Assembly: GCA_963796055.1 (NCBI GenBank)
Contig: CAWCKH010000004.1
Span: 3,072,001-3,136,000, forward strand
DNA length: 64,000 bases
Reading direction: 5' to 3'
Origin: an uncultured delta proteobacterium
Lineage (GTDB): Bacteria > Myxococcota > Myxococcia > Myxococcales > Myxococcaceae
Part shown: piece by piece, positions 1-64,000 of the stretch
Layout: every line of letters begins with the position of its first letter
How positions within the stretch are numbered: position 1 is the stretch's first letter
Translations under genes and position numbers: made by a program
The notes under the pieces: model-generated
The model's database searches: none
The model's input: the letters and a program-made list of their open reading frames with translations, nothing else
What the model was told of the DNA's origin: nothing

Positions 1-149
1 GAGAAGCGGCGGGGTTGGCTTCCTGCCGCCTCGGAGCGCGCACAGGCGCACATGGAGGAAAGAATCCCTGCGGCTGCCCAGAACCAGCCCGCGGGTGCCC
101 GCTTTCGTCTGCGCTTCATGCGTCACCTCTCGATGGGAGCTGGGCCGAT

Positions 150-884
150 TCAGTAGAGGTAGACCGCACCAGCGGAGCTCGCGGCGTTGTTGGCCGCGCT
201 GTTGCTGTTGATTCCCGGAGTCGACCCGTCCTCGCCCTGGGCGCCGACGGCGATGGTCTCTCCGCTAGTGCCGTGCGCGACGGAGACGCCGAACTGGTCG
301 TACGCGTCCGGGGCCGGGCTCTTGAGGTAGGCGGTCTGGACCCAGGCTCGGGTCGAGTCGGGGACGAAGAGGTACGCCGCGCCGCTGTTGATGCTCCCGG
401 TGCTCCCCGGGACTCCCGTCACGCCGTTCCGGACGAACACCCGGACCACGCCCTCGTCGCTGGAGTCTCCGAACGCCCCGACGGCGAGAGTGTCTCCATT
501 GGTGCTCAGGGCGATCGATCGGCCGAACTGAGCGTTGCTGCCGACGGTTGCCGCCTTCACGTAGCCGATCGCGTCACGGCTGGCCGAAGGGGTGAGGCTG
601 GCGGATGAGGAGCACCCGGCGACGTTGCACGCGTCGACCCTGAAGAGCACCAGACCCCAGTTCAGCTTGTGGACCGAGATCGGCACGTTGACGTTCATCC
701 GGGTGAGAGCGCCCGGGGGTTGGGGCAGATCGCTTCCGAGCTTGAGGAATCCGCTGCTTCCGGTCGCCAGCGTCGGATTCGGAGGCGCCGGCTGCGCGAG
801 CGCCGCCGCGCTGGTCAGGAAGAGACCGAGAAACGGTGTGACACATGCGCTCCGACAACGTCGGGCGACGGGGGTGTTCCACAT
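150..884 (-). CDS. FG-GAP/integrin-alpha repeat secreted protein, apparently internally deleted
   Basis: Motifs FGRSIALSTNGDTLAVGA, SGAAYLF, DQFGVSVA, AGAVYLY; hydrophobic N-terminal stretch; few repeats; start uncertain. Confidence 0.65.
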   Translation of the reverse strand: MWNTPVARRCRSACVTPFLGLFLTSAAALAQPAPPNPTLATGSSGFLKLGSDLPQPPGALTRMNVNVPISVHKLNWGLVLFRVDACNVAGCSSSASLTPSASRDAIGYVKAATVGSNAQFGRSIALSTNGDTLAVGAFGDSSDEGVVRVFVRNGVTGVPGSTGSINSGAAYLFVPDSTRAWVQTAYLKSPAPDAYDQFGVSVAHGTSGETIAVGAQGEDGSTPGINSNSAANNAASSAGAVYLY

Positions 885-1006
885 GGGGGCGTGTCCTCCG
901 AGTCTGAAGCGAGGACGGAAACCGCGAAGGAATCCGGACACGGGACGGTCCGCTCTCCCCGGGCCGCCCTGCACGGTGCTTCAGCGCAGATCGGGGGTGA
1001 GCGTCG

Positions 1007-3892
<2,886 letters not shown>

Positions 3893-3930
3893 CGGGCTCC
3901 CCTTGACGCTGGAGCTTGCGGGTCCGCACT

Positions 3931-4491
3931 CTAGGACTTCAGCGCGGCGGCCAGCCAGAGGCGGGCCTTCTCCCAGTCGCGACGGACGGTCCGGTCGGTG
4001 ACGCCGAGCGCCTCCGCGGTCTCGGGCTCGGAGAGGCCTCCGAAGTAGCGGAGCTCGACCACCTCGGCCATCCGGGCATCCCGGCTGGCCAGCCCCTCCA
4101 GCGCCCGGTGCACGGTGAGGATCTCCTCCGGGCCCTGCGCAGGCATCGCCTCGCTCCCGAGGAGAGGGAGGCTGGGCGCGCCGCCGCCGCGGCGCGCCGC
4201 CCTCCGTTCCCGGGCGAAGTCGACGATGATGGTGCGCATCGCGCGCGCGGCGTAGCGCATGAAGTGGCGCCGGTCCTCGATGTGCAACCGGTGGGTCCGG
4301 GCGAAGCGGAGAAACCACTCGTGGACCAGTGCAGTCGTGTCGAGGAGGGTGTTGCGGCGACCCGAGCCGAGCCGGACGTGGGCGATGTACCGCAGCTCGT
4401 CGTAGGTCGCCCGGAAGAGAGCCTCGGCCGCCGCGGTGTCACCGGCCTGGGCGCGTCCCAGGAGCTCGGTCAATTCCACCCCGTCATCCAT
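3931..4491 (-). CDS. ECF sigma factor, STK-associated (TIGR02999-like)
   Basis: TTALVHE, VVELRYFGGLS, TVRRDWEKARLWL; directly upstream of the kinase. Confidence 0.92.
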   Translation of the reverse strand: MDDGVELTELLGRAQAGDTAAAEALFRATYDELRYIAHVRLGSGRRNTLLDTTALVHEWFLRFARTHRLHIEDRRHFMRYAARAMRTIIVDFARERRAARRGGGAPSLPLLGSEAMPAQGPEEILTVHRALEGLASRDARMAEVVELRYFGGLSEPETAEALGVTDRTVRRDWEKARLWLAAALKS

Positions 4492-4646
4492 CCGCCCGCG
4501 CCCCCGAAGACAATCCGGTGGCAATGTACCAGTCCGGTGCTCCAGAGAAACCCCGGGGAGGGTCCGGGACCTGTGCCGACGACGTTCCCGTCGACCAGAG
4601 CGCCTAGCGTCCGCGCGCCATGAGGACGCTCAGCCGATTGGCCGGG

Positions 4647-5062
4647 TCAGCTCCGGGGGGTTCTCGCCACGGCGAGCAACCGCTCCCGGAGTCGCGCGCC
4701 GGCGACATGGAGGAACGCCTCGCGGAGCAGCTTCGCCACCAGCTCCCAGTCGGGCCGGGTGTCGAGCACCACGCCGATCCACCCCGCAGGGCCGACGTAC
4801 GGCGGACGAAAGCAGCGTGCCGGGTCGAGGGCCACCAGCGACTCCTGGACCCCCGGAGGCACCGGCAGCCACACCGAGAGGTGCTTCGCGCCGTGGTGGT
4901 GGTTGTCGAGCATGGCGAAGACCTTGCCCTTGCCCGCGAACCAGGTGGGTTCTCCGTGGGAGCGCTTCTCCAGCGCGTCGGGGAACGCGAGGCACAACGC
5001 CCGGAGCCTGGCCACTGCCGCCGCGTCGCGCCGCGCGACCGGACGCACCGGATGCCCGGCTG

Positions 5063-5066
<4 letters not shown>
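4647..5066 (-). CDS. MmcQ/YjbR family protein
   Basis: LCLAFPDALEKRSHGEPTWF, RPPYVGPAGWIGV; GTG start overlaps speA stop. Confidence 0.8.
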
Positions 5067-7054
<1,988 letters not shown>

Positions 7055-7183
7055 CGTGAAGTCAGGACCTCCGGGGGGCGGCCCCCGTCTTGCATTCCTT
7101 CACGGGGAGTCCGCGCACAATAGAGAAACACACGGGCCCGTCAACTCCGCTCCCAGGGGAACGGGGAAACATGGATGTGACGC

Positions 7184-7651
7184 TCAGCTCTCCCGGATCG
7201 CCTCGAGCACCTGGTCCACGTGCCCGTCCACCTTCACCTTGGGCCACACCCGGGCCACCTTCCCCGAGCCGTCGATGAGGAAGGTGGAGCGGGTGATGCC
7301 CATGAACTTCCGCCCGTAGAGCGACTTCTCGCCCCACGCTCCGTACTTCTCGGAGACCGAGTGATCGGCGTCGGCGAGGAGGGGAAAGGGAAGCTTGTAC
7401 TTCCCTGCAAACTTCGCGTGGCTCGCCTCCGAGTCCGGGCTGATGCCCAGCACCACCGCCCCCGCCTTCAGCAGCGCCGAGTGCTCGTCCCGGAAGGCGC
7501 ACGCCTCCCGGGTACAGCCCGGGGTGTCGTCCTTCGGGTAGAAGTACAGGACGACCTTCTTGCCCTTGAAGTCGGAGAGCTTCACCGTCTTCCCGGACTG
7601 GTCCTCGAGGCTGAACGCGGGGGCCTTGTCGCCGACGTCGGGCATCGCCAT
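7184..7651 (-). CDS. bcp: Thioredoxin-dependent thiol peroxidase (BCP/PrxQ)
   Basis: [23 protein letters not shown]. Confidence 0.95.
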
Positions 7652-7658
7652 GGGGCGC

Positions 7659-8459
7659 TCACTTAACCCGCGGTGGCCGGGGGGCAACCGGATTCGTGGG
7701 GCCGCGCTGTTGCACCTGCTCCACCACCTCCCGGAGCCTGGCCAGCTGCGCCAGCGCCTCCGGGTCCTCCAGCAACCGGTGGACCGACGTGTTCCGCAGA
7801 AGCGCCACCGTGTCCCCGTCGTCCAGGGCCTTCTTCACCTCGGGGTCGGCGAATACCGCCCGAAAGTGGGCGTTCCTCTGCAGCGCGCCCACCGCCGGGT
7901 TCTCCGCCACCTGCTGGAACAGCTCCGGGGAGCGGAAGACTTGTTGCGCCGCCGCCAGGTCCGCCGCCCTGGAGAAGAAGGGCGCCGAGAACAGGTTCCA
8001 CCGCCGGGCGATGGCGAAGGCGGTCGAGTCCTTCGGCGACAGCCCGAGCCCCTTGCCGGCGACCTGGACGTTTGCCTCCACGAAGGCCAGCGCCGACAGC
8101 GCCACCCAGGCCACCGCGACCACCTTGCTGCCGCCCAGGAGCGCGCCCAGGGCCCGGTCGGTCCCCCGCTCGGCCGGGTCGCTCCCCCCCAGCACCCCCT
8201 GGAGCAGCAGGGTGCCCACCAGCCGCACCACCACCGCGACCACGATGAAGGTGGCGAAGCTCGCCGCGACCGAGCCCAGGGCCTCCGAGGTGTGGAAGAA
8301 CCTTCCAAACGTCGCGCCGAGCAGCGCGCCTCCCGGGCGGGCGGCGAGGGCGGCCAGGACCAGAGCGCCCCAGCTGGCGAGCTGGCGGGAGGCGCCGGCC
8401 CGGGCGCCGAACACCGCCCCCACCGCCACCAGCGCGAGCACCACCAGGTCGACGGTCAT
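7659..8459 (-). CDS. CvpA (colicin V production) family membrane protein
   Basis: Four TM segments, DRALGALLG motif; ATG overlaps stop of the upstream J-domain gene. Confidence 0.8.
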
Positions 8460-9856
8460 GTGATCTTGAAGGTCTCGCTCCGGTGTTGCTCGTACAGCTG
8501 GTTCTGCACCAGGGTGAGCTTTTCCTTGTAGAGGGCGTTCTCTCGCTCGTAGGTGAGCGCCATCTTGAGGTCGCGTTCGGCAGCGACGAGGTTGCCCTTC
8601 TCCAGCTCGGCCATCGCGGTCTGGAATAGCTGCCGCGCCCTGGGGTTGATGCCGATCTGCTCGGCGGCCTGCTGCTTCACCGCCGCCTTCGTCTCCTGCT
8701 CGGCCAGCTCGTCGAACCGCAGCTTCCGGGCGCGGTCCGGACCGCTGACGTCGGCCAGGTACTTGCGCCGGCGCACGTCGTCGCGCAGCACGTAGTACGC
8801 CTCGGTGACCCGCTTGTAGACCTCGTGGACCTGCGTCTTGAACGCCTCGTCGGTGAGGTGGAAGAAGCGGTCCGGGTGGTAGGCGCGGCTCTCCCGGTAG
8901 AAGGCCCGCTTCACCTCGGGCGCGCTCGCGGTGGTGGGCACGCCGAGCAGCTCGAAGTAGTCCAGGGCGTCCAGCCGCTCGGCCTTCCATGCCAGCCGGG
9001 CCTCGGGGTCCGCCGGCGCCGCAGGAGCGCGGGAGACCGGGGCCACGGGTGGAACCAGCGGCGCGACCCGGACGTCGAGCGGAGGCAGTGGCCCGGCCTC
9101 CACCGGCGGCAGCGGAGGCATCACCGGGATGCCGAGGCTCGTCTCGCTCATCGGATCCCGGGTCGGCCGGCGCGGGACGCGGGGAGCCTGGGCAGCCGGC
9201 TGGGCGCGGGCCGCCGCCTCCGTCACCGGGGCGAGCGGGGGTATGAGCGGTGCGATCCGCACGCCCAGCGAGGGAAGGGGCGGGTTCGCGGGCGCGTTGG
9301 GCGCAGGCCGGAACACCCGCGCCGGTACCACCCCTGGCTGAGGCGGCGGACCACCAGCCCGCGCCTGCTCGGTGAGGAACTCACCGGTGGGCGAGCCGAG
9401 CGGGGCGGCGCGCGGCGCTGGAGCCGCGGGCTGCTCGCGCGTGGGAGGGCGTGGTGCCGCCGAAGCCGGGGCGGCTCCGGCCGCTGCCCGCCGAGCGCCC
9501 GGAAGCGAGGCGCCGGTCGGGCTCCGGGCCGGCGCACCGCCACCCGGGGTCGGCACCCGTGGGCTCTGGGAGGCCGGGCGCGTCCTCGGAGGCACTGGGG
9601 ACGTCGGCCCGGGAGCGGGGCTGGCCCCGGGGGGCAGCGCATGCACCGGCGCGACGGGCGGCGGGGTGGAGGGAAAGGGCGCGTCGAGGACCGGTACCCC
9701 CGGGGCCTCCGTCCGGAACGAGCCGGTGGTCTCGAACGCAGCGTCCTCCACCTCGGCCGGCTCCACCGGGGCCAGGGGCTGGGTGGTGGTCGGACGCAGC
9801 GGCCCGCCCGGGGTCACCGGGGGAACGGAGCCCGGCTTGTCGGAGGGGTCACTCAC
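8456..9856 (-). CDS. J-domain protein with long Pro/Ala-rich N-terminus and C-terminal TPR-like region
   Basis: DYFELLGV, YHPDRF, EAYYVLRD; downstream of Hsp70. Confidence 0.88.
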   Translation of the reverse strand: MSDPSDKPGSVPPVTPGGPLRPTTTQPLAPVEPAEVEDAAFETTGSFRTEAPGVPVLDAPFPSTPPPVAPVHALPPGASPAPGPTSPVPPRTRPASQSPRVPTPGGGAPARSPTGASLPGARRAAAGAAPASAAPRPPTREQPAAPAPRAAPLGSPTGEFLTEQARAGGPPPQPGVVPARVFRPAPNAPANPPLPSLGVRIAPLIPPLAPVTEAAARAQPAAQAPRVPRRPTRDPMSETSLGIPVMPPLPPVEAGPLPPLDVRVAPLVPPVAPVSRAPAAPADPEARLAWKAERLDALDYFELLGVPTTASAPEVKRAFYRESRAYHPDRFFHLTDEAFKTQVHEVYKRVTEAYYVLRDDVRRRKYLADVSGPDRARKLRFDELAEQETKAAVKQQAAEQIGINPRARQLFQTAMAELEKGNLVAAERDLKMALTYERENALYKEKLTLVQNQLYEQHRSETFKIT

Positions 9857-9866
9857 GGACGCTCGC

Positions 9867-11513
9867 TCATCCCTCCAGGGAGCTCGGCAGCTCGGGCAGG
9901 ACGTCGCGCGAGGTGCCGGGCGGGATCGGGTGCACCATGCCGCGGGCCAGCCGCGTCTGGCGGTTCAGCTGGATGGACCGCTGGATGTCGGTCTCGCTCA
10001 GGCCCGAGGAGAGGGAGATGGTGGTGGACGTCTTCTGGCCGGTCTCGACGTCGGCGGCCGAGACGTTCACGATGCCGTCGGTGTTGATCTCGAAGGTGAC
10101 CTCGATCTTCACCTCGCCGCGGTAGCCCACCCGGAAGCCGGCGAACTCGAACTCCCCCAGCATCTCGCACTCGTCCGCCCGGTTCGACTCGCCCTGGTAG
10201 ACGCGGATCTTCACCCGCTCCTGCCCATCCCGGCTGGTGGTGAAGGTCTTGCTCCGGTCGATGGGCACCGGGGTGTTCTTCTCGATGATCCGCTCGGTGA
10301 AGCCGCCCACCGTGCCGATGCGGAGGGTGAGCGGGGTGACGTCGACCAGGAAGGTCTCGGTCTTGGCGTCCATCAGGGCGTGGGCCTGGAGCGCCGCGCC
10401 CATCGCCACCACCTGGTCCGGGTTGATGCCCTCCAGGGGCTCCTTCTGGAAGTAGTGGCGGACCGAGCTCTGGACGATGGGCAGCCGGGTCGGCCCGCCC
10501 ACCAGGATGACCGCGTCCACGTTCGCCGCGGTGAGCCGCGCGCTCTGCAGCGCCTCGTCGCAGACCTTGAAGGTGCGCTGGACCAGATCCATCACCATCC
10601 GGTTGAACTGGTCGGCGCTGAGCGTCGCCTGGAGGTCCATCACGTGCCCGGAGGCGTCCTGGCAGATGTGCTGGCAGAGGATCTCCGCGGTGCCGTTCTG
10701 CCCCACGTCGATCTTCGCCTGCTCCGCGGCCTCCTTCAGCATCTGCAGGCAGTACTTGGACTGGCGGAGATCGAGCCGGGTGCGGGCGAGGAAGTCGTCC
10801 GCGAGCCAGGTCATGATCCGGTCGTCGAAGTCGTCGCCGCCCAGGTAGGTGTCGCCGGCGGTGGAGAGCACCTCGAACACGTCCTTGCCGATTTCCAGGA
10901 TCGAGACGTCGAAGGTGCCGCCGCCCAGGTCGTAGATCGCCACCCGCTGGTTGACGTCGCGCCCGAAGCCGTAGGCCAGTGCCGCGGCCGTGGGCTCGTT
11001 CAGGATGCGCAGCACGTTGAGGCCGGCGATGCGCCCCGCGTCCTTGGTCGCCTGGCGCTGGTTGTCGTTGAAGTACGCCGGGACGGTGATGACTGCCTTG
11101 CTGACCGGCCGGCCGAGGTACTGCTCGGCGATGGCCTTCATCTCCTTGAGCACCAGGGCGGAGATCTCGGGCAGGGAATAGAGCTGGTCGCGCACCTGGA
11201 TGCGCACCGAGTTGTTCTCGCCCTCGACGATGCGGTACGGCATGACCGCCATCGCCTTCTTCACCTCGTCGGAGAAGAAGTAGCGGCCGATCAAGCGCTT
11301 GGCCGAGTACACGGTGCTCTCGGCGCGGGTGATGATGTTGCGCTTGGCGGTGTTGCCCACCAGCACCGTCCCGTCCTCGAGGAACGAGACCACCGAGGCA
11401 TGGTTGACCTCTCCCCACTCGTTGGGGAGGACCACCGGCTCACCGTTCTCGACAATGGACACGCAGGAATACGACGTCCCGAGGTCGATGCCGATCGCGA
11501 TGTCATCCGCCAT
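9867..11513 (-). CDS. Hsp70 family protein (DnaK paralogue, short C-terminus)
   Basis: [52 protein letters not shown]. Confidence 0.95.
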
Positions 11514-11640
11514 GCACTCTCCTGTTCCAGGCCTGACGCGAGGCCGGGCATCGGGCGCACGGGCGGGCAGCCACCCGTGGCCCCCCGGTTCGCGGCGGAC
11601 TCGGATGTTACCTTCTATGCTGGAGGCACGACGGAACCAG

Positions 11641-12465
11641 ATGGGCGGAAGCTTCGGTATTCTCACCTCGCACCCGGACCTCCTCGGGTGCCAGCTCCTC
11701 CGGCTCGACGCACAGGTCCAGCTGGGCAACAGCACACACTCGACCACCCTGGTGGGGCTCGGCGCCGTGTCCGCGGGCGAGACCCTCCTGCGCCGCTGGG
11801 CGGCCCGGGTGGCCCCGCGCTCGCTCGCCGATCCGGAGCTCGCCGCTCCGGCCTCGGCGCTGCTCCTCCGCGGGCAGACGTTCGGACCGGGGGCCTCGCT
11901 CGACGAGGACGTCCAGCCGCTCCGGCACGGCAGCTGGATCTTCTCTTGCGAGGGGGAGCTGGAGGCCTTCCCCCGCGTTCAGGCCTGGCTCGATGCGGAG
12001 CTGCCGCCGCACCTGGTCCGCGCGGTGGGGACGCGCACCGTGGCCGCGGCGAGCTTCGCCCTCTTCCTCGGGGGGCTGCCTCCGGCGGACCAGAACCGAC
12101 CGCTCGCGGCGCGAGACGGCGCGCGGATGCTGGGGCAGGTGGCCCGGGTCCTCGCCCACCGCTCGGCCGCGGAGGGGGCCGCGCGCGCCGCCCGTCTGCT
12201 GATGATGGCCACCGACGGAAGGGTGCTGCTCGCGGCTCGCACCGGCGACCTGCCGGCGCAGATGCGCCTGCTGGAGGGCGAGGGCCGGTGCCGGCGGTGC
12301 GGAGTGGACGAGCACTCCAAGTCGCGGGCCCTGGTCCGGGCCCACCTCCGCTCCCGCTCGGTGGCCGTCACCTCCGTCCCCCTCGGGCCAGGGGCGCACT
12401 GGCTGCCGATCCCGGACGGCGGAGCGCTCGGGGTGGGGCCGAGCCTCGAGCCAGAGCTGCTCTGA
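11641..12465 (+). CDS. Class II glutamine amidotransferase-like (Ntn fold) protein, degenerate
   Basis: [36 protein letters not shown] resemble GATase-II/EgtC; no N-terminal Cys. Confidence 0.55.
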
Positions 12466-12466
12466 C

Positions 12467-13162
12467 CTACCGGACCTCCCACAGGGGGCTGACCGAGGCA
12501 GCCACCACCTTCGACAGGATGTTGCACGCGGCGTGGAACAGGGTGCTGCCCACCACGGTCCCGGTGCGCTCCCGCAGCCAGCCGAAGAGCAACGCGGGGA
12601 AGAACACCGCCAGCCGGGACGCCTGGAAGATGGCGAGGTGCCCCACGGCGAAGAGCGCGGCGGTGAGGAGGAAGGCCGGACCCACCACCACCCCCGCGAC
12701 GCGCGCGCCGCCCGGCCACACGCGCTTCAGCCGCGCCTGCAGCCAGCCCCGGTAGAAGAACTCCTCGGGCAGCGCGGTCACGAAGACCTCGTCCACCACG
12801 TTGGTCCACCCGTAGCCCGGTGGCAGCCGGGGGCGAAAGGCGAGCCCCGGGGGGGGCCCCCCGGGCGCGCGGGCCAGCAGATGACCGAGCCACGCCTCGT
12901 ACCCGAGCACGAAGAGCGGGGCGACCACCGCGAACAGGCCGAGCGCGAGAAAGAGGTCAGTGCGCCAGCGGGCCAGGGTGACCCCGTAGTCGCGCGCGTC
13001 CTCCCCCGTCCCACGCATCGCCGCCAGCGGGAGGTAGAGGAAGGCCACCACCGCCGTCACCTTGGCCCAGGGCGGTGGCGCGAGCAGCGAGACCACCACG
13101 ATGGCCGCGAAGGCGACCGCCCAAAGCAGCAGCGCCTGCCGGAGGACGCGCTCCGGGCTCAC
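12467..13162 (-). CDS. CPBP glutamic-type intramembrane protease (myxosortase MrtX-like)
   Basis: LPEEFFYRG, LFAVGH, VFFPALLFGWLRERTG, FHAACN. Confidence 0.85.
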   Translation of the reverse strand: MSPERVLRQALLLWAVAFAAIVVVSLLAPPPWAKVTAVVAFLYLPLAAMRGTGEDARDYGVTLARWRTDLFLALGLFAVVAPLFVLGYEAWLGHLLARAPGGPPPGLAFRPRLPPGYGWTNVVDEVFVTALPEEFFYRGWLQARLKRVWPGGARVAGVVVGPAFLLTAALFAVGHLAIFQASRLAVFFPALLFGWLRERTGTVVGSTLFHAACNILSKVVAASVSPLWEVR

Positions 13163-13737
13163 GGCGCACGCCCCAGCTGGGCCCGCACCGAGGAGAGCGC
13201 CGCCACCCGCGAGGAGGAGGCCCGGCGGGCGGTGACCACCCCCACCAGCCGCGCCTGAGGGTCCAGCACCGGGCTCCCCGGCGGCAGCCGCAGCGAGACC
13301 TCGAACCAGGCCCCGCCGCCCGCACCGCGCCTCACCTTCCCCAGCTGCGGCGACTTCCCGTCCTCGCCGATGCCCACCACCCACTCTCCGGGAAGGAGCG
13401 GTTCGAACCGGGCCGCCGGGGCCGGGAAGGGCCCCTCACCGTCGATGGCCAGCAGCACCAGGCCGAGCGAACTCAGCCGCTCCACCACCCGGGCCGTTCG
13501 CCGCGATTCGCCGAGCTCCACCAGCGCCGCCGTGCCGTGCACCAGGGCCTGCAGCGTGAGGACCTGTCCCTCGGCTCCCACCAGCACCCCGGGGCCGGTG
13601 CCGCTTCCCAGCACCCGGACCCACGCCCGCCCACCGGTCTCCGCGGCGCGGCGGAGCGCGCTCGAGGACGGGGGCGGCGACGCGGCCAACTCGCCGAAGG
13701 CGAGTGCCGTGAGCACGGCGACCAGCGGCGGGCTCAA
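13159..13737 (-). CDS. Secreted trypsin-fold protein, catalytic residues apparently lost
   Basis: Signal peptide; GPGVLV..GQVLT, PGSPVLD..LVGVV pattern of trypsin-2 domains. Confidence 0.55.
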   Translation of the reverse strand: MSPPLVAVLTALAFGELAASPPPSSSALRRAAETGGRAWVRVLGSGTGPGVLVGAEGQVLTLQALVHGTAALVELGESRRTARVVERLSSLGLVLLAIDGEGPFPAPAARFEPLLPGEWVVGIGEDGKSPQLGKVRRGAGGGAWFEVSLRLPPGSPVLDPQARLVGVVTARRASSSRVAALSSVRAQLGRAP

Positions 13738-14234
13738 TGCCGCAGCGCCTCGGCTTCCAGCCGGCGCCACACGCCCGACGAGGAGGCGAAGGTGAACAGC
13801 ACCTGCGCGGTCTGCAGCCGCGCTCCGTCGGACAGCCGGTGGGGGATGGCCTTCTCCATGCGCACCCCGTCCAGCCAGGTGCCGTTGGTGGACCCGGTGT
13901 CCTCCACCGTCCACGCATCGTCCGCTTGCCGGAAGACGAGGTGGACCTGGCTGACCGTCCCCTCCTCGATCACCAGGTCACAGGAAGGGCTCCGGCCGAG
14001 GGTGACCTGCGTGGCGTCGCGCACCACCGGCTCGAGCGCGATGGCCAGCGCCGAGCCCTCCAGGGGCGCGGCGACCGCGGCCGGCATGAGCAGGGTCTGG
14101 TTCCCGTCCGGGTGCGTGGCGTGCCAGGCGGTCGGCTCGCGCAGCAGCCACGGGTGCGGGTGGGCGCGGGCGAAGGCCGCCTCGTCGCGCAGGTCCAGCT
14201 CGGGCAGCAAGGTGGAGAGGAGGAAGCTCTTCAT
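13734..14234 (-). CDS. FHA domain protein
   Basis: LGRSPSCD, VSQVH, DTGSTNGT. Confidence 0.88.
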   Translation of the reverse strand: MKSFLLSTLLPELDLRDEAAFARAHPHPWLLREPTAWHATHPDGNQTLLMPAAVAAPLEGSALAIALEPVVRDATQVTLGRSPSCDLVIEEGTVSQVHLVFRQADDAWTVEDTGSTNGTWLDGVRMEKAIPHRLSDGARLQTAQVLFTFASSSGVWRRLEAEALRH

Positions 14235-16063
14235 CCGCCGGCGCCCCCCCGCTGGCGCAGCGCCCAGAACCGCTGCTGCAATCCTAGATTGAGCGGATCC
14301 ATCTCCAGCGCCCGCTCGTACGCCTCGAGCGCCTGGGAGCGCTGCCCGCTGGACTCGAAGCCGCGCGCCGCCGCCGCCTGCACGTGCGCCCGGGCCTCGG
14401 CGCCGGGGTGGGTGGCGAGGAAGCGCGCCCGGTGTTGCTCCAGCACGGTGACGGTGAGACCGGCGGAGATGCAGCGGGCCACCCCGCGGAAGTTCCCCGC
14501 CTCGGCGTCGACCTCGACCCGTCGCGCCGGCGTGGCGATACGCTCCACGGACTCGGCGAGCCTGGCCAGCAGACGCCTCGCCTCGTCTTGCTGCCCGGGC
14601 GTGGCACCCCGGGCCTGGATGCCCTCGAGCTCGGTCCGCAGCTCGCGCCACCGCGAGCGGATGTCGTCGAACTCGGCGTCCTGGGGAAGCCCGAGGCGTG
14701 CGTACGGATCGCTGGGAGCAGTGCGCGCGCGACCGAGGATGCGTTCGGCTTCCGGGTCACCGGCGCCCTTGGGGGTGAGCGGGGCGAGGCCCCTCATCCG
14801 CCGCGACACGGCCTCCTTGAACGGCGGTGCCGGCTCGAGGAACTGCAGCGCCACGCCGGCGGCGAAGCCCCAGGCCCGGGCCTGCAGCTCGGGGACCTGC
14901 CGCACCACCTCGGCACGGGTCAGCGCCCCGGGCGGGTTCTCCAGCGACACCTGGACGCGAGTGAAGAGCGCCGGGAGCGGCTCCGGAACGCAGGCGTACA
15001 CGCCGGCGCGCGAGAGGTCCCGGAGGTCCACCGTGCGTGCCGCGCCGTCGAGGATGAGCGTCCCGCGGAACGTCACCGGCGTCGGCGCGGGGCTCGACGG
15101 CGCGGGGGCGTGTGTGACGTGGGGCGTGGGGACACGGGGGGTGGGGCCGGTGGCGACGGCTCCAGGCTCCGCGGCGACCGGGCCGCTGCTCGCGGCAGTG
15201 CGGGTGAGGGCGCGCTCCAGCGTGGCCCGGAACGCGTCGGCGTCCGGGAAGCGATCCTCGCGCCGCTTGGCCAGCGCGCCGAGGATGGCGTCGGACCAGG
15301 CGGCGCTCAGGCGCGGGTTCAGCTCGCGCGGGGGAACGGGCGGCGTGTCGCGGTGGGCGAGCAGGATGCCGGTGACCCCGCCCCCGGTGAAGGGCAACCG
15401 GCCGGTGGCCAGGCGGTAGGCGATGACCCCCAGCGCGTACAGGTCGGCGCGGCCGTCCAGCGTCTCGCCCGCTCCCTGCTCCGGGGCCATGTACTCGGGC
15501 GTGCCGACAATCCACCCGGCGTGGGTCTGGCCCTCCTGGGTCTCGCCGCCGAAGAGCTTGGCGATGCCGAAGTCGAGGATCTTCACGAACGGTGGGCCGT
15601 CGCGGCGGCAGAGGAAGATGTTCTCGGGCTTGAGGTCCCGGTGCACCACCCCGCGGGCGTGGGCCGCCTGCAGCGCCTGGCAGACCTGGATGAGGATCGG
15701 CAGCGCGCGCTCCGGCGGCATCGGCCCGGGCGGTGCAGCGGAGAGCGGCTCGCCCTCCAGGTATTCCATGATCAGGTAGTACCGCCTCGGCGGCACCACG
15801 TTCATGTCGAAGATGTTGACGATGTTCGGGTGGCCGATGAGGTTGACCGCCCGCGCCTCGGCGTAGAACCGCTGGACCAGCGAGGCGTCCGAGGCGAGGT
15901 GCTCGTGGAGCACCTTCACCGCGACCTTGCTCCCGATGAGCGCCTGCTCGCCCAGGTAGACCGAGCCCATCCCGCCATGGCCAATCCGCCGGACCAGGCG
16001 GAAGCTGCCCACCGTGGTGCCCAGGAGAGGGTCGGGCGCGCTGGTCGCAGGGGTCGAGGCCAT
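14231..16063 (-). CDS. Ser/Thr protein kinase with PilZ-like and J-like C-terminal domains
   Basis: IGHGGMGSV, HRDLKPEN, DFGIAK, GTPEYMAPE; DLSRAGVY (PilZ-like); DPYARLGL (J-like). Confidence 0.9.
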   Translation of the reverse strand: MASTPATSAPDPLLGTTVGSFRLVRRIGHGGMGSVYLGEQALIGSKVAVKVLHEHLASDASLVQRFYAEARAVNLIGHPNIVNIFDMNVVPPRRYYLIMEYLEGEPLSAAPPGPMPPERALPILIQVCQALQAAHARGVVHRDLKPENIFLCRRDGPPFVKILDFGIAKLFGGETQEGQTHAGWIVGTPEYMAPEQGAGETLDGRADLYALGVIAYRLATGRLPFTGGGVTGILLAHRDTPPVPPRELNPRLSAAWSDAILGALAKRREDRFPDADAFRATLERALTRTAASSGPVAAEPGAVATGPTPRVPTPHVTHAPAPSSPAPTPVTFRGTLILDGAARTVDLRDLSRAGVYACVPEPLPALFTRVQVSLENPPGALTRAEVVRQVPELQARAWGFAAGVALQFLEPAPPFKEAVSRRMRGLAPLTPKGAGDPEAERILGRARTAPSDPYARLGLPQDAEFDDIRSRWRELRTELEGIQARGATPGQQDEARRLLARLAESVERIATPARRVEVDAEAGNFRGVARCISAGLTVTVLEQHRARFLATHPGAEARAHVQAAAARGFESSGQRSQALEAYERALEMDPLNLGLQQRFWALRQRGGAGG

Positions 16064-16135
16064 CGGGGGGAACGAACCGAAAATGTCCCATGCCCGGACG
16101 ACAGGTGCAAAGCGATCGGAGTGCGGCCTGGCGGA

Positions 16136-16222
16136 TGGCGCGCCAGCGACCTTGCTCAGCCCCCCGCACCAGGGGGACGCCTGAGGAAGCGCGCAGTGGC
16201 GCGCCAGCGACCTTGCTCAGCC
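16136..16222. repeat. 26-bp direct repeat (2 copies, period 61)
   Basis: TGGCGCGCCAGCGACCTTGCTCAGCC at 16136-16161 and 16197-16222. Confidence 0.85.
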
Positions 16223-17941
16223 GGCGCGGCGGCGTCGAATCTCCGCCAGGAACTCGTCGGGCCCGCGGGTGTTCAGCACGTCCGAGGTCCGGGCGCCACC
16301 CTTGCGCGCGGTGTGGATGGCAAACGCCACGTTGTGGAGGGCCAGCGTGCTGTGGGCGTCCGCCGAGACCACCAGGCGCGCCCCCGCCTGGAGCGCCAGG
16401 CGCACGTGCTCCGCCGAGAGGTCCATCCGCTCCGGGTTGCCGTTCACCTCCAGCAGAACGCCCCGCTTCGCCGCCCGCTCCACCACCGCCGGCATGTTGA
16501 GCGGCGACGGGTCGCGCCGCTGGAGGAGGCGGCCGGTGGGATGTCCGAGCACGTCGGTGCAAGGGTGATCCAGGGCCTTCAGGACCCGGGCGGTCATCGC
16601 CGCCTCGTCCTGGCCGTGGCGGACGTGCACCGAGGCAATCACCACGTCGAGCTCGGCCAGGAGCCGGTCCGAGAGGTCCAGCGCTCCGTCCTCGAGGATG
16701 TCGACCTCGAGCCCCCGGAAGAGGCGGATCTGGGGCACTGCCTCCTGGACCCGGGCGATCTCCTCCCACTGCGAGCGGACCCGGCCCTCGTCCAGCCCCC
16801 CGGCGTAGGCCGCGGCCGCGCTGTGGTCGGTGACCGTCAGGTAGCGAAGCCCCATCGCCGCGGCGGCGCGGGCCATGTCCTCGAGGCTGGACTTGCCGTC
16901 GCTCCAGGTGGTGTGGCTGTGCACCACTCCCTGGACGGCGGACGGCTGCAGGACGTCCGCCGGCAGGGTGCCGGACAGCGCGGCCTCGAACTCGCCCAGG
17001 TCCTCCCGCAGCTCCGGCGGAACGTAGGTCATCCCCAGAAGCGCGTAGAGCGCCTCCTCGGTGGGGACCGGCAGCTTCTCCTCCCCCCGGAACACCCCCC
17101 ACTCGCTGATGGTGAGCCCGAGGTCGCGGGCCCGACCGCGCAGCCGGACGTGGTGCGTCTTGGACCCGGTGAAGTGGTGCAGCGCCGTGACGTAGTCCTC
17201 GTCCGGGAGCACGCGCAGGTCCACTTGAAGTCCGTCCTCGAGCCGGACCGAGCACTTGCTGTCTCCCTGGCCGAGGACCTCGCGCACGCCGGACTGGCGG
17301 GCGAGCACCGCGAGGACGGGCCCGGCCTCGGGTGCCGAGGCGACGATGTCCACGTCGGACACCAGCTCGCACCACCGGCGGACGCTGCCGGCCATCTCGG
17401 CCCGGACCACGCCTGGGGCCGCCCGGACCTCGGAGAGGAGCGCCTGGGCCACCGGGAGCACCTCCCCGAGGCGGTGACGGGCGTGGGCCGAGCGGTACTG
17501 CTCGATGCCAGCGAGGATCTTCTGCTCGCTCCGCTCCCCGAAGCCCTTCAGCCCACGCACCCGCTGGTCGTGGCAGGCCTGCTCGAGCTGTTCGATGCTC
17601 CCGATGCCGAGGGCCCGGTGAAGGGCGGCGGCCTTCCTGGCCCCCAGGTCCGGGAGCCGGAGCAGCTCCAGGATGCCCGGCGGGAACTCGGCGCGGAGCT
17701 GCTCGAGGAGCGGCAGGGACCCGGTGCGGTGCAGCTCGGAGATCTTCTCCGCCAGCGCCGGGCCGATGTTGGGCAGCTCGGTGAGGCGGCGCTCGCGCAC
17801 CAGCGCGTCGAGATCGCCGCTGAAGCCGGCCATCCGGTCGGCGCCGAGGTCGTAGGCGCGTGACTTGTAGAAATCGTCGCCCTTCAGCTGGAGGTATTGC
17901 GACACCTCGCGCAGGGCCCGGGCGATGCTCAGAGGATCCAT
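16217..17941 (-). CDS. polX: DNA polymerase X / PHP domain protein
   Basis: GSVRR..DVDI, VDLRV, HFTGSK; PHP motifs HSHTTWSDG, TDHS, HPTGR, DAH. Confidence 0.95.
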   Translation of the reverse strand: MDPLSIARALREVSQYLQLKGDDFYKSRAYDLGADRMAGFSGDLDALVRERRLTELPNIGPALAEKISELHRTGSLPLLEQLRAEFPPGILELLRLPDLGARKAAALHRALGIGSIEQLEQACHDQRVRGLKGFGERSEQKILAGIEQYRSAHARHRLGEVLPVAQALLSEVRAAPGVVRAEMAGSVRRWCELVSDVDIVASAPEAGPVLAVLARQSGVREVLGQGDSKCSVRLEDGLQVDLRVLPDEDYVTALHHFTGSKTHHVRLRGRARDLGLTISEWGVFRGEEKLPVPTEEALYALLGMTYVPPELREDLGEFEAALSGTLPADVLQPSAVQGVVHSHTTWSDGKSSLEDMARAAAAMGLRYLTVTDHSAAAAYAGGLDEGRVRSQWEEIARVQEAVPQIRLFRGLEVDILEDGALDLSDRLLAELDVVIASVHVRHGQDEAAMTARVLKALDHPCTDVLGHPTGRLLQRRDPSPLNMPAVVERAAKRGVLLEVNGNPERMDLSAEHVRLALQAGARLVVSADAHSTLALHNVAFAIHTARKGGARTSDVLNTRGPDEFLAEIRRRRAG

Positions 17942-17980
17942 GTCTCGGGAGACTCTCTTGTTAATGTCCGGGGCCGACAG

Positions 17981-18295
17981 ATGCGAATCGAGCTCGGAGC
18001 GGCGGACCTGGAAGAAGGGGAGCTGCGGGGGTACGACCTGGGCAAGCGCGCGGTCTGCGTCGCGCGCGTGAACGGGCGGTACAAGGCCCTGGACGACTGG
18101 TGCAACCATGCAGGATGCCTGCTCTCCGGCGGCCGGGTGGAGGGCAACCTGGTCGTCTGCCCGTGCCATGAGGTTGGGTTCGACCTCGACACCGGCGCCA
18201 ACGCCACCTCCCCGGGCGTCTGTGACGACCAGCCCACCGCGCAGGTGACGGTGGAGGCCGGACGGCTGCTCCTGGACCTGGAGGAGGGTTCCTGA
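17981..18295 (+). CDS. Rieske [2Fe-2S] ferredoxin
   Basis: CNH...CPCH, FDLDTG. Confidence 0.9.
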   Translation: MRIELGAADLEEGELRGYDLGKRAVCVARVNGRYKALDDWCNHAGCLLSGGRVEGNLVVCPCHEVGFDLDTGANATSPGVCDDQPTAQVTVEAGRLLLDLEEGS

Positions 18296-18879
18296 TGGGC
18301 CACGGGCACGACCCCAAGCATCGGCAGGGACACCACGGCGGGCACGCTTCGGGGCACGGCGTCCCGGCGCACGGTGAGAGCTCCGCCCGCGAGCACCGGA
18401 GCGCTGCCCCCACGCACGTCGCCTGCTTCGTCCTGACCTGCTCGGACTCGCGGGCCCAGGCCGACGACGTGAGCGGGCGGGCACTGCGCGAAGGCCTGGA
18501 GGCGGCCGGCCATACCGTGGTGGGCCAGACGGTGGTCCGGGACGAGCCGGAGGCCATCCGCGCCGCGGTGGAGCGTGGGCTCGAGGGCGGGGCCCGGGCA
18601 GTGCTCGTCACCGGGGGCACCGGCATCACCCGGCGCGACCAGACGGTGGAGGCAATCCGCCCCCTGCTGGAGAAGGAGATCCCCGGCTTCGGCGAGCTGT
18701 TCCGGATGCTCTCCTACGAGGAGGTCGGCAGCGCGGCCTGGCTCTCGCGGGCACTGGCCGGAACGGTCCGCGGAGCGCTGGTCTTCGTGCTCCCCGGAAG
18801 CCCCAACGCGGTCCGGCTGGCGCTGGACCGGCTCATCCTCCCCGAACTGGGGCACGCCGTGCGCGAGCTGAGCCGGTAG
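18295..18879 (+). CDS. moaB: MoaB/MogA molybdenum cofactor biosynthesis protein, His-rich N-terminus
   Basis: LTCSD, VTGGTG, IPGFGELFR, LPGSPNAV. Confidence 0.9.
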   Translation: MGHGHDPKHRQGHHGGHASGHGVPAHGESSAREHRSAAPTHVACFVLTCSDSRAQADDVSGRALREGLEAAGHTVVGQTVVRDEPEAIRAAVERGLEGGARAVLVTGGTGITRRDQTVEAIRPLLEKEIPGFGELFRMLSYEEVGSAAWLSRALAGTVRGALVFVLPGSPNAVRLALDRLILPELGHAVRELSR

Positions 18880-18886
18880 CCCGGGA

Positions 18887-19816
18887 ATGCGGCGTGGACG
18901 CACGCACCGGCTGTCGACCGAGCGGGCGGCACGGTTGCGCCTGGCGCTCGACCGGCTGGAGCGGACGTCTCCTCCCCGACGGCGGTTGCCGCTCGACCCG
19001 GTGTCGCTCCCGCATCGCTACTCGGACCCGCGGGACGTGGAGGTCGCCGGGCTGCTCGCGGCCTCGCTGGCCTATGGGCGGGCGGACCTGTTCCTGCCCA
19101 GGGTTTCCCGGCTGCTGGAGGGGATGGCGCCGTCACCGGCGGCGTTCGTCCGGGCGCTGGACGTGGCGGGAGCGCGCGCGCTGCTCTCCGGCTTCGTCTA
19201 CCGCTTCAACGTCGGCGCGGACGTGGCGGTGCTGCTCCTGGGAATGGGGCGGATGCTCGCGCGCCGGGGCTCGCTCGAGGCCGGGTTCGTGGCGGCGCGC
19301 CAGGCGTCGGGTGGCGACCTGCACTGTGCGCTCTCCGGGTTCGTCGGCGAGCTCCGCGAGGTGGACCTGCGGGCCATCGAGCGAGCGTTGGGGAAGACGC
19401 GAGGGCTCGATCATCTGTTGCCAGTCGCTCTGGGGGCTGGCGCCGCGAAGCGGCTGCACCTCTACCTCCGCTGGATGGTGCGGGGGCCGGACGGAATCGA
19501 CCTGGGCATCTGGAAGAAGGTGCCGCCGAGCGCGCTCCTGGTGCCGCTGGACACCCACGTCGCCCGGCTGGCCTGGCGGCTGGGCCTGGTGCGGCGGAGG
19601 ACGATGGGCTGGGCCGCGGCCGAGGACATCACCCGTAACCTCGAGGTCATCGATCCCGAGGACCCGGTCCGCTTCGACTTCGTGCTCTGCCACCACGGGA
19701 TGAGCGGGGCGTGCCCACCGCGCGCGCGGGCAGAGCTGTGTGCCCGGTGCGTGCTCCAGCCGGAGTGCAGCGTGGGGCGCAGGCTCACCCCGGGCTCGGC
19801 CCCGGCTCGGGGCTAG
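18887..19816 (+). CDS. TIGR02757/DUF2400 family protein
   Basis: KRLHLYLRWMVR, PLDTHV, DPEDPVRFDF; C-terminal Cys cluster. Confidence 0.9.
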   Translation: MRRGRTHRLSTERAARLRLALDRLERTSPPRRRLPLDPVSLPHRYSDPRDVEVAGLLAASLAYGRADLFLPRVSRLLEGMAPSPAAFVRALDVAGARALLSGFVYRFNVGADVAVLLLGMGRMLARRGSLEAGFVAARQASGGDLHCALSGFVGELREVDLRAIERALGKTRGLDHLLPVALGAGAAKRLHLYLRWMVRGPDGIDLGIWKKVPPSALLVPLDTHVARLAWRLGLVRRRTMGWAAAEDITRNLEVIDPEDPVRFDFVLCHHGMSGACPPRARAELCARCVLQPECSVGRRLTPGSAPARG

Positions 19817-20346
19817 GCTCCGGTGAGCAGCGCTGCCGCGACCGCACCGGCGCCCGCGACGTCCGGCTCCGTTCCCTGGAGGACGCTCACCTTGACGCAG
19901 GCGTCGCCCCGGGTGACGTAGACCGCGTCGGCGGTGGTCCAGCTGGGAGCTCCGAGCGCCAGCGACACCGGAACGCCCGCCGCGGCGGTGCACTGCATCT
20001 CGGCCTCTCCGCGGTCCAGCCAGGTGCGGATCTCCAGTCGCAGCTCGACCCCCGCTCCGTTCAAGGTCCAGACGGTGGACGCGCTGAGCTCGGCCCCGGC
20101 GGGTTCCGCGAGGGCGACGCCGAGTGCGGTCTCGAGCGCGAAGCGGTCGAGCGCCAGCGCCCGGCTCGGCGCCCAGGGTCCGGGAAGCACGGCCTGGGTG
20201 CCCGGGGACGGGTCGACTCCGCTTCCCGGGTCGTCGGTCGTGGTGGGCGAGGTGGAGGGAGCGTCCGTGCCCGAGCCGCAGGCCAGGACGAGCGCCAGCG
20301 TGGCGACCAGGATGGGACTGCGCCCTGCGGTCAGGCGGCGAGCCAT
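19813..20346 (-). CDS. Lipoprotein of unknown function (Hcp cassette partner, copy 1)
   Basis: Lipobox VLAC; paralogue of 52378-52905. Confidence 0.8.
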   Translation of the reverse strand: MARRLTAGRSPILVATLALVLACGSGTDAPSTSPTTTDDPGSGVDPSPGTQAVLPGPWAPSRALALDRFALETALGVALAEPAGAELSASTVWTLNGAGVELRLEIRTWLDRGEAEMQCTAAAGVPVSLALGAPSWTTADAVYVTRGDACVKVSVLQGTEPDVAGAGAVAAALLTGA

Positions 20347-20347
20347 C

Positions 20348-20923
20348 TCACCGAGCGTTACGGCCGGCGGACGGCGAGATGACGTTCACCTTGTTGGACT
20401 TGACGTCGAAGGTGACCGAGTCCGCCGGATCGAAGACCTCCCAGCGGACGGACTCGAAGATGAGCTGGACCTCGTCGACCAGCCGCGTGTCGAGGCTCCG
20501 CTCGTTGAGGCCCACCACGATCACCCCCTGGAGCGTGATGCGGTAGCCGAGGACGCCTTTGCCGTCCTGAGCCTGGTCGGAGAACTCGATCACCACCGTC
20601 TTGATGTGCTCGCCGGTCAGCAGTGCCTTGAGCAGCTTGAGGCTGGACGGTCCCTGGACCTTGTTGAAGACCACCGGTCCAAGGGTCGCCTTCCCGGTGC
20701 CGCCGCCACTGCCACCGCCGGTCGTCGCCGACTGTCGCCAGGTCTCCGAGAAGTTGAACCCCTCGATCTGGCCCTCGTGGCCCTTGACCCTGGACTCGCC
20801 GGTCACTCCGTCGACGGTGACGAAGAACGGGCCCGACTGGACATCGTCGCGATCGTGCGCGCGTGCAGCGGAAGTGTGGACCAGAGCGAGCGCGATGACC
20901 GCCGAGGCGAGCATTCTCTTCAT
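20348..20923 (-). CDS. Hcp (T6SS tube) family protein with N-terminal signal peptide, copy 1
   Basis: VDGVTGES..GHEGQIE, GGGTGKA, K..SS.KL, GEHIKTV, YRITL, EVQLIF; leader MKRMLASAVIALALVHTSAARA. Confidence 0.85.
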   Translation of the reverse strand: MKRMLASAVIALALVHTSAARAHDRDDVQSGPFFVTVDGVTGESRVKGHEGQIEGFNFSETWRQSATTGGGSGGGTGKATLGPVVFNKVQGPSSLKLLKALLTGEHIKTVVIEFSDQAQDGKGVLGYRITLQGVIVVGLNERSLDTRLVDEVQLIFESVRWEVFDPADSVTFDVKSNKVNVISPSAGRNAR

Positions 20924-21144
20924 TCGAGACCCCCACACGTCGACCGACGCCGGCGACGGAGCGGCGGACTTTGCCACTGCCCGCTCCCGCACGAGGAGTG
21001 GGTCCGTTTCGCCTCGTCCTCGCTCACACGGGCCCACCGGTGGGGAGGAGTGTGGATGCAACGCCTCGGCGCGGGCAGGTCTACTCGAGAACGGGGGAAG
21101 GCCGGTCCCCACGGTCGCGAAGTGCGAGCGAAAGGGGAGAGCCA

Positions 21145-21399
21145 GTGAAGAGCTGGTGGATTGGAAGTGTCGCGGCGCTCGCCGTCGCGCTGGCTGGATG
21201 TGGCTCCGGGGCGAACTGCAAGGACGCCTGCGACAAGCTTCAATCGTGCAGCCTGAACTCGTCCGGTCTGTCGTGCGATGCGAGCTGCGGCAGCCCGGAT
21301 GACACCTGTGCCGGATGCCTGAACAGCACGAGCTGCGCGGACATCACCGCGGGCTCCTGCGCCTCGAGTTGCACCCAGGCGACGTTCACCCCGAAGTAG
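21145..21399 (+). CDS. Small Cys-rich lipoprotein
   Basis: Lipobox LAGC followed by 10 further Cys; RBS GGAG upstream. Confidence 0.75.
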   Translation: MKSWWIGSVAALAVALAGCGSGANCKDACDKLQSCSLNSSGLSCDASCGSPDDTCAGCLNSTSCADITAGSCASSCTQATFTPK

Positions 21400-21438
21400 C
21401 CGGCCCAGCGCGCCGCTAGGAGCCTGTAGCTCATAGCT

Positions 21439-21520
21439 GACTGCGGCCGCCCGGACCTCGCCGACTGCGGCCTACTTGGCGACACCCTGACCCGGATCTC
21501 GACTGCGGCCGCCCTGACCT
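21439..21520. repeat. Short intergenic direct repeats
   Basis: GACTGCGGCC at 21439, 21463 and 21501; copies 1 and 3 extend to about 20 nt. Confidence 0.6.
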
Positions 21521-23246
21521 AGTCCAGGACGCGCCCCAGCCGCACGTCGTCGGGGTAGGGGATGGGGTCCGGCTGCCGCCCGGCGCGGATGTCCTCCTGC
21601 CGGGCGATCCACCACGCCGGGTCGAGCAGCTCGCCGTGCATCTCCACGAACAGCTCGCGCAGCCGCCCCGGCGGGAAGAGGAAGCGCAGGAACTCCTCGG
21701 GGAACACGTCCCGCACCCCCACGTGGAACCAGGGCTCGGCGGACGACTCCTCGGCGTCGTCGCGCGCGGTGGGCATCCGGCGGAAGTTGACCTCGGTCAA
21801 GAGCGAGATCTCGTCGTAGTCGTAAAAGACCACCCGCCCGCGCCCGGTCATCCCGAAGTTCTTGAGCAGGAGATCTCCGGGGAAGATGTTCGCCTCGGCG
21901 AGGTCGTGGATCGCCCGGCCGAACTCGCGTACCCCGTGGCTCTGCTGCGCCGGGTCCGCGTGGTCGAGCCAGAGGTCGAGCGGCGTCATCCGGCGCTCGA
22001 CGTACAGGTGCTTCAGCACCAGTCGATCCCCCTCGCGCTCCACGTTGAGGGCGCAGGAGCGCTCCAGCTCCTCGATGACCGCGGGGTGCATGCGCTCGGC
22101 AGGGAACAGCACGTCCGAGTACTCCAGGGCGTCGGGGAGCCGCCCCACCCGGTCGTGGTACTTCACCAGCAGATACTTCGCCCGGACCTCCTCGTGGGTG
22201 ACCTGCTTCGGCGGGGGGAACTCGTCCCGGATGACCTTGAACACCCAGGGGAACGAGGGGAGGGTGAAGACCATCATCACCATCCCGCGCGCGCCCGGCG
22301 CCGGCACGAAGGCGTCGGTGGAGTGCTTCAGGTTCGATATGAGATCTCGGTAGAAGAGGGTCTTGCCCTGCTTCTGCAGCCCCACCGAGGTGTACAGCTC
22401 GGCCTTGGACTTCCCCGGCATCAGCTGGTTGAGGAAGGCGACGTACTCGGCGGGCACGTCCATGTCGACGATGAAGTAGGCCCGGGAGAGGCTGAACAGC
22501 GCGGCCAGGTGCTCGCCCTTGAGCAGCAGCGCGTCCACGTACAGCCCGGCACCCGACGGCGCATGCCGGATGCAGGCCACGAACGGCGTCTGGTGGTTTC
22601 CGTTCAGCAGCCGCCCCACCACGTACGCTCCCACGTCGCGGAAGAAGAGCGAGGACAGCAGCTGCACCTGGAAGTTGAGCTGGCGCTCGCGCTGGCCGGG
22701 CAGATGCTCGCGGAAGGTGATCAGCACCTTGCGGAGGTCGCGCCGCAGGTTCTCGAAGGGGACCGACAGCCCCAGGCTCCGGGCGATGGCGGTGAAGGTG
22801 GACAACAGGTTCCTGGCCGTGGGGTACCAGGACCTCCAGGTCACCTCGTCCGCCTCGATGAACTCGGTGGCCACCGCCTGGCGCCAGAAGATGTACTCGT
22901 TCCGGTAGTAGGTGCGGTCGAGCACCCGGCAGGCGACGGAGTTGTAGAAGGTCTCGGCGCACTCCGGCCGCTTGTGCTCGTAGAGGAGGCCAATGAGCGC
23001 CTGCTTCACCTGCGGCCACAGGGTCTCGTCGGTGCGCGCGTCCGGATGGAGCCGCAGGACCGACTCCACGGACTCGCGGACCCGCGCGTCGTAGGTCCCG
23101 ATCCACAGCCGGTTCAGCGCGTGAGCCCCCTCGCGGTCGCCCCTCTCGAAGCAGGCCTTGGCCGCAGCGCTCTGCGCCCGGAACTGCGCCCAGCGCTTCT
23201 CGAAACCGTCCAGGATGGTGCGGGCGATCGCCTGTGGGGTGCTCAT
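21519..23246 (-). CDS. aceK: Isocitrate dehydrogenase kinase/phosphatase
   Basis: ECAETFYNSV, GLQKQGKT, APGARGMVM, HDRVGR, IFPGDLLLKNFG, FYDYDEI. Confidence 0.96.
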   Translation of the reverse strand: MSTPQAIARTILDGFEKRWAQFRAQSAAAKACFERGDREGAHALNRLWIGTYDARVRESVESVLRLHPDARTDETLWPQVKQALIGLLYEHKRPECAETFYNSVACRVLDRTYYRNEYIFWRQAVATEFIEADEVTWRSWYPTARNLLSTFTAIARSLGLSVPFENLRRDLRKVLITFREHLPGQRERQLNFQVQLLSSLFFRDVGAYVVGRLLNGNHQTPFVACIRHAPSGAGLYVDALLLKGEHLAALFSLSRAYFIVDMDVPAEYVAFLNQLMPGKSKAELYTSVGLQKQGKTLFYRDLISNLKHSTDAFVPAPGARGMVMMVFTLPSFPWVFKVIRDEFPPPKQVTHEEVRAKYLLVKYHDRVGRLPDALEYSDVLFPAERMHPAVIEELERSCALNVEREGDRLVLKHLYVERRMTPLDLWLDHADPAQQSHGVREFGRAIHDLAEANIFPGDLLLKNFGMTGRGRVVFYDYDEISLLTEVNFRRMPTARDDAEESSAEPWFHVGVRDVFPEEFLRFLFPPGRLRELFVEMHGELLDPAWWIARQEDIRAGRQPDPIPYPDDVRLGRVLD

Positions 23247-23367
23247 CGTTGCTGTCGGATCGCAGCATTCTCGCAGGGTTCGGCACCGGTGATGCATCAC
23301 CCGCTGACGATCCGGGCGTTGTCCTCGAGGGCGGGGCCGTGGCACGTTGCCCCGTGCCCCCCCCGGG

Positions 23368-24021
23368 ATGGCGATGCCCGAGCAACACTTCGAGGAGATC
23401 CGTGACGCCTGCGCGCACCTGCACGCCCGCGGGTTGCTCGCCGCGGCGGACGGAAACGTCAGCCTGCGGTTGCCGGACGACAGCATCCTCCTCACCCCGG
23501 CGGGAGTGAACAAGGCACGGCTCCGTCCGGGGTCGCTCGCCCGGATCACGCTCGACGGGCGCATCCTCGAAGGAACGCCCTCCACCGAGCGGGCGATGCA
23601 CCTCGCCATCTACCGCACCTGCCCCGACGCACGGGTCGTCGTCCACGCCCACCCGCCCACCGCGATCGCCTGGACGCTCGCCCGGCCCGAGCTGACCGAG
23701 CTGCCGACGGACGCACTTCCCGAGCTGCTCCTCGCCGCCGGGCGGGTACCGGTTGCCCCCTATGCGCGCCCCGGCACCGAGGAGATGGGGACGGTTCTCC
23801 TGCCGTTCCTCCCGGCGCACCGGCTGCTGCTGCTCGCGCGCCACGGTGCGCTCGCCTGGGGGGAGTCGATGGAGGAGGCGATCAACGGCATCGAGCGCGT
23901 GGAGCACAGCGCGCTCATCCTCAAGTCTGCGGAGGAGCTCGGGGGGGCGACGCCGCTGCCGCCGCTGGAGCTGGAGGAGCTCCGGGTGCTCCGGGCGCGC
24001 ATCGGCCCGAGGCTCCTGTGA
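23368..24021 (+). CDS. Class II aldolase/adducin family protein
   Basis: DGNVS, PSTE..MHLAIY, HAHP, LARHG. Confidence 0.9.
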   Translation: MAMPEQHFEEIRDACAHLHARGLLAAADGNVSLRLPDDSILLTPAGVNKARLRPGSLARITLDGRILEGTPSTERAMHLAIYRTCPDARVVVHAHPPTAIAWTLARPELTELPTDALPELLLAAGRVPVAPYARPGTEEMGTVLLPFLPAHRLLLLARHGALAWGESMEEAINGIERVEHSALILKSAEELGGATPLPPLELEELRVLRARIGPRLL

Positions 24022-25037
24022 AGCGCATCGAGGGCGGCGTCGCGCTCCGCTGCGACGGGACGCGTCTCGAGGTCCTGGACCAGACCAGGCTTCCGGACGC
24101 CGAGGTGTGGCTCGACGGGAGCGAGCCCGGGGCGATGGTGGGCCACATCCAGCGGCTCTCGGTCCGGGGAGCGCCGCTCATCGGCGTCGCCGCGGCCCTG
24201 AGCGTGGCGGCCGCTGCCGAGCGGGGGGCGGACGGGACCTCGCTCCGGAGCGCGGTGGCCCGGCTCCGCGAGGCGCGCCCCACGGCGGTGAATCTGGCGT
24301 CGGCCATGGACCGGCTGCGGGCGGTGCTCGACGCCGGTGGGAGCGCGGGGGACCTGGTCCACGAGGCGGAGGCGATCCACGCCGAGGACGTCGCCGCGTG
24401 CGCGCGGATGGGCGAGCTCGGCGCCGCCCTGGTGAGTCCCGGTGAGCAGCTGCTCACCCACTGCAACGCCGGGGCGCTGGCCACCGCGGGAATCGGCAGC
24501 GCCCTGGGCGTCATCCATCGCGCGCACGCCCGCGGCCTCGACATTCACGTGTGGGTGGACGAGACCCGCCCGATGCTCCAGGGGGCCCGGCTCACCGCCT
24601 GGGAGCTGGGTCGGCTGGGAGTTCCGTACACCCTGGTCACCGACGGCATGGCGGGGACGCTCTTCCGGGCAGGAAAGGTGAACCGCGTCGTGGTCGGCGC
24701 GGACCGGGTCGCCCGCAACGGCGACGTGGCGAACAAGATCGGAACCTACGCGGTGGCGGTGCTCGCCCGCGCCCACGGCGTGCCGTTCCACGTGGTGGCC
24801 CCGTGGTCGACGGTCGACCTCGACTGCCCCACCGGAGAGGCGATTCCCATCGAGCAACGTGCGGCGGACGAGGTGCGCGGCGCCCGCGGACTCCAGTGGG
24901 CCCCGGCCGGGGCGCCGGTGTTCAATCCCGCGTTCGACGTCACCCCGGCGGCGCTGGTGACGTCGCTGGTGACCGAGCGGGGCGTGGTCGACGGCGCCGC
25001 GCTCGCCGCTGGACGGCTGGCCCTGCTCGCACCGTGA
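24018..25037 (+). CDS. mtnA: S-methyl-5-thioribose-1-phosphate isomerase
   Basis: LDQTRLP, VRGAPLIG, RPTAVNL, THCNAG, ETRP, GADR, NKIGT, NPAFDVTP. Confidence 0.96.
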   Translation: MKRIEGGVALRCDGTRLEVLDQTRLPDAEVWLDGSEPGAMVGHIQRLSVRGAPLIGVAAALSVAAAAERGADGTSLRSAVARLREARPTAVNLASAMDRLRAVLDAGGSAGDLVHEAEAIHAEDVAACARMGELGAALVSPGEQLLTHCNAGALATAGIGSALGVIHRAHARGLDIHVWVDETRPMLQGARLTAWELGRLGVPYTLVTDGMAGTLFRAGKVNRVVVGADRVARNGDVANKIGTYAVAVLARAHGVPFHVVAPWSTVDLDCPTGEAIPIEQRAADEVRGARGLQWAPAGAPVFNPAFDVTPAALVTSLVTERGVVDGAALAAGRLALLAP

Positions 25038-25062
25038 GGAGCCAGCGCCCGGCCGGGGACCG

Positions 25063-26541
25063 TCAGGCGCGGAGCCCGAAGATCGACCGGAGGCGATCGA
25101 GGATCCAGTTGGCTTCCCGCACCTCGACCACCGTCCCGTTCGCCTCGGCCACCGCCCGCAGCTGGCCCCGGCGTCGCGCCAGGGCCTCGGAGAGGAGCCC
25201 CGCCAGCGCCGGCTGCTCGTCGAACAGCTGGGCGAACGTCGGCCGGTCCAATTCGAACAGCACCGCGTCTTCTGCGGCGACCACCGTCGCCGACCGCGGC
25301 TCGCCGGTGAGGAGCGACATCTCGCCGAAGTACTGCCCCCGCCCCAGCCGGGTCACCTCCACCCCGCGTGCGGTGAGGATGGAGACGCTTCCCGAGGCCA
25401 CCACGTAGAATGTCTGGCCGGGCGCGCCCTGCTCGATGACCCGCTCTCCGCGGCCGAACCGGCGCGGCACCATCTCGTGCGCCACCCGCTCGCGCTCGCC
25501 CGGGCCGAGCACCCGGAAGAGGTCAACCTCGTCGAGCAGCGCGATCCGGCTCGACACCGGGAATTCCGCCGTCGTTTGTTCCGGGAAGCGATGGTGGACC
25601 ACCTGCTGGTCGTAGGGCACCTCGATGCCCTCGCGCCGCAGCCGGTACCAGAGCCGGGTCAGGATCTCGTCGCGCACCCCGTTCCCGCGCGACACGTCCG
25701 ACACGTAGAAGCGGATCCGGTACTTGATGCCCGAGCTGTCGTAGGACCAGGTCCGCACCCGGGCCGCCGGCTCGGCGAGGATGAGCGGCACCTCGGCCAG
25801 CGTCTCGCGCAGCACGGCTTTCACCCGGTTCGGCGGGGTGTCGTAGCTGAGGACCAGGAAGGTGTCGAAGCCCACCGGTTCGCCGCCACGCGAGAAGTTC
25901 TTCACCCCCTGCTTGCTGAAGGTGGTGTTGGGGATGGAGATGATCTCCCGGCGCTTGTTCTCCACCCGGGTGGCGCGCCAGCCGATCTGCACGATGCGCC
26001 CGAAGACGTCGGTGCCCACCCCGACGACGTCGCCCACCTGGAATGGACGCTCGAGCTGGATGGCCAGGCCGGCGAACAGGTTCCCCAGCGTCTCCTGGAG
26101 CGCCAGACCGATGACCACCGAGACGATGGCCGAGCCGGCGAGCAGGCTGGAGAGGTCGATGCGGAACTCGCGCTGGACGATGATCAACGTCGCGACCAGG
26201 TACAGCGTGCCGTCCAGCACGTCCCGGAGGATCTTCGGCGTGGGCCGCGAGCGCAGCCGGGCCAGCTTCAGCAGCACCGAGACGGCGAGCCGGATGAAAC
26301 CGAAAGTGAGGGCCAGCATCCACGCCAGCTCGAGCACCTGGTGGAGGCCCCGGGGCAGCTGGGTCCCCCGGTAGAGGTCCACCGTGCGCAGGATGAGGTA
26401 CCCGGCCAGGAGCGAGGCCGCGCCGCGCAGGTCGCGCTTGAACTGCGGGTCTGCACTGAGCGCCTGGAGCCCGATGAGAGTGACCACGAGCCCCGCGCAG
26501 GCGGTGAACAGCCCATTGCTCTGGAGCAGTTGGAGCACCAA
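25063..26541 (-). CDS. MscS mechanosensitive channel with cNMP-binding domain
   Basis: GLALQETLGNLFAG, ERPFQVGD; FGEMSLLTGEPRSATV. Confidence 0.92.
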   Translation of the reverse strand: MVLQLLQSNGLFTACAGLVVTLIGLQALSADPQFKRDLRGAASLLAGYLILRTVDLYRGTQLPRGLHQVLELAWMLALTFGFIRLAVSVLLKLARLRSRPTPKILRDVLDGTLYLVATLIIVQREFRIDLSSLLAGSAIVSVVIGLALQETLGNLFAGLAIQLERPFQVGDVVGVGTDVFGRIVQIGWRATRVENKRREIISIPNTTFSKQGVKNFSRGGEPVGFDTFLVLSYDTPPNRVKAVLRETLAEVPLILAEPAARVRTWSYDSSGIKYRIRFYVSDVSRGNGVRDEILTRLWYRLRREGIEVPYDQQVVHHRFPEQTTAEFPVSSRIALLDEVDLFRVLGPGERERVAHEMVPRRFGRGERVIEQGAPGQTFYVVASGSVSILTARGVEVTRLGRGQYFGEMSLLTGEPRSATVVAAEDAVLFELDRPTFAQLFDEQPALAGLLSEALARRRGQLRAVAEANGTVVEVREANWILDRLRSIFGLRA

Positions 26542-26627
26542 GCGCGGGGCGGAGGATGCGGGTCGCTCGGTAGCCCCGTCAAGGTTGACGAAGGCAGCGG
26601 GCAGAGAGCATGTGAGAAGTGCTTCCG

Positions 26628-27651
26628 ATGACCCTCTCCGACGTCCAGGGACAGCCCCGTGCCGTCCACGCGCTCCAGGCCGCTCTGGCGCACGGCACGG
26701 TGCCCCATGCGTGGCTGCTGACCGGGCCCTCGGGGGTGGGCAAGGAGCTGGCGGCGCTGGGCATGGCCCAGGCGCTGGTCTGTCCCGTCTCCCCGCTGGT
26801 CGGCTGCGGGAAGTGCCCGGCCTGTACCCGGGTCTCCCACTTCCATCACCCGGACGTGCTGTGGCTGATGCCCGAGGAGGAGGCCGTCCGGCGGAAGCTC
26901 GCTGCCCGGAGCGACTTCGACCACGTGCCGTCGAGGGAGATCCGCGTGGACCAGGTGCGGCGGCTTCAAGAGAGGCTCGCCCTCCGCCCGCTCGAGGCGC
27001 CCCGCAAGGTGGTTCTTCTGCTACCCGCCGAGGCGATGAACCCCCAGGCGCAGAACGCCTTCCTCAAGACGCTCGAGGAACCACCGCCGGACACGGTGCT
27101 GCTGCTGGTCTCCGCCGCGCCGGACCGGCTCCTCCCCACCCTGCGGAGCCGGTGCGTCCGGGTGGCGTTCGGGCCCCTGCCCCACGCCTTCGTGCGCGGG
27201 GGAGGTCCAACGCCGCCTCGAGGTCACCGACGAGGTGGCCGAGGCGGTGGCCTCACTGGCCGACGGGAGCCTCGAGCGCGCGCTCTCGCTCGACGCCGAC
27301 CGCCTGGCGGACCGGCGCGGGCGCATCGAGCGCTTCGAGGCGGTGACCGGCAAGGACCTCCGGACGGTGCTGCGCTTCGCCGACGAGGCCGGGAACAGCC
27401 GGGAGGAGGCCGAGGCGACGCTCGCCCTGCTCACCGTCTGGGTGCGCGACGTGGCGGTGGCCCGTGCCGGGGGTGACAGCCTGTTCCACCCCGAGCTGAG
27501 GCCGCTGGCCGAGCGGGTGGCCAGCAGTCTGGACGACGACGCGCTGCACCGCCGCTTCCGCCTGCTCGACGACGCGATGGTGGCCATTCGCCAGCGGAAC
27601 GCCTCCCCGCGGCTGCAGCTCGAGCGCATGCTGCTGGAGATGGAGGGATGA
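26628..27651 (+). CDS. holB: DNA polymerase III delta' subunit, frameshifted at ~27200
   Basis: HAWLLTGPSGVGK, CGKCPAC, HPD, NAFLKTLEEP, LPTLRSRC; continues in another frame after a G5 run. Confidence 0.9.
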
Positions 27652-28976
27652 GCGATTCCCTCGCCCCGCTGCTCGCCGCGGTGAAGGCCGGGACGGTGCG
27701 GCCGCTGTACCTCTGCTGGGGCGAGGAGTTCCTGGTGCGGCGCGATGCCGAGGCCCTGGCCCACGCCCTGGTCCCCGAGGCCGCGGCAGGCCTGAACTTC
27801 GCGGTGCTGGATGCGGCCTCGCCACGGGAGATCGCCGCCGAGCTCCTCACCCTGCCGCTCTTTCCCGGCCGGAAGGTGGCCCTGGTGCGCGACCCGGAGT
27901 TCCTCGCCCCGAAGAAGGGCCGGGTGGACGCCCTGGGCAAGGTGCGCGAGGCGTGGAAGGCCGGAAGGCGAAAGGAGTCCGCCCGCCGGCTGCTGGCGCT
28001 CGTCGCCCGGGCGGGCTGGGGCCCGGCCGAGGTCGACCCGTCGGTACCCGGAGCCCCTTCGCCCGAGGCGTGGAGGGAGGAGCTGGGCATCGCCCTGGCC
28101 GACGCCGACCTCGACTGGCTTCGCGAGATGGCCGCCTTCATCCGTGAGGAGCGGGTGACCGCACCCGAGTCGGACGTGTCCCCTCTCCTCTCGGCGCTGG
28201 AGCGGGGGTTGCCCGAGGGGCACGCGCTGATCATCGCCGCCACCGACGTGGACCCGCGCCATCCGCTCCTCAAGGCCGCGCAGAAGCAGGGCGCGGTGGT
28301 GGAAAGGAAGGTGGGCGGGCGGCTCCGGGACCTCGACCTCAGCGGGGCGGCCCGGAGCTTCCTCGACGGAACGGGGAAGCGCCTCGGTCCCGGCGCGGAG
28401 GAGGCCTTGCGCGACCGGCTCGGGGGGCAGATGCGCCTGCTCCAGTCCGAGCTGGAGAAGCTGGTGGCCTACGTGCAGGAGCCGGTCATCCGGCGCGAGG
28501 ACGTGGAGCAGGTGGTCGCCCGGGTGCGGGAGGAGGAGTTCCTCGAGCTGTCGGACGCGCTGCAGAAGAGAGACCTCGCCGCGGCGCTCCACTACGTGGA
28601 CGAGGCCCTGGAGCACGGGGCCGCCCCGCTGATGATCCTCGGAGCGGTGGCCAGCGTGGTCCGGGGGTTGATCGAGTCCCACGAGCGGATGACGCAGCTC
28701 GGCCGCGGGCAGCCGCCCCGCAGCTTCGACGAGTTCAAGTCTCGTATCTTTCCCGGGGTGGAGCGCGAGGCGCGACAGCACGGCCAGCGCGTGCCGCACC
28801 CCTGGGCTGCCTTCCTGGGGATGCAGGCCGCGGCGCGCTACGGACGCCCGGCGCTCCGTCGAGGGTTGCTCGCCTGTGCCGAGGCCGACGTGGCCCTCAA
28901 ATCGTCCGGGGCGGGGAAGCTGGTGCTCGAGCGGCTGTTGTGGACCGTGTGTCCCCCCGTCCGAGGCCCGGCTTAA
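27648..28976 (+). CDS. holA: DNA polymerase III delta subunit
   Basis: PLYLCWGEEFL, TLPLFPGRKV, SELEKL, LKSS..LERL; overlaps holB stop. Confidence 0.85.
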   Translation: MSDSLAPLLAAVKAGTVRPLYLCWGEEFLVRRDAEALAHALVPEAAAGLNFAVLDAASPREIAAELLTLPLFPGRKVALVRDPEFLAPKKGRVDALGKVREAWKAGRRKESARRLLALVARAGWGPAEVDPSVPGAPSPEAWREELGIALADADLDWLREMAAFIREERVTAPESDVSPLLSALERGLPEGHALIIAATDVDPRHPLLKAAQKQGAVVERKVGGRLRDLDLSGAARSFLDGTGKRLGPGAEEALRDRLGGQMRLLQSELEKLVAYVQEPVIRREDVEQVVARVREEEFLELSDALQKRDLAAALHYVDEALEHGAAPLMILGAVASVVRGLIESHERMTQLGRGQPPRSFDEFKSRIFPGVEREARQHGQRVPHPWAAFLGMQAAARYGRPALRRGLLACAEADVALKSSGAGKLVLERLLWTVCPPVRGPA

Positions 28977-29022
28977 CCTCCCCTCACACTTCCGGGTTCT
29001 CCCCGGTGTGCTCGCGCTGTCG

Positions 29023-29643
29023 ATGACCCAGAGTGGACGACCCCGGCAGGCGCCGCAGCTGACACTGGTGGGGCCGCGCGCGCCGAGCGACGAGGCCCTG
29101 GTCCGGGCCCATCTGGACGGAGATCCGGCTGCCTTCGGCGCGCTGGTGCAGCGACACCAGCGGCTGGTACTGGCCCTGGTGCGGCGCTACACGCGCTCGC
29201 CGGAGGAGTCCGCGGACCTGGTCCAGCAGGCGTTCCTGCGGGCCTTCGCCGCGGCGGGGCGGGTCTTTCCGCGGATGCGGCTGGGCGAGGAGGGCGCGTT
29301 CCGGGCCTGGCTGCTCCGGGTGGCGGTGAACGTCGGCAAGAACCACGCCCGGGACCGCCACCGCTGGCGGCTCGAACCGGTGGACTCGATGGACCTCCCG
29401 GCCACCGACGGTACCGGGGTGACCGAACGCCTCGAGACCGAGCAGCGCCGCCGGATGGTGCGGGCCGCGCTCGACACGCTCACCCGGCGGCAGCGGGAGG
29501 TGTTCGCGCTCCGGGTGGACGCCGAGCTGCCCTTCGCCGAGGTGGCCCGGGTGCTGGACATCACCGAGAACAACGCCAAGGTCCACTTTCACCATGCGGT
29601 GCGGAGGCTGCGGGAGCGGCTGGGCGGGGAGGGCGGGGAATGA
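29023..29643 (+). CDS. ECF RNA polymerase sigma factor
   Basis: DLVQQAFLRA, FRAWLLRVAVN, QREVFALR, EVARVL. Confidence 0.92.
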   Translation: MTQSGRPRQAPQLTLVGPRAPSDEALVRAHLDGDPAAFGALVQRHQRLVLALVRRYTRSPEESADLVQQAFLRAFAAAGRVFPRMRLGEEGAFRAWLLRVAVNVGKNHARDRHRWRLEPVDSMDLPATDGTGVTERLETEQRRRMVRAALDTLTRRQREVFALRVDAELPFAEVARVLDITENNAKVHFHHAVRRLRERLGGEGGE

Positions 29644-30155
29644 CCACGGACTGCGAGATGCTGGGAGCGCTGCTCTCCGAGCGCCACCGCGGCGAGCTGT
29701 CGCCGGAACGGGCGCAGGCGCTCGAGGACCACCTGGCCGGCTGTGCCCGGTGCCGGGAGGAGGCGCGAGGCCTGGAGGCGGTGCTGGCGGCGGTGGAGCT
29801 GCCGCCCATCGGCGCCGCGGAGCTCGAGGTGCTCCGGTCCCGGCGGCTCGGCGGGCCCGCCCGTCGGAGGCCGAAGAGCACGGGGTGGCGGTTGCCTGCG
29901 GTGGTGCTGGCGGCCGCGGCGGCGGCGGCCCTGACCATCTCGGTCCGCCCGGCACCGCGCCGGCTCGCCCCGGGCGTCGAGCAGACCGCGACCGCGGTGG
30001 CGCCCCCGGCCGAGGTGCTGCCCGCCGGGGACACGCAGGAGCTCTTCCCGGAGATGAGCGCCGACGCCGACGGCGTCGACGAGACCGTGGACACGGTGGA
30101 AGACGACGCGCTGTCGCTCGAGGGCCCGGGGCTGTTCGGAAATCTGGATGGATAG
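29640..30155 (+). CDS. Zinc-finger (zf-HC2) anti-sigma factor
   Basis: HLAGCARC plus one TM helix; coupled to the sigma gene. Confidence 0.88.
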   Translation: MTTDCEMLGALLSERHRGELSPERAQALEDHLAGCARCREEARGLEAVLAAVELPPIGAAELEVLRSRRLGGPARRRPKSTGWRLPAVVLAAAAAAALTISVRPAPRRLAPGVEQTATAVAPPAEVLPAGDTQELFPEMSADADGVDETVDTVEDDALSLEGPGLFGNLDG

Positions 30156-30174
30156 GCCGAGGAGGAGCAGGACG

Positions 30175-30681
30175 ATGAAGACCTGGATGGTGCTCGGGAT
30201 GGTGTCGCTGGCGGGTGTGGCCCAGGCGGCCAGCCCGAAGAGGGCGGACGACCCGGACTCCGCCGCGCGGCGCGAGCAGCTGGACCAGCGCGTTCAGATG
30301 ATGGTGACCCTGCAGCTCGCCGACGCGCTGGAGCTCGACGACGCCGCGACGTTGAAGCTGCGGCAGACGGTCGCCCAGTGGGAGGCCCAGCGGGCGCCGC
30401 TGCGTCAGCAGATGTTCGATCTGGCCCAGGTGCTCCGCCGCGCCGCGAAGGGTGACACCACCGCCTACGGCCAGGTGGACCAGGCGATCCAGAAGATCAT
30501 CGCCCTCCGCAACCAGATGCACCAAATCGACCAGACCATGTTCCAGCAGCTCTCCCAGGGGCTGCCCCCGCAGAAGAAGGCCAAGCTGGCGCTGGCCATC
30601 GCCCGGATGGGCGGGACGATGCGCGGCATGATGCACGGTGGGCGTGGCGGTCCGCGGGGAGAGCCGGACGACATGCAGTGA
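30175..30681 (+). CDS. Spy/CpxP-like periplasmic protein
   Basis: Signal peptide, Q/M-rich helical body, LPPQK end motif; follows ECF/anti-sigma pair. Confidence 0.6.
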   Translation: MKTWMVLGMVSLAGVAQAASPKRADDPDSAARREQLDQRVQMMVTLQLADALELDDAATLKLRQTVAQWEAQRAPLRQQMFDLAQVLRRAAKGDTTAYGQVDQAIQKIIALRNQMHQIDQTMFQQLSQGLPPQKKAKLALAIARMGGTMRGMMHGGRGGPRGEPDDMQ

Positions 30682-30794
30682 CGGTGTCGTCCGGGCAGTT
30701 CCGCCCGTCGAGGCGGTGACCGGAGCCGTGCAGGAGGAGTTCCGAGCCGCTAGAGTGCCCGGCCCCTCGCTGCACCTCCGGAAGCAACGCCTCG

Positions 30795-32876
30795 ATGCCC
30801 GGGAAGAAGAAGTATCTCGTCACTTCAGCGCTGCCCTACGCCAACGGCCCGCTCCACATCGGCCACACGGTGGAGTACGTGCTGACCGACGCCTTCGTAC
30901 GCTATCTGCGCTCGGCCGGGCACGAGGTGGTGTTCGTCTGCGCGGATGACACCCACGGCACCCCCGTCGAGCTGAGCGCTGCCAAGCAGGGGGTGAGCCC
31001 CGAGGCGTTCGTGGGGGAGATGTGGGAGAAGCACCGGGCGGACTTCCGCGACTTCGGCATCTCGCTCGACACCTTCCACTCCACCAACAGCCCCGAGAGC
31101 AAGCACTACTCCGAGCTGATCTACGGGCGGCTGAAGGAGGCCGGGGACATCCTGCGCCGTCCGATCCGGCAGACCTACTGCGAGGTGGACCGGCGGTTCC
31201 TGCCGGACCGGTTCGTGCGCGGGACCTGTCCGAACTGCAAGAGTCCGGACCAGTACGGTGACGCCTGCGAGGTGTGCGGGAAGACCTACCGCCCCGACGA
31301 GCTGATCTCCCCCCGCTGCGCGATCTGCGGCACCCCGCCGATCACGCGCCAGAGCGAGCACCTCTTCTTCGCGCTCTCCCGGCACCAGCCGTGGCTCCAG
31401 GACGTGGTGCGGAGCCCCGGGTTCCTGCACCCGGCGGTGGCCAACCAGCTCCAGGCCTTCTTCGACCAGGGACTTCAAGACTGGGACATCAGCCGCGACG
31501 CCCCGTACTTCGGCTTTCCCATCCCGGGAGAGAAGGACAAGTTCTTCTACGTCTGGCTGGACGCGCCGATCGGCTACATCGCGGCGACCGAGAAGTGGGC
31601 CAAGGATTCGGGCCGGGCGGGCTCGGCGATGGATCTCTGGGCAGAGGACTCGGACACCGAGATCCGCCACTTCATCGGGAAGGACATCGTCTACTTCCAT
31701 GCGCTGTTCTGGCCGACGGTGCTCAAGGTCGCGCGGTTCAAGCGGCCGGCGAAGTTGCACGTCCACGGACACCTGACCCTCAATGGCGAGAAGATGTCGA
31801 AGTCGCGCGGGACGCTGATCTCCGCGCGAACGGCGGTCGAGGCGTTCGACCCGGCGTACCTGCGCTACTTCTTTGCCGCCAACCTGGGGCCGGGCCCCGA
31901 GGACTTCGACCTGTCGCTCCCCGAGTTCCGGGCCCGGGTGAACGGCGAGCTGGTCAACAACGTCGGCAACCTCGCCAACCGGACGCTGTCGCTGCTCGCC
32001 GGACCGCTGGGCGGCAAGCTCGCCCCGGCGCCGGGCGAGGCCGGCAGGTCGTTGCTCGAGGCCGCCCTGGCCCGCGTCCCCGAGGTGGTCGAGGCCTACG
32101 AGGCGCTCGACCTCCGCGCGGTCATCCGGACGACGGTGGAGGTCTCGCAGTCGGCGAACCAGTTCCTCCAGGCGCGGGCGCCGTGGGCGAAGGTGAAGAC
32201 CGACCCCGAGGTGGCGCGGGCCGATCTCTCCGACGTGTCGGACGTGGTGGCGCTGCTGGCGACGTTCCTGACGCCCATCGTTCCCTCGCTGACCGAGAAG
32301 CTCTTCGCCCAGCTGGGGACGGCGCCTCTGACCTTCGCCGACCTGGCGACGGCGCGGGTGCCACTGCTCCCGCGCGGCCGGGCGCTGGGGACCCCGGCTC
32401 CGCTGCTGCCGCGGCTCGAGGAGGCGCAGGTGAACAGGCTCGTGCCGGCCGAGGAGCTCGCCCGCATGGCTGGGGAGTGGGCCCTGAAGCCCCGGACGCT
32501 GGCACCCGCGCGCGAACCGGCACCCGCCCCGGCGGCGGAGGCGGAGCCCGGGGAGATCGACATCGACGCCTTCGCCCGGGTCGCGCTGCGGGTGGGCCAG
32601 GTGCTGGCGGCCGAGCGGGTGCCCAAGGCGGACAAGCTCCTGAAGCTCACGGTGGACGTGGGCGAGGGCAGCCCCCGCACCGTGGTGGCGGGGATCGCCG
32701 AGGCCTATGCGCCCGAGGCGCTGGTGGGACGGAAGGTGGTGGTGGTGGCGAACCTCAAGCCGCGCGCGCTCCGGGGCATCGAGTCGCGGGGCATGCTGCT
32801 CGCGGCCGGGAGCGGTGGCGCGTCGTTGAAGCTCGTCGATCCCGGTGACCTTCCCCCCGGCAGCCCGGTGAAGTGA
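30795..32876 (+). CDS. metG: Methionyl-tRNA synthetase
   Basis: LPYANGPLHIGH, KMSKS, Zn knuckles, C-terminal tRNA-binding OB domain. Confidence 0.98.
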   Translation: MPGKKKYLVTSALPYANGPLHIGHTVEYVLTDAFVRYLRSAGHEVVFVCADDTHGTPVELSAAKQGVSPEAFVGEMWEKHRADFRDFGISLDTFHSTNSPESKHYSELIYGRLKEAGDILRRPIRQTYCEVDRRFLPDRFVRGTCPNCKSPDQYGDACEVCGKTYRPDELISPRCAICGTPPITRQSEHLFFALSRHQPWLQDVVRSPGFLHPAVANQLQAFFDQGLQDWDISRDAPYFGFPIPGEKDKFFYVWLDAPIGYIAATEKWAKDSGRAGSAMDLWAEDSDTEIRHFIGKDIVYFHALFWPTVLKVARFKRPAKLHVHGHLTLNGEKMSKSRGTLISARTAVEAFDPAYLRYFFAANLGPGPEDFDLSLPEFRARVNGELVNNVGNLANRTLSLLAGPLGGKLAPAPGEAGRSLLEAALARVPEVVEAYEALDLRAVIRTTVEVSQSANQFLQARAPWAKVKTDPEVARADLSDVSDVVALLATFLTPIVPSLTEKLFAQLGTAPLTFADLATARVPLLPRGRALGTPAPLLPRLEEAQVNRLVPAEELARMAGEWALKPRTLAPAREPAPAPAAEAEPGEIDIDAFARVALRVGQVLAAERVPKADKLLKLTVDVGEGSPRTVVAGIAEAYAPEALVGRKVVVVANLKPRALRGIESRGMLLAAGSGGASLKLVDPGDLPPGSPVK

Positions 32877-33658
32877 TGCGCCTGGTGGATGGGCACTGCC
32901 ACCTCGAGCCGGACGACTACCCGGAGGTGGGCGAGGTCGTGGCCCGGATGGTGTCGGCGGGGGTGGTGCACGCGGTGGTGGTCGGTCAGTTTCAGGCGCC
33001 CGGTGACTTCGGGCACGCGGTCGCGATCGCCGCTGCGCATCCGGAGCGGCTGACCGCGACGCTGGGGATCCACCCCCACGAGGCGGCGCGGGCCACCGAG
33101 GCGGACTTCGCCTTCCTGGAGCGCGCGTGCGCCCGGCCCGGGGTGCACGCGGTGGGGGAGGCAGGGCTCGACTTCTATTACGACCGCTCACCGCGGGAGG
33201 TGCAGGACAGGGTGTTCCGGCGGCAGTGCGCGCTGTCGGTCGCGGTCGGCAAGCCGCTGGTGGTCCACGTCCGTGACGCGCACGTGGAATGTGCGGAGAT
33301 CCTCCGCGCCGAGCGCCCCACGGCGGGGGTCATCCACTGCTTCACCGGGGACCTCGCGGCGGCGCGGACGTACCTCGACCTCGGCTTCCACCTCTCCATC
33401 TCCGGGGTGGTGACCTACAAGAAGACCGAGGCCCTCGCCGAGGCGGTGCGGTTCGCCCCGCTGGAGCGGCTCCTGGTGGAGACGGACTCGCCGTACCTGG
33501 CGCCGGTTCCGTACCGGGGGAAGAAGAACCAGCCGGCCTACGTGGTCGAGACCGCCCGGCGGGTCGCCGAGCTGAAGGGCCTGCCCCTGGAGCAGCTCGC
33601 GGAGGCGACGAGCATCAACGCCGCGCGCGCGTACCGGTTCCAGCTGCCGGGTGCATGA
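32876..33658 (+). CDS. tatD: TatD family hydrolase
   Basis: DGHCHL, GIHPH, GEAGLD, HCF, ETDSPYL. Confidence 0.95.
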   Translation: MRLVDGHCHLEPDDYPEVGEVVARMVSAGVVHAVVVGQFQAPGDFGHAVAIAAAHPERLTATLGIHPHEAARATEADFAFLERACARPGVHAVGEAGLDFYYDRSPREVQDRVFRRQCALSVAVGKPLVVHVRDAHVECAEILRAERPTAGVIHCFTGDLAAARTYLDLGFHLSISGVVTYKKTEALAEAVRFAPLERLLVETDSPYLAPVPYRGKKNQPAYVVETARRVAELKGLPLEQLAEATSINAARAYRFQLPGA

Positions 33659-33697
33659 GGCAGGGGCAGGCCGCCTCCGGGGAAGCGGGGTCGGCGC

Positions 33698-34810
33698 TCA
33701 GACCAGATAACCGGTGAAGAACAGCCGTCCCATCTCCTCGGCCAGCACCGCGAGCCAGACCAGCAGCGGCCCCAGCACCCAGACCGGCAGGTCGATCAAG
33801 AGGAGCAGCACCGGCAGCACCAGCGCGTCCGAGCGGTAGAGGCTCACGCCCCGGCCCACCACCAGCGGGAAGATCCAGGACACCAGCGCTGCCAGCCCCG
33901 CCCAGCACCGGACGGCACCCGCACGGCGGCGCATCGCCACCCCGCTCCCGAGCCCGAGCAGCACCAGCCCGGCGACGGTGAGCGTCTGGGCTCCGAGCGT
34001 TCTCGCCCGCGGGTCGGACGCGGGATCGAACGCCGGTCTGACCACCCCGAGGAACGCCTCCAGCGGCCGCGCCATCGCCGGGAAGCCCTTCCTGTGCACC
34101 CAGTAGAACGCATCCCAGCGCCCGAGCAGGAGCTGGTGCACCACCAGCACCAGCAGGAGCCCGCAGGCGGCGATGCCCCCGGCGACCACCGCCGGGCGGA
34201 GCGCGCGCGTCCGCAGCCACGCCGCCACTGCATTCGGGCCAGACACCAGCACGCCGGTGACGTAGGACAGCGCGACCCCTGCGCCGAACAGCCCGGCGAG
34301 CGCCCATCGCTCGCGCGCGATGCAGACCCCCACCAGCACCAGACACAACAACGCCAGCGAGGTGGGGAAGATTGCGTGCTGGTACACCGCGCCCGGGAAC
34401 GCCGCCGCCATTCCGAGTACCAGCCACCCGCGCGCCCCACGGGAGCGCAGGAACCCGTTCCACAGCGCCACCAGCATCCCCAGCGCGCCCAGCCCCGACA
34501 CCCAGACGCCTGCCGTGGCCGGCGCGACCCCGAGCGCGATCCACGGCCTCAGCATCCACGGGTACAGCGGAAACCATGCCGCGTTCCCGCAGACGTCCTC
34601 CGGTCGTCCGCCGATCCGTGCGCAGGAGAAGTACTCGTATCCCGTCGTGGCGATCGCCAGGTAGTGACCGCTGTCCCACCGGGACCAGCTCCCGGGCCGC
34701 CCGGCGTCGAACCCGACCGCCGCCGCGGCCTCCCGGAACAGGAGTCGAACGGCGATGAACACGGCGAGCGGCGGGAGAAGTGCCGCGCTCGCCCGCAGCG
34801 CTCGATTCAC
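33698..34810 (-). CDS. Polytopic membrane protein, GT-C mannosyltransferase (PIG-V)-like
   Basis: RWDSGHYLAIATTGY, AWFPLYP; many TM helices. Confidence 0.7.
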   Translation of the reverse strand: MNRALRASAALLPPLAVFIAVRLLFREAAAAVGFDAGRPGSWSRWDSGHYLAIATTGYEYFSCARIGGRPEDVCGNAAWFPLYPWMLRPWIALGVAPATAGVWVSGLGALGMLVALWNGFLRSRGARGWLVLGMAAAFPGAVYQHAIFPTSLALLCLVLVGVCIARERWALAGLFGAGVALSYVTGVLVSGPNAVAAWLRTRALRPAVVAGGIAACGLLLVLVVHQLLLGRWDAFYWVHRKGFPAMARPLEAFLGVVRPAFDPASDPRARTLGAQTLTVAGLVLLGLGSGVAMRRRAGAVRCWAGLAALVSWIFPLVVGRGVSLYRSDALVLPVLLLLIDLPVWVLGPLLVWLAVLAEEMGRLFFTGYLV

Positions 34811-36729
34811 GCGGGCTCGAGCGCCCGCACCACCAGCTCGAGGTCCGTGTCCAGGTGGGGCAGCTCCATCAGGAGGGCGTCCGGATCGTAGACGAACTCC
34901 GTCGCCCGGGCCCGGAGGATCTGCGTCAACGCCTCCTCGCCACGGCCCTCGTCGGCTCCAGCCCACACCACCCGCCCGCGCTCGAACTGGAGCAGTCCCT
35001 CGGTCCCGTCGGCGCGGAGCACGAGGCGCCCCGACTTGCGTCCACTCCCCAGGATGCGGAGGACGTCCCGGGGCGGCAGCTCGTCGGCGGTGCCCTGGAC
35101 GATGCGCGCCGGCGCCCCCCGATCGATCCTCTCCCGGAGGGCCTCGACGACGCGGGCGGCGAGGTCGGGCGGCTCGTCCATCCCCAGCAGCGCGCTGACC
35201 CCGGACTGGAGCAGCCGCTCCGAGCCGGCCTCGTCCACCGGCCCAGTGACGAGGAGCGGCGTCCCTGCGAGTCGCGGATCGGATCGCAGCTGCACCGCCG
35301 CGTCCGCCAGCTCGGGGAGGCCGAGCGCCACCGAGAACAGCCACAGGTCCGTCCCCGGGGCTGCCTCCACCGCCCCGTCCAGTGTGCTGGTGGCGTGCAC
35401 CACCAGCCCCTTCCTCCCCAGCGCGTGCACCACTGCGTCGCGGCGTGCTGGCTCCGGGTCGGCGACCAGGACCTGCCGTCCGTCGCTCTCCAGCCGCCGG
35501 CGCAGCAGCTCGCCCGAGTGGAGCAGCTCGAGCATCTCCACCACCCGGGGGTCGAACAGCTTTCCGGCCTGCTCGGCCATGTAGCTGAGCGCCTGCTCGC
35601 GGGTGAAGAGCCGGCCGAAGCCGTTCCCCGGGTTCCGGGTGAGGTCCAGCCAGCTGTCCACCGCGGCGAGGATCCGCGCCCCGACGGCGATGTCCTCGCC
35701 GTGCGCGCCCTGCGGCGTCCCCGAGCCGTCCCAGGCCTCGTAGAGCTGGGCCAGGGTCGCGCCGACCTGCGCGGGGAGGTGCACCGACTCGAACATGTGC
35801 ACCGGCGCCAGCGCCAGCTTCTTGGCCTCGGCCTTCCACTCGGGGTTTCGCGCGGTGCCGGCCAGGGTGAGGTGCACCGCTCCCTTGCCCAGGTCGTGGA
35901 GGAACGCAGCCAGAGCCACGCAGGTGACCTCGCGGCCCGGAAGCGCCAGGCGCATCGCCACCAGAGAGGCCTGACGGGCCAGCTGTGCCGAGTGGCCCCG
36001 CATCTCCCCGCGGCTCCGCTCGAGCTGGTCCACCAGCACCCGGAGGGTTTCCAGATAATCGTTCTGGTCCACGGCGCCGCGGCCAGCGACCAGCCCGCTC
36101 TCGCCGGTGGTGGGGCGGCTGCTCCGGCCGGCCGGTGTGCGGGCCTGGCTGCTCTCGCCTCGAAGCCGCAGCGGGACGGGCGGAACCTGCCGGCTGCTGC
36201 CGGCCGACTCGTACGCTGCGGCGATGCCCGCGAGGTCGGCCCGGCTCGCCCGCGGCCCGGTGGTGAGCGAGGCGAAGGCGGTGTTGTCGGCGTAGTAGTG
36301 CTTCTGGATGCCGGCGCGCACCACGCTGCGCAGCGCGATGTACGCGTAGACCTCGTCCACGTCGGCGATCGAGGCCACGTCCCGCAGGAGCTTCTCGTTC
36401 TGGGGCTCGGCGGCGACGATGGAGAGGATGCGTCGCTCGTCGTCCACCGCCAGCGGCAGGAAGTGGTGGGCCTCGGCGAGGCGGACGGGGACCCTGTCCA
36501 GCAGCTCGCTGGGGATCTGCGCCCGGGAGAGCTTCTCCGCCGAGACGTAGCGGGTCTTCAGCTCCGAGGCGAGGAAGCGCAGGAGCGCGGCCTCACCGAG
36601 CAGCCCCATCTCCACCAGCGAGTCACCGAGTCGGTGGCCGGTCAGGCGCTGCTGCTCCAGCGCTTGCTCCACGGCCTCGCGCGACACCAGGCCGGCGGCG
36701 ACGAGGCGATCTCCGAGCTTCGGGCTCAT
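34807..36729 (-). CDS. MshEN + degenerate HD-GYP + receiver-like + DUF4388 protein
   Basis: KLGDRLVAAG..RLGDSLVEMG; LHDLGK, YEAWDGSGTP; RKSGRLVL..FERGRVV. Confidence 0.8.
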   Translation of the reverse strand: MSPKLGDRLVAAGLVSREAVEQALEQQRLTGHRLGDSLVEMGLLGEAALLRFLASELKTRYVSAEKLSRAQIPSELLDRVPVRLAEAHHFLPLAVDDERRILSIVAAEPQNEKLLRDVASIADVDEVYAYIALRSVVRAGIQKHYYADNTAFASLTTGPRASRADLAGIAAAYESAGSSRQVPPVPLRLRGESSQARTPAGRSSRPTTGESGLVAGRGAVDQNDYLETLRVLVDQLERSRGEMRGHSAQLARQASLVAMRLALPGREVTCVALAAFLHDLGKGAVHLTLAGTARNPEWKAEAKKLALAPVHMFESVHLPAQVGATLAQLYEAWDGSGTPQGAHGEDIAVGARILAAVDSWLDLTRNPGNGFGRLFTREQALSYMAEQAGKLFDPRVVEMLELLHSGELLRRRLESDGRQVLVADPEPARRDAVVHALGRKGLVVHATSTLDGAVEAAPGTDLWLFSVALGLPELADAAVQLRSDPRLAGTPLLVTGPVDEAGSERLLQSGVSALLGMDEPPDLAARVVEALRERIDRGAPARIVQGTADELPPRDVLRILGSGRKSGRLVLRADGTEGLLQFERGRVVWAGADEGRGEEALTQILRARATEFVYDPDALLMELPHLDTDLELVVRALEPA

Positions 36730-36794
36730 CCTTGATTGTCAGGGATTCTGCCGGATCCAGCCCGAAGGAAGAATTGCCGCCCCCCTGGTTTCTT

Positions 36795-38111
36795 TCACCC
36801 ATCCGGAGGTCGTTCCGACACGGGGGTCTCGGCCGACTCGGACGGTGGGGCCTGGCTCGTGGGTGGGGCGGTCTCTCCAGTGAGGGTCTCGAGGGGCTTG
36901 AAGCTCAGCTTGGCCCCGGTGGCCGGCGGCGGCGTCGTCGACGGAGCGGGTCCGCGCTGCCGCTTGCGCTTCTCGGTGCGCCGCCCCCGTCCCTCCACCG
37001 GCGAGCGCCCGCGGGCGGTGGGCGCCGGGCCCTTCCAGAGGTGCCGGTCGTAGAGCTTGGTCTGCTCGGTCCAGGTCTCGCCCGGATCACGGGCCATGAG
37101 ATCGAGCCAGCTGTCGATGCGCGAGTCGAGCGAGTCGATGGCATGGACCACGAACGCCTCGAGGGTCATCGGCACCTTGGGCGAGCCGTACTCGAGCTGC
37201 CCATGGTGGGCGAGGACCCCGTGCGTGAGGTGGGCCTCGAGCAGCGGCGGGAAGTCCGGGATGCGGGCGGCCTTCGCGCGAATGTCCTGCGCGGTGAGGA
37301 CGATGTGCCCGACCAGCCGACCCTCGTCGGTGTAGCGGGTGTTGCCGCCGTCCCAGGCGAGCTCGTGCACCTTGCCGATGTCGTGGAGCAGCGCCCCGGC
37401 GACCACCAGATCTCGATCCAGCATCGGGTAGTGATCCGCCACGCGATGGCCCAGGCGCATGACCGAGAGGATGTGCTCGGCGAGACCGCCGCGGTGTGCG
37501 TGGTGGATCCCCTTGGCCGCCGGGGCTGCAGGGAGCCGCTGGGCGACCACCGGATCGTCGAGGAAGGCGAGGAGGAGCGCCTTCACGTGCGGATCGCCCA
37601 CCCGCTCCACCAGCTCGCGGATCTGCCCCACCGCGCGGGCACCGTCCGCCGTCGGCCGGGGCGATTCGTGCCCGGGCCGCGTGGGGGCGGGAGCGGCGGG
37701 GTGGGCCGTGCTCGCGGCCGGGGGGCTCGGGGGCGGAGGAGGCGGTGGGGGAACCTCGAACTCCGCCGGGTCGATCGGCTCGGGGTCGAGCCGGTCCACG
37801 TGCTCGAGGAGGATCTGCGGCTTGCCCTGGAAATGGGTCACGTGACCGCGAACCAGGACCAGATCTCCGGCCTGGAACGTGGGCTCGACCGCGTCGACCT
37901 GGTCGAACACCCGGGCGTCCACCTCGCCGGTCCGGTCCCCGAGGCCCACCACCAGGAAGGCCTTTCCGCTCCGGGCGGTGGCGCGCGCCTTCCGGGTGAC
38001 CTTGAACACGGTGTGGACCGGCTGCTTGTCGCGCAGGTCGCGCACGTAGACCTTGCGCACCACCTCGTCGCCGGGTGCTGTCTCGCTGGAGCTCACGTCG
38101 TTCGGGGTCAC
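36795..38111 (-). CDS. YhaM/Cbf family 3'-5' exoribonuclease (OB + HD)
   Basis: DRTGEVDARVF, PAAKGIHHA..GGL, LHDIGK, HHG.LEYGSP. Confidence 0.9.
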   Translation of the reverse strand: MTPNDVSSSETAPGDEVVRKVYVRDLRDKQPVHTVFKVTRKARATARSGKAFLVVGLGDRTGEVDARVFDQVDAVEPTFQAGDLVLVRGHVTHFQGKPQILLEHVDRLDPEPIDPAEFEVPPPPPPPPSPPAASTAHPAAPAPTRPGHESPRPTADGARAVGQIRELVERVGDPHVKALLLAFLDDPVVAQRLPAAPAAKGIHHAHRGGLAEHILSVMRLGHRVADHYPMLDRDLVVAGALLHDIGKVHELAWDGGNTRYTDEGRLVGHIVLTAQDIRAKAARIPDFPPLLEAHLTHGVLAHHGQLEYGSPKVPMTLEAFVVHAIDSLDSRIDSWLDLMARDPGETWTEQTKLYDRHLWKGPAPTARGRSPVEGRGRRTEKRKRQRGPAPSTTPPPATGAKLSFKPLETLTGETAPPTSQAPPSESAETPVSERPPDG

Positions 38112-38174
38112 GGGAGGGCGGACCCTACCAGACCCGTGCGCACCGGGGGTCTGGCGAGTTAGGAAGTCCGGAGG

Positions 38175-38900
38175 TTGATCCTCCCGCTCCGCGACAGCGT
38201 CCGGTCGAGCACCGCACCCGTGGTGGTGTGGGGGCTCATCGTCGTCAACGTGCTGGTGTTTCTCCACGAGCTGAGCCTGGGCAGACAGCTCGACGCCTTC
38301 ATCGAGGTGTTCGGTTTCATCCCGCTGCGCTTCTTCGGTTGGGAGCAGGCGGGCGGTGCGTCGCTCGATCCCTGGCGCTTCGTGCCCCTGCTCACCGCGA
38401 ACTTCCTGCACGGTGGCTGGCTCCACATCCTCGGCAACATGTGGTTCCTGGGCGTCTTCGGCGACAACGTCGAGGACGCGTTCGGCCACCTCCGCTTCCT
38501 CTTCTTCTATCTGTTCTGCGGCGCCTGCTCGATGCTGATCCAGGGCCTGGTGCTCCCCACGTCCAGCGTCCCGGCCCTGGGCGCCTCGGGCGCGATCGCC
38601 GGCGTGCTCGGGGCCTATCTGGTGCTCTACCCCGGAGCCCGGGTGCTGACCCTGGTCGTCATCTTCCCCGTCGAGCTGCCCGCGGTGGTCCTGCTCGGGC
38701 TGTGGTTCGTCAGCCAGCTCCTGAACGGATCCGCCTCACTGTCCCCGGGGGCAGGGGCTGCGGCGGCCGGAGTCGCCTGGTGGGCGCACGTCGGTGGGTT
38801 CGTGGTGGGGATGGCCCTGGCGGTGTTGCTGAGGAAGGACCGGGGGCCACGGCCACAGCGCGACTGGACGACCCGCCCGCCGCGCGGGCTGTGGACATAA
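38175..38900 (+). CDS. Rhomboid family intramembrane serine protease
   Basis: FLHGGWLHILGNM, GASGAIAG, AHVGG. Confidence 0.95.
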   Translation: MILPLRDSVRSSTAPVVVWGLIVVNVLVFLHELSLGRQLDAFIEVFGFIPLRFFGWEQAGGASLDPWRFVPLLTANFLHGGWLHILGNMWFLGVFGDNVEDAFGHLRFLFFYLFCGACSMLIQGLVLPTSSVPALGASGAIAGVLGAYLVLYPGARVLTLVVIFPVELPAVVLLGLWFVSQLLNGSASLSPGAGAAAAGVAWWAHVGGFVVGMALAVLLRKDRGPRPQRDWTTRPPRGLWT

Positions 38901-38925
38901 GTCAAGGCGCCGCAGTCGCGGGTTG

Positions 38926-39555
38926 TCAGCGGCGCCACTCGAGCGGGATCGCTTCGCGGGCCGCGGCGCGCTCCAGGTCCTGCAGCTCCTCCCGCGCCGC
39001 CCCGAGGGCGTACTCATCCTCCTCGAGCTGGACCTTGAGGGAGGTGTAGCGGCTGTCCACCACCACGTTCCCCGCGTAGTCGTAGGAGGTGAGGTCCTGA
39101 CCCGGGAGCTTCGCCAGCGCCTCGCGGGTCCGCTGCGTCTTGCGCTCGGCCCGCTTCACCTTCTCGTTGGCCTTGCGAAACATCGTCCGCCACTGCTCCT
39201 CGGTGACCTTCTCGTCCTCGCGGGGAGCCCGGATCGTCTCCTCGATCGGCTGGGGCGGTGGAGGCTGCGGATCGGCAGGGGGCCTCTTCCCCTCCGGGGG
39301 TTCCGGCTCGCCCGGCTTGGCCCCCGGGCGGTCGACCTCGACGCCGGGGATCGCGCTGCGCGGGGCGACGGCGTCCGGGGTTCCGCCCTCGAGCTTCCGG
39401 ACGGTGCGCCGGGCCTTCTCCGGGATACTGGCGATGTCGTTGGTGTAGTGCGCCTCGCCCGAGGAGTCGGTCCAGACGTACACGTCGTCGGCGTGCGCGG
39501 TCGCGGCGTGCAGCACCAGCGCCAGCGCGGCGGAGCGGAGGAGACGGCGGCTCAT
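38926..39555 (-). CDS. DUF4124 domain secreted protein
   Basis: Signal peptide then VYVWTDSSGEAHYTN; coiled-coil C-terminus. Confidence 0.8.
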   Translation of the reverse strand: MSRRLLRSAALALVLHAATAHADDVYVWTDSSGEAHYTNDIASIPEKARRTVRKLEGGTPDAVAPRSAIPGVEVDRPGAKPGEPEPPEGKRPPADPQPPPPQPIEETIRAPREDEKVTEEQWRTMFRKANEKVKRAERKTQRTREALAKLPGQDLTSYDYAGNVVVDSRYTSLKVQLEEDEYALGAAREELQDLERAAAREAIPLEWRR

Positions 39556-39938
39556 CGACGGCGGGAGTCTACCCGGTTCGACGAGCGCACCCGCGCCGCC
39601 CGGAGCGCCAGCCGGGTCGACAGCCACACCGCGACCAGGAGGGCGACACCCACCACCCAGTAGCTCCAGCCGGAGAAGATGCCGGTGACCGCCACCAGCG
39701 CCGAGGCGAGCGTCGCCCCCAGCTCGAGGCCACCGAGGACGCTGCCCGGCCGGAGCCCGGCGGCGGGCCGGACGTGGGCCTTCAGCGCCGAGTGCTCCGC
39801 CACCCGGACCCAGGCGGTCTGCCCGGGGACGAGCAGCTCGTCCTCGCCACCGACCAGCCCGTGGCGGAGCGCGTTGGCGATCTCGTACAGCGAGGCGAAC
39901 TCCAGCTCGCCCTCCGGAGTGCGGATGCGGTAGCTCAC
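39552..39938 (-). CDS. Hypothetical membrane protein
   Basis: YRIRTPEGELEF N-terminus, two TM helices, overlaps both neighbours. Confidence 0.65.
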   Translation of the reverse strand: MSYRIRTPEGELEFASLYEIANALRHGLVGGEDELLVPGQTAWVRVAEHSALKAHVRPAAGLRPGSVLGGLELGATLASALVAVTGIFSGWSYWVVGVALLVAVWLSTRLALRAARVRSSNRVDSRRR

Positions 39939-41536
39939 CCGAGCTCCTTCGCAATCTGCTCGGCGATGCGCAGCCCATCGATGGCGGAGCTCACGATGCC
40001 CCCGGCATACCCGCATCCCTCGCCCGAGGGGTAGAGGCCACCTACCGACACCGATTGCAGACGTTCGTCCCGGGGCAGCCGCACCGGGGAGCTGGTGCGG
40101 CTCTCGATGCCGATGAGCTTGCCCTCGGCGCTGACGAAGCCGCGCATCTTCTGGTCGAACCGGCGGAGCGCCGCCTTGATGGCGAGGGTCAGCTCGGGGG
40201 GGAAGAGCACGTTCAGGTCGGCGTGGGTGAGCCCGGGGCGGTAGCTCGTCGCGCCGGGCGGGGTTCCCTTCCGGCCGGCGAGGTAGTCGGGGATGGTCTG
40301 CGCCGGGGCGAAGAAGCGACCCCCGCCGAGCCGGTACGCCTGCTGCTCCCAGTGCCGCTGGAACTCCAGCCCGGCGAGCGGTCCGTGGAACCCGGCGCGG
40401 GCGAAGTCGGCAGGGGAGACCGAGACCACGATGCCGGCGTTGGCGAACCGGGCGTTGCGGCGGCTGTTGCTCATCCCGTTGGTGCACTGCAGCCCCTCCT
40501 CGGTGGGCGTGGGCACCACGAGGCCGCCCGGGCACATGCAGAAGGAGTAGACGCCGCGCATCTCCCCGCCGGCCTCGAAGTTCTCGGCCAGCTTGTAGTC
40601 GGCCGGGGGCAGCTCCGGATGCTGCGATGCGGCGCCGTACTGGATGGCGTCGATGAGGCCCTGCGGGTGCTCGGCACGAAAGCCGATGGCGAACGGCTTG
40701 GGCTCGATGGCCACCCGGTTGTCCCGGGCGAAGCGCTCGAAGAGCTCGCGGGCGCTGTTCCCCGGCGCGAGCACCACCCGGTCGCTGTCGAGCCGCGTGC
40801 CGTCGTGCAGGAGGACGCCGGCCGCCCGGCCCTCGGTGGAGAGCACGTCCTCCACCCGGGTCTCGAACCGGACCTCGCACCCGGCGGCGACCAGCTCGTC
40901 GCGGAGCCGGGCCACGGCGAAGGGCAGGAGGTCCGAGCCGATGTGCGGCTTGCCGTCCACCAGGATGCGCTCCGGCGCGCCGTAGCGGGCGAAGGTCTCG
41001 ATCACCTTGCGGACCAGCGGGTGGTTGATGCGGGTGCTGAGCTTTCCGTCGGTGTAGGCGCCCGCGCCGCCCTCGCCGAAGTTCATGTTGCTCTCGGGGT
41101 CGAGGCTCCCGTCGCGCATCAGGCGCGCCACGTCCTTGCGCCGCTGCACCACCTCGCGACCGCGCTCGAGGAGGACGGAGGGGACGCCGCGCTCGAGCAG
41201 CCCCAGCGCGCAGAACAGGCCCGCCGGACCCGTGCCCACGATGATCGGTCGGCGCTCGGGGGGTCGGACCTTCACCGGAGGGGGAGGGTCGGGCTCGGTC
41301 TCGGTCACTCCCGCCGGGAGCCGGACCGGCGCCCGGCCCTCGACGAACGTCACCTCGATGGTGTGGATGAACCGCGGTGCCCCCTTCTTCCGGGCATCGA
41401 GCACCGAGCGAACGGCCCGGACGGTGGCCAGGTCCTCGGGGCGGACGCCGAGCGACTCGGCCGCCCGGCGGCGAAGAAGCGTCTCCGGCTCGCCGAGCCA
41501 GAGCGGAACGTTGTGAATCCTGTAGGACAAGCCCAT
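39935..41536 (-). CDS. FAD/NAD(P)-dependent oxidoreductase
   Basis: IVGTGPAG, FGEGGAGAYTDGKL, PHIGSD, FCMCPGG, GEGCGYAGGI. Confidence 0.92.
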   Translation of the reverse strand: MGLSYRIHNVPLWLGEPETLLRRRAAESLGVRPEDLATVRAVRSVLDARKKGAPRFIHTIEVTFVEGRAPVRLPAGVTETEPDPPPPVKVRPPERRPIIVGTGPAGLFCALGLLERGVPSVLLERGREVVQRRKDVARLMRDGSLDPESNMNFGEGGAGAYTDGKLSTRINHPLVRKVIETFARYGAPERILVDGKPHIGSDLLPFAVARLRDELVAAGCEVRFETRVEDVLSTEGRAAGVLLHDGTRLDSDRVVLAPGNSARELFERFARDNRVAIEPKPFAIGFRAEHPQGLIDAIQYGAASQHPELPPADYKLAENFEAGGEMRGVYSFCMCPGGLVVPTPTEEGLQCTNGMSNSRRNARFANAGIVVSVSPADFARAGFHGPLAGLEFQRHWEQQAYRLGGGRFFAPAQTIPDYLAGRKGTPPGATSYRPGLTHADLNVLFPPELTLAIKAALRRFDQKMRGFVSAEGKLIGIESRTSSPVRLPRDERLQSVSVGGLYPSGEGCGYAGGIVSSAIDGLRIAEQIAKELG

Positions 41537-41680
41537 GGTGTTAGAGGCGAAGGTGGGTGGAAGCAATCCTCTGGGGTCCGGCGCACCCGGTTGGCAGTGC
41601 GCAGCGTCCTTCGCACCCCCGCGGCCCTGGTTCCGCGCACCTTTTGCGTGTTTCCAAGTGGTTACAATGATGGCCCACGG

Positions 41681-41695
41681 TGGCACGGGTGTGGC
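41681..41695 (+). promoter_or_regulatory. Candidate sigma-54 (-24/-12) promoter
   Basis: TGGCACG-GGTG-TGGC matches TGGCACG-N4-TTGC with one mismatch and correct GG/GC spacing. Confidence 0.55.
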
Positions 41696-41710
41696 AGCCT
41701 GCATTCGCCC

Positions 41711-41908
41711 GTGAGCACAGACGCCAAGGCCACCAAGATCCTCGCCAGGACGTTCTTCAACCAGCTGCGTTCGAGCGGTTACACCCCGACGCAGGTGATT
41801 GCAGTGGCGACGGAGTTGATCGACCTCGTCGCCACGGACATCCGGGATGCAGACAAGGCCCCGGTTGCCCCCTCGACAACTTCGGAGGAGAGCCGCCTGG
41901 CCGGCTAG
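41711..41908 (+). CDS. Small hypothetical protein (65 aa)
   Basis: ILARTFFNQLRSSGYTPTQVIAVATELIDLV; amphipathic helices, GC3-rich codons, fills the intergenic gap. Confidence 0.7.
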   Translation: MSTDAKATKILARTFFNQLRSSGYTPTQVIAVATELIDLVATDIRDADKAPVAPSTTSEESRLAG

Positions 41909-42033
41909 ACATCGGCGGGTGGTGCGTTAAGCTTTTGAAGGTTTCCCTCGACCGGACGCGCGCGTTCCGGACCGGTTCCGGGGCATAGGCCCGGGCGAGA
42001 GGAAGCAGTTTTTGGAAGGTGACCCTGCAGCCG

Positions 42034-42735
42034 TCACGTGGCCGCAGGGTTTTTTGTTGCCCGGTTGTTCCCGGCTTGCCCGGTCGCAGCGCGCGCCAGG
42101 GCCCGCTCCCGTGCGGCAGCGAGAGCCAGGACCAGGAGCCCCACCGTCATCGCGCTGAACACCGCGCTGGTGGTCCAGGTCGCCATCACCCCGGCCAGCC
42201 CGAGGCCCGCGGCGAAGGCCAGCGCGTCCTGGATCCAGGGCCGTGGACGATCGCGCATCAAGAGTGCCGCGCAGCCGGCCAGTGGCAGGCCAAACGCCAC
42301 CTGTCGCTGGATGCGGGGGACGTTGGCCACCACCGTGCCCCAGTTGTGCACCACCAGCGCGGCGAAGATGACCGCTGAGCCGATGGAGAGGACCAGCACC
42401 GCGGCGGCGGCGGCGTCCTTGGTGACCCGGGCCTTCTCGTCGAACTCCTGGGTGGCCAGATCGACCAACGTCTCCAGCGCGCTGTTGAGGATCTCGGCGA
42501 AGAACACCAGCAGCACGCAGAAGATGAGCGTGACCTTCTCCGCCAGGCCGAGCGGCAGCCCGCTCCCCACCAGGCCCACCAGGATGGCGGAGACGACGTG
42601 GACCTTCATGTTCGGCTGGTGCACCACCGTGTGGACCAGACCGTTCCAGGCGTGGCGGGCCGACGCCCAGAAGCCCTCACCCCGCCGGGGCGGGTAGGGC
42701 GGCTTGCGGAGGGGGACTGGGACCGGCGCGGTCAT
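42034..42735 (-). CDS. Diacylglycerol kinase (DgkA) family protein with extra TM region
   Basis: EILNSALETLVD, KDAAAAAVL. Confidence 0.88.
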   Translation of the reverse strand: MTAPVPVPLRKPPYPPRRGEGFWASARHAWNGLVHTVVHQPNMKVHVVSAILVGLVGSGLPLGLAEKVTLIFCVLLVFFAEILNSALETLVDLATQEFDEKARVTKDAAAAAVLVLSIGSAVIFAALVVHNWGTVVANVPRIQRQVAFGLPLAGCAALLMRDRPRPWIQDALAFAAGLGLAGVMATWTTSAVFSAMTVGLLVLALAAARERALARAATGQAGNNRATKNPAAT

Positions 42736-42834
42736 GGAGCGAGCGGCACAGAGTGAGTCCGTGGCAGGGAAGCAGTCAACGCGTCCCCTCCGGAGCGTTG
42801 AATTCCAGGCCCGCTTCTCCTAGAGGACCGCCTC

Positions 42835-43845
42835 ATGGCCACCATGAAAGTTGCGATCAACGGTTTTGGTCGGATCGGGCGCTGCATCCTCCGGGCGGCG
42901 CTGGCGCGGAAGGAGAACATCGACTTCGTCGCCATCAACGACCTCGACCCGGCAGCGACCATGGCCCACCTCTTCAAGTACGACTCGGTGCACCGCACCT
43001 GGCCGGGCGCGGTGTCGGCGACCGACAAATCGATGACCGTGGACGGGAAGACCATCGCCTTCACCGCCGAGAAGGATCCGACCAAGCTGCCCTGGAAGGC
43101 GATGGGCGTCGATCTCGTCCTGGAGTGCACCGGCCGGTTCGCCGACCGTGAGGGCGCCAGCCACCACCTGGCCGCGGGGGCGAAGAAGGTGATCATCTCT
43201 GCGCCGGCGAAAGGGCCGGACGTGACCCTGGCGTTCGGCGTGAACTCCGAGGCGTACGATCCGGCCAAGCACCAGATCCTCTCCGCCGCATCCTGCACCA
43301 CCAACTGCCTCGCTCCGACGGCGAAGGTCCTGCTCGACACCTTCGGCATCGAGAAGGGCCTGATGACCACTGTGCACAGCTACACCAACGACCAGCGCAT
43401 CCTGGACCTGACCCACAAGGATCTCCGGCGGGCCCGGGCGGCAGCGCTGTCGATGATTCCCACCAGCACCGGGGCGGCGAAGGCGATCGGCGACGTGCTC
43501 CCGGCGCTCAAGGGCAAGATGCACGGGGTGAGCGTCCGCGTGCCGACCCCGAACGTGAGCCTGGTGGACCTGACGGTCGTGCTGGGCAAGAAGGTCACCG
43601 CGGAGGAGATCAACGCCGCGTACCGGAAGGCGGCCGAGGGCGCGCTGAAGGGCGTGCTGGAGTACAGCGAGGCCCAGACGGTCTCGGTGGACTACAACGG
43701 CAACGCGCACTCGGCGATCCTCGACGCGACCAACACCTTCGTGGTCGACGGCAACCTGGCCAAGGTGATGGCCTGGTACGACAACGAGTGGGGCTTCAGC
43801 AACCGCATGGTGGACCTGACCAGGCTCGTGATCGCCAAGGGCTAG
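42835..43845 (+). CDS. gap: Glyceraldehyde-3-phosphate dehydrogenase
   Basis: INGFGRIGR, ASCTTNCL, STGAAKA, WYDNEWG. Confidence 0.99.
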   Translation: MATMKVAINGFGRIGRCILRAALARKENIDFVAINDLDPAATMAHLFKYDSVHRTWPGAVSATDKSMTVDGKTIAFTAEKDPTKLPWKAMGVDLVLECTGRFADREGASHHLAAGAKKVIISAPAKGPDVTLAFGVNSEAYDPAKHQILSAASCTTNCLAPTAKVLLDTFGIEKGLMTTVHSYTNDQRILDLTHKDLRRARAAALSMIPTSTGAAKAIGDVLPALKGKMHGVSVRVPTPNVSLVDLTVVLGKKVTAEEINAAYRKAAEGALKGVLEYSEAQTVSVDYNGNAHSAILDATNTFVVDGNLAKVMAWYDNEWGFSNRMVDLTRLVIAKG

Positions 43846-43862
43846 CGCCAGGGGAGGAGCCC

Positions 43863-45053
43863 ATGTCCTTCCGCTCCATCGACGATCTGCAGCTGACCGG
43901 GAAGCGGGTCTTCGTCCGGGTGGACTTCAACGTCCCGCTCGACGAGCAGCAGAAGGTGACCGACGACACCCGCATCCGCGAGGCGGTGCCCACCTTGAAG
44001 CGGGTGTTGCAGATGGGCGGCAAGCTCATCGTGGCCTCGCACCTGGGGCGGCCGAAGGGGGTGGACCCCAAGCTGTCGCTCGAGCCGGCGGCGCGCGTGC
44101 TGTCGGACCTGCTCGGAAAGCCATACGAGGTCCTGCTCGCCGACGATTGCGTGGGCGACGGCGTACGGAAGATGGTGAAGGACCAGACGCCGACCCAGGT
44201 GGTGGTCCTGGAGAACCTGCGCTTCCACAAGGAGGAGGAGGCGAACGATCCGGCCTTCGCCCGGGCGCTGGCGGAGAACGCCGACGTGTGGGTGATGGAC
44301 GCGTTCGGCACCGCGCACCGGGCCCATGCCTCGACCGCCGGGATGGCCGCGTTCGTGAAGGAGCGGGCCGCCGGGTATTTGATGGTGAAGGAGCTCGAGT
44401 TCCTGGGAAGGCTGCTCAGGTCGCCGTCGATGCCCTACGTGGCGGTGCTCGGCGGAGCGAAGGTCTCGGACAAGATCAAGGTCATCGAGAATCTGCTGCC
44501 CCGGGTGAGCTCGCTCCTGGTCGGCGGGGCGATGGCGTACACCTTCCTCAAGGCGCAGGGCATCGAGGTGGGGAAGAGCCGGGTCGAGGCGGACAAGCTG
44601 GACGTGGCCCGGCGGGCGCTCGAGGCGGCGGACCGGCTGGGGAAGCCCCTGGTGCTGCCGATCGATCACATCGCCAGCACCGATGCGACCGGGAAGACGC
44701 CGATCCGCGAGGTGAAGGAGCGGGCGTTGCCGCCGGAGCTGATGGGGCTGGACATCGGGCCGCGGACCCGGTCGCTTTTTGCCGAGCACCTGCGCCCTGC
44801 ACACACCGTGCTCTGGAACGGGCCGATGGGGATGTTCGAGCTGCCGGCGTTCGCCGCCGGGACGCGGGCGGTGGCCGAGACGATCGCCGGGCTGCCCCAC
44901 GCGACCACCGTGGTGGGTGGCGGGGACAGCGCCGCGGCGGTGCAGGAGTTCGGGCTGGCGAAGAAGATGTCGCACGTGTCGACGGGTGGTGGCGCCTCGC
45001 TCGAATTTCTCGAGGGGAAGGAGCTGCCCGGAGTGAAGGCGCTCGAGTCCTGA
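43863..45053 (+). CDS. pgk: Phosphoglycerate kinase
   Basis: [39 protein letters not shown]. Confidence 0.99.
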
Positions 45054-45066
45054 GCGGGGAGGGCGG

Positions 45067-45831
45067 ATGACCTCGCCACGCCGCCGGCCGCTGGTGGCCG
45101 GCAACTGGAAGATGCACCGGACGGGACCGGAGGCGGTGGAGCTGATCCAGCAGCTCCGCGATGGCCTTCCGCGCGTGCGCGCGGAGGTGATGGTCGCCCC
45201 CCCGTTCACCGCGCTGGAGGCCGCATCGCGGGCGCTCGAGGGGAGCGGAATCGCGCTCGGCGCCCAGAACGTGCACTGGGAGCCGCAGGGCGCGTTCACC
45301 GGGGAGATCTCGGTGGGGATGCTGAAGGCGCTGGGGGTGACCCACGTCATCGTCGGCCACTCCGAGCGGCGGCAGCTCTTCTGCGAGACGGACGCCTGGG
45401 TGAGCAAGAAGGCGCGGGCGGTGCTGCACGCGGGGATGCGCCCGGTGGTGTGCATCGGCGAGACCCTGGCCGACCGCGACGGCGGGAAGACGCTCGAGGT
45501 GTGCACCCACCAGCTGACCGGAAGCCTGGCCGGGGTGGCGGTCGAGGAGATGTCGCACCTGGCGCTGGCCTACGAGCCGGTCTGGGCCATCGGGACGGGG
45601 CGGAACGCGACGCCCGCGCAGGCGCAGGAGGTCCACGCGCACCTCCGCGAGATGCTGGTCCGGCTGTTCGGCCGCCCGGTGGGGGAGATGGTGCGGATCC
45701 TCTACGGCGGGTCGGTGAAGGCGGACAACGCCGCGGAGCTGCTCGGGCAGGCGGACGTGGACGGCGCGCTGGTGGGTGGGGCGAGCCTCAAGGCCCAGGA
45801 ATTCCTGGCGATCGTGGCAGCGGCGGGTTAG
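45067..45831 (+). CDS. tpiA: Triosephosphate isomerase
   Basis: [28 protein letters not shown]. Confidence 0.99.
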
Positions 45832-45846
45832 GTTTCGCGCCCCCTC

Positions 45847-46242
45847 ATGGTCGTCTTCTTCACCATCGTCCACGTCCTGCTGTGCGTCTTCATGATCTTC
45901 GTGATCCTCCTCCAGCCGGGGAAGGACGCCGGGATGGGTGCGGCGCTCGGCGGCGGTGCAGCGACCTCGGCGTTCGGCGGCCGCGGGGCGGTGACCTTCC
46001 TGAGCAAGCTGACCGCGGTGTGCGCGGGGCTGTTCTTCCTGACGTCGCTGGGGCTGTCGTTGGTGGGCGTGCGGGCTTCGGTGGCGACCAGCGTGACGTC
46101 GAAGGCGGCGGCGAAGCCGGCCCCGGCGACTCCTGCCCCGGGGAGCTCGGCGGCTCCGGACGTGGCGCCGAAGGCGAGCGACGCCGAGACTGCCCCGGCG
46201 ACCCCGGCGGCCGCTCCCACTCCCGCTCCCGCGCAGAAGTAG
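45847..46242 (+). CDS. secG: Preprotein translocase subunit SecG
   Basis: ILLQPGK..GAALGG..FG..LSKLT; follows tpiA. Confidence 0.95.
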   Translation: MVVFFTIVHVLLCVFMIFVILLQPGKDAGMGAALGGGAATSAFGGRGAVTFLSKLTAVCAGLFFLTSLGLSLVGVRASVATSVTSKAAAKPAPATPAPGSSAAPDVAPKASDAETAPATPAAAPTPAPAQK

Positions 46243-46260
46243 GGAGCCAGTTCCCGGGCC

Positions 46261-46947
46261 GTGCACGACGGCCTGCTCGTCGTCCTCTGGTCAGCGGTGT
46301 TCGCCGGGGGTCTCGGCGCCTGTCTATGGCTCTCGGATCGCGGGCTGCCGCGGACGTACGTGCGCGACGTGCTGCACGTCGGGGCCGGGGCGTGGCCCCT
46401 CGGGTGGAAGGCCTGGCACTCGCCGTGGGCGCCGGTGCTGGTGGCGCTGACGGGATTCGGGCTGCTGCTCGTGGTGCCGCTGCTCGGGCGACAGATCGCG
46501 GCGGCACGGGCGCTCGAGCGGGCGGTCTCCGGCGAGGACGAGGCCTGGTCGGGACTGGTCCTGTACGGGCTCTCGGCCGCGGGGCTCACCGCGGTGGCGT
46601 TCTTTTTCAACGCGCCGTTCCCCGCCGCGGCCGGGCTGCTCGCGCTCGCGCTCGGCGACGGAATCGGCGGTCTGGTGGGCCGGCTGTGGGGGAAGCACCG
46701 TTACCGGGTGCCGTGGGCGAAGCTGAAGAGCGTCGAGGGTTCGGTGGCGGTGGCGATGCTCGCAGCGCTCGGGACGGGGATGGCGGGGCTGCTGTTCGAG
46801 GTGCCGCTGAGCGCGAGCCGGGTTCTCGCGGCCAGTCTGGCGGCGGCGGTCGCGGAGGCGGTGGCGCCCCGGGCGACGGACAACCTCCTGGTCCCGCTCG
46901 CGGTGTGGCTGGTCATGGGGGGACTGGAAAGCGCCGGGGCTCCCTGA
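46261..46947 (+). CDS. Phytol/dolichol kinase-like (cytidylyltransferase family) membrane protein
   Basis: RDVLH, GDGIGGLVG..GKH, KSVEGS, DNLLVP. Confidence 0.8.
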   Translation: MHDGLLVVLWSAVFAGGLGACLWLSDRGLPRTYVRDVLHVGAGAWPLGWKAWHSPWAPVLVALTGFGLLLVVPLLGRQIAAARALERAVSGEDEAWSGLVLYGLSAAGLTAVAFFFNAPFPAAAGLLALALGDGIGGLVGRLWGKHRYRVPWAKLKSVEGSVAVAMLAALGTGMAGLLFEVPLSASRVLAASLAAAVAEAVAPRATDNLLVPLAVWLVMGGLESAGAP

Positions 46948-46969
46948 TACGTAGACCGTCCTCTTTCAA

Positions 46970-47051
46970 GCCCAGGTGGTGGAACTGGTAGACACACCAT
47001 CTTGAGGGGGTGGCGCCGAAAGGTGTGCGGGTTCGAATCCCGCCCTGGGCA
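46970..47051 (+). tRNA. tRNA-Leu(GAG), canonical
   Basis: GCCCAGG/CCTGGGC acceptor, loop TTGAGGG, long variable arm, GGTTCGAATCC. Confidence 0.95.
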
Positions 47052-47129
47052 CTCTCAGTCCCTCGGAACTGCAGAGCAAATCTCGGAGCCGGTGGTCGAT
47101 TGACCCCTCGTTGACCCTGACTCCGAGCC

Positions 47130-47245
47130 CTCCGCGGTCCAGTGCTGATCCAGCGCCGCCACTGCCTCTCGCCGGCTGTCCGGAGACAGGTGCGAGTAGC
47201 GCGTCGTCATCTCGATGGTCGCGTGCCCGAGCAGCTCCTGTGGCT
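47130..47245 (-). mobile_element. Tyrosine integrase C-terminal remnant
   Basis: QELLGHATIEMTTRYSHL (box II His and catalytic Tyr) directly after the tRNA. Confidence 0.85.
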
Positions 47246-47297
47246 TAGGCATCGAACTCGCGGCCGCTACCATCCCTTCCTCTCCTCGTGGACCGTC

Positions 47298-47589
47298 ATG
47301 CTCTTCGCCGTGCTCTTCACCGACAAGACAGATCGTGCCGAACTCAGAGCCGAGCATTCTCGATGCGCACATTCGGTGGATAGCCGAGCACCAGGACCTC
47401 ATTCTCGTGGCTGGTTCGCTTCGTGCCGAGCCACAGGAAGTGCCCAAGGGAGGGCTTTGGATCGTCGAGGCAGAGTCAAAGGCTGCAGTGATGGAATTGA
47501 TGAAATCGAACCCGTTCTTCACCTGCGGCCTGCGCCAAAGCTTTGAAGTTCTGCACTGGAGCAAGCGCTTCAGGACCGAAAGGCTCTAG
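47298..47589 (+). pseudogene. YciI family gene, frameshifted
   Basis: MLFAVLFTDK..RAEH, extra base near 47358, then LDAHIRW..AGSL..GGLWIVEAES..NPF. Confidence 0.75.
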
Positions 47590-47665
47590 TCTGATGCCGG
47601 GCTCGAGGAGCTTGCCGTGGAGCGAACGGACCCAACCTCCGAACAGCGCGGTGTTCAGGTCGTAG

Positions 47666-47818
47666 AGGCGCGCCCGACTGCCTTGCCTCTGGCTCGACGT
47701 GCTCCGGACCAACGCCGGTGCGCGCCGGTTCTACCATCTCCACGGGTTTCAGGTCCGGGCGGAGCTGCCGTTCTCCACGGATATCGCCTATCCGGGATTG
47801 CTGGTGATGGTCCGATAG
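47666..47818 (+). pseudogene. GNAT acetyltransferase C-terminal fragment
   Basis: LWLDVLRTNAGARRFYHLHGF (motif B); in-frame stop upstream, no start. Confidence 0.7.
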
Positions 47819-47856
47819 CATCCGGGCAGGGGACGGGTGAGCTGAAGAGGAACCTC

Positions 47857-48012
47857 ACTCGGCTCTCCGCTGACGCCGAGAGACGCATCGCCTCGCTGGT
47901 GCTGGGCAACCTGAACGAGGATGGCTACCTCAAGCTGCCTGACGTCGAGGGCGACTCGCTCATCCGTCGGGCCAGCAAGGCGGACGTGCCCATGCTGGTG
48001 GCCGAGCGGACC
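47857..48012 (+). pseudogene. Internal fragment of sigma-54 (RpoN) core-binding domain
   Basis: ERRIASLVLGNLNEDGYLK resembles RpoN I.GNLD.DGYL. Confidence 0.65.
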
Positions 48013-48218
48013 ACCATGGTTTCGACAACGACAATCACGCCTCGCTACGACAAGGCCGCGGCCCAGCTGGCGTGGCGGCACTTGGTTTCCTGGGCATTTC
48101 GCCACAGGGGCGGCCATTCCCCAGCGATTCTCATCGCCGAGCTCCCCACCCCGTCTTGACTCCACGTGGTGACGGGCGTACCTACCTCACCGCAATCGAA
48201 GTCGGAGCAGCGCAGACG

Positions 48219-48389
48219 ATGAACACTCGAACCCAAGTGCTGGCAGTCGCCGCGGTGGTCAATGCCCACCGGCGGATCGGCTCGCGCTCGTGCGGGTGGG
48301 TGTCGTCCGCCGTGCCCTCGATCGAACTCGCACTGGCGATGAGCCAGCGCGGAGGCGATCGCGGCACACCCGACTTCATGCGTCGCTGA
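48219..48389 (+). CDS. Putative 56-aa leader peptide of the tRNA array
   Basis: GGAG 11 nt before ATG; stop lies 26 nt before the terminator; last codons overlap the antiterminator strand. Confidence 0.5.
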   Translation: MNTRTQVLAVAAVVNAHRRIGSRSCGWVSSAVPSIELALAMSQRGGDRGTPDFMRR

Positions 48390-48415
48390 TCCGGAACATC
48401 GGATCGGGGCTCAGG

Positions 48416-48455
48416 AGGCCGGGTGACCATCAGGGGTCCCCGGCCTTTTTCTTTC
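48416..48455 (+). terminator. Intrinsic terminator/attenuator upstream of the tRNA array
   Basis: AGGCCGGG(T)GACC-ATCAGG-GGTCCCCGGCCT, a 12-bp stem, followed by TTTTCTTT. Confidence 0.8.
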
Positions 48456-48473
48456 CTGGACACCCCACCGAAT

Positions 48474-48541
48474 AGGCCGCGCGCTGGGCGCAGGTGGGTC
48501 TCCAAAGCCTGCCGACGAGGGTTCGATTCCTTCACGGCCTG
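48474..48541 (+). tRNA. tRNA-Trp(CCA), reduced D-arm
   Basis: Loop CTCCAAA, GGTTCGATTCC, AGGCCG/CGGCCT acceptor. Confidence 0.75.
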
Positions 48542-48660
48542 CACGCCCCCGTCCCTGCAGGGGCTCTGAAGCCTGACGGCGCTGTTCTGTGACATCGAAC
48601 AATAGAAGCGACATTCGGGCTACCCGTCTGCCCTGGCTTGCTCCCCTCCATCCGCTCTGA

Positions 48661-48732
48661 TGGGGCGTCGTCTAGTCGGCAGGACCCTGGGCTCTGACCC
48701 CAGCGAGGGAGGTTCGACTCCTCCCGCCCCAG
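48661..48732 (+). tRNA. tRNA-Gln(CTG)
   Basis: TGGGGCG/CGCCCCA acceptor, loop CTCTGAC. Confidence 0.9.
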
Positions 48733-48751
48733 CAATCTGAAGCAAAGTGAA

Positions 48752-48824
48752 GGCGCCGTCGGCCAGTGGTCAGGCCACCAGACTCTCGATCTGGGAACGG
48801 AGGGTTCGATTCCCCCCGGCGCTG
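48752..48824 (+). tRNA. tRNA-Glu(CTC)
   Basis: CCAGA-CTCTCGA-TCTGG, GGCGCCG/CGGCGCT acceptor. Confidence 0.88.
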
Positions 48825-48829
48825 CTCAT

Positions 48830-48913
48830 GGCGGCCGACAATCAATGGCCGATCAGCGGGTTGTGACCCCGTGGGGCGAGAGCCCCGAAGGAGTTCGATT
48901 CTCCTCGACCGCC
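48830..48913 (+). tRNA. tRNA-His(GTG) with long variable arm
   Basis: GCGGG-TTGTGAC-CCCGT; G-1:C73 pair; GGGGC-GAGA-GCCCC variable hairpin. Confidence 0.75.
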
Positions 48914-48918
48914 CTGAT

Positions 48919-48990
48919 GCCTCGTTGTCCCTCTGGTGAAGGTCTCCGGCTGTCTACCGGACGAGACGGGTTCGATTCCCGTACGGGGCG
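48919..48990 (+). tRNA. tRNA-Asp(GTC)
   Basis: TCCGG-CTGTCTA-CCGGA, G73. Confidence 0.8.
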
Positions 48991-48992
48991 CT

Positions 48993-49064
48993 GGGCCGTG
49001 TGTCACTGGGGTGCAGCTCGGTCTCGCACACCGAGCGTGCCGGGTTCGATTCCCGGGCGGTCCA
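48993..49064 (+). tRNA. tRNA-Ala(CGC)
   Basis: Loop CTCGCAC; G3:U70 and A73 identity elements. Confidence 0.82.
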
Positions 49065-49083
49065 CACGTCGTTCTACGTTGCT

Positions 49084-49152
49084 GCCCCGTCCAGCGGATC
49101 TGGACCCCGCTCTCCGAAGGCGAGCGAGACCGTTCGACTCGGTCACGGGGTA
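49084..49152 (+). tRNA. tRNA-Arg(CCG), reduced D-arm
   Basis: Loop CTCCGAA, GCCCCGT/ACGGGGT acceptor. Confidence 0.72.
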
Positions 49153-49158
49153 CTGCCG

Positions 49159-49227
49159 GCCCCCATCGGTGGAACCGGACTCGCGGCTACGAACCGTGAT
49201 GAGAGCGTTCGATTCGTTCTGGGGGTG
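49159..49227 (+). tRNA. tRNA-Arg(ACG), reduced D-arm
   Basis: TCGCGG-CTACGAA-CCGTGA, GCCCCCA/TGGGGGT acceptor. Confidence 0.75.
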
Positions 49228-49232
49228 CTTCG

Positions 49233-49304
49233 CGTGGCGTCGCCAGGTGGGAAGGCAGCGGTCTCATGAACCGCCGATCGCAGGTTCGACTCCTGCCGCC
49301 ACGA
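49233..49304 (+). tRNA. tRNA with CAT anticodon (Met; Ile2 not excluded)
   Basis: GCGGT-CTCATGA-ACCGC, CGTGGCG/CGCCACG acceptor. Confidence 0.85.
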
Positions 49305-49307
49305 TAT

Positions 49308-49380
49308 GCCGGACAGTTCACCTGAAGGTGATGCCGCTCTCACACGGCGGAGGCGCAGGGTTTGATTCCCTGGTCCGGTA
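49308..49380 (+). tRNA. tRNA-Val(CAC), atypical D-arm
   Basis: CCGCT-CTCACAC-GGCGG; T-loop TTTGATT; A73. Confidence 0.75.
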
Positions 49381-49387
49381 CATCAGA

Positions 49388-49461
49388 GCCGAGGTAGCCC
49401 AACCGGTAGAGGCACTGGTCTCAGACACCAGCAAGTGAGGGTTCGAATCCCTCTCTCGGTA
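49388..49461 (+). tRNA. tRNA-Leu(CAG) with short variable loop
   Basis: CTGGT-CTCAGAC-ACCAG, 5-nt variable loop CAAGT, GGGTTCGAATCCC. Confidence 0.85.
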
Positions 49462-49526
49462 CAGCGGCCGGAAAGCCAGGTCCGTTGTCCAATCTTCCCT
49501 GGGGTCGAATCCTGTCCGACTCGCAC

Positions 49527-50000
49527 TCAGGGCTTCTCCCGCTCGTCTCGAGCGCGCGCCTCGGCGATCGCTCTCACATCGTCAAGGTATCGTCCTGCGT
49601 GAGGGCCCGTGGGGAGCGCCTCCTGGGCCCGGCGACAATCGGCCGTTCGCCCGTACCCGGTGATCGCCGAACTGAGGGCCAGAGTCCCCAAGGCGGTCAT
49701 TGTCGCCCCGATCGCGATTGCCTCTCCTGAGCTCGGGCCGACGCACCAACCGGTGCAGCTCCCGCTGGCTGCACCTGCCACGATCCCAAGCACGCCAACC
49801 CCGATAAGAGGAACCGCGAGAAAGGTGTCGACAGCCGGGACGGCATTGGAGGACGTGCACTCCAGCTTCGTCGGCTCCGGCTGCTCTGTCTCGTGGGCGG
49901 AGATCTCGGCTGAATGAGGTCCGTGAACGAAGGCGTACGAGCAGCCGGAGTTGCCCAGGGTCAAGAGCATCACCCCCGCAATGCACACCGCTCTCGCCAT
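49527..50000 (-). CDS. Hypothetical lipoprotein/membrane protein
   Basis: Signal ending SGC, two hydrophobic helices, several Cys. Confidence 0.65.
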   Translation of the reverse strand: MARAVCIAGVMLLTLGNSGCSYAFVHGPHSAEISAHETEQPEPTKLECTSSNAVPAVDTFLAVPLIGVGVLGIVAGAASGSCTGWCVGPSSGEAIAIGATMTALGTLALSSAITGYGRTADCRRAQEALPTGPHAGRYLDDVRAIAEARARDEREKP

Positions 50001-50479
50001 CACCGAGGACGACGTTCGACAGTCGTGTTCAACATCTCCGTCGACACCCATGACTCACCCCCTTGGTTCGACGCGGCGGTCCTCGAAGAATGCCGCACGA
50101 AATTCTGAACAGCTTCATGTTGCATTCAATGGACCGCAAGGCGGACTCCGTAGTCTGCGCGTAGCCGCCGTCCCCTCGTGCGAGGCACTGCACACCCGTG
50201 CAATCAATTGCACGAGATACATGGCAGATGAGGGCAGAGTTGAGCGTGCTTGAAACCCCACTTACATGCGTGCGCGCGGCGTCCTCGAGGAGGAGGCCGT
50301 CCCGGACACCGCGCTCGACGTCCTGCAGCTCGAAAGCATCCAGGTGTCGCGGAGCGGGGGGCCGGCACCTCACCAGGAGCGTGCGAGAGGAGTACGCTCT
50401 CGGAGTCGCTGAGCCACGGCGCGGAGCGCACAGCCCCCGAGCGCCACCTGCTCGGGGGCGCGGTGCAGGACGGCTGTGC

Positions 50480-51244
50480 TCACTGCGCGCCGCTCGCCTC
50501 CATGTCGCGGGCGACCTGGAGCGCGATGGCCTTCACCCGTTCCTCCTCGGGACAATCGCCATCGATGTGTCCTTCGCGGACGCGCTCCAGCTCGGTGAGG
50601 GCGGCGGCGACGTTGCCTTCGCGCCACAGCGTCTCGGCGAGCCAGGCCATCGCGCGGAGGTTCCGCGGGTCATCAGCGAGGGCGTGCTGGTACCAGGCGG
50701 CCGACTTCGCCAGGCTCCGCTTCGGCCAGGGCATCTCGAAGAAGTAGCGGCCCTTTGCCAGGCGGGGCCCCTGGTGCTCGAACCGGGGGTCGAGCGCGAG
50801 CGCCCGCTCGAGGCGCTCGTTGAACTTGGAGTCGAGCCCCTCGCCGAGCGCGCTCAGGATTCCGGCCCCGCTGCAGTACAGGCCGATGCCCACGGCGGCG
50901 AAGTAGTGTCCGGCGACCCACTCGGGCTTTGCTCGCGAGAGCTGGTCCCCGACATCCCAAGCCTCGCGGCCGAGCCGCTTCCTTTCCTTGGGGTCGGTGA
51001 CGCTGTCACCGACCCAGAGTGCGAACCGCGCCTTCCAGAACATGCGCTCCGGAGCGTCGGGGCGCTCGGCGAGCGCAGCCGTCGCCAGGCGCAGCGCTTC
51101 GTCGGCCTTCGCCGGGTCCCTGCGCTCGGCCCAGAGTGAGGCGAGTCTGGCGACCTGTCCGGCTGCACGGACGGGCTCGCGTGCAGCCTCCTCGGCGAGT
51201 CCCAGGCCGGGGCAGAGCAGAAGGAGCAGAGCAACCCAGCGCAT
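50480..51244 (-). CDS. Secreted TPR-like helical protein
   Basis: Signal MRWVALLLLL; GHYFAA..G.Y, ALALDP.F..GP..GRYF..PWP. Confidence 0.7.
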   Translation of the reverse strand: MRWVALLLLLCPGLGLAEEAAREPVRAAGQVARLASLWAERRDPAKADEALRLATAALAERPDAPERMFWKARFALWVGDSVTDPKERKRLGREAWDVGDQLSRAKPEWVAGHYFAAVGIGLYCSGAGILSALGEGLDSKFNERLERALALDPRFEHQGPRLAKGRYFFEMPWPKRSLAKSAAWYQHALADDPRNLRAMAWLAETLWREGNVAAALTELERVREGHIDGDCPEEERVKAIALQVARDMEASGAQ

Positions 51245-51341
51245 CGCGTGTGAAGGAGAGCACGCGGGCGCCCAGATGAGAAGGACCGCGGGCCCGTGAC
51301 CCCCTTCCTGTCCAGGCGGTACTGCACGCTGAGCGCCGGCA

Positions 51342-51605
51342 TCACCCCGGTCGCTCGAGCGCCATGCGCACGGCAAGGACTCCGCCCATCGACTGCGCAA
51401 TGACGGCGCTCGGTTCGACTGGCAGCTGCTCCACGAGCCACCTGAAGAGATCGTCCAGTGACTCGATCGTGGGATCGACCGGGCAGTCGCCAAAGCCCGG
51501 ATAGCCGAACACGTGGTTGCGACCGAGGTCAGCCAATCTATCGGCGACAGGGCGCCAGAAGGACGCGGTTCCACCAGCGCCGGGCAGAAACACCTGAGGT
51601 GACAT
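51342..51605 (-). pseudogene. Alpha/beta hydrolase, C-terminally truncated
   Basis: FLPGAGG, PGFG, AQSMGG nucleophile elbow, then stop at 87 aa. Confidence 0.75.
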
Positions 51606-51812
51606 GCAACGACCTTATTAGCGGAGACCGGGCACGGTGGTCCGTTCCACGAACTTCCGGACGAAGTTGACCCTGCAGCTACGCTCACCAGAGGGAGGGT
51701 CGGACACATCCACGGCAGTCGTGACAACCGTCGTGAGTACCAGGCTGTCCGCGCGATCTGGCCTGCAACGTTCGACGTCGGAAGGTTCCGGAGTGGCGGA
51801 GGTCACGCACGC

Positions 51813-52370
51813 ATGAAGCGGTCGTTCGTTTCGGCGGTTCTGCTGCTCAGCTTGGTCCACGGCTCCACGGCACTCGCCGACGATTCCGGCCTGACCTTCG
51901 TCACCGTCGATGGAGTCCAGGGCGAATCCACGCGGACGGGGCACGAGGGCCAGATCGAGGCCTCGAACTTCTCCCAAACCTTTCGCCTGGCGGTGGCCAC
52001 GGGCGGAGCAGGCGGCGGCGTCGGCAAGCCGACCCTCGGTCCGGTGGTCTTCGAGAAGGCCCAGGGAGCGGCCAGCATCAAGCTCCTGAAGGCGCTGCTC
52101 TCCGGTCAGGCCATCGCGAAGGTGTTCGTCGACTTCTCCGCCCAGCAGCCCGATGGCAAGAGCGCTGTCACCTACAGGATCACGCTCCTGAACGTGATGG
52201 TCGTGGGCCTCAACGAGAAGAGCGTCGATGGCAGGCTCGTCGACGAGGTCCAGCTCACGTTCGAGTCCGGGATCTGGGAAGTCTTCGACCCGGCCGACTC
52301 GACGAGCTTCGACGGCAAGACCGGCAAGGTGAACGTGATCGCGCCTTCCGGCAGCCGCAGCACCCGGTGA
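51813..52370 (+). CDS. Hcp (T6SS tube) family protein with N-terminal signal peptide, copy 2
   Basis: VDGVQGES..GHEGQIE, GGGVGK, YRITL, EVQLTF; leader MKRSFVSAVLLLSLVHGSTALA. Confidence 0.85.
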   Translation: MKRSFVSAVLLLSLVHGSTALADDSGLTFVTVDGVQGESTRTGHEGQIEASNFSQTFRLAVATGGAGGGVGKPTLGPVVFEKAQGAASIKLLKALLSGQAIAKVFVDFSAQQPDGKSAVTYRITLLNVMVVGLNEKSVDGRLVDEVQLTFESGIWEVFDPADSTSFDGKTGKVNVIAPSGSRSTR

Positions 52371-52377
52371 GGCGATC

Positions 52378-52905
52378 GTGAACGGCTGGTGGAGCACCGT
52401 TCCCGCGCTGGTCGCGGCCTCGGCAGTGGTCATCGCCTGCGGCACAGGGACGACAGCGCCGTCCCGATCGCCCTCGAACGCGCAGCCGGTCCCGGAGGAC
52501 ACGCCCCCCAGCGACGCGCTCGAGACCCCCGGCCCCTGGGCTCCAAGCCGTGCGCTCCAGCTCGACCGGTTCGCGCTCGAGACTGCCCTCGGGGTCGCCC
52601 TCGTCGGACCCGCGGGGGCTGAGCTCGGCAGCTCCACCCGATGGACGCTCGCCGGCGGGGACACCGAGCTCCGCTTCGACGTGCGCACCGGGTTCAATGG
52701 CGCCGAGGCCGAGGTCCAGTGCCGCGGGCTCGCGGGCGACGGAGCGGTGCAGTCCCTGAGCCTCGGCACCCCGGTCTGGAGCGCAGCGAACGACGTCTAC
52801 TTGACCCAGGGGGCGTCCTGCATCCGCGTGCGCGTGACCCGGAGCGGCCGCGCCGACCCCGCCGGTGCAGCTGCGGTCGCCGGAGCGCTCGTGCGCGCCG
52901 ACTAG
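52378..52905 (+). CDS. Lipoprotein of unknown function (Hcp cassette partner, copy 2)
   Basis: Lipobox VIAC; shares PGPWAPSRAL.LDRFALETALGVAL with copy 1. Confidence 0.8.
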   Translation: MNGWWSTVPALVAASAVVIACGTGTTAPSRSPSNAQPVPEDTPPSDALETPGPWAPSRALQLDRFALETALGVALVGPAGAELGSSTRWTLAGGDTELRFDVRTGFNGAEAEVQCRGLAGDGAVQSLSLGTPVWSAANDVYLTQGASCIRVRVTRSGRADPAGAAAVAGALVRAD

Positions 52906-53274
52906 ACCGAGGTGGTGCGCACGTCGCGAACGGCCCAGCCAATCGCAGGCCGCAGGCCCAGCGTCGCCCGGTCCTGCGAAACGCCGACGAATCCGCCGAG
53001 CAGTTCCATCGCGGTGCTCTCGGTCAGGTACTGCCAGGTGAAGCCCACCCGGGACAGCCCGGAGGGGAAGTCAGTGGCCTTGGGCCCCTCACCAAACTGC
53101 TGCTCGTGCATCTCGCGCCAGCTCTCGACGTAGGCGTTTCGCTGCCACCCATCCTGCTGGAGATACGGAAAGAGGACGTTGATCCAACCGGTCACCCAGG
53201 GACCTCCGGAGACCTCGCTCAGCTTGTAACGGGTCACCCGGGGTCTGGACGTCCGAGACGGAGAAAGTGATCAT
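52902..53274 (-). pseudogene. DUF4419-like gene with large internal deletion
   Basis: N-terminus MITFSVSDV joined out of frame to SGGPWVTGWI..FPY..PSG..GGFVG..RPAIGW. Confidence 0.6.
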
Positions 53275-53394
53275 GGTCACCTCCGCAAACCCAAGGGCTG
53301 CCGGGCGGGCTCGAAACGCCGAGCCCCGAAGAAACAGGCTGCGCTTACGCCCGGGCCAGGAAGGGTACAAGCCTAGGGTAGCAGATTCTCGAAC

Positions 53395-54411
53395 CTAGCC
53401 TGGAGCCGCACGCGGCAACGAACTCGGCGATGATTCGCGCCGCCACGCTTCGCGGGGCATGGCGCTCGCGAGTAGGAGAACGGCGCCACAAAACATCAGC
53501 GTATCTGCGAGGTAATTGAGGCCGTCGTCGAGGCTCGCGCGATGGACCACTCCGATCGGCACATAGACGACCAGCACCAGCAAGAGCACGGTCAAGCCAA
53601 GCCACGTTGCGGCTGCGCGGGCCTTCTTGCCAACAAGCAAGAGGGAACCAGCGCATGCGTAAACCACGGCGGTCAGATAGGTCCAAATGGCGTGTCCGTA
53701 GACGTAGTGCGGAGTCAAGCGGTTCAGCGGAACGCCGGGAAGGTGATCGCCGTGCATGAATTGTTCGAGGCTGAAGACCAGCACGGGTAGGGCGACGAAG
53801 TATCGCCCAATTGTCCCGAGGACGTCCCTGCCGCGCCACGGTGCCGTGAGGCTGGCTGCCAGCGCCAGGGCACCACCGCTGAAGGAGAGTTCACGCAGCG
53901 CGAGCGTGAGCGCAAACCGGTCTCGCGGGTCTTGTGCCCAGGCTGGGACGTCCATCAGCACCACGAAACAAAAGAACGTCAAGGCAAGCAAGGCTGCCGC
54001 AAGCCGTGCCTGAATCCTTGTCACCAGGCTCAGCGCGGCGGCAATGAAGCAAGCACCCACGAAGTACGCCCAGAATTCATGCCACGGAATCCACGCCGGT
54101 ACGATGGATGCGATGGCATCCGTCCGCGTGAAGTGTTCTGTGCCAAATGCCGCGAGTGGCGCTGCGAAAAACAGTGGCCCCACGAGAAGCAGCTTTTCGG
54201 CTCCCCGCGCTCTTGACCAGTCGTGACGAAGAAGAGTGGCAACGAACCAAATCGCAAGAACAACTCCGCCGACACCATACGACCAGATCACGTCGCTCGG
54301 AATCACGAGGATCGTCGACGATCTCAGCAAGCTACCGCTCACGACGACCCCCTTCGCTCCTCTCACCCCCGAGCTCGAGGCGATGTCCATCGGCGACTTG
54401 CTCAGGCACAC
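53395..54411 (-). CDS. DoxX-like polytopic membrane protein (start uncertain)
   Basis: FGTEHF..IVPAWIPW..FWAYFVG; internally duplicated halves. Confidence 0.7.
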   Translation of the reverse strand: MCLSKSPMDIASSSGVRGAKGVVVSGSLLRSSTILVIPSDVIWSYGVGGVVLAIWFVATLLRHDWSRARGAEKLLLVGPLFFAAPLAAFGTEHFTRTDAIASIVPAWIPWHEFWAYFVGACFIAAALSLVTRIQARLAAALLALTFFCFVVLMDVPAWAQDPRDRFALTLALRELSFSGGALALAASLTAPWRGRDVLGTIGRYFVALPVLVFSLEQFMHGDHLPGVPLNRLTPHYVYGHAIWTYLTAVVYACAGSLLLVGKKARAAATWLGLTVLLLVLVVYVPIGVVHRASLDDGLNYLADTLMFCGAVLLLASAMPREAWRRESSPSSLPRAAPG

Positions 54412-54532
54412 CGGAGGGCGGGCACTTACTCAGCCGGGCCGGCGTCGTCCAGGGGCTACGTCAAGAAGTCCGTCAGCGGGGCTGCGACCGCAGCGAAGTG
54501 CAGCGCCTTCAGCCGGAGAATCAGAATACTTC

Positions 54533-55858
54533 TCACGGAAATAGAAACTGCGGAACGTAGCTGAGCCTCAGCGTGATCGCACGACCTTCGTGGAACGCGG
54601 CCATGGAGGCGTCGTACTGTATCGTGGGGCAAAACTGCGCTCGACCCTGCATTGCAGCATTCTGCAGACAACGTAGACCCAGAGCACGGCGTCGTTCTTC
54701 GGCACCGTACGCCGAGTCATAATCGTAGTGCGTCAAGAACGGACCCAGGAGCGTCAGGTAGAGAGCCACGGCAGCAACGCCAGAAAAGCGTGACGGGAGG
54801 CGAGTGAGGAGATTCCTCCATACAAGCAGACAAAGCGGCAGGACCAGGAAAGTAGCGACGTACAAGTATCTGCCGCTCAGAGCACCACCAACTCCGGCCC
54901 AAGCCCGGGCGTGACTGATCGAGCCCAGAGCGAGCAACAGACAGGACGTCCAGGAGAGAAGAGCCACCGAATGGAGCCTCTCGGGGGCCCCCGCCGCCTT
55001 GAGCCTCCTTGCCTCGAGGCAGCCAACCCCAAGAAGGAGAACCAGCGCAGCCCAGCCTATCATTGGTCGTGGCGTCGAAGCGCCGATCCCCAGCCCTCCT
55101 GCGACCAAGGAACCATAATGATCCCAGAAGAGTGAAGAGGTGAGGGACGTCACCTCTTCACGCTGACCGGGATAGCCAACAAACCAGAGAGAGACTCCGA
55201 GTAGATAAATGATGGCATGGGTGGCAGCGCGCCGTCGGCTCTCAGGGCGCCATGCAGCGACGAAGGCCAGCAGGATCGGGTACGACAGCGAGAGAATCAG
55301 GCCCATTCCCATGGCATAGGTTGCCGCAAGCGCAAAAAATGGCGCGAGGCGACCAATGCCACCAGCCTTCAACTCGAACGCCAAGGCAAGCATCGAGAAC
55401 AGAAGACCAAACGTCCACTGCCCGTTGCTTGCGTGAAGATGAACTTCCGCCGGAATCGATGTGGCAAATAAGGGGAGCAGATGAGCAAGCCTGATGGCAA
55501 AGGCGCTCTCGAGCCATCGGATCATGCTCATTATAGTAAGGACGAAGAGGGTGAAATTCAGTGCCACGTGAACGTTGATGTTCCAGGCGCAGACCCGATA
55601 GAGCGTCCAAATTGATAAGTTGGTCCAGACGGTTCGATGAACGTTGTGGAAAGAAAAGAGCCATTTGAGATCCAGGTCTGAGTTGAGCCCACCGGGATCC
55701 AAGGCGGCCCAGTCGTCCCAATGCAGAACATTGACCGAGTGGCCCAGGACAGCCATTCCGTCGAGCGCGAGGAGAGAGATGCCCAAGAAGAGCGCGGCGA
55801 GGCGTACTGCGCGCTGAAGCAGCCGGACGCGGGCGGCCCCCGGGGAGGAGAGCCTCAC
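54533..55858 (-). CDS. Polytopic membrane protein, lower GC (possible GT-C glycosyltransferase)
   Basis: WDDW, HNVHR, SGRY motifs; many TM helices; atypical codon usage. Confidence 0.65.
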   Translation of the reverse strand: MRLSSPGAARVRLLQRAVRLAALFLGISLLALDGMAVLGHSVNVLHWDDWAALDPGGLNSDLDLKWLFSFHNVHRTVWTNLSIWTLYRVCAWNINVHVALNFTLFVLTIMSMIRWLESAFAIRLAHLLPLFATSIPAEVHLHASNGQWTFGLLFSMLALAFELKAGGIGRLAPFFALAATYAMGMGLILSLSYPILLAFVAAWRPESRRRAATHAIIYLLGVSLWFVGYPGQREEVTSLTSSLFWDHYGSLVAGGLGIGASTPRPMIGWAALVLLLGVGCLEARRLKAAGAPERLHSVALLSWTSCLLLALGSISHARAWAGVGGALSGRYLYVATFLVLPLCLLVWRNLLTRLPSRFSGVAAVALYLTLLGPFLTHYDYDSAYGAEERRRALGLRCLQNAAMQGRAQFCPTIQYDASMAAFHEGRAITLRLSYVPQFLFP

Positions 55859-55860
55859 GG

Positions 55861-56286
55861 AAGCCCCCCGCTCCCGGTCTGATCGAGGAGTCGACCGGGC
55901 AGAGCAGCGGTGGAGACGAGGAGGCCACGCTGGAGATTCCTCCACCGAGGACGCTGCCCGATCACCCGCGTCTGGTCGTCCGACCCGAGGAGGCGCTCAC
56001 CGGGGAGGCGGTGGAGATCGTCGGAGCGGTGCTCGCCGAGAAGGGGCTCCTCGCCGAGCGGACGCCCCGCCCGCCCACGGTCTGGCCTGCGCTGGGTCGC
56101 TTCCAGGACTCGCAGGGGCTCGCTGCCACCGGCTTTCCCGACCGGCTCACTCTCCACCGGCTCGGGGTGGATCCGTCGCACGTCCTCCTGCCGCTCGGCC
56201 GAAGAAACGGCTCGTCGGCGCCTCCGACGAGACAGCCGGTGAAGAACAGCTCCGGATTGGTGTCGAAACGTCACCCTGGCGGTTAG
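55861..56286 (+). pseudogene. Peptidoglycan-binding domain protein, 5'-truncated
   Basis: ALGRFQDSQGLAATGFPDRLTLHRLG; open frame from 55861 with no start or signal peptide. Confidence 0.55.
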
Positions 56287-56299
56287 TCTCCGCCGTCTC

Positions 56300-57508
56300 A
56301 TGTCGAAGCTGAAGATCTTGCTGCTGGAGTCGATCCACCCGGTGGCCGATGGGCTGCTCGAGTCCGAGGGCTTCGAGGTCCACCGTGCCGACGGTGCCCT
56401 CAAGGAGGACCAGCTCTCCGAGCGTCTGAAGGGCTTCCACCTGCTCGGCATCCGCAGCAAGACCCAGGTCACCCGCCGGGTCCTCGATGCGGCGGATTCG
56501 CTGGTCGGCATCGGGGCGTTCTGCATCGGCACCAACCAGATCGCGCTCGACCACGCCATGAAGCGTGGAGTGGCCGTCTTCAACGCGCCGTTCTCCAACA
56601 CCCGCAGCGTCGCAGAGATGGTCATCGCGGAGATCATCATGCTCTCCCGCCATCTCGGTGACCGGTCGCGCGAGATGCACCACGGGGTCTGGAAGAAAGT
56701 GGCCACCGGCTCGCGTGAGGTGCGGGCCAAGACGCTGGGCGTCGTCGGCTACGGCCACATCGGCAGCCAGGTGTCGATTCTCGCCGAAGATCTCGGAATG
56801 CGGGTCATCTTCTTCGACACCTCGGCCAAGCTGCCCCTGGGCAACTCGCAGCCGGTGAAGTCGCTGGATGCCCTCCTCGAGCAGAGCGACTTCGTGACCC
56901 TCCACGTCCCCGAGACGCCGCAGACCAAGGGGATGATCGGTGCCGCCCAGCTCGCCCGGATGAAGAAGGGCGCCTGCCTGATCAACGCCAGCCGCGGGAC
57001 GGTGGTGGACCTCGACGCGCTCGCCCATGCCTTGCAAGAGAAGAGGCTGGACGGCGCGGCGCTGGACGTCTACCCGGAGGAGCCCGAGGCCAACAACGCC
57101 GAGGGCTTCGAGACGCCGCTGCGGGGCCTGTCCAACGTCATCCTCACCCCGCACGTCGGCGGCTCCACGGCGGAGGCCCAGGAGGCGATCGGCCGGGAGG
57201 TCTCGGCCAGCCTCGCCCGCTTCGCTCACACCGGGACGACCGTGGGCTCGGTGAACTTCCCCCAGGTGGAGCTCGCGCGTACGCCGGACACCTGGCGGGT
57301 GATCAACGTCCACCAGAACGTTCCCGGCGTGATGCGCGACGTGAACAAGATCGTCTCCGACCGCGAGGCCAACATCCACGCCCAGGTCCTCTCCACCAAC
57401 GCGTCGATCGGCTACCTGATCATGGACCTGGATTCGGACGTGGCGGCGCAGGTGGTGGAAGACATGCGCCGGCTCCCGACCAGCATCTCGGCGAGGACGG
57501 TGGTGTGA
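56300..57508 (+). CDS. serA: D-3-phosphoglycerate dehydrogenase
   Basis: GIRSKT, FCIGTNQ, NAPFSNTRSVAE, GYGHIG, INASRG, TPHVGGST, ACT domain. Confidence 0.97.
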   Translation: MSKLKILLLESIHPVADGLLESEGFEVHRADGALKEDQLSERLKGFHLLGIRSKTQVTRRVLDAADSLVGIGAFCIGTNQIALDHAMKRGVAVFNAPFSNTRSVAEMVIAEIIMLSRHLGDRSREMHHGVWKKVATGSREVRAKTLGVVGYGHIGSQVSILAEDLGMRVIFFDTSAKLPLGNSQPVKSLDALLEQSDFVTLHVPETPQTKGMIGAAQLARMKKGACLINASRGTVVDLDALAHALQEKRLDGAALDVYPEEPEANNAEGFETPLRGLSNVILTPHVGGSTAEAQEAIGREVSASLARFAHTGTTVGSVNFPQVELARTPDTWRVINVHQNVPGVMRDVNKIVSDREANIHAQVLSTNASIGYLIMDLDSDVAAQVVEDMRRLPTSISARTVV

Positions 57509-57514
57509 GCCGGA

Positions 57515-57830
57515 TCATGTCGCGCGAGCGACCTGCCGCAGCAGGCGTCGGGTCACGAGCCCGTGGCCGCCGCTTCCGATGACCGCGGCGCGGTATAGGC
57601 GGCCCAGGAGGCCGGGAACCGTGCATGCGTCTGCGCGCGCAGGCGCGCCATCATCGAGGATGAAGGTCAAGGCGTAATCCGAGAATCGGTGGCGCCCGCG
57701 CAGCTCGAGCCGCCGGCCGGGCTCGGCCTCCACCACCTGGAATCCCGCCACCGCGTCCCCTGGGCGACCTGAGAACTCGGCCGTCCCCTCGAGGGGGTCG
57801 CAGCCCAGAAGTCGAGCGAGCGCTGAGTGG
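57515..57830 (-). pseudogene. Fragment of a conserved hypothetical gene, frameshifted
   Basis: LELRGRHRFSDYALTF..PGLLGRLYRAAVIGSGGH; no clean start. Confidence 0.4.
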
Positions 57831-57842
57831 CGCCCGGGCTGC

Positions 57843-58583
57843 TCACGGCCCGGGCATGCCTGCCCGCACCGTGAGGTCACGAAAGTAGGCCTCGGTCGTG
57901 CGGTGGGCCCAGAGCGCCACTCCGCCGCTCACCGCCCCGAGTTTGAGATCCCGGACGATGAGCACCGGCTGCTCTGCGCCGTTGAGGTAGAGCTCGGCGC
58001 CGGCGCCCGAGACCTTCACCCGCATTCGCGTCCAGACGCCTGGCTGCAGATCGGCATAGGACTCGTACTGCCCGGGGCTCTCGTCGCGAAGCCGCTTCCA
58101 CCCGAACTCCGGGGAGGATTGGTACTGCACCGCGTGGTTGCGCCGGAGCTGGTCGTCGGCGCGGCCATTCGCCGGTCTCAGGTAGACGTCCTCCGACCTC
58201 ACTCCGTCCGGCGACACGTGGAAGGACAGGCCAATGAAGCCACGCATCTCTGGATCCGCGCCTGGGCGGGGCGCACCGGCTAACTCGAGCTCGATCTCCC
58301 CGTCCCGGAACTCCAGGCCGGAGACGATGGCCAGAGCCACGTCCTCGGGTCCGACCTCGTCGAGCGCCTGGAGCCGGATCCCGCTTCGTCCCGCGTGGGT
58401 CACGGGCTCGGCGCGCGCATGTACGAGCGTGAGGCCCTCGGCGGAATCGAGCGACAGCACTCGCGCTCCGCCGGTGGCAGGGGCAGGTCGGGCTCCGTTG
58501 GTCGCGCACCCGGCCAGCCCGAAACGACCGCTCGCTGCGGCGGTGCAGCGGATCGGACCTCCCACGCCGGGAATCGTGCTCAG
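57843..58583 (-). CDS. Lectin-like/DUF1080-type beta-sandwich protein (start unresolved)
   Basis: FRDGEIELE, GFIGLSF, YLRPANGR, W.RM.V.V.G, AYFRDLTV. Confidence 0.65.
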   Translation of the reverse strand: MSTIPGVGGPIRCTAAASGRFGLAGCATNGARPAPATGGARVLSLDSAEGLTLVHARAEPVTHAGRSGIRLQALDEVGPEDVALAIVSGLEFRDGEIELELAGAPRPGADPEMRGFIGLSFHVSPDGVRSEDVYLRPANGRADDQLRRNHAVQYQSSPEFGWKRLRDESPGQYESYADLQPGVWTRMRVKVSGAGAELYLNGAEQPVLIVRDLKLGAVSGGVALWAHRTTEAYFRDLTVRAGMPGP

Positions 58584-59233
58584 CCCGGGGCGGCGAGGCC
58601 GGGGGCGCTCCCGGTGGGGGCGACGCCGACGGCCGCGAGCTGCCGATCGTGCCACCGCGACAGCAGGACCAGCGCAGCGATCGCCCCCACCAGGCAGGTG
58701 GCCATGTCCTCCTGGGTGTCCCAGGGGTCTCCCTGCGTCCCGAGGAACGCCTCGGCGCCCTGGTGCAGCGTCACCGCCGCGCCCCATTCGACCAGCTCGT
58801 AGAGCGCGCTGATGGCCAGGCACACCGAGAGGACGAGCACCGCCAGCCATCCACCCCGACGAAGCGGGGTCATCCGGAGGAGCACCTCCCGGGTGACCAG
58901 CGCGGGGACGAAGCCCTGGAAGAAGTGGCCCACCCGGTCGTAGTCGTTGCGCGCCAGCCCGAGCACCCGCTGCGCCCAGTACCCCAGCGGGACCTCGGCA
59001 TAGGTGTAATGCCCCCCGAGGAAGAGCACGCAGGCGTGCACCGCGATCAGCACGTAGACCAGGTCGGTGAAGCGGAACCGCCGGTAGGTCGCGAGCAGGA
59101 AGGGGAGCACGAGCAGGAACGGCGCCACCTCCATCCACCAGGTCAGGCGGTCCTTCGGCCCGATGCCGGAGATGACCAGGGCGACCAGGTCGACCCCGAG
59201 CAGGATGAGCGGTAACCGGTCCTCGCGCCGCAC
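58580..59233 (-). CDS. DUF2238 (YjdF) family membrane protein
   Basis: GGHYTYAEVP, RNDYDRVGH, YELVEW, FLGTQGDPWDTQ.D. Confidence 0.92.
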   Translation of the reverse strand: MRREDRLPLILLGVDLVALVISGIGPKDRLTWWMEVAPFLLVLPFLLATYRRFRFTDLVYVLIAVHACVLFLGGHYTYAEVPLGYWAQRVLGLARNDYDRVGHFFQGFVPALVTREVLLRMTPLRRGGWLAVLVLSVCLAISALYELVEWGAAVTLHQGAEAFLGTQGDPWDTQEDMATCLVGAIAALVLLSRWHDRQLAAVGVAPTGSAPGLAAPG

Positions 59234-59260
59234 CAGGCCGGCCAGTCTAGGCGGTCCTGG

Positions 59261-60151
59261 TCAGGGGAAGGTGGAGCTCTGCTCCAGCGTGCTCTGGAAC
59301 TCCACTGGGATGGGATCTCCCCGCGCCCCGGCGAAGGTGACCTTCGCCGTCTGCGAGAAGCTCGCCGCGTGGTCCACCAGGGTCCCCGGCTCGACCAGCA
59401 GCTCGTCGCGGTAGTCCATGCTGGCGTCGATCACCTCCGCCTCGGCCGGGTTCACCCCGTTCCGGGCGAGGAACGCCGCTGCCCTGTGCATCGCCCGGCG
59501 CGCGGCCGCCCGTGGGTTCACCTCGTAGTGCGCGCTGACCCGGGCGCACCGCGTAGCCCCGCAGGGCTCGATCCGGTCCACGGTCATCGTCTTCCGGGTC
59601 CCCGTCGAATCCGGCTCGCCGGCCGGCCAGGTCGACCCGGGCGCGGTCGGATGGCCCACCACGTCGCGGACCAGCATCTCGAAGCGCGCGACCGCCAGGT
59701 CCTTCACCTGCTCGGTGCTGACCATCGATGCCGAGCCCCCCTCGGCGCCTGGAACCAGGAGCGCGGAGAGGACCTCCGCAGCCCGCTCGGCGCCCCGCAC
59801 CTCGACCACCCGCGGCTCGGCGCTCACCACCAGGTCCACCGACAGCCCGCTCCCCGGCACCCGCTCGCCGTCGAGGACGTCGGCGCCGTTGATCCGGAGC
59901 GCCACCCGCTGCAGCTGGTGGCTCACCACGGTGCGGTCCCCCTCCCGGGTGAACCCCACGTTCCACACGAACTCCTGCTCCTCGCGCTGCCGGAAGGGGC
60001 TGCCGACGAGCCGGGTCTCGCTCACCAGCTTGACCGTGCGCACGAACCGGGTCCCGGACGGGGGCGCGTAGGTGAACGTCGGGGCGACCGCCGAGGTCGT
60101 TGCGCACCCGGCGCCGAGCGCCGCCACCAGCAGACAGCACCGTCGAACCAT
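59261..60151 (-). CDS. Hypothetical lipoprotein
   Basis: Lipobox GAGC; beta-rich body. Confidence 0.7.
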   Translation of the reverse strand: MVRRCCLLVAALGAGCATTSAVAPTFTYAPPSGTRFVRTVKLVSETRLVGSPFRQREEQEFVWNVGFTREGDRTVVSHQLQRVALRINGADVLDGERVPGSGLSVDLVVSAEPRVVEVRGAERAAEVLSALLVPGAEGGSASMVSTEQVKDLAVARFEMLVRDVVGHPTAPGSTWPAGEPDSTGTRKTMTVDRIEPCGATRCARVSAHYEVNPRAAARRAMHRAAAFLARNGVNPAEAEVIDASMDYRDELLVEPGTLVDHAASFSQTAKVTFAGARGDPIPVEFQSTLEQSSTFP

Positions 60152-60297
60152 CGCCAGACCCTCCACCCGGGGGAGCGGCGGACCGTACCACCCTCGCCAT
60201 TCGCCCCGAGAATGGTCGCCCTTCGCTGCACGATGTTTCGGCAAGGGTGCGCGGACCGGTGGATGTGTGGTGGAACCAGCACCGGGGAGGACACGGG

Positions 60298-60729
60298 ATG
60301 AAGCCACAGGCGTGGTGGGGAGTCGCCCTCTCGACCCTGATGCTCGGCGCCGCGCCAGCGTCTCTGGACGGCGGCGCGGACCCGCCTCCATCGATGGAGC
60401 GCTACAGCCTGGTCATCCTCAAGCGCCCGGCGAACGGCGGAGCGAAGGTGGCAGACCCCGAGGCGCTCCAGCGCCAGCACCTCGGACACCTGACGGCCAT
60501 GGCCCGGGCGGGGAAGCTGGTCGTCGCCGGCCCGTTCGACGATCAGACCGACCCGAGGATGCGCGGGCTGTGCCTGTACCGTGCCTCGCTCGAGGAGGCG
60601 CGGCGTCTGGCCCAGGACGACCCGGCGGTCAAGGCGGGCCGGCTCGAGGTCGAGGTGCTCAGCTGGTGGGTGGAGAAGGGCGCGATGACCTTCCCCATCT
60701 CCGAGGCCATGGTGCAGGGAAAGCGGTAG
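60298..60729 (+). CDS. YciI family protein, secreted
   Basis: HLGHL..GKLVVAGPF, DPAVKAGRL. Confidence 0.85.
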   Translation: MKPQAWWGVALSTLMLGAAPASLDGGADPPPSMERYSLVILKRPANGGAKVADPEALQRQHLGHLTAMARAGKLVVAGPFDDQTDPRMRGLCLYRASLEEARRLAQDDPAVKAGRLEVEVLSWWVEKGAMTFPISEAMVQGKR

Positions 60730-60736
60730 CGCTCAA

Positions 60737-61408
60737 TCAGGGGACGGCGTCGGCCTGGGCGAGCAGCTCCGGGACGCTGCCCGAGAGCGACCGGGCCGGC
60801 GGCGGGCCACCCCGGAAGGCGAAGCGGCCCTCGTTCCAGCAGAGCACCTCGAACAGCGCGCTCGCTCCGGTGCGGCTGCCGCAGGCTGCGTGCACCAGGT
60901 CGCCGTCCTCGAACCAGACCGAGCCGGTGCGCGCCGGGGCCCGGACGTCCAGCACCCCGGTCCTGCCGGCGCGGGCGTACAGCGACAGCACGTCGGACAG
61001 CAACGTGGTGGCGATGGTGCCCGCGCCGGCGCCCGGAACCCAGCGGCCGACCTCCATGCGGAGCCGCACCGGATCGACCGGGGCGGGGAGGTGGGCCACG
61101 GGAGGAGGCAGCGCATTGCACCCGGGGCCGTGGGTCAGCACCACGGGCACGGGTCCCCAGCGACCGCGCAACTCGTCCAGCAGAGACGCACCCGCGGCGC
61201 TCGCGGTGTCGGCCGGTATGACCAGCACGGGGGGCCGCTCGCACGCGATCCAGCCCGCGGCGTCCTCGGGTTCCGTCGTGCCTCGAACCGAGGCGGGTCC
61301 AAAGGCGTGCCGGAGCACCGCCACCGTGGCGCGGAGCCGCTCTGCAGACGCGTCGACGACCAGGATGGGACCGGGACGGGCGCTCACGCCCCGTTCACGG
61401 AGCACCAC
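60737..61408 (-). CDS. Receiver-like + DUF4388 protein
   Basis: ILVVD; RTGVLDV..GSVWFEDGDLVHA..GRF. Confidence 0.75.
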   Translation of the reverse strand: MVLRERGVSARPGPILVVDASAERLRATVAVLRHAFGPASVRGTTEPEDAAGWIACERPPVLVIPADTASAAGASLLDELRGRWGPVPVVLTHGPGCNALPPPVAHLPAPVDPVRLRMEVGRWVPGAGAGTIATTLLSDVLSLYARAGRTGVLDVRAPARTGSVWFEDGDLVHAACGSRTGASALFEVLCWNEGRFAFRGGPPPARSLSGSVPELLAQADAVP

Positions 61409-61465
61409 CCGTGCCAGCCGGCGAGGACGGGTGAGGGGGTGTGGTGCTCGCGGTGGTGGAGGTGC

Positions 61466-62659
61466 CTACGGCACCCCGGGTCGGAAGGCCGGGTGCGGGC
61501 GGGGGAGGGATCGCTGCCGGGCACTCGCCGGAACCCGCGCGGCGCGAACCAGCTCCTCGAACGCCTTGACCCAGAGCTGCTCGCCGCCGGTCCGCGGGGG
61601 CGGGGATGTCCGGCCACGGGCGGTGAGCTCGCCGGCCGCGACGGCGATGGCCGATGCCAGGTCCGGGTCCCCCACCAGCACCGAGCGCAGCGCGAGCTCG
61701 GGCGAGCGACGCATCAGCTCGGCGACGTTCCGCTCCTGCTCGGGCTGATCGCCGAGCAACACCAGCAGCGGCGTTCCCGAGCTGCGCGCCAGCTCGAGCG
61801 CGCCCATTCCCGCGCCGGAGACGAAGAGCTCGGCGGCGTGCACCACGTCGCCGAAGCGGCCGTCGGTCCCGACCCAGCCCGGGCGCCCGTGGTAGCCCTC
61901 GCCCACCGCGTGGACGTGGAACCCGCGGTGGCCCAGCCCGTCCTCGAGCGCCAGGGCGATCACCGGGTCCTTGAAGTGCGGGTTCAGGTACACCGCCGCC
62001 AGGGGCACGCCCTCGGGGACGTCGAGCTCGGCGCGCACCTGCGCCCGGGTCCGCGCCGGCCGGGCGATGACCGGGGCGAGGCGGTAGGTCCGCGGCGCGC
62101 TGCCCGGGTCGGGCTCGGTGCTCCCCAGGGTGTGGATGATCCGGGCGAAGGCGCGCTCCAGCACCGCCCGGATGGCGCGGCGGTACCGGTGGGCGACCCA
62201 GTCGGGCACGCGGTGGTCCAGGTTCTCCTCCGTGGCCCGCCAGAGGTTCTCGCCGTAGAGCTGCACCACCGGATGAGGAAACCCGAGCGCCGGCGCGAGC
62301 AGGAGCGCGGGGTGGAGCGAGTCGTTCACCACCAGGTCCGCGCCTCGGGCGAGCAGCTCGAGCCGTCGCAGGTCGGCCAGCGCGCGCCAGGGGAGGACCA
62401 GGTAATTGAAGATGCGGGCGTCGGTTCGGGCCCGTGACATGTCGTGCCTCTCGCCGAACTCCACCCGAAAGTGCTCGGAGAGGAGCCGGGAGCGCACGCC
62501 CATGGACTCGAGGAAGCGGACCCCATCCCGGGCGGTGGTGACGACGTCCACGCTGAGGCCTGCCTCGCCGAGCGCGCGCGAGAGGAGGTTGGCGCGCATC
62601 AGGTGCCCACGTGCATCGGCCAGGGCGAGGTAGAGGATCCGACCGGCTGGGGTGCTCAA
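61466..62659 (-). CDS. GT-B glycosyltransferase-like protein
   Basis: ARGHLMRA, DLVVND, VSGAG, QPEQERN. Confidence 0.65.
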   Translation of the reverse strand: MSTPAGRILYLALADARGHLMRANLLSRALGEAGLSVDVVTTARDGVRFLESMGVRSRLLSEHFRVEFGERHDMSRARTDARIFNYLVLPWRALADLRRLELLARGADLVVNDSLHPALLLAPALGFPHPVVQLYGENLWRATEENLDHRVPDWVAHRYRRAIRAVLERAFARIIHTLGSTEPDPGSAPRTYRLAPVIARPARTRAQVRAELDVPEGVPLAAVYLNPHFKDPVIALALEDGLGHRGFHVHAVGEGYHGRPGWVGTDGRFGDVVHAAELFVSGAGMGALELARSSGTPLLVLLGDQPEQERNVAELMRRSPELALRSVLVGDPDLASAIAVAAGELTARGRTSPPPRTGGEQLWVKAFEELVRAARVPASARQRSLPRPHPAFRPGVP

Positions 62660-62796
62660 GGGTCGTTCGAACGCTCGTCCCGGGCGGGCCTACCGCGGCG
62701 AGGTCCTCTGCCCGGGACGGTCCGAGGGCTCGCCTCGGGAGGAGGAGCTTCCGCCACGCGCGTGACGGAACGGGACGTGGACCTGTGACGTCTCGG

Positions 62797-63420
62797 TCAG
62801 ACGCCGGTGACGAACCAGCGCCCCAGGCCCACGGTGAACAGCAGGCACCCGTAGGCAGCGTGCTCCACCGCGGTGGCGACCAAGGAGCGGGTGCGCAGGT
62901 ACGTGCGGGCGAACAGCCATCCACCGAGCAAGGTGAGCACCACCGCCAGGCCGTTGAGCAGCACCACGTGCGCCCAGGAGAACGCCAGCGCGCTGGCCGC
63001 CGTCGCCACCCACGGGCCACCGAAGAGGCGGCCGTAACGGTGGAAGAAGAAGGTGCGGAACACCAGCTCCTGGGGGACGACGGAGAGCGTGGGGTAGAGC
63101 ACCATCACCAGCAGCCAGCGCCAGGGCGCATCGCGCGGCAGGTCGAAGAGGTGCCGGGGCTCGAGCAGGTACAGGCCCACGGCGAGCAGGGTGCACACCC
63201 CGAGCGCCAGCGCGAGCGGGCCTCGCAGCCAGGTCCAGAGCTGCTCCCGCCGCCAGAGCTGGTCCCGCTGGAAGGTGGGGTCACGCCAGAGCACCACCAG
63301 GCAGACCCAGGCGGTCACGAAGAGGAAGGGGAGTGACAGCCCGCGGGCCCAGCCCGCGAGCGCGGCGGGAACCGCGCCGAAGAGCGTCACCAGCTCGATC
63401 CACCTCACTGCGTGCTTCAC
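62797..63420 (-). CDS. CPBP family intramembrane protease
   Basis: PQELVFR, FSWAH, EHAAYG. Confidence 0.85.
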   Translation of the reverse strand: MKHAVRWIELVTLFGAVPAALAGWARGLSLPFLFVTAWVCLVVLWRDPTFQRDQLWRREQLWTWLRGPLALALGVCTLLAVGLYLLEPRHLFDLPRDAPWRWLLVMVLYPTLSVVPQELVFRTFFFHRYGRLFGGPWVATAASALAFSWAHVVLLNGLAVVLTLLGGWLFARTYLRTRSLVATAVEHAAYGCLLFTVGLGRWFVTGV

Positions 63421-63535
63421 CACACCCCCGGCTCGACCTGCACCACGAGTCTGCCAGAATGTGGCGGCCGTGTGACGGCGGCAAGCGTCGAATGCCGAAC
63501 CCTCGGACTTCCTGGAAGGCCTACCCTCGCCCGCG

Positions 63536-64000
63536 ATGATGCTTCCCCTGGCCCTGGTCCTCGTCACCACCGCCTCCGCTCCGCAGGACGAGGCCCGGCT
63601 GGAGGATGGCTACGCGCTCACGCTCAGCGGAGGGGTGAGCCTCGGAAGCTACGAGGCCGGGCTGAACTGGACGCTGGTGCGCCTGTTCCGCGCCCGGATG
63701 GGGGAGATGCTGCTGCGGCGCCGGCCACAGCTGGTGGGGGTCACCGGCGCGTCGGCCGGAAGCATCAACGCCCTGCTGGTTGCCGCCCTGTACTGCGAGA
63801 CCGATGAGTCCGCCGCCCGCTCCAGCGTCGACGACAACCTCCTGAGGAGCGCGTGGCTGCACGTCGGGCTGGACTCGCTCCTCCCCGAGGACCCGCGCGC
63901 CTACAGGCCCGACGACGCGGTGCTGGCCTCGGCCGCGCTCGAGCCGGTGGTGGTCGAGGTCCGAAACGCGCTCTTCGACGGGGGGATGAAGTTCCGCCCG
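63536..64000 (+). CDS. Patatin-like phospholipase (runs off the window end)
   Basis: LSGGVSLGSYEAG, GASAGSIN; signal peptide. Confidence 0.88.
   Translation, partial: MMLPLALVLVTTASAPQDEARLEDGYALTLSGGVSLGSYEAGLNWTLVRLFRARMGEMLLRRRPQLVGVTGASAGSINALLVAALYCETDESAARSSVDDNLLRSAWLHVGLDSLLPEDPRAYRPDDAVLASAALEPVVVEVRNALFDGGMKFRP

Follow-up and report, generated by a model that had tools for sequence, protein, structure and literature searches.

The window analysed here is a 64,000-nt stretch of DNA from an uncultured member of the Myxococcaceae. Within it, a promoter-like region, a short open reading frame (ORF) and two overlapping hairpins lie immediately upstream of an array of tandem tRNA genes. 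The leader ahead of the array contains the following features, of which the two antiterminator strands are predicted from folding.

48155..48184, + strand: promoter-like region, CTTGACTC containing the -35 box TTGACT (48156-48161), then a spacer and the -10-like box TACCTA (48179-48184)
48169-48176, + strand: GTGACGGG, within the spacer between the -35 and -10-like boxes
48198..48218, + strand: ribosome-binding region GAAGTCGGAGCAG, with GGAG at 48204-48207, 11 nt 5' of the ATG
48219..48389, + strand: leader ORF, 56 codons plus TGA (48387-48389), ATG at 48219
48367..48393, + strand: predicted antiterminator 5' strand, covering the final 7 codons and the stop; CCCGAC core invariant
48386..48407, + strand: nested hairpin P1, CUGAUCCG / CGGAUCGG, loop GAACAU, stop codon in the 5' arm
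48400..48428, + strand: predicted antiterminator 3' strand (48400-48425), overlapping the terminator 5' arm (48415-48428)
48417-48428 with 48435-48445, + strand: terminator stem, 11 pairs and G+C-rich in the window
48435..48456, + strand: terminator 3' arm (48435-48445) and T-tract, TTTTTCTTT at 48446-48454 (T5CT3)

The first-pass annotation had named the 56-codon ORF, a hairpin with a T-tract just before the tRNAs, and TTGACT as a possible -35 box, and all three stand. Folded alone, the terminator reaches -29.1 kcal/mol (z -3.6; 0/200 shuffles as good), and a simple terminator scan flagged it in part only. CTTGACTC, GTGACG and TACCT are invariant in 15/15 distinct leaders, the two G's after GTGACG are kept in at least 90% of them, and TTGACT is separated from TACCT by 17-18 nt across these homologues. 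The promoter-like region occurs once in the genome; a consensus promoter scan did not flag the TTGACT at 48156. The earlier annotation had also held that an independent promoter between terminator and tRNAs would count against attenuation. The T-tract lies 18 nt from the start of tRNA 1 (48474), which leaves no space for such a promoter.

The tRNA array and its spread

Downstream of the terminator, the array is made up as follows.

48474..48542, + strand: tRNA unit 1, Trp (CCA), 69 nt, minimal D-arm; called by ARAGORN, Rfam 22.7 bits only
48543-48565, + strand: internally deleted tRNA-Thr remnant; about 51 nt of tRNA-Thr (CGT) missing relative to G267 and L036
48566-48660, + strand: conserved non-tRNA spacer, 95 nt
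48661, + strand: tRNA Gln CTG, called
48752, + strand: tRNA Glu CTC, called
48830-48913, + strand: His-like unit, 84 nt, weak tRNA-like match by Rfam only
48919, + strand: tRNA Asp GTC, called
48993, + strand: tRNA Ala CGC, called
49066-49158, + strand: tRNA-sized unit, called by neither ARAGORN nor Rfam
49159, + strand: tRNA Arg ACG, called
49233, + strand: tRNA Met CAT, called
49305-49387, + strand: tRNA-sized unit, called by neither ARAGORN nor Rfam
49388, + strand: 75-nt unit with anticodon CAG, called (units 2 onward span 48661..49462)

Eleven tandem tRNA genes had been proposed. Nine of these are called (eight by ARAGORN and one, weakly, by Rfam), while the remaining two are tRNA-sized and uncalled. 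The Trp unit is the first gene in every array of the window's family. The genome has 59 tRNA genes, and each of the 8 ARAGORN anticodons of the array is also found outside it. Related arrays hold 15-19 tRNA units by ARAGORN, compared to 9-11 in the window, and the window array is a shortened, partly degraded version of these larger arrays. Neither the consensus promoter scan nor inspection revealed a promoter-like site inside the array. In contigs from four soil metatranscriptome runs, matches were confined to tRNA units of related arrays. Some of these contigs span several tRNA units, suggesting that polycistronic precursors may exist, although DNA carry-over is possible.

The promoter, ORF, hairpins and array recur together in 4 Myxococcaceae MAGs and 13 soil-metagenome contigs, and the leader is always joined to an array. 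These 17 other loci, with the window's own, give 15 distinct full leaders, which form the basis of all comparisons below; when metagenome loci were retrieved with a tRNA-1 pattern, 13/21 carried the module. Conservation upstream of homologous arrays had been put forward as a check on the attenuation reading, and the ORF, nested hairpin, antiterminator strand and terminator are indeed kept upstream of every homologous array found. Homology to the window is limited to about 48086-48136 through 49468, beyond which the flanks differ among loci, with at least three different contexts. The leader module thus moves as one unit with the tRNA array. Leader DNA is present in 5/208 true genomes of the family (1/13 in the window's genus and 4/8 in another genus), and the array was not found in the 12 same-genus genomes searched.

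A viral source for the module was considered. Scans of viral contigs with the tRNA-1 pattern and the promoter pattern found nothing, and BLAST to phage records matched single tRNAs only. Two further candidate loci were set aside: in genome G287, 36 nt match region 2, but there is no tRNA nearby and the stretch looks protein-coding by eye, so we take the match as unrelated, and genome G181 gave a chance-level match only.

Reading frame and predicted folding of the leader

The leader ORF bears marks of a conserved reading frame. Its ATG and GGAG are conserved, and the block GAAGT(C/T)GGA(G/A)C around the ribosome-binding site is kept in 15/15 leaders. The distance from ATG to stop is a multiple of three in 14/15 distinct copies (162, 165, 168 or 177 nt), the exception being L024, which carries a +1 frameshift. 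Indels 3' of the stop codon measure 1-2 nt, in contrast to the multiples of three within the ORF. However, the peptide evolves neutrally, with a pN/pS of 0.75-1.86 (about 1) and variable columns spread over the three codon positions as 31/37/30 of 54. A kept frame with pN/pS about 1 is what is expected if the act of translation matters and not the peptide product. It should be noted that no stop codon interrupts frame 2 in 12/15 copies either, so openness alone tells little in DNA this GC-rich, and that GC3 in the leaders of the G175 clade shows no coding bias. Several residues (Thr3, Arg4, His, Cys-x-Trp and Pro-Asp) are kept through synonymous changes. The peptide matches no Pfam family, and a set of 5.8 billion proteins held no homologue besides the window's own peptide.

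The codon content of the leader is broad. With 54-59 codons each, all 14 intact leaders encode 18-20 of the 20 amino acids; a 55-residue window of host protein, by comparison, reaches at least 18 with a probability of 0.16. Runs of codons for one amino acid are absent from the leader peptides, so the leader would sense general translation speed and not the supply of one amino acid. We also considered whether leader Arg codons track the Arg anticodon of the array (in the G175 clade, AGG/AGA codons and CCT/TCT anticodons; in the window clade, CGC and ACG); this idea was dropped because L035 lacks those Arg codons. By hand count, about 18/56 leader codons are cognate to window array tRNAs, which would be roughly the share expected from the codon usage of high-GC genomes.

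Folding of the RNA predicts two overlapping structures, and the overlap of their strands was read off the two separate folds. The long hairpin at 48364-48428, including the nested GATCCG/CGGATC hairpin of the first-pass annotation, reaches -34.6 kcal/mol (z -4.4; 0/200 shuffles as good). Pairing of CACCCGACTTC (48367-48377) with GAGGCCGGGTG (48415-48425), also described there, is present in the minimum-energy fold of the nascent RNA. The antiterminator appears in that fold in 15/15 leaders and in the RNAalifold consensus, and GAGGCCGGGTGACC in its 3' strand is invariant in 15/15. The bare CACCCGACTTC/GAGGCCGGGTG duplex, however, is not above chance (-17.7 kcal/mol against a mean of -18.3 for dinucleotide shuffles of the upstream RNA). 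The fraction of shuffles with terminator-arm complementarity at least as good is 0.2-0.7 in 14/15 leaders, and region 2 is the best-pairing site for the terminator arm in only 10/15.

The full-length leader RNA folds into the terminator in 14/15 leaders, and at equilibrium this fold is favoured by 12-24 kcal/mol, so an attenuation switch would hinge wholly on folding kinetics. A canonical T-tract is found in the window only; the other 14 distinct leaders end in CTCTCGCTTTTTGGG or a similar tail, in which the stem is followed by 3-6 non-T bases before a short T-run begins. Covariation, which had been suggested as a check, is seen in P1 and in neither of the switch helices. P1 is paired in 100% of cells and has one compensatory pair (G-C in 11, A-U in 4), tied to the TGA/TAA change, and one one-sided change besides, while its loops vary freely. 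The antiterminator helix has 8/11 invariant pairs and the terminator helix 11/13, both with no compensatory change; since the switch helices do not vary, covariation is silent either way. An Rfam search of 48150-48470 with E up to 1 returned no family match, T-box included.

The stop codon (48387-48389) lies inside the antiterminator 5' strand (48367-48393), a position shared by all 15 leaders. By this position, a ribosome at the end of the leader ORF would be expected to cover the antiterminator strand.

A second, unrelated type of leader has the same architecture by direct folding. In the Tyr-first arrays L028 and L034 (L046 is identical to L028 over the 200 nt compared), the leader ORF has its TAG stop within the 5' strand of a long hairpin (-20.3 kcal/mol in L028, -28.8 in L034). 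The 3' strand of this hairpin is the 5' arm of a second one (-16.4 and -21.3 kcal/mol, respectively), which is followed by T7 and, after about 25-40 nt, by the first tRNA. Both leader types thus share a layout in which the final codons and stop lie in the 5' strand of the long hairpin and its 3' strand is the terminator 5' arm. The helix sequences of L028 and L034 differ from each other. Their bulged terminators were missed by the simple terminator scan and found by direct folding. A viral scan for further type-2 leaders, run with the terminator tail that they share, matched 120 loci; no tRNA followed any of them within 150 nt, so the tail pattern is that of a generic terminator.

Proposed attenuation and its alternatives

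Taken together, we consider it reasonably probable that 48155-48456, with its promoter, 56-codon ORF and overlapping hairpins, is a ribosome-mediated attenuator that gates a mobile, redundant tRNA array in response to general translation speed. The switch would work as follows, as we infer from the folds. As the RNA emerges, the long antiterminator hairpin would form first. If ribosomes promptly translate to the leader stop, they would melt this hairpin, the terminator could then form, and transcription would end ahead of the tRNAs. With slow, stalled or missing ribosomes, as under antibiotics or after tRNA loss or cleavage, the antiterminator would persist and RNA polymerase would enter the array. 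The attenuation reading of the first-pass annotation gains from the conservation of the leader, the lack of room for a promoter and the repetition of the design in two unrelated leaders. Chance-level complementarity, weak T-tracts in the 14 other leaders, the lack of switch-helix covariation and the absence of single-amino-acid codon runs weigh on the other side.

Three other explanations must be weighed against this attenuator. It is unlikely, in our estimate, that the ORF and hairpin form a separate small transcript (a small protein gene or an sRNA) with its own terminator, while an internal promoter or leaky read-through supplies the tRNAs constitutively and translation has no part in regulation. 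Such an arrangement would fit the chance-level complementarity and the equilibrium preference for the terminator, the kept residues hint at a peptide function, and the 95-nt spacer at 48566-48660 could hide a promoter. However, tRNA 1 precedes that spacer with just 18 nt 5' of it, and neither consensus scanning nor inspection found a promoter-like site in the array. The pN/pS of about 1 across the whole peptide, the lack of a Pfam family and the repetition of the ORF-end-in-hairpin design in unrelated leaders also argue against a separate transcript. A protein could instead set expression and leave the ORF incidental, either as a repressor at GTGACGG in the promoter spacer or as an RNA-binding protein on the invariant hairpin; we judge this quite unlikely. 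In 15/15 leaders the spacer between the -35 and -10 boxes carries an unchanging GTGACG, and the G after it is almost invariant. Furthermore, the 13-pair terminator stem has 11/13 pairs invariant and none compensatory while the acceptor and T stems of the adjoining tRNA 1 differ, by eye, between two clades, which suggests sequence-specific recognition.

There is also a precedent for protein control in the Anabaena trn operon, where, in the account given in PMC8421152, direct repeats lie over the -10 box and start site and a repressor is hypothetical. In our leaders no direct repeats were seen, and since the loci have different flanks, no regulator gene accompanies the module. Protein control would leave the kept frame and constant stop-in-P1 unexplained, and it could coexist with attenuation rather than replace it. 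Very unlikely, finally, is a role of the hairpins in pre-tRNA leader processing or stability (an RNase III or RNase E site, or a 5' protective structure) in place of a terminator switch. The canonical tails in the window (T5CT3) and both type-2 leaders (T7) speak against it, as do the conserved ORF and alternative pairing, which it does not explain. The weak T-tract in 14/15 leaders would be in line with processing, as would the distance of 18-25 nt between hairpin and tRNA 1 5' end and, allowing for DNA carry-over, the metatranscriptome contigs over several tRNA units.

The proposed attenuator resembles several known systems in part. Leaders of the erm/vmlR type are antibiotic-inducible and sense ribosome stalling in general. 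Mycobacterial whiB7 is described in PMC10274678 as controlled by a uORF attenuator. With all of these the window leader shares a short, putatively translated leader ORF, an intrinsic terminator and a predicted overlapping antiterminator, with ribosome position predicted to pick the fold and impaired translation predicted to induce. It differs in preceding a tRNA set and not a resistance gene or regulator, and in having no known drug-specific arrest motif. The trp/his-type geometry put forward originally holds for the layout: as in trp/his/phe attenuators, the end of the ORF falls within the antiterminator strand or shortly 5' of it, and the terminator lies just ahead of the first regulated gene. 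It does not hold for the sensor, since the window leader lacks regulatory codon runs. In addition, the conserved 1:2 'pause' hairpin is weak in window-type leaders (consensus -4 kcal/mol). Folding predicts the antiterminator in the absence of any ribosome, so that an untranslated leader would be read through instead of super-attenuated, unlike in trp/his/phe.

Horizontally spreading tRNA arrays are widespread. Like L-arrays, the window array is redundant with the housekeeping tRNA set, patchily distributed and transferred as a unit. However, it and its relatives (9-11 and 15-19 units) are shorter than most L-arrays and fall below the size of at least 20 tRNA genes given in the definition quoted from PMC4758250. 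The trn operon of Anabaena sp. PCC 7120 is an L-array that is silent until translation is impaired, and PMC8421152 places its control at the promoter, through direct repeats and a hypothetical repressor. The two arrays are alike in their supernumerary tRNAs, short spacing and patchy distribution implying horizontal transfer, and release on impaired translation is the same logic that we propose here. The main text of PMC8421152 contains 0 occurrences of attenuat-, terminator, leader or Myxococc-. A full-text literature search outside the subscription journals found no attenuator described ahead of a tRNA array, and within the same scope the Anabaena trn operon was the only tRNA array whose regulation has been studied.

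If the attenuator is real, an array-borne RNA switch would explain how a foreign tRNA set stays silent and harmless in a new host and is freed under translational stress, with control of the array independent of any host regulator. Leader-peptide attenuation would then also cover genes that encode the sensing ribosome's own substrates, and the result would be a direct feedback loop. As the window array is decaying, the switch may have lost importance in this strain. More broadly, and only tentatively, it is possible that mobile tRNA arrays bring along a 'translation speedometer', a leader ORF that samples nearly the whole codon table. When nearly any tRNA is short, cleaved or sequestered (by antibiotics, starvation or tRNA-targeting toxins), the leading ribosome would lose speed, the antiterminator would stay in place and back-up tRNAs would be freed. 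On this view the design arose or diversified at least twice, as type-1 and type-2 leaders.

The putative attenuator system is small, at about 300 nt.

Leader module and its distribution

The sequence upstream of the tRNA array matches the first-pass annotation, which described an ORF, a nested hairpin and a stem with a T-tract here.

Features of the leader module in the window
48219 to 48387-48389: leader ORF of 56 codons, from ATG to TGA
GATCCG/CGGATC: small hairpin P1, with the stop codon within its 5' arm
48417-48428 with 48435-48445: G+C-rich terminator stem, followed by TTTTTCTTT

Folded alone, the window terminator reaches -29.1 kcal/mol (z -3.6), and none of 200 shuffles was as good. 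The T-tract lies 18 nt before the start of tRNA 1 (48474), a gap that leaves no space for the independent promoter that the first-pass annotation had considered incompatible with its reading. Within the promoter spacer, 15/15 leaders share an invariant GTGACG (48169-48176; the G after it is almost invariant), a candidate operator for a DNA-binding protein.

The leader and both hairpins are conserved upstream of tRNA 1 in homologous arrays from genomes and metagenomes, as the first-pass annotation had anticipated. When 301 genomes of the order were searched by translation, the leader reading frame turned up in two MAGs from a second genus of the family (59% and 37% identity), with arrays of 17 and 15 ARAGORN tRNAs directly downstream. 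An exact scan for the terminator pattern, using one genome per species, gave 4 loci, all from Myxococcaceae or 'delta proteobacterium' MAGs. Metagenomes were scanned with tRNA 1 as the anchor, and hence independently of the leader. Of the 21 loci obtained, 13 had the leader with its two hairpins immediately before tRNA 1; the remaining 8 had a related tRNA in other settings. Leader DNA was present in 5 of 208 true genomes within the family, along with one unrelated 36-nt match in genome G287 (L054, 1353-1389). This match is 92% identical to region 2, the upstream segment predicted to pair with the terminator 5' arm, in a locus that appears protein-coding by eye and has no ARAGORN tRNA; it could be a chance hit or the remote origin of that segment. 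The array did not turn up in 12 same-genus genomes. One of these 12 (G010; L002, about 1498-1600) keeps the remnant of an array since lost: a single Arg(ACG)-like unit, 96% identical, and part of the following unit, without a leader. Homology to the window begins at 48086-48136 and ends at 49468, and flanking DNA differs from locus to locus. The module is conserved, and leader and array move together.

Leader reading frame and RNA folds

We aligned 15 distinct leaders. The ATG, a GGAG-type ribosome-binding site and the stop-codon position are conserved, and the ATG-to-stop distance is 162, 165, 168 or 177 nt, a multiple of 3, in 14/15 leaders, while indels 3' of the stop codon are 1-2 nt. The peptide itself drifts (pN/pS 0.75-1.86 in 14 pairs), and its three codon positions vary about equally often (31, 37 and 30 variable columns of 54). 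A frame kept without amino-acid conservation is, as judged from the alignment, a leader-peptide pattern. Frame 2 is likewise stop-free in 12/15 copies, and GC3 is coding-like in no clade but the window's. No Pfam family covers the peptide, and a large protein set contained no relatives of it. Each of the 14 intact leaders uses 18-20 of the 20 amino acids (P of 18 or more in host protein windows, 0.16), a broad use that is suggestive and confounded by shared ancestry. The exception, L024 (a MAG locus; 3700-3770, minus strand), has one extra base and a +1 frameshift, either a sequencing error or a natural variant; the shifted frame would continue into the arm of the terminator, ending with the TGA in GGGTGACC.

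When the alignment was cut before the terminator 3' arm, RNAalifold returned the antiterminator proposed in the first-pass annotation, with P1 nested inside. The same helix (9-14 pairs) formed in 15/15 single nascent folds, whether the upstream part was masked or not. Its strand contains the stop codon, and the long hairpin in the window (48364-48428) reaches -34.6 kcal/mol (z -4.4). Adding the 3' arm favoured the terminator in 14/15 leaders, by 12-24 kcal/mol, and the two helices are predicted to be mutually exclusive. The antiterminator is 98.8% paired in the leader alignment: 8/11 pairs never vary, compensatory changes are absent, and there is one change from U.G to C-G. P1 has one compensatory pair, and 11/13 terminator pairs are invariant. 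Since invariant pairs are silent, covariation gives no evidence for or against the switch. A control spoke against the complementarity that was central to the first-pass annotation: the best duplex between the terminator 5' arm and upstream RNA did not exceed dinucleotide shuffles in strength, and region 2 was the best pairing site in only 10/15 leaders. A canonical T-tract occurs in the window leader only.

Proposed attenuation and the Tyr-first arrays

In the proposed mechanism, the antiterminator would form first. A ribosome at the stop codon would melt it and allow the terminator to form, while with slow or absent ribosomes the antiterminator would stay and the tRNAs would be transcribed. 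A trp/his-type attenuator was ruled out, as the leader has no codon runs, and for the same reason the sensor would respond to how fast translation proceeds overall. A T-box was ruled out by an Rfam search of the leader. The mechanism would resemble that of antibiotic-responsive leader peptides, including the whiB7 uORF (PMC10274678). The Anabaena L-array is induced when translation is impaired, according to PMC8421152, and we propose the same logic for the window array. Full-text searches of main articles returned no description of an attenuator upstream of a tRNA array. What the first-pass annotation observed is confirmed, and its proposal that translation of the leader controls termination is partly supported by comparative evidence. 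The analysis shows linkage to the array, a maintained frame, a stop codon within the antiterminator strand, predicted folds that exclude each other and a lack of space for a separate promoter; the ribosome-driven steps are inferred.

Among the other metagenome arrays, L028 and L034 start with tRNA-Tyr behind a leader unrelated to the window's (L046 matches L028 over the 200 nt compared). These leaders have a TTGAC(T/G) box and are roughly 230 nt long. Their ORF closes with a TAG that falls in the 5' strand of a long hairpin, with folding energies of -20.3 and -28.8 kcal/mol (z -3.8 and -4.1). The 3' strand of this hairpin doubles as the 5' arm of a second one, which scores -16.4 and -21.3 kcal/mol, carries a T7 tail and lies about 25-40 nt ahead of the first tRNA. 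L028 and L034 keep this architecture with different helix sequences. This amounts to covariation of whole helices and supports a functional switch more strongly than any other finding.

tRNA array and flanking DNA

The first-pass annotation counted 11 tandem tRNAs. ARAGORN called 8 between 48474 and 49462, 5 of them at or above the Rfam gathering score, and Rfam added a weak tRNA-like match (48830-48913); a further 2 are tRNA-sized units called by neither tool. As each array anticodon also occurs elsewhere in the genome (5.5 Mb, 70% G+C, 59 tRNA genes), the array is supernumerary. It is a reduced form, without the Thr, Lys, Gly, Asn, Cys, Pro, Ile and Phe units found in relatives. At 48543-48565, ~51 internal bases are gone from the tRNA-Thr(CGT) that relatives keep intact, and its two acceptor ends are joined. 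The following non-tRNA spacer (GTTCTGTGACATCGAACAATAGAAGCGACATTCGGGCTACCC..., 48566-48660) is kept in arrays of both clades and may hold an internal promoter or another RNA. Several units are non-canonical: tRNA 1 (48474-48542) is a Trp unit of 69 nt whose D-loop has 3 nt, relatives have an 84-nt 'His' unit (L036, 3468-3551), and the 75-nt unit at 49388-49462 (anticodon CAG) is not a normal tRNA-Leu because it has no long variable arm.

The module is flanked by an ORF resembling an SPFH (band 7) gene, judged by eye, in G267, L036 and L047, and by a lipoprotein-like gene in L045. An element (CTCATAAGCCT...ATGT..CAAACC) ~150 nt upstream of the promoter is conserved in the four genome loci read.

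Positions of the upstream element
L022, 5100-5040, minus strand
L012, 1400-1450
L024 and L026, about 3990-3930

Beyond it, on the opposite strand, lies a tRNA-like remnant in G175 and (by translation) G267; the window has neither element nor remnant. Its own flank consists of gene fragments beside tRNA-Leu(GAG) (46970-47052). This patchwork of short pieces (47055-48140) includes a YCII-domain piece (Pfam E 7.8e-6) and, by eye, a tyrosine recombinase C-terminus, an acetyltransferase end and a sigma-54 piece, likenesses that Pfam did not confirm. The region resembles a hot spot of integration that has since decayed. Just beyond the module, the stretch at 49463-49527, ending GGGGTCGAATCCTGTCCGACTCGCA, resembles a tRNA 3' part by eye and may be a target-site remnant.

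Follow-up and report, generated by a model that had tools for sequence, protein, structure and literature searches.

A family of Hcp-fold proteins with predicted signal peptides and lipoprotein partners in a Myxococcaceae genus, distinct from the T6SS tube protein TssD

The window, a stretch of 64,000 nucleotides from a myxobacterial genome, carries two copies of a two-gene cassette. The first gene encodes a protein of the Hcp fold family with a predicted N-terminal signal peptide (H), and the second encodes a predicted lipoprotein (L). We conclude that H belongs to the Hcp fold family but is not a TssD of a type VI secretion system (T6SS), and that the H–L pair is a real, selected and previously undescribed variant. 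The reading we prefer, to which we give about even chances, is that of a T6SS-independent module in which an exported Hcp ring would be tethered in the envelope by the lipoprotein and would hold one fixed ligand.

Hcp is treated as a hallmark of T6SS, and the source databases accordingly label H as "T6SS secreted protein Hcp" or "tube protein Hcp". Here, an Hcp family that bears a predicted export signal and has a fixed partner gene is maintained by purifying selection in genomes lacking a T6SS. If our reading is true, the fold of the T6SS tube performs a second task, in the cell envelope. An hcp gene by itself is not a safe basis for postulating a T6SS. Consisting of two genes, the H–L module is a minimal and testable case of an Hcp with a predicted export signal, and a single genome supplies two natural cognate pairs.

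Results

Two intact cassettes in one genome

The source genome (5.53 Mb in 7 contigs, 98.5% complete) contains exactly two H and two L genes; a genome-wide search found no third copy. An earlier note, made from the letters of the window, had described the cassette of copy 2 as repeating the gene order of copy 1 on the opposite strand with both reading frames intact, and this is correct: H1 and L1 lie on the minus strand 30.9 kb away, and the frames of H2 and L2 are open over 185 and 175 aa. The Hcp identity, put at about 60% by eye, is 64% in a global alignment of H1 and H2 (119/185), while L1 and L2 are 53% identical (90/171). Every motif named at that time is retained, namely the A-x-A end of the signal peptide, the lipobox (VIAC / VLAC), the QC and [A/S]C cysteines, the PGPWAPSRAL.LDRFALETALGVAL block and the tail WEVFDPADS..FD.K..KVNVI.PS. 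The two genes are coupled, with 1–7 bases between H and L. Coordinates of the features are collected in Table 1.

Table 1. Features of the two cassettes and of the island carrying copy 2 (positions within the window).
Feature	Position	Strand	Basis or remark
H2, Hcp-fold protein with N-terminal signal peptide, copy 2	51813..52370	+	185 aa; PF05638 over residues 29-156
Predicted Sec/SPase I signal peptide of H2	51813..51878	+	22 aa; by pattern only, family-shared
C-terminal tail of H2, ~11 aa	52335..52367	+	conserved Pro and terminal Arg; alignment
L2, predicted lipoprotein, copy 2	52378..52905	+	GTG start, 175 aa
Lipobox VIAC of L2 (Cys21), Gly at +2	52429..52440	+	
PGPWAPSR peptide at the end of the L2 linker, candidate H-binding motif	52528..52551	+	alignment
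L2 architecture: Pro/Thr/Ser linker followed by predicted PknH/Mog1p-PsbP-like domain, two invariant Cys			alignment; fold from paralogue L1
Leader 5′ of H2, common to copy-2 lineage; likely promoter and ribosome-binding site	51679..51812	+	
H1, signal-peptide Hcp, copy 1, genus-wide slot	20348..20923	-	191 aa
L1, partner lipoprotein, copy 1	19813..20346	-	177 aa
Small Cys-rich predicted lipoprotein, divergent from H1	21145..21399	+	without Pfam match
tRNA-Leu(GAG), left border of island	46970..47052	+	
Strain-specific island carrying copy 2	47053..56260		synteny breaks, GC
Remnant resembling tyrosine-integrase C-terminus	47100..47250, approximate	-	translation
Truncated alpha/beta-hydrolase, left neighbour of copy 2	51342..51605	-	Pfam Abhydrolase_6, profile 2-84 of 217
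DUF4419 C-terminal fragment, right neighbour of copy 2	52902..53237	-	Pfam, profile 196-303 of 303

DNA of the source genome was found in 11 DNA sequencing runs, mostly soil and peat metagenomes, and in no RNA run, a result that bears neither way on expression; its named relatives are uncultured Myxococcaceae or Myxococcota assemblies. Of four runs compared with the window, three from one study contain near-identical pieces that span the left island junction and the H2–L2 junction; since this study may be the source sample, the three runs are not counted as independent support.

H protein

Both H proteins of the window match the Pfam family T6SS_HCP (PF05638), H2 with 75.7 and H1 with 85.3 bits, above the cut-off of 23.5, while their scores against TIGR03344 (34.2 and 48.2 bits) stay below its cut-off of 58.9. 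The H family profile detects P. aeruginosa PA0085/1Y12 with an E-value of 9e-19, and the AlphaFold model of the H1 monomer (pTM 0.72) matches PDB Hcps in Foldseek with an E-value of ~4e-12. We predict with good confidence that H folds as an Hcp. The family is sharply bounded: it comprises 88 matches in the full-length range, at 44–100% identity, followed by ordinary Hcps at 27–37%.

A crude rule finds a signal-like N-terminus in 81 of the 90 H proteins, and four of its misses are positive by eye; among the others, four proteins begin at the domain and one has an internal deletion. The signal of H2 consists, by pattern, of a basic start, a hydrophobic core and an A-L-A end. With the pattern being family-wide, the earlier note was right to regard the signal peptide as no accident. 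A protein carrying it would leave the cytoplasm, the compartment in which T6SS tubes assemble.

H was aligned with cytoplasmic-type Hcps, 87 proteins against 21. The Gly-rich loop (residues 64–81) has the same length in both groups, and in H its residues G73, G77 and K78 are conserved at 0.98, 0.94 and 0.97. According to passages in PMC4650826 and PMC10696396, the extended loop of Hcp is needed for ring formation and stacking. The C-terminal hairpin of H is ~8 residues shorter than in cytoplasmic-type Hcps; H then ends in a tail of ~11 residues, absent from those proteins, with Pro184 conserved at 0.99.

The last residue is Arg in 88 of 90 H proteins. Its codon in the 56 complete copies is CGG (24), CGC (29), CGA (1) or CGT (1), one copy having a premature stop, and Arg also ends the trailing H copies, which no gene follows. 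Because four codons are used and the trailing copies keep Arg, we rejected the explanation that this residue is a mere by-product of the L ribosome-binding site, and conclude that the constraint acts on the protein. No PEP-CTERM motif with a transmembrane helix was found in H, which matches PF05638 only and has a short and polar tail. No shared secretion tag came to light: a tail/N-terminal regular expression, applied to 23,708 open frames, matched only H1 and one spurious frame and missed H2.

The register of the lumen strands was anchored on residues A29, S31, T59, S115 and T122, assigned to the inner ring of Hcp1 in a section of PMC8262886. Conservation at the 14 lumen-facing positions is 0.83 in the 87 H proteins and 0.36 in the 21 cytoplasmic-type Hcps (p = 5.5e-6; lumen versus rest within H, p = 0.019), a comparison that was run after the per-column conservation values had been inspected and in which the heterogeneity of the 21 Hcps inflates their variability. 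The opposite face of the same strands, at 0.78 in H versus 0.73 in the comparison Hcps, serves as a control that lessens this inflation but does not remove it; the whole domain stands at 0.72 versus 0.65. Judged from these alignments, the surface that is most variable in the comparison Hcps is the surface that is fixed in H. Complex prediction with three H and one L chains returned 0.01, 0.55 and 0.28 in three runs, with the median below the 0.32 mark and controls not folded, and is counted neither for nor against a complex.

L protein

Neither Pfam nor NCBIfam contains a family matching the L copies of the window. DUF3558 was touched by one of 83 L members (weakly, E 0.22), the first match in the ESM Atlas (DUF2020 at 0.89) is a lead only, and no sequence match was found in the PDB. 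In all 60 placed L starts the lipobox Cys is followed by Gly at +2, which by the E. coli sorting rule directs a lipoprotein to the outer membrane. The first 10 residues of L2 contain no Lys or Arg, as in only 3 of these 60 starts; this uncharged n-region could impair the export of copy 2 and is a possible sign of weakening. Behind the lipobox, a linker of ~30 residues is composed of Pro, Thr and Ser. Two Cys of the predicted domain are invariant, and GPWxPSR is nearly so (G56, P57, W58, P60, S61 and R62 across 83 L sequences).

The L1 model has a pLDDT >90 over residues 91–170. Its closest structural matches are the PknH extracellular domain (4ESQ; Z 8.4, rmsd 5.7, 107 aligned residues) and DIP2269 (3V7B; Z 8.3, rmsd 4.1, 99 aligned), followed by TiME (7CU8; Z 7.0), DcrB (6E8A; Z 6.7) and Tsi3 (4LUQ; Z 6.1), with SciW (Z 5.0) and the PldA-PA3488 complex (Z 4.1) lower in the list. 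Foldseek likewise ranks DIP2269, TiME and PknH high, none of them at E≤0.001. We take PknH, DIP2269, TiME, DcrB and Tsi3 to represent one Mog1p/PsbP-like fold. With middling Z-scores, L is predicted to share this PknH/PsbP-like fold, consisting of a helix, an antiparallel sheet and a C-terminal helix; the sharing of the fold says nothing on function. Sequence identity to Mog1p/PsbP-like envelope proteins is only 5–13%, with no sequence-level match, and we found no report of a Mog1p/PsbP-like protein paired with an Hcp.

Distant relatives of L were found at 38–43% and 21–27% identity. No long L fusion is present among 1.84 billion representatives; the sole long match (P0142) proved to be a DUF5979 repeat protein and was discarded. 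Four weak matches of the L profile outside the genus cover the signal and linker only.

Distribution of the pair and of T6SS genes

Among the 13 genomes of the genus, 9 encode H, the same 9 encode L, and 4 encode neither, with no discordant case. In 401 genomes of the phylum, with up to 8 candidates scored per genome for each profile, matches to the H profile at E≤1e-25 were confined to 7 genomes, all of this genus, and full-length matches to the L profile occurred in these 7 and in no other. In the genomes searched, the H–L pair is thus found in one Myxococcaceae genus only. Metagenomes yielded 57 loci via L: H lies directly upstream in 51, and the other 6 begin within 100 bases of a contig end. 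These loci repeat some strains, and 40 pairs remained after dereplication at 97% H identity, locus L046 being left out. Distances of H and L co-vary (Mantel r=0.70, n=40; r=0.56, n=15). The co-inheritance proposed in the earlier note is supported by these counts and by this correlation.

L is located directly behind 10 of the 12 genomic H copies; the other two H copies are the last genes of H-L-H arrays, found in 2 of 9 genomes, where the trailing H has no L of its own. One genome (G002) carries H-L-L(partial), and another (G004) has a frameshifted L with an intact H. No orphan L arrays were found elsewhere in the 13 genus genomes. None of the viral contigs encodes H; matches to phage tube proteins are weak fold-level matches. 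PADLOC returned one match only, with an E-value of 0.003 over 33 residues.

TssB, TssC, VgrG, PAAR and phage sheath searches of the source genome gave 0 matches with positive controls, the tail sheath and spike families PF04984 and PF05954 included. The gp19-type tube family PF06841 had 0 matches there, and no control matched either. The genome has two secretins. Across the 13 genomes of the genus, cassette and T6SS show no consistent association: TssC occurs in 4 and VgrG in 5; neither is found in 6 of the 9 genomes with the cassette, and the 5 carriers with a completeness of 90% or more are all among these six; 2 of the 9 have both and a third has VgrG; and two T6SS genomes have no cassette.

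Selection on the pair

Codon maximum likelihood (ML) gives dN 0.23, dS 1.5–1.8 and ω 0.13–0.15 for H1 versus H2 (likelihood-ratio test against ω=1, p ~1e-15). For L1 versus L2, dS is saturated, and ω=1 is rejected (p<1e-12). Between copy 2 and six members of its own lineage, ω is 0.08–0.15 for H and 0.10–0.26 for L. Naive NG86 estimates (~0.50 for H and ~0.55 for L) were set aside in favour of codon ML; we attribute the gap to a GC3 of 0.90, which compresses synonymous distances. The purifying selection claimed in the earlier note is therefore confirmed by the dN/dS check, with ω not near 1.

The island of copy 2

Copy 2 had been placed in a tRNA-linked island, and this island is real: synteny with relatives is broken at the 3′ end of tRNA-Leu(GAG) (47052) and restored at about 56260. 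Five of 12 relatives have both flanks on one contig; there the same gap spans ~0.17, 0.4, 3.0, 4.6 and 4.8 kb versus 9.2 kb in the source genome, and none of the five has a cassette at the tRNA-Leu site. The GC content of the island is 0.60–0.68 in 8 of 9 one-kb bins, versus 0.71 for the contig. Its tRNA array counts 8 genes according to ARAGORN, 4 of them above the Rfam cut-off. We take the remnant 3′ of tRNA-Leu(GAG) to resemble an integrase C-terminus by its motif; no Pfam match was obtained for the reading frames overlapping it. The suggestion that the flanking genes decay stands in part: the two nearest neighbours of copy 2 are fragments, but other reading frames of the island, encoding a TPR protein, a DoxX-like protein and a membrane protein, look whole. 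Inspection by eye did not support a sigma-54 promoter in the conserved leader.

Locus types and origin of copy 2

Copy 1 occupies a slot between aceK and the DUF2400 gene. The cassette lies next to DUF2400 in 8 of 8 relative carrier genomes, and in 7 of them the contig is long enough to show aceK at the opposite flank; in one genome (G003) the slot is filled by ECF-sigma-like, CHAT-like and kinase-like genes, named by eye. Compared with copy 1, slot alleles are 45–76% (H) and 47–67% (L) identical, while AceK and DUF2400 are at 76–88% and 82–92%. Distances of H and L show little correlation with those of DUF2400 (r=0.055, p=0.35 and r=0.15, p=0.13, respectively; n=15), although this may result from the short internal branches of DUF2400 and not from allele swapping. 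By sequence comparison, the pattern fits an exchange of the slot cassette as a unit between strains. The small Cys-rich lipoprotein accompanies many, but not all, slot alleles and never the copy-2 lineage.

This lineage comprises copy 2 and ten metagenome loci, with 79–91% identity in H and 70–81% in L. Its members never show the slot flanks; only the cassette and ~100–180 upstream bases are common to them, the leader matches to loci L053, L063, L074 and L090 beginning at 51679-51709, and at least six downstream contexts are found. The cassette of L053 is inserted at a site that the source genome has in its empty form, and comparison of the two revealed no target-site duplication. The seven lineage members included in the trees form one branch in both the H and L trees (100/99) whose neighbours are slot alleles of other lineages, and a clade of the two H proteins of the source genome is rejected (p-AU 1.4e-47). 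A recent in-genome duplication as the source of copy 2 is ruled out by this AU test on the H proteins. Because of the separate branch, the many contexts and the rejected clade, copy 2 is best regarded, on phylogenetic and synteny grounds, as a xenologue that was horizontally acquired from a mobile lineage of the module. The description of a second, diverged copy holds for an intact pair at the identities given above, but not in the sense of a duplicate of copy 1 made in this genome.

Discussion

Relation to known systems

H has in common with TssD of T6SS, exemplified by P. aeruginosa Hcp1 (PA0085, 1Y12), the fold and the Gly-rich loop of GGGAGK type. It differs from TssD by the addition of a signal peptide, an Arg-ending tail, a fixed lumen and a lipoprotein neighbour, by the hairpin that is ~8 aa shorter, by a TIGR03344 score below cut-off, and by its occurrence in a genome without T6SS. 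Another instance of the Hcp fold outside T6SS is HilE of Salmonella, a domesticated Hcp homologue in which a sheet face is the likely partner surface, as presented in parts of PMC10696396. The same parts describe HilE as a cytoplasmic monomeric regulator with a short loop, whereas H is predicted to be exported and retains the loop in full.

Hcp domains are also routed to the envelope in PEP-CTERM Hcps; unlike them, H has no PEP-CTERM or transmembrane anchor, and its anchoring would come from a separate lipoprotein. One large survey filtered PEP-CTERM Hcps out, without comment in the section concerned (PMC8262886). Further signal-bearing Hcps are two proteins of genome G047 (loci L101 and L102) and P0217, which combines a signal, a collagen-like region and an Hcp domain. 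Together with the PEP-CTERM proteins they indicate that exported Hcps have arisen elsewhere too. The literature searched yielded neither a function for Hcps that bear export or sorting signals nor a paper in which an exported Hcp is paired with a lipoprotein.

Possible function of the module

In the preferred reading, H and L are made from coupled genes, H would be exported and cleaved, and L would be lipidated and, as its Gly at +2 predicts, sorted to the outer membrane. Because the ring-forming loop has its full length, we infer that H probably assembles into hexameric rings. Their lumen, a variable effector pocket in T6SS Hcps, would have become a fixed polar site for one ligand. The likeliest ligand would be L itself, binding through its ~13-kDa PsbP-like domain or through PGPWxPSR on the flexible linker; alternatively, one external molecule may occupy the site. 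L would anchor the ring in the envelope, giving a tethered periplasmic or surface structure, possibly of receptor or adhesion type. The module is accessory and sometimes present in extra copies, and it would be exchanged between strains as a whole. Against this reading, the stoichiometry of H and L genes is not fixed, as the H-L-H and H-L-L(partial) arrays show. The frameshifted L beside an intact H, the T6SS of two carriers and the VgrG of a third, the uncharged n-region of L2, the middling fold match of L and the shortened hairpin of H also speak against it, as does HilE, an Hcp homologue that can act as a monomer.

The fixed sheet face could instead be explained by an exported monomer or small oligomer of H that binds L 1:1 through this face and acts, without forming rings, as a periplasmic sensor or inhibitor. 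HilE is monomeric, and in models its partner docks on the side of the barrel that lies across from the helix (PMC10696396, in the part concerned), the very face that is fixed in H; moreover, the best fold match of L is the sensor domain of PknH. We nevertheless consider this unlikely, as the HilE loop is shortened but that of H is full-length and Gly-rich, and no signalling membrane protein was seen travelling with the cassette in the copy-2 contexts listed. Equally unlikely, in our opinion, is a role in defence, in which periplasmic Hcp rings would soak up T6SS effectors or disturb phage tail contact with L as an immunity-like helper. Such a decoy would agree with the binding of cargo effectors in the Hcp lumen, reported in part of PMC8262886, with the presence of Tsi3, SciW and PldA-PA3488 in the fold list of L, with the patchy, mobile and fast-diverging distribution typical of conflict genes and with the lack of an own T6SS in most carriers. 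However, a protein that captures many effectors would be expected to vary in its lumen, which is the most fixed surface of H; the fold links of L are within the range that the tool calls common, and the PADLOC match is not a meaningful one.

The PsbP-like fold predicted for L and shared with Tsi3 also invites the interpretation of H as a secreted antibacterial protein, e.g., a pore- or tube-former, with the downstream lipoprotein as its cognate immunity. The order of a secreted gene and a lipoprotein, the co-divergence of H and L and the single H-L-L array agree with it. The probability is nonetheless very low: H has no toxin extension beyond its ~11-aa tail, the source genome has no T6SS delivery machine, the trailing H copies and the G004 locus leave H without an intact L of its own, and orphan L arrays were not encountered elsewhere in the genus genomes. 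Least credible, and largely refuted, is the view that the pair works, or formerly worked, for a T6SS and is retained through drift or by hitch-hiking on islands. Ordinary cytoplasmic-type Hcps are indeed the nearest relatives outside the family, and four of the genus genomes have a T6SS, but the pair is under strong purifying selection in genomes without sheath or spike, the signal peptide would take H out of the compartment of tube assembly, and the cassette does not follow the T6SS from genome to genome.

A bolder extension of the ring hypothesis, somewhat less improbable to us than a monomeric sensor or a decoy, views H as the subunit of a Sec-exported nanotube or ring stack free of sheath and spike, which would self-assemble beyond the cytoplasm, which L would nucleate and anchor and in which the tail would clamp ring to ring. 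The kept loop, the new tail and the analogy to sheathless phage tubes underlie it. We likewise hold it rather doubtful that two genes domesticated from the T6SS tube make up a surface appendage or a periplasmic conduit, with strain-specific, swappable alleles for contact or recognition between myxobacteria. In SPP1, the C-terminal residues are flexible and make no inter-ring contacts, as noted in a passage of PMC10034513. TiME forms envelope rings and tubes according to the relevant part of PMC8378821; by analogy, the predicted fold of L can itself form envelope rings, as TiME shows.

Additional Hcp Proteins

In arrays of the order H-L-H, where H is the signal-peptide Hcp and L its partner lipoprotein, the trailing second H copies form a divergent branch of their own with a distinct tail, SLNAPKPGA.TR; mixed rings are conceivable for these arrays. 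Two signal-bearing Hcps are also encoded outside the cassette, in genome G047, where each protein possesses Cys close to its N- and C-terminal ends; no L-like gene was noticed beside them in the ORF lists. Two genomes of the cassette genus, G008 and G002, encode stand-alone cytoplasmic-type Hcps ending in an unusual GVCEP tail, and neither genome gave a match to the T6SS sheath protein TssC or the spike protein VgrG. Among the nearest outgroups to H is a signal-less Hcp subfamily (P0202–P0229; 174–178 aa), possessing a conserved insertion of ~17 residues with a QYPLSF motif.

Features of the window and related loci
Feature	Location	Remarks
Trailing second H copies, H-L-H arrays	L095:6554-7141; L097:6753-7328	
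Signal-bearing Hcps	L101:3913-4455; L102:3877-4476	G047, another genus in same family
Stand-alone cytoplasmic-type Hcps	L099:4425-4871; L100:1552-2112	G008; G002
H1/Cys-rich lipoprotein intergenic region	window 20924-21144	divergent; conserved boxes
Cys-rich predicted lipoprotein	window 21145-21399	84 aa; adjoins H1 divergently
Dispersed repeat copy	window 21434-21534	~85 bases
Sigma-54-like fragment	window 47871-48080	resembles part of RpoN
tRNA gene array	window 48474-49462	inside island; ARAGORN, 8 genes; 4 above Rfam cut-off

Surroundings of the Cassettes

The region upstream of H1, the Hcp gene of copy 1, contains the boxes GCGTTGCATCC, GAGG..GACCCAC and GTGGCA, kept across most of 40 leaders; these are candidate regulator sites. 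The Cys-rich predicted lipoprotein, which had no match in Pfam, adjoins many of the cassettes at the aceK–DUF2400 site (64–81% identity) and is absent from some. The dispersed repeat has 88 matches of at least 60 bases in the same genome (G000), frequently as tandem arrays, is present in relatives too, and appears REP-like.

Inside the island holding copy 2, the tRNA array looks like mobile-element cargo, since only one ~76-base piece, in G010, was matched in relatives among the matches listed. The sigma-54-like fragment, reminiscent of part of RpoN, gave no match in a Pfam search; G000 has similar pieces of ~140 bases at other sites, as do most relatives.
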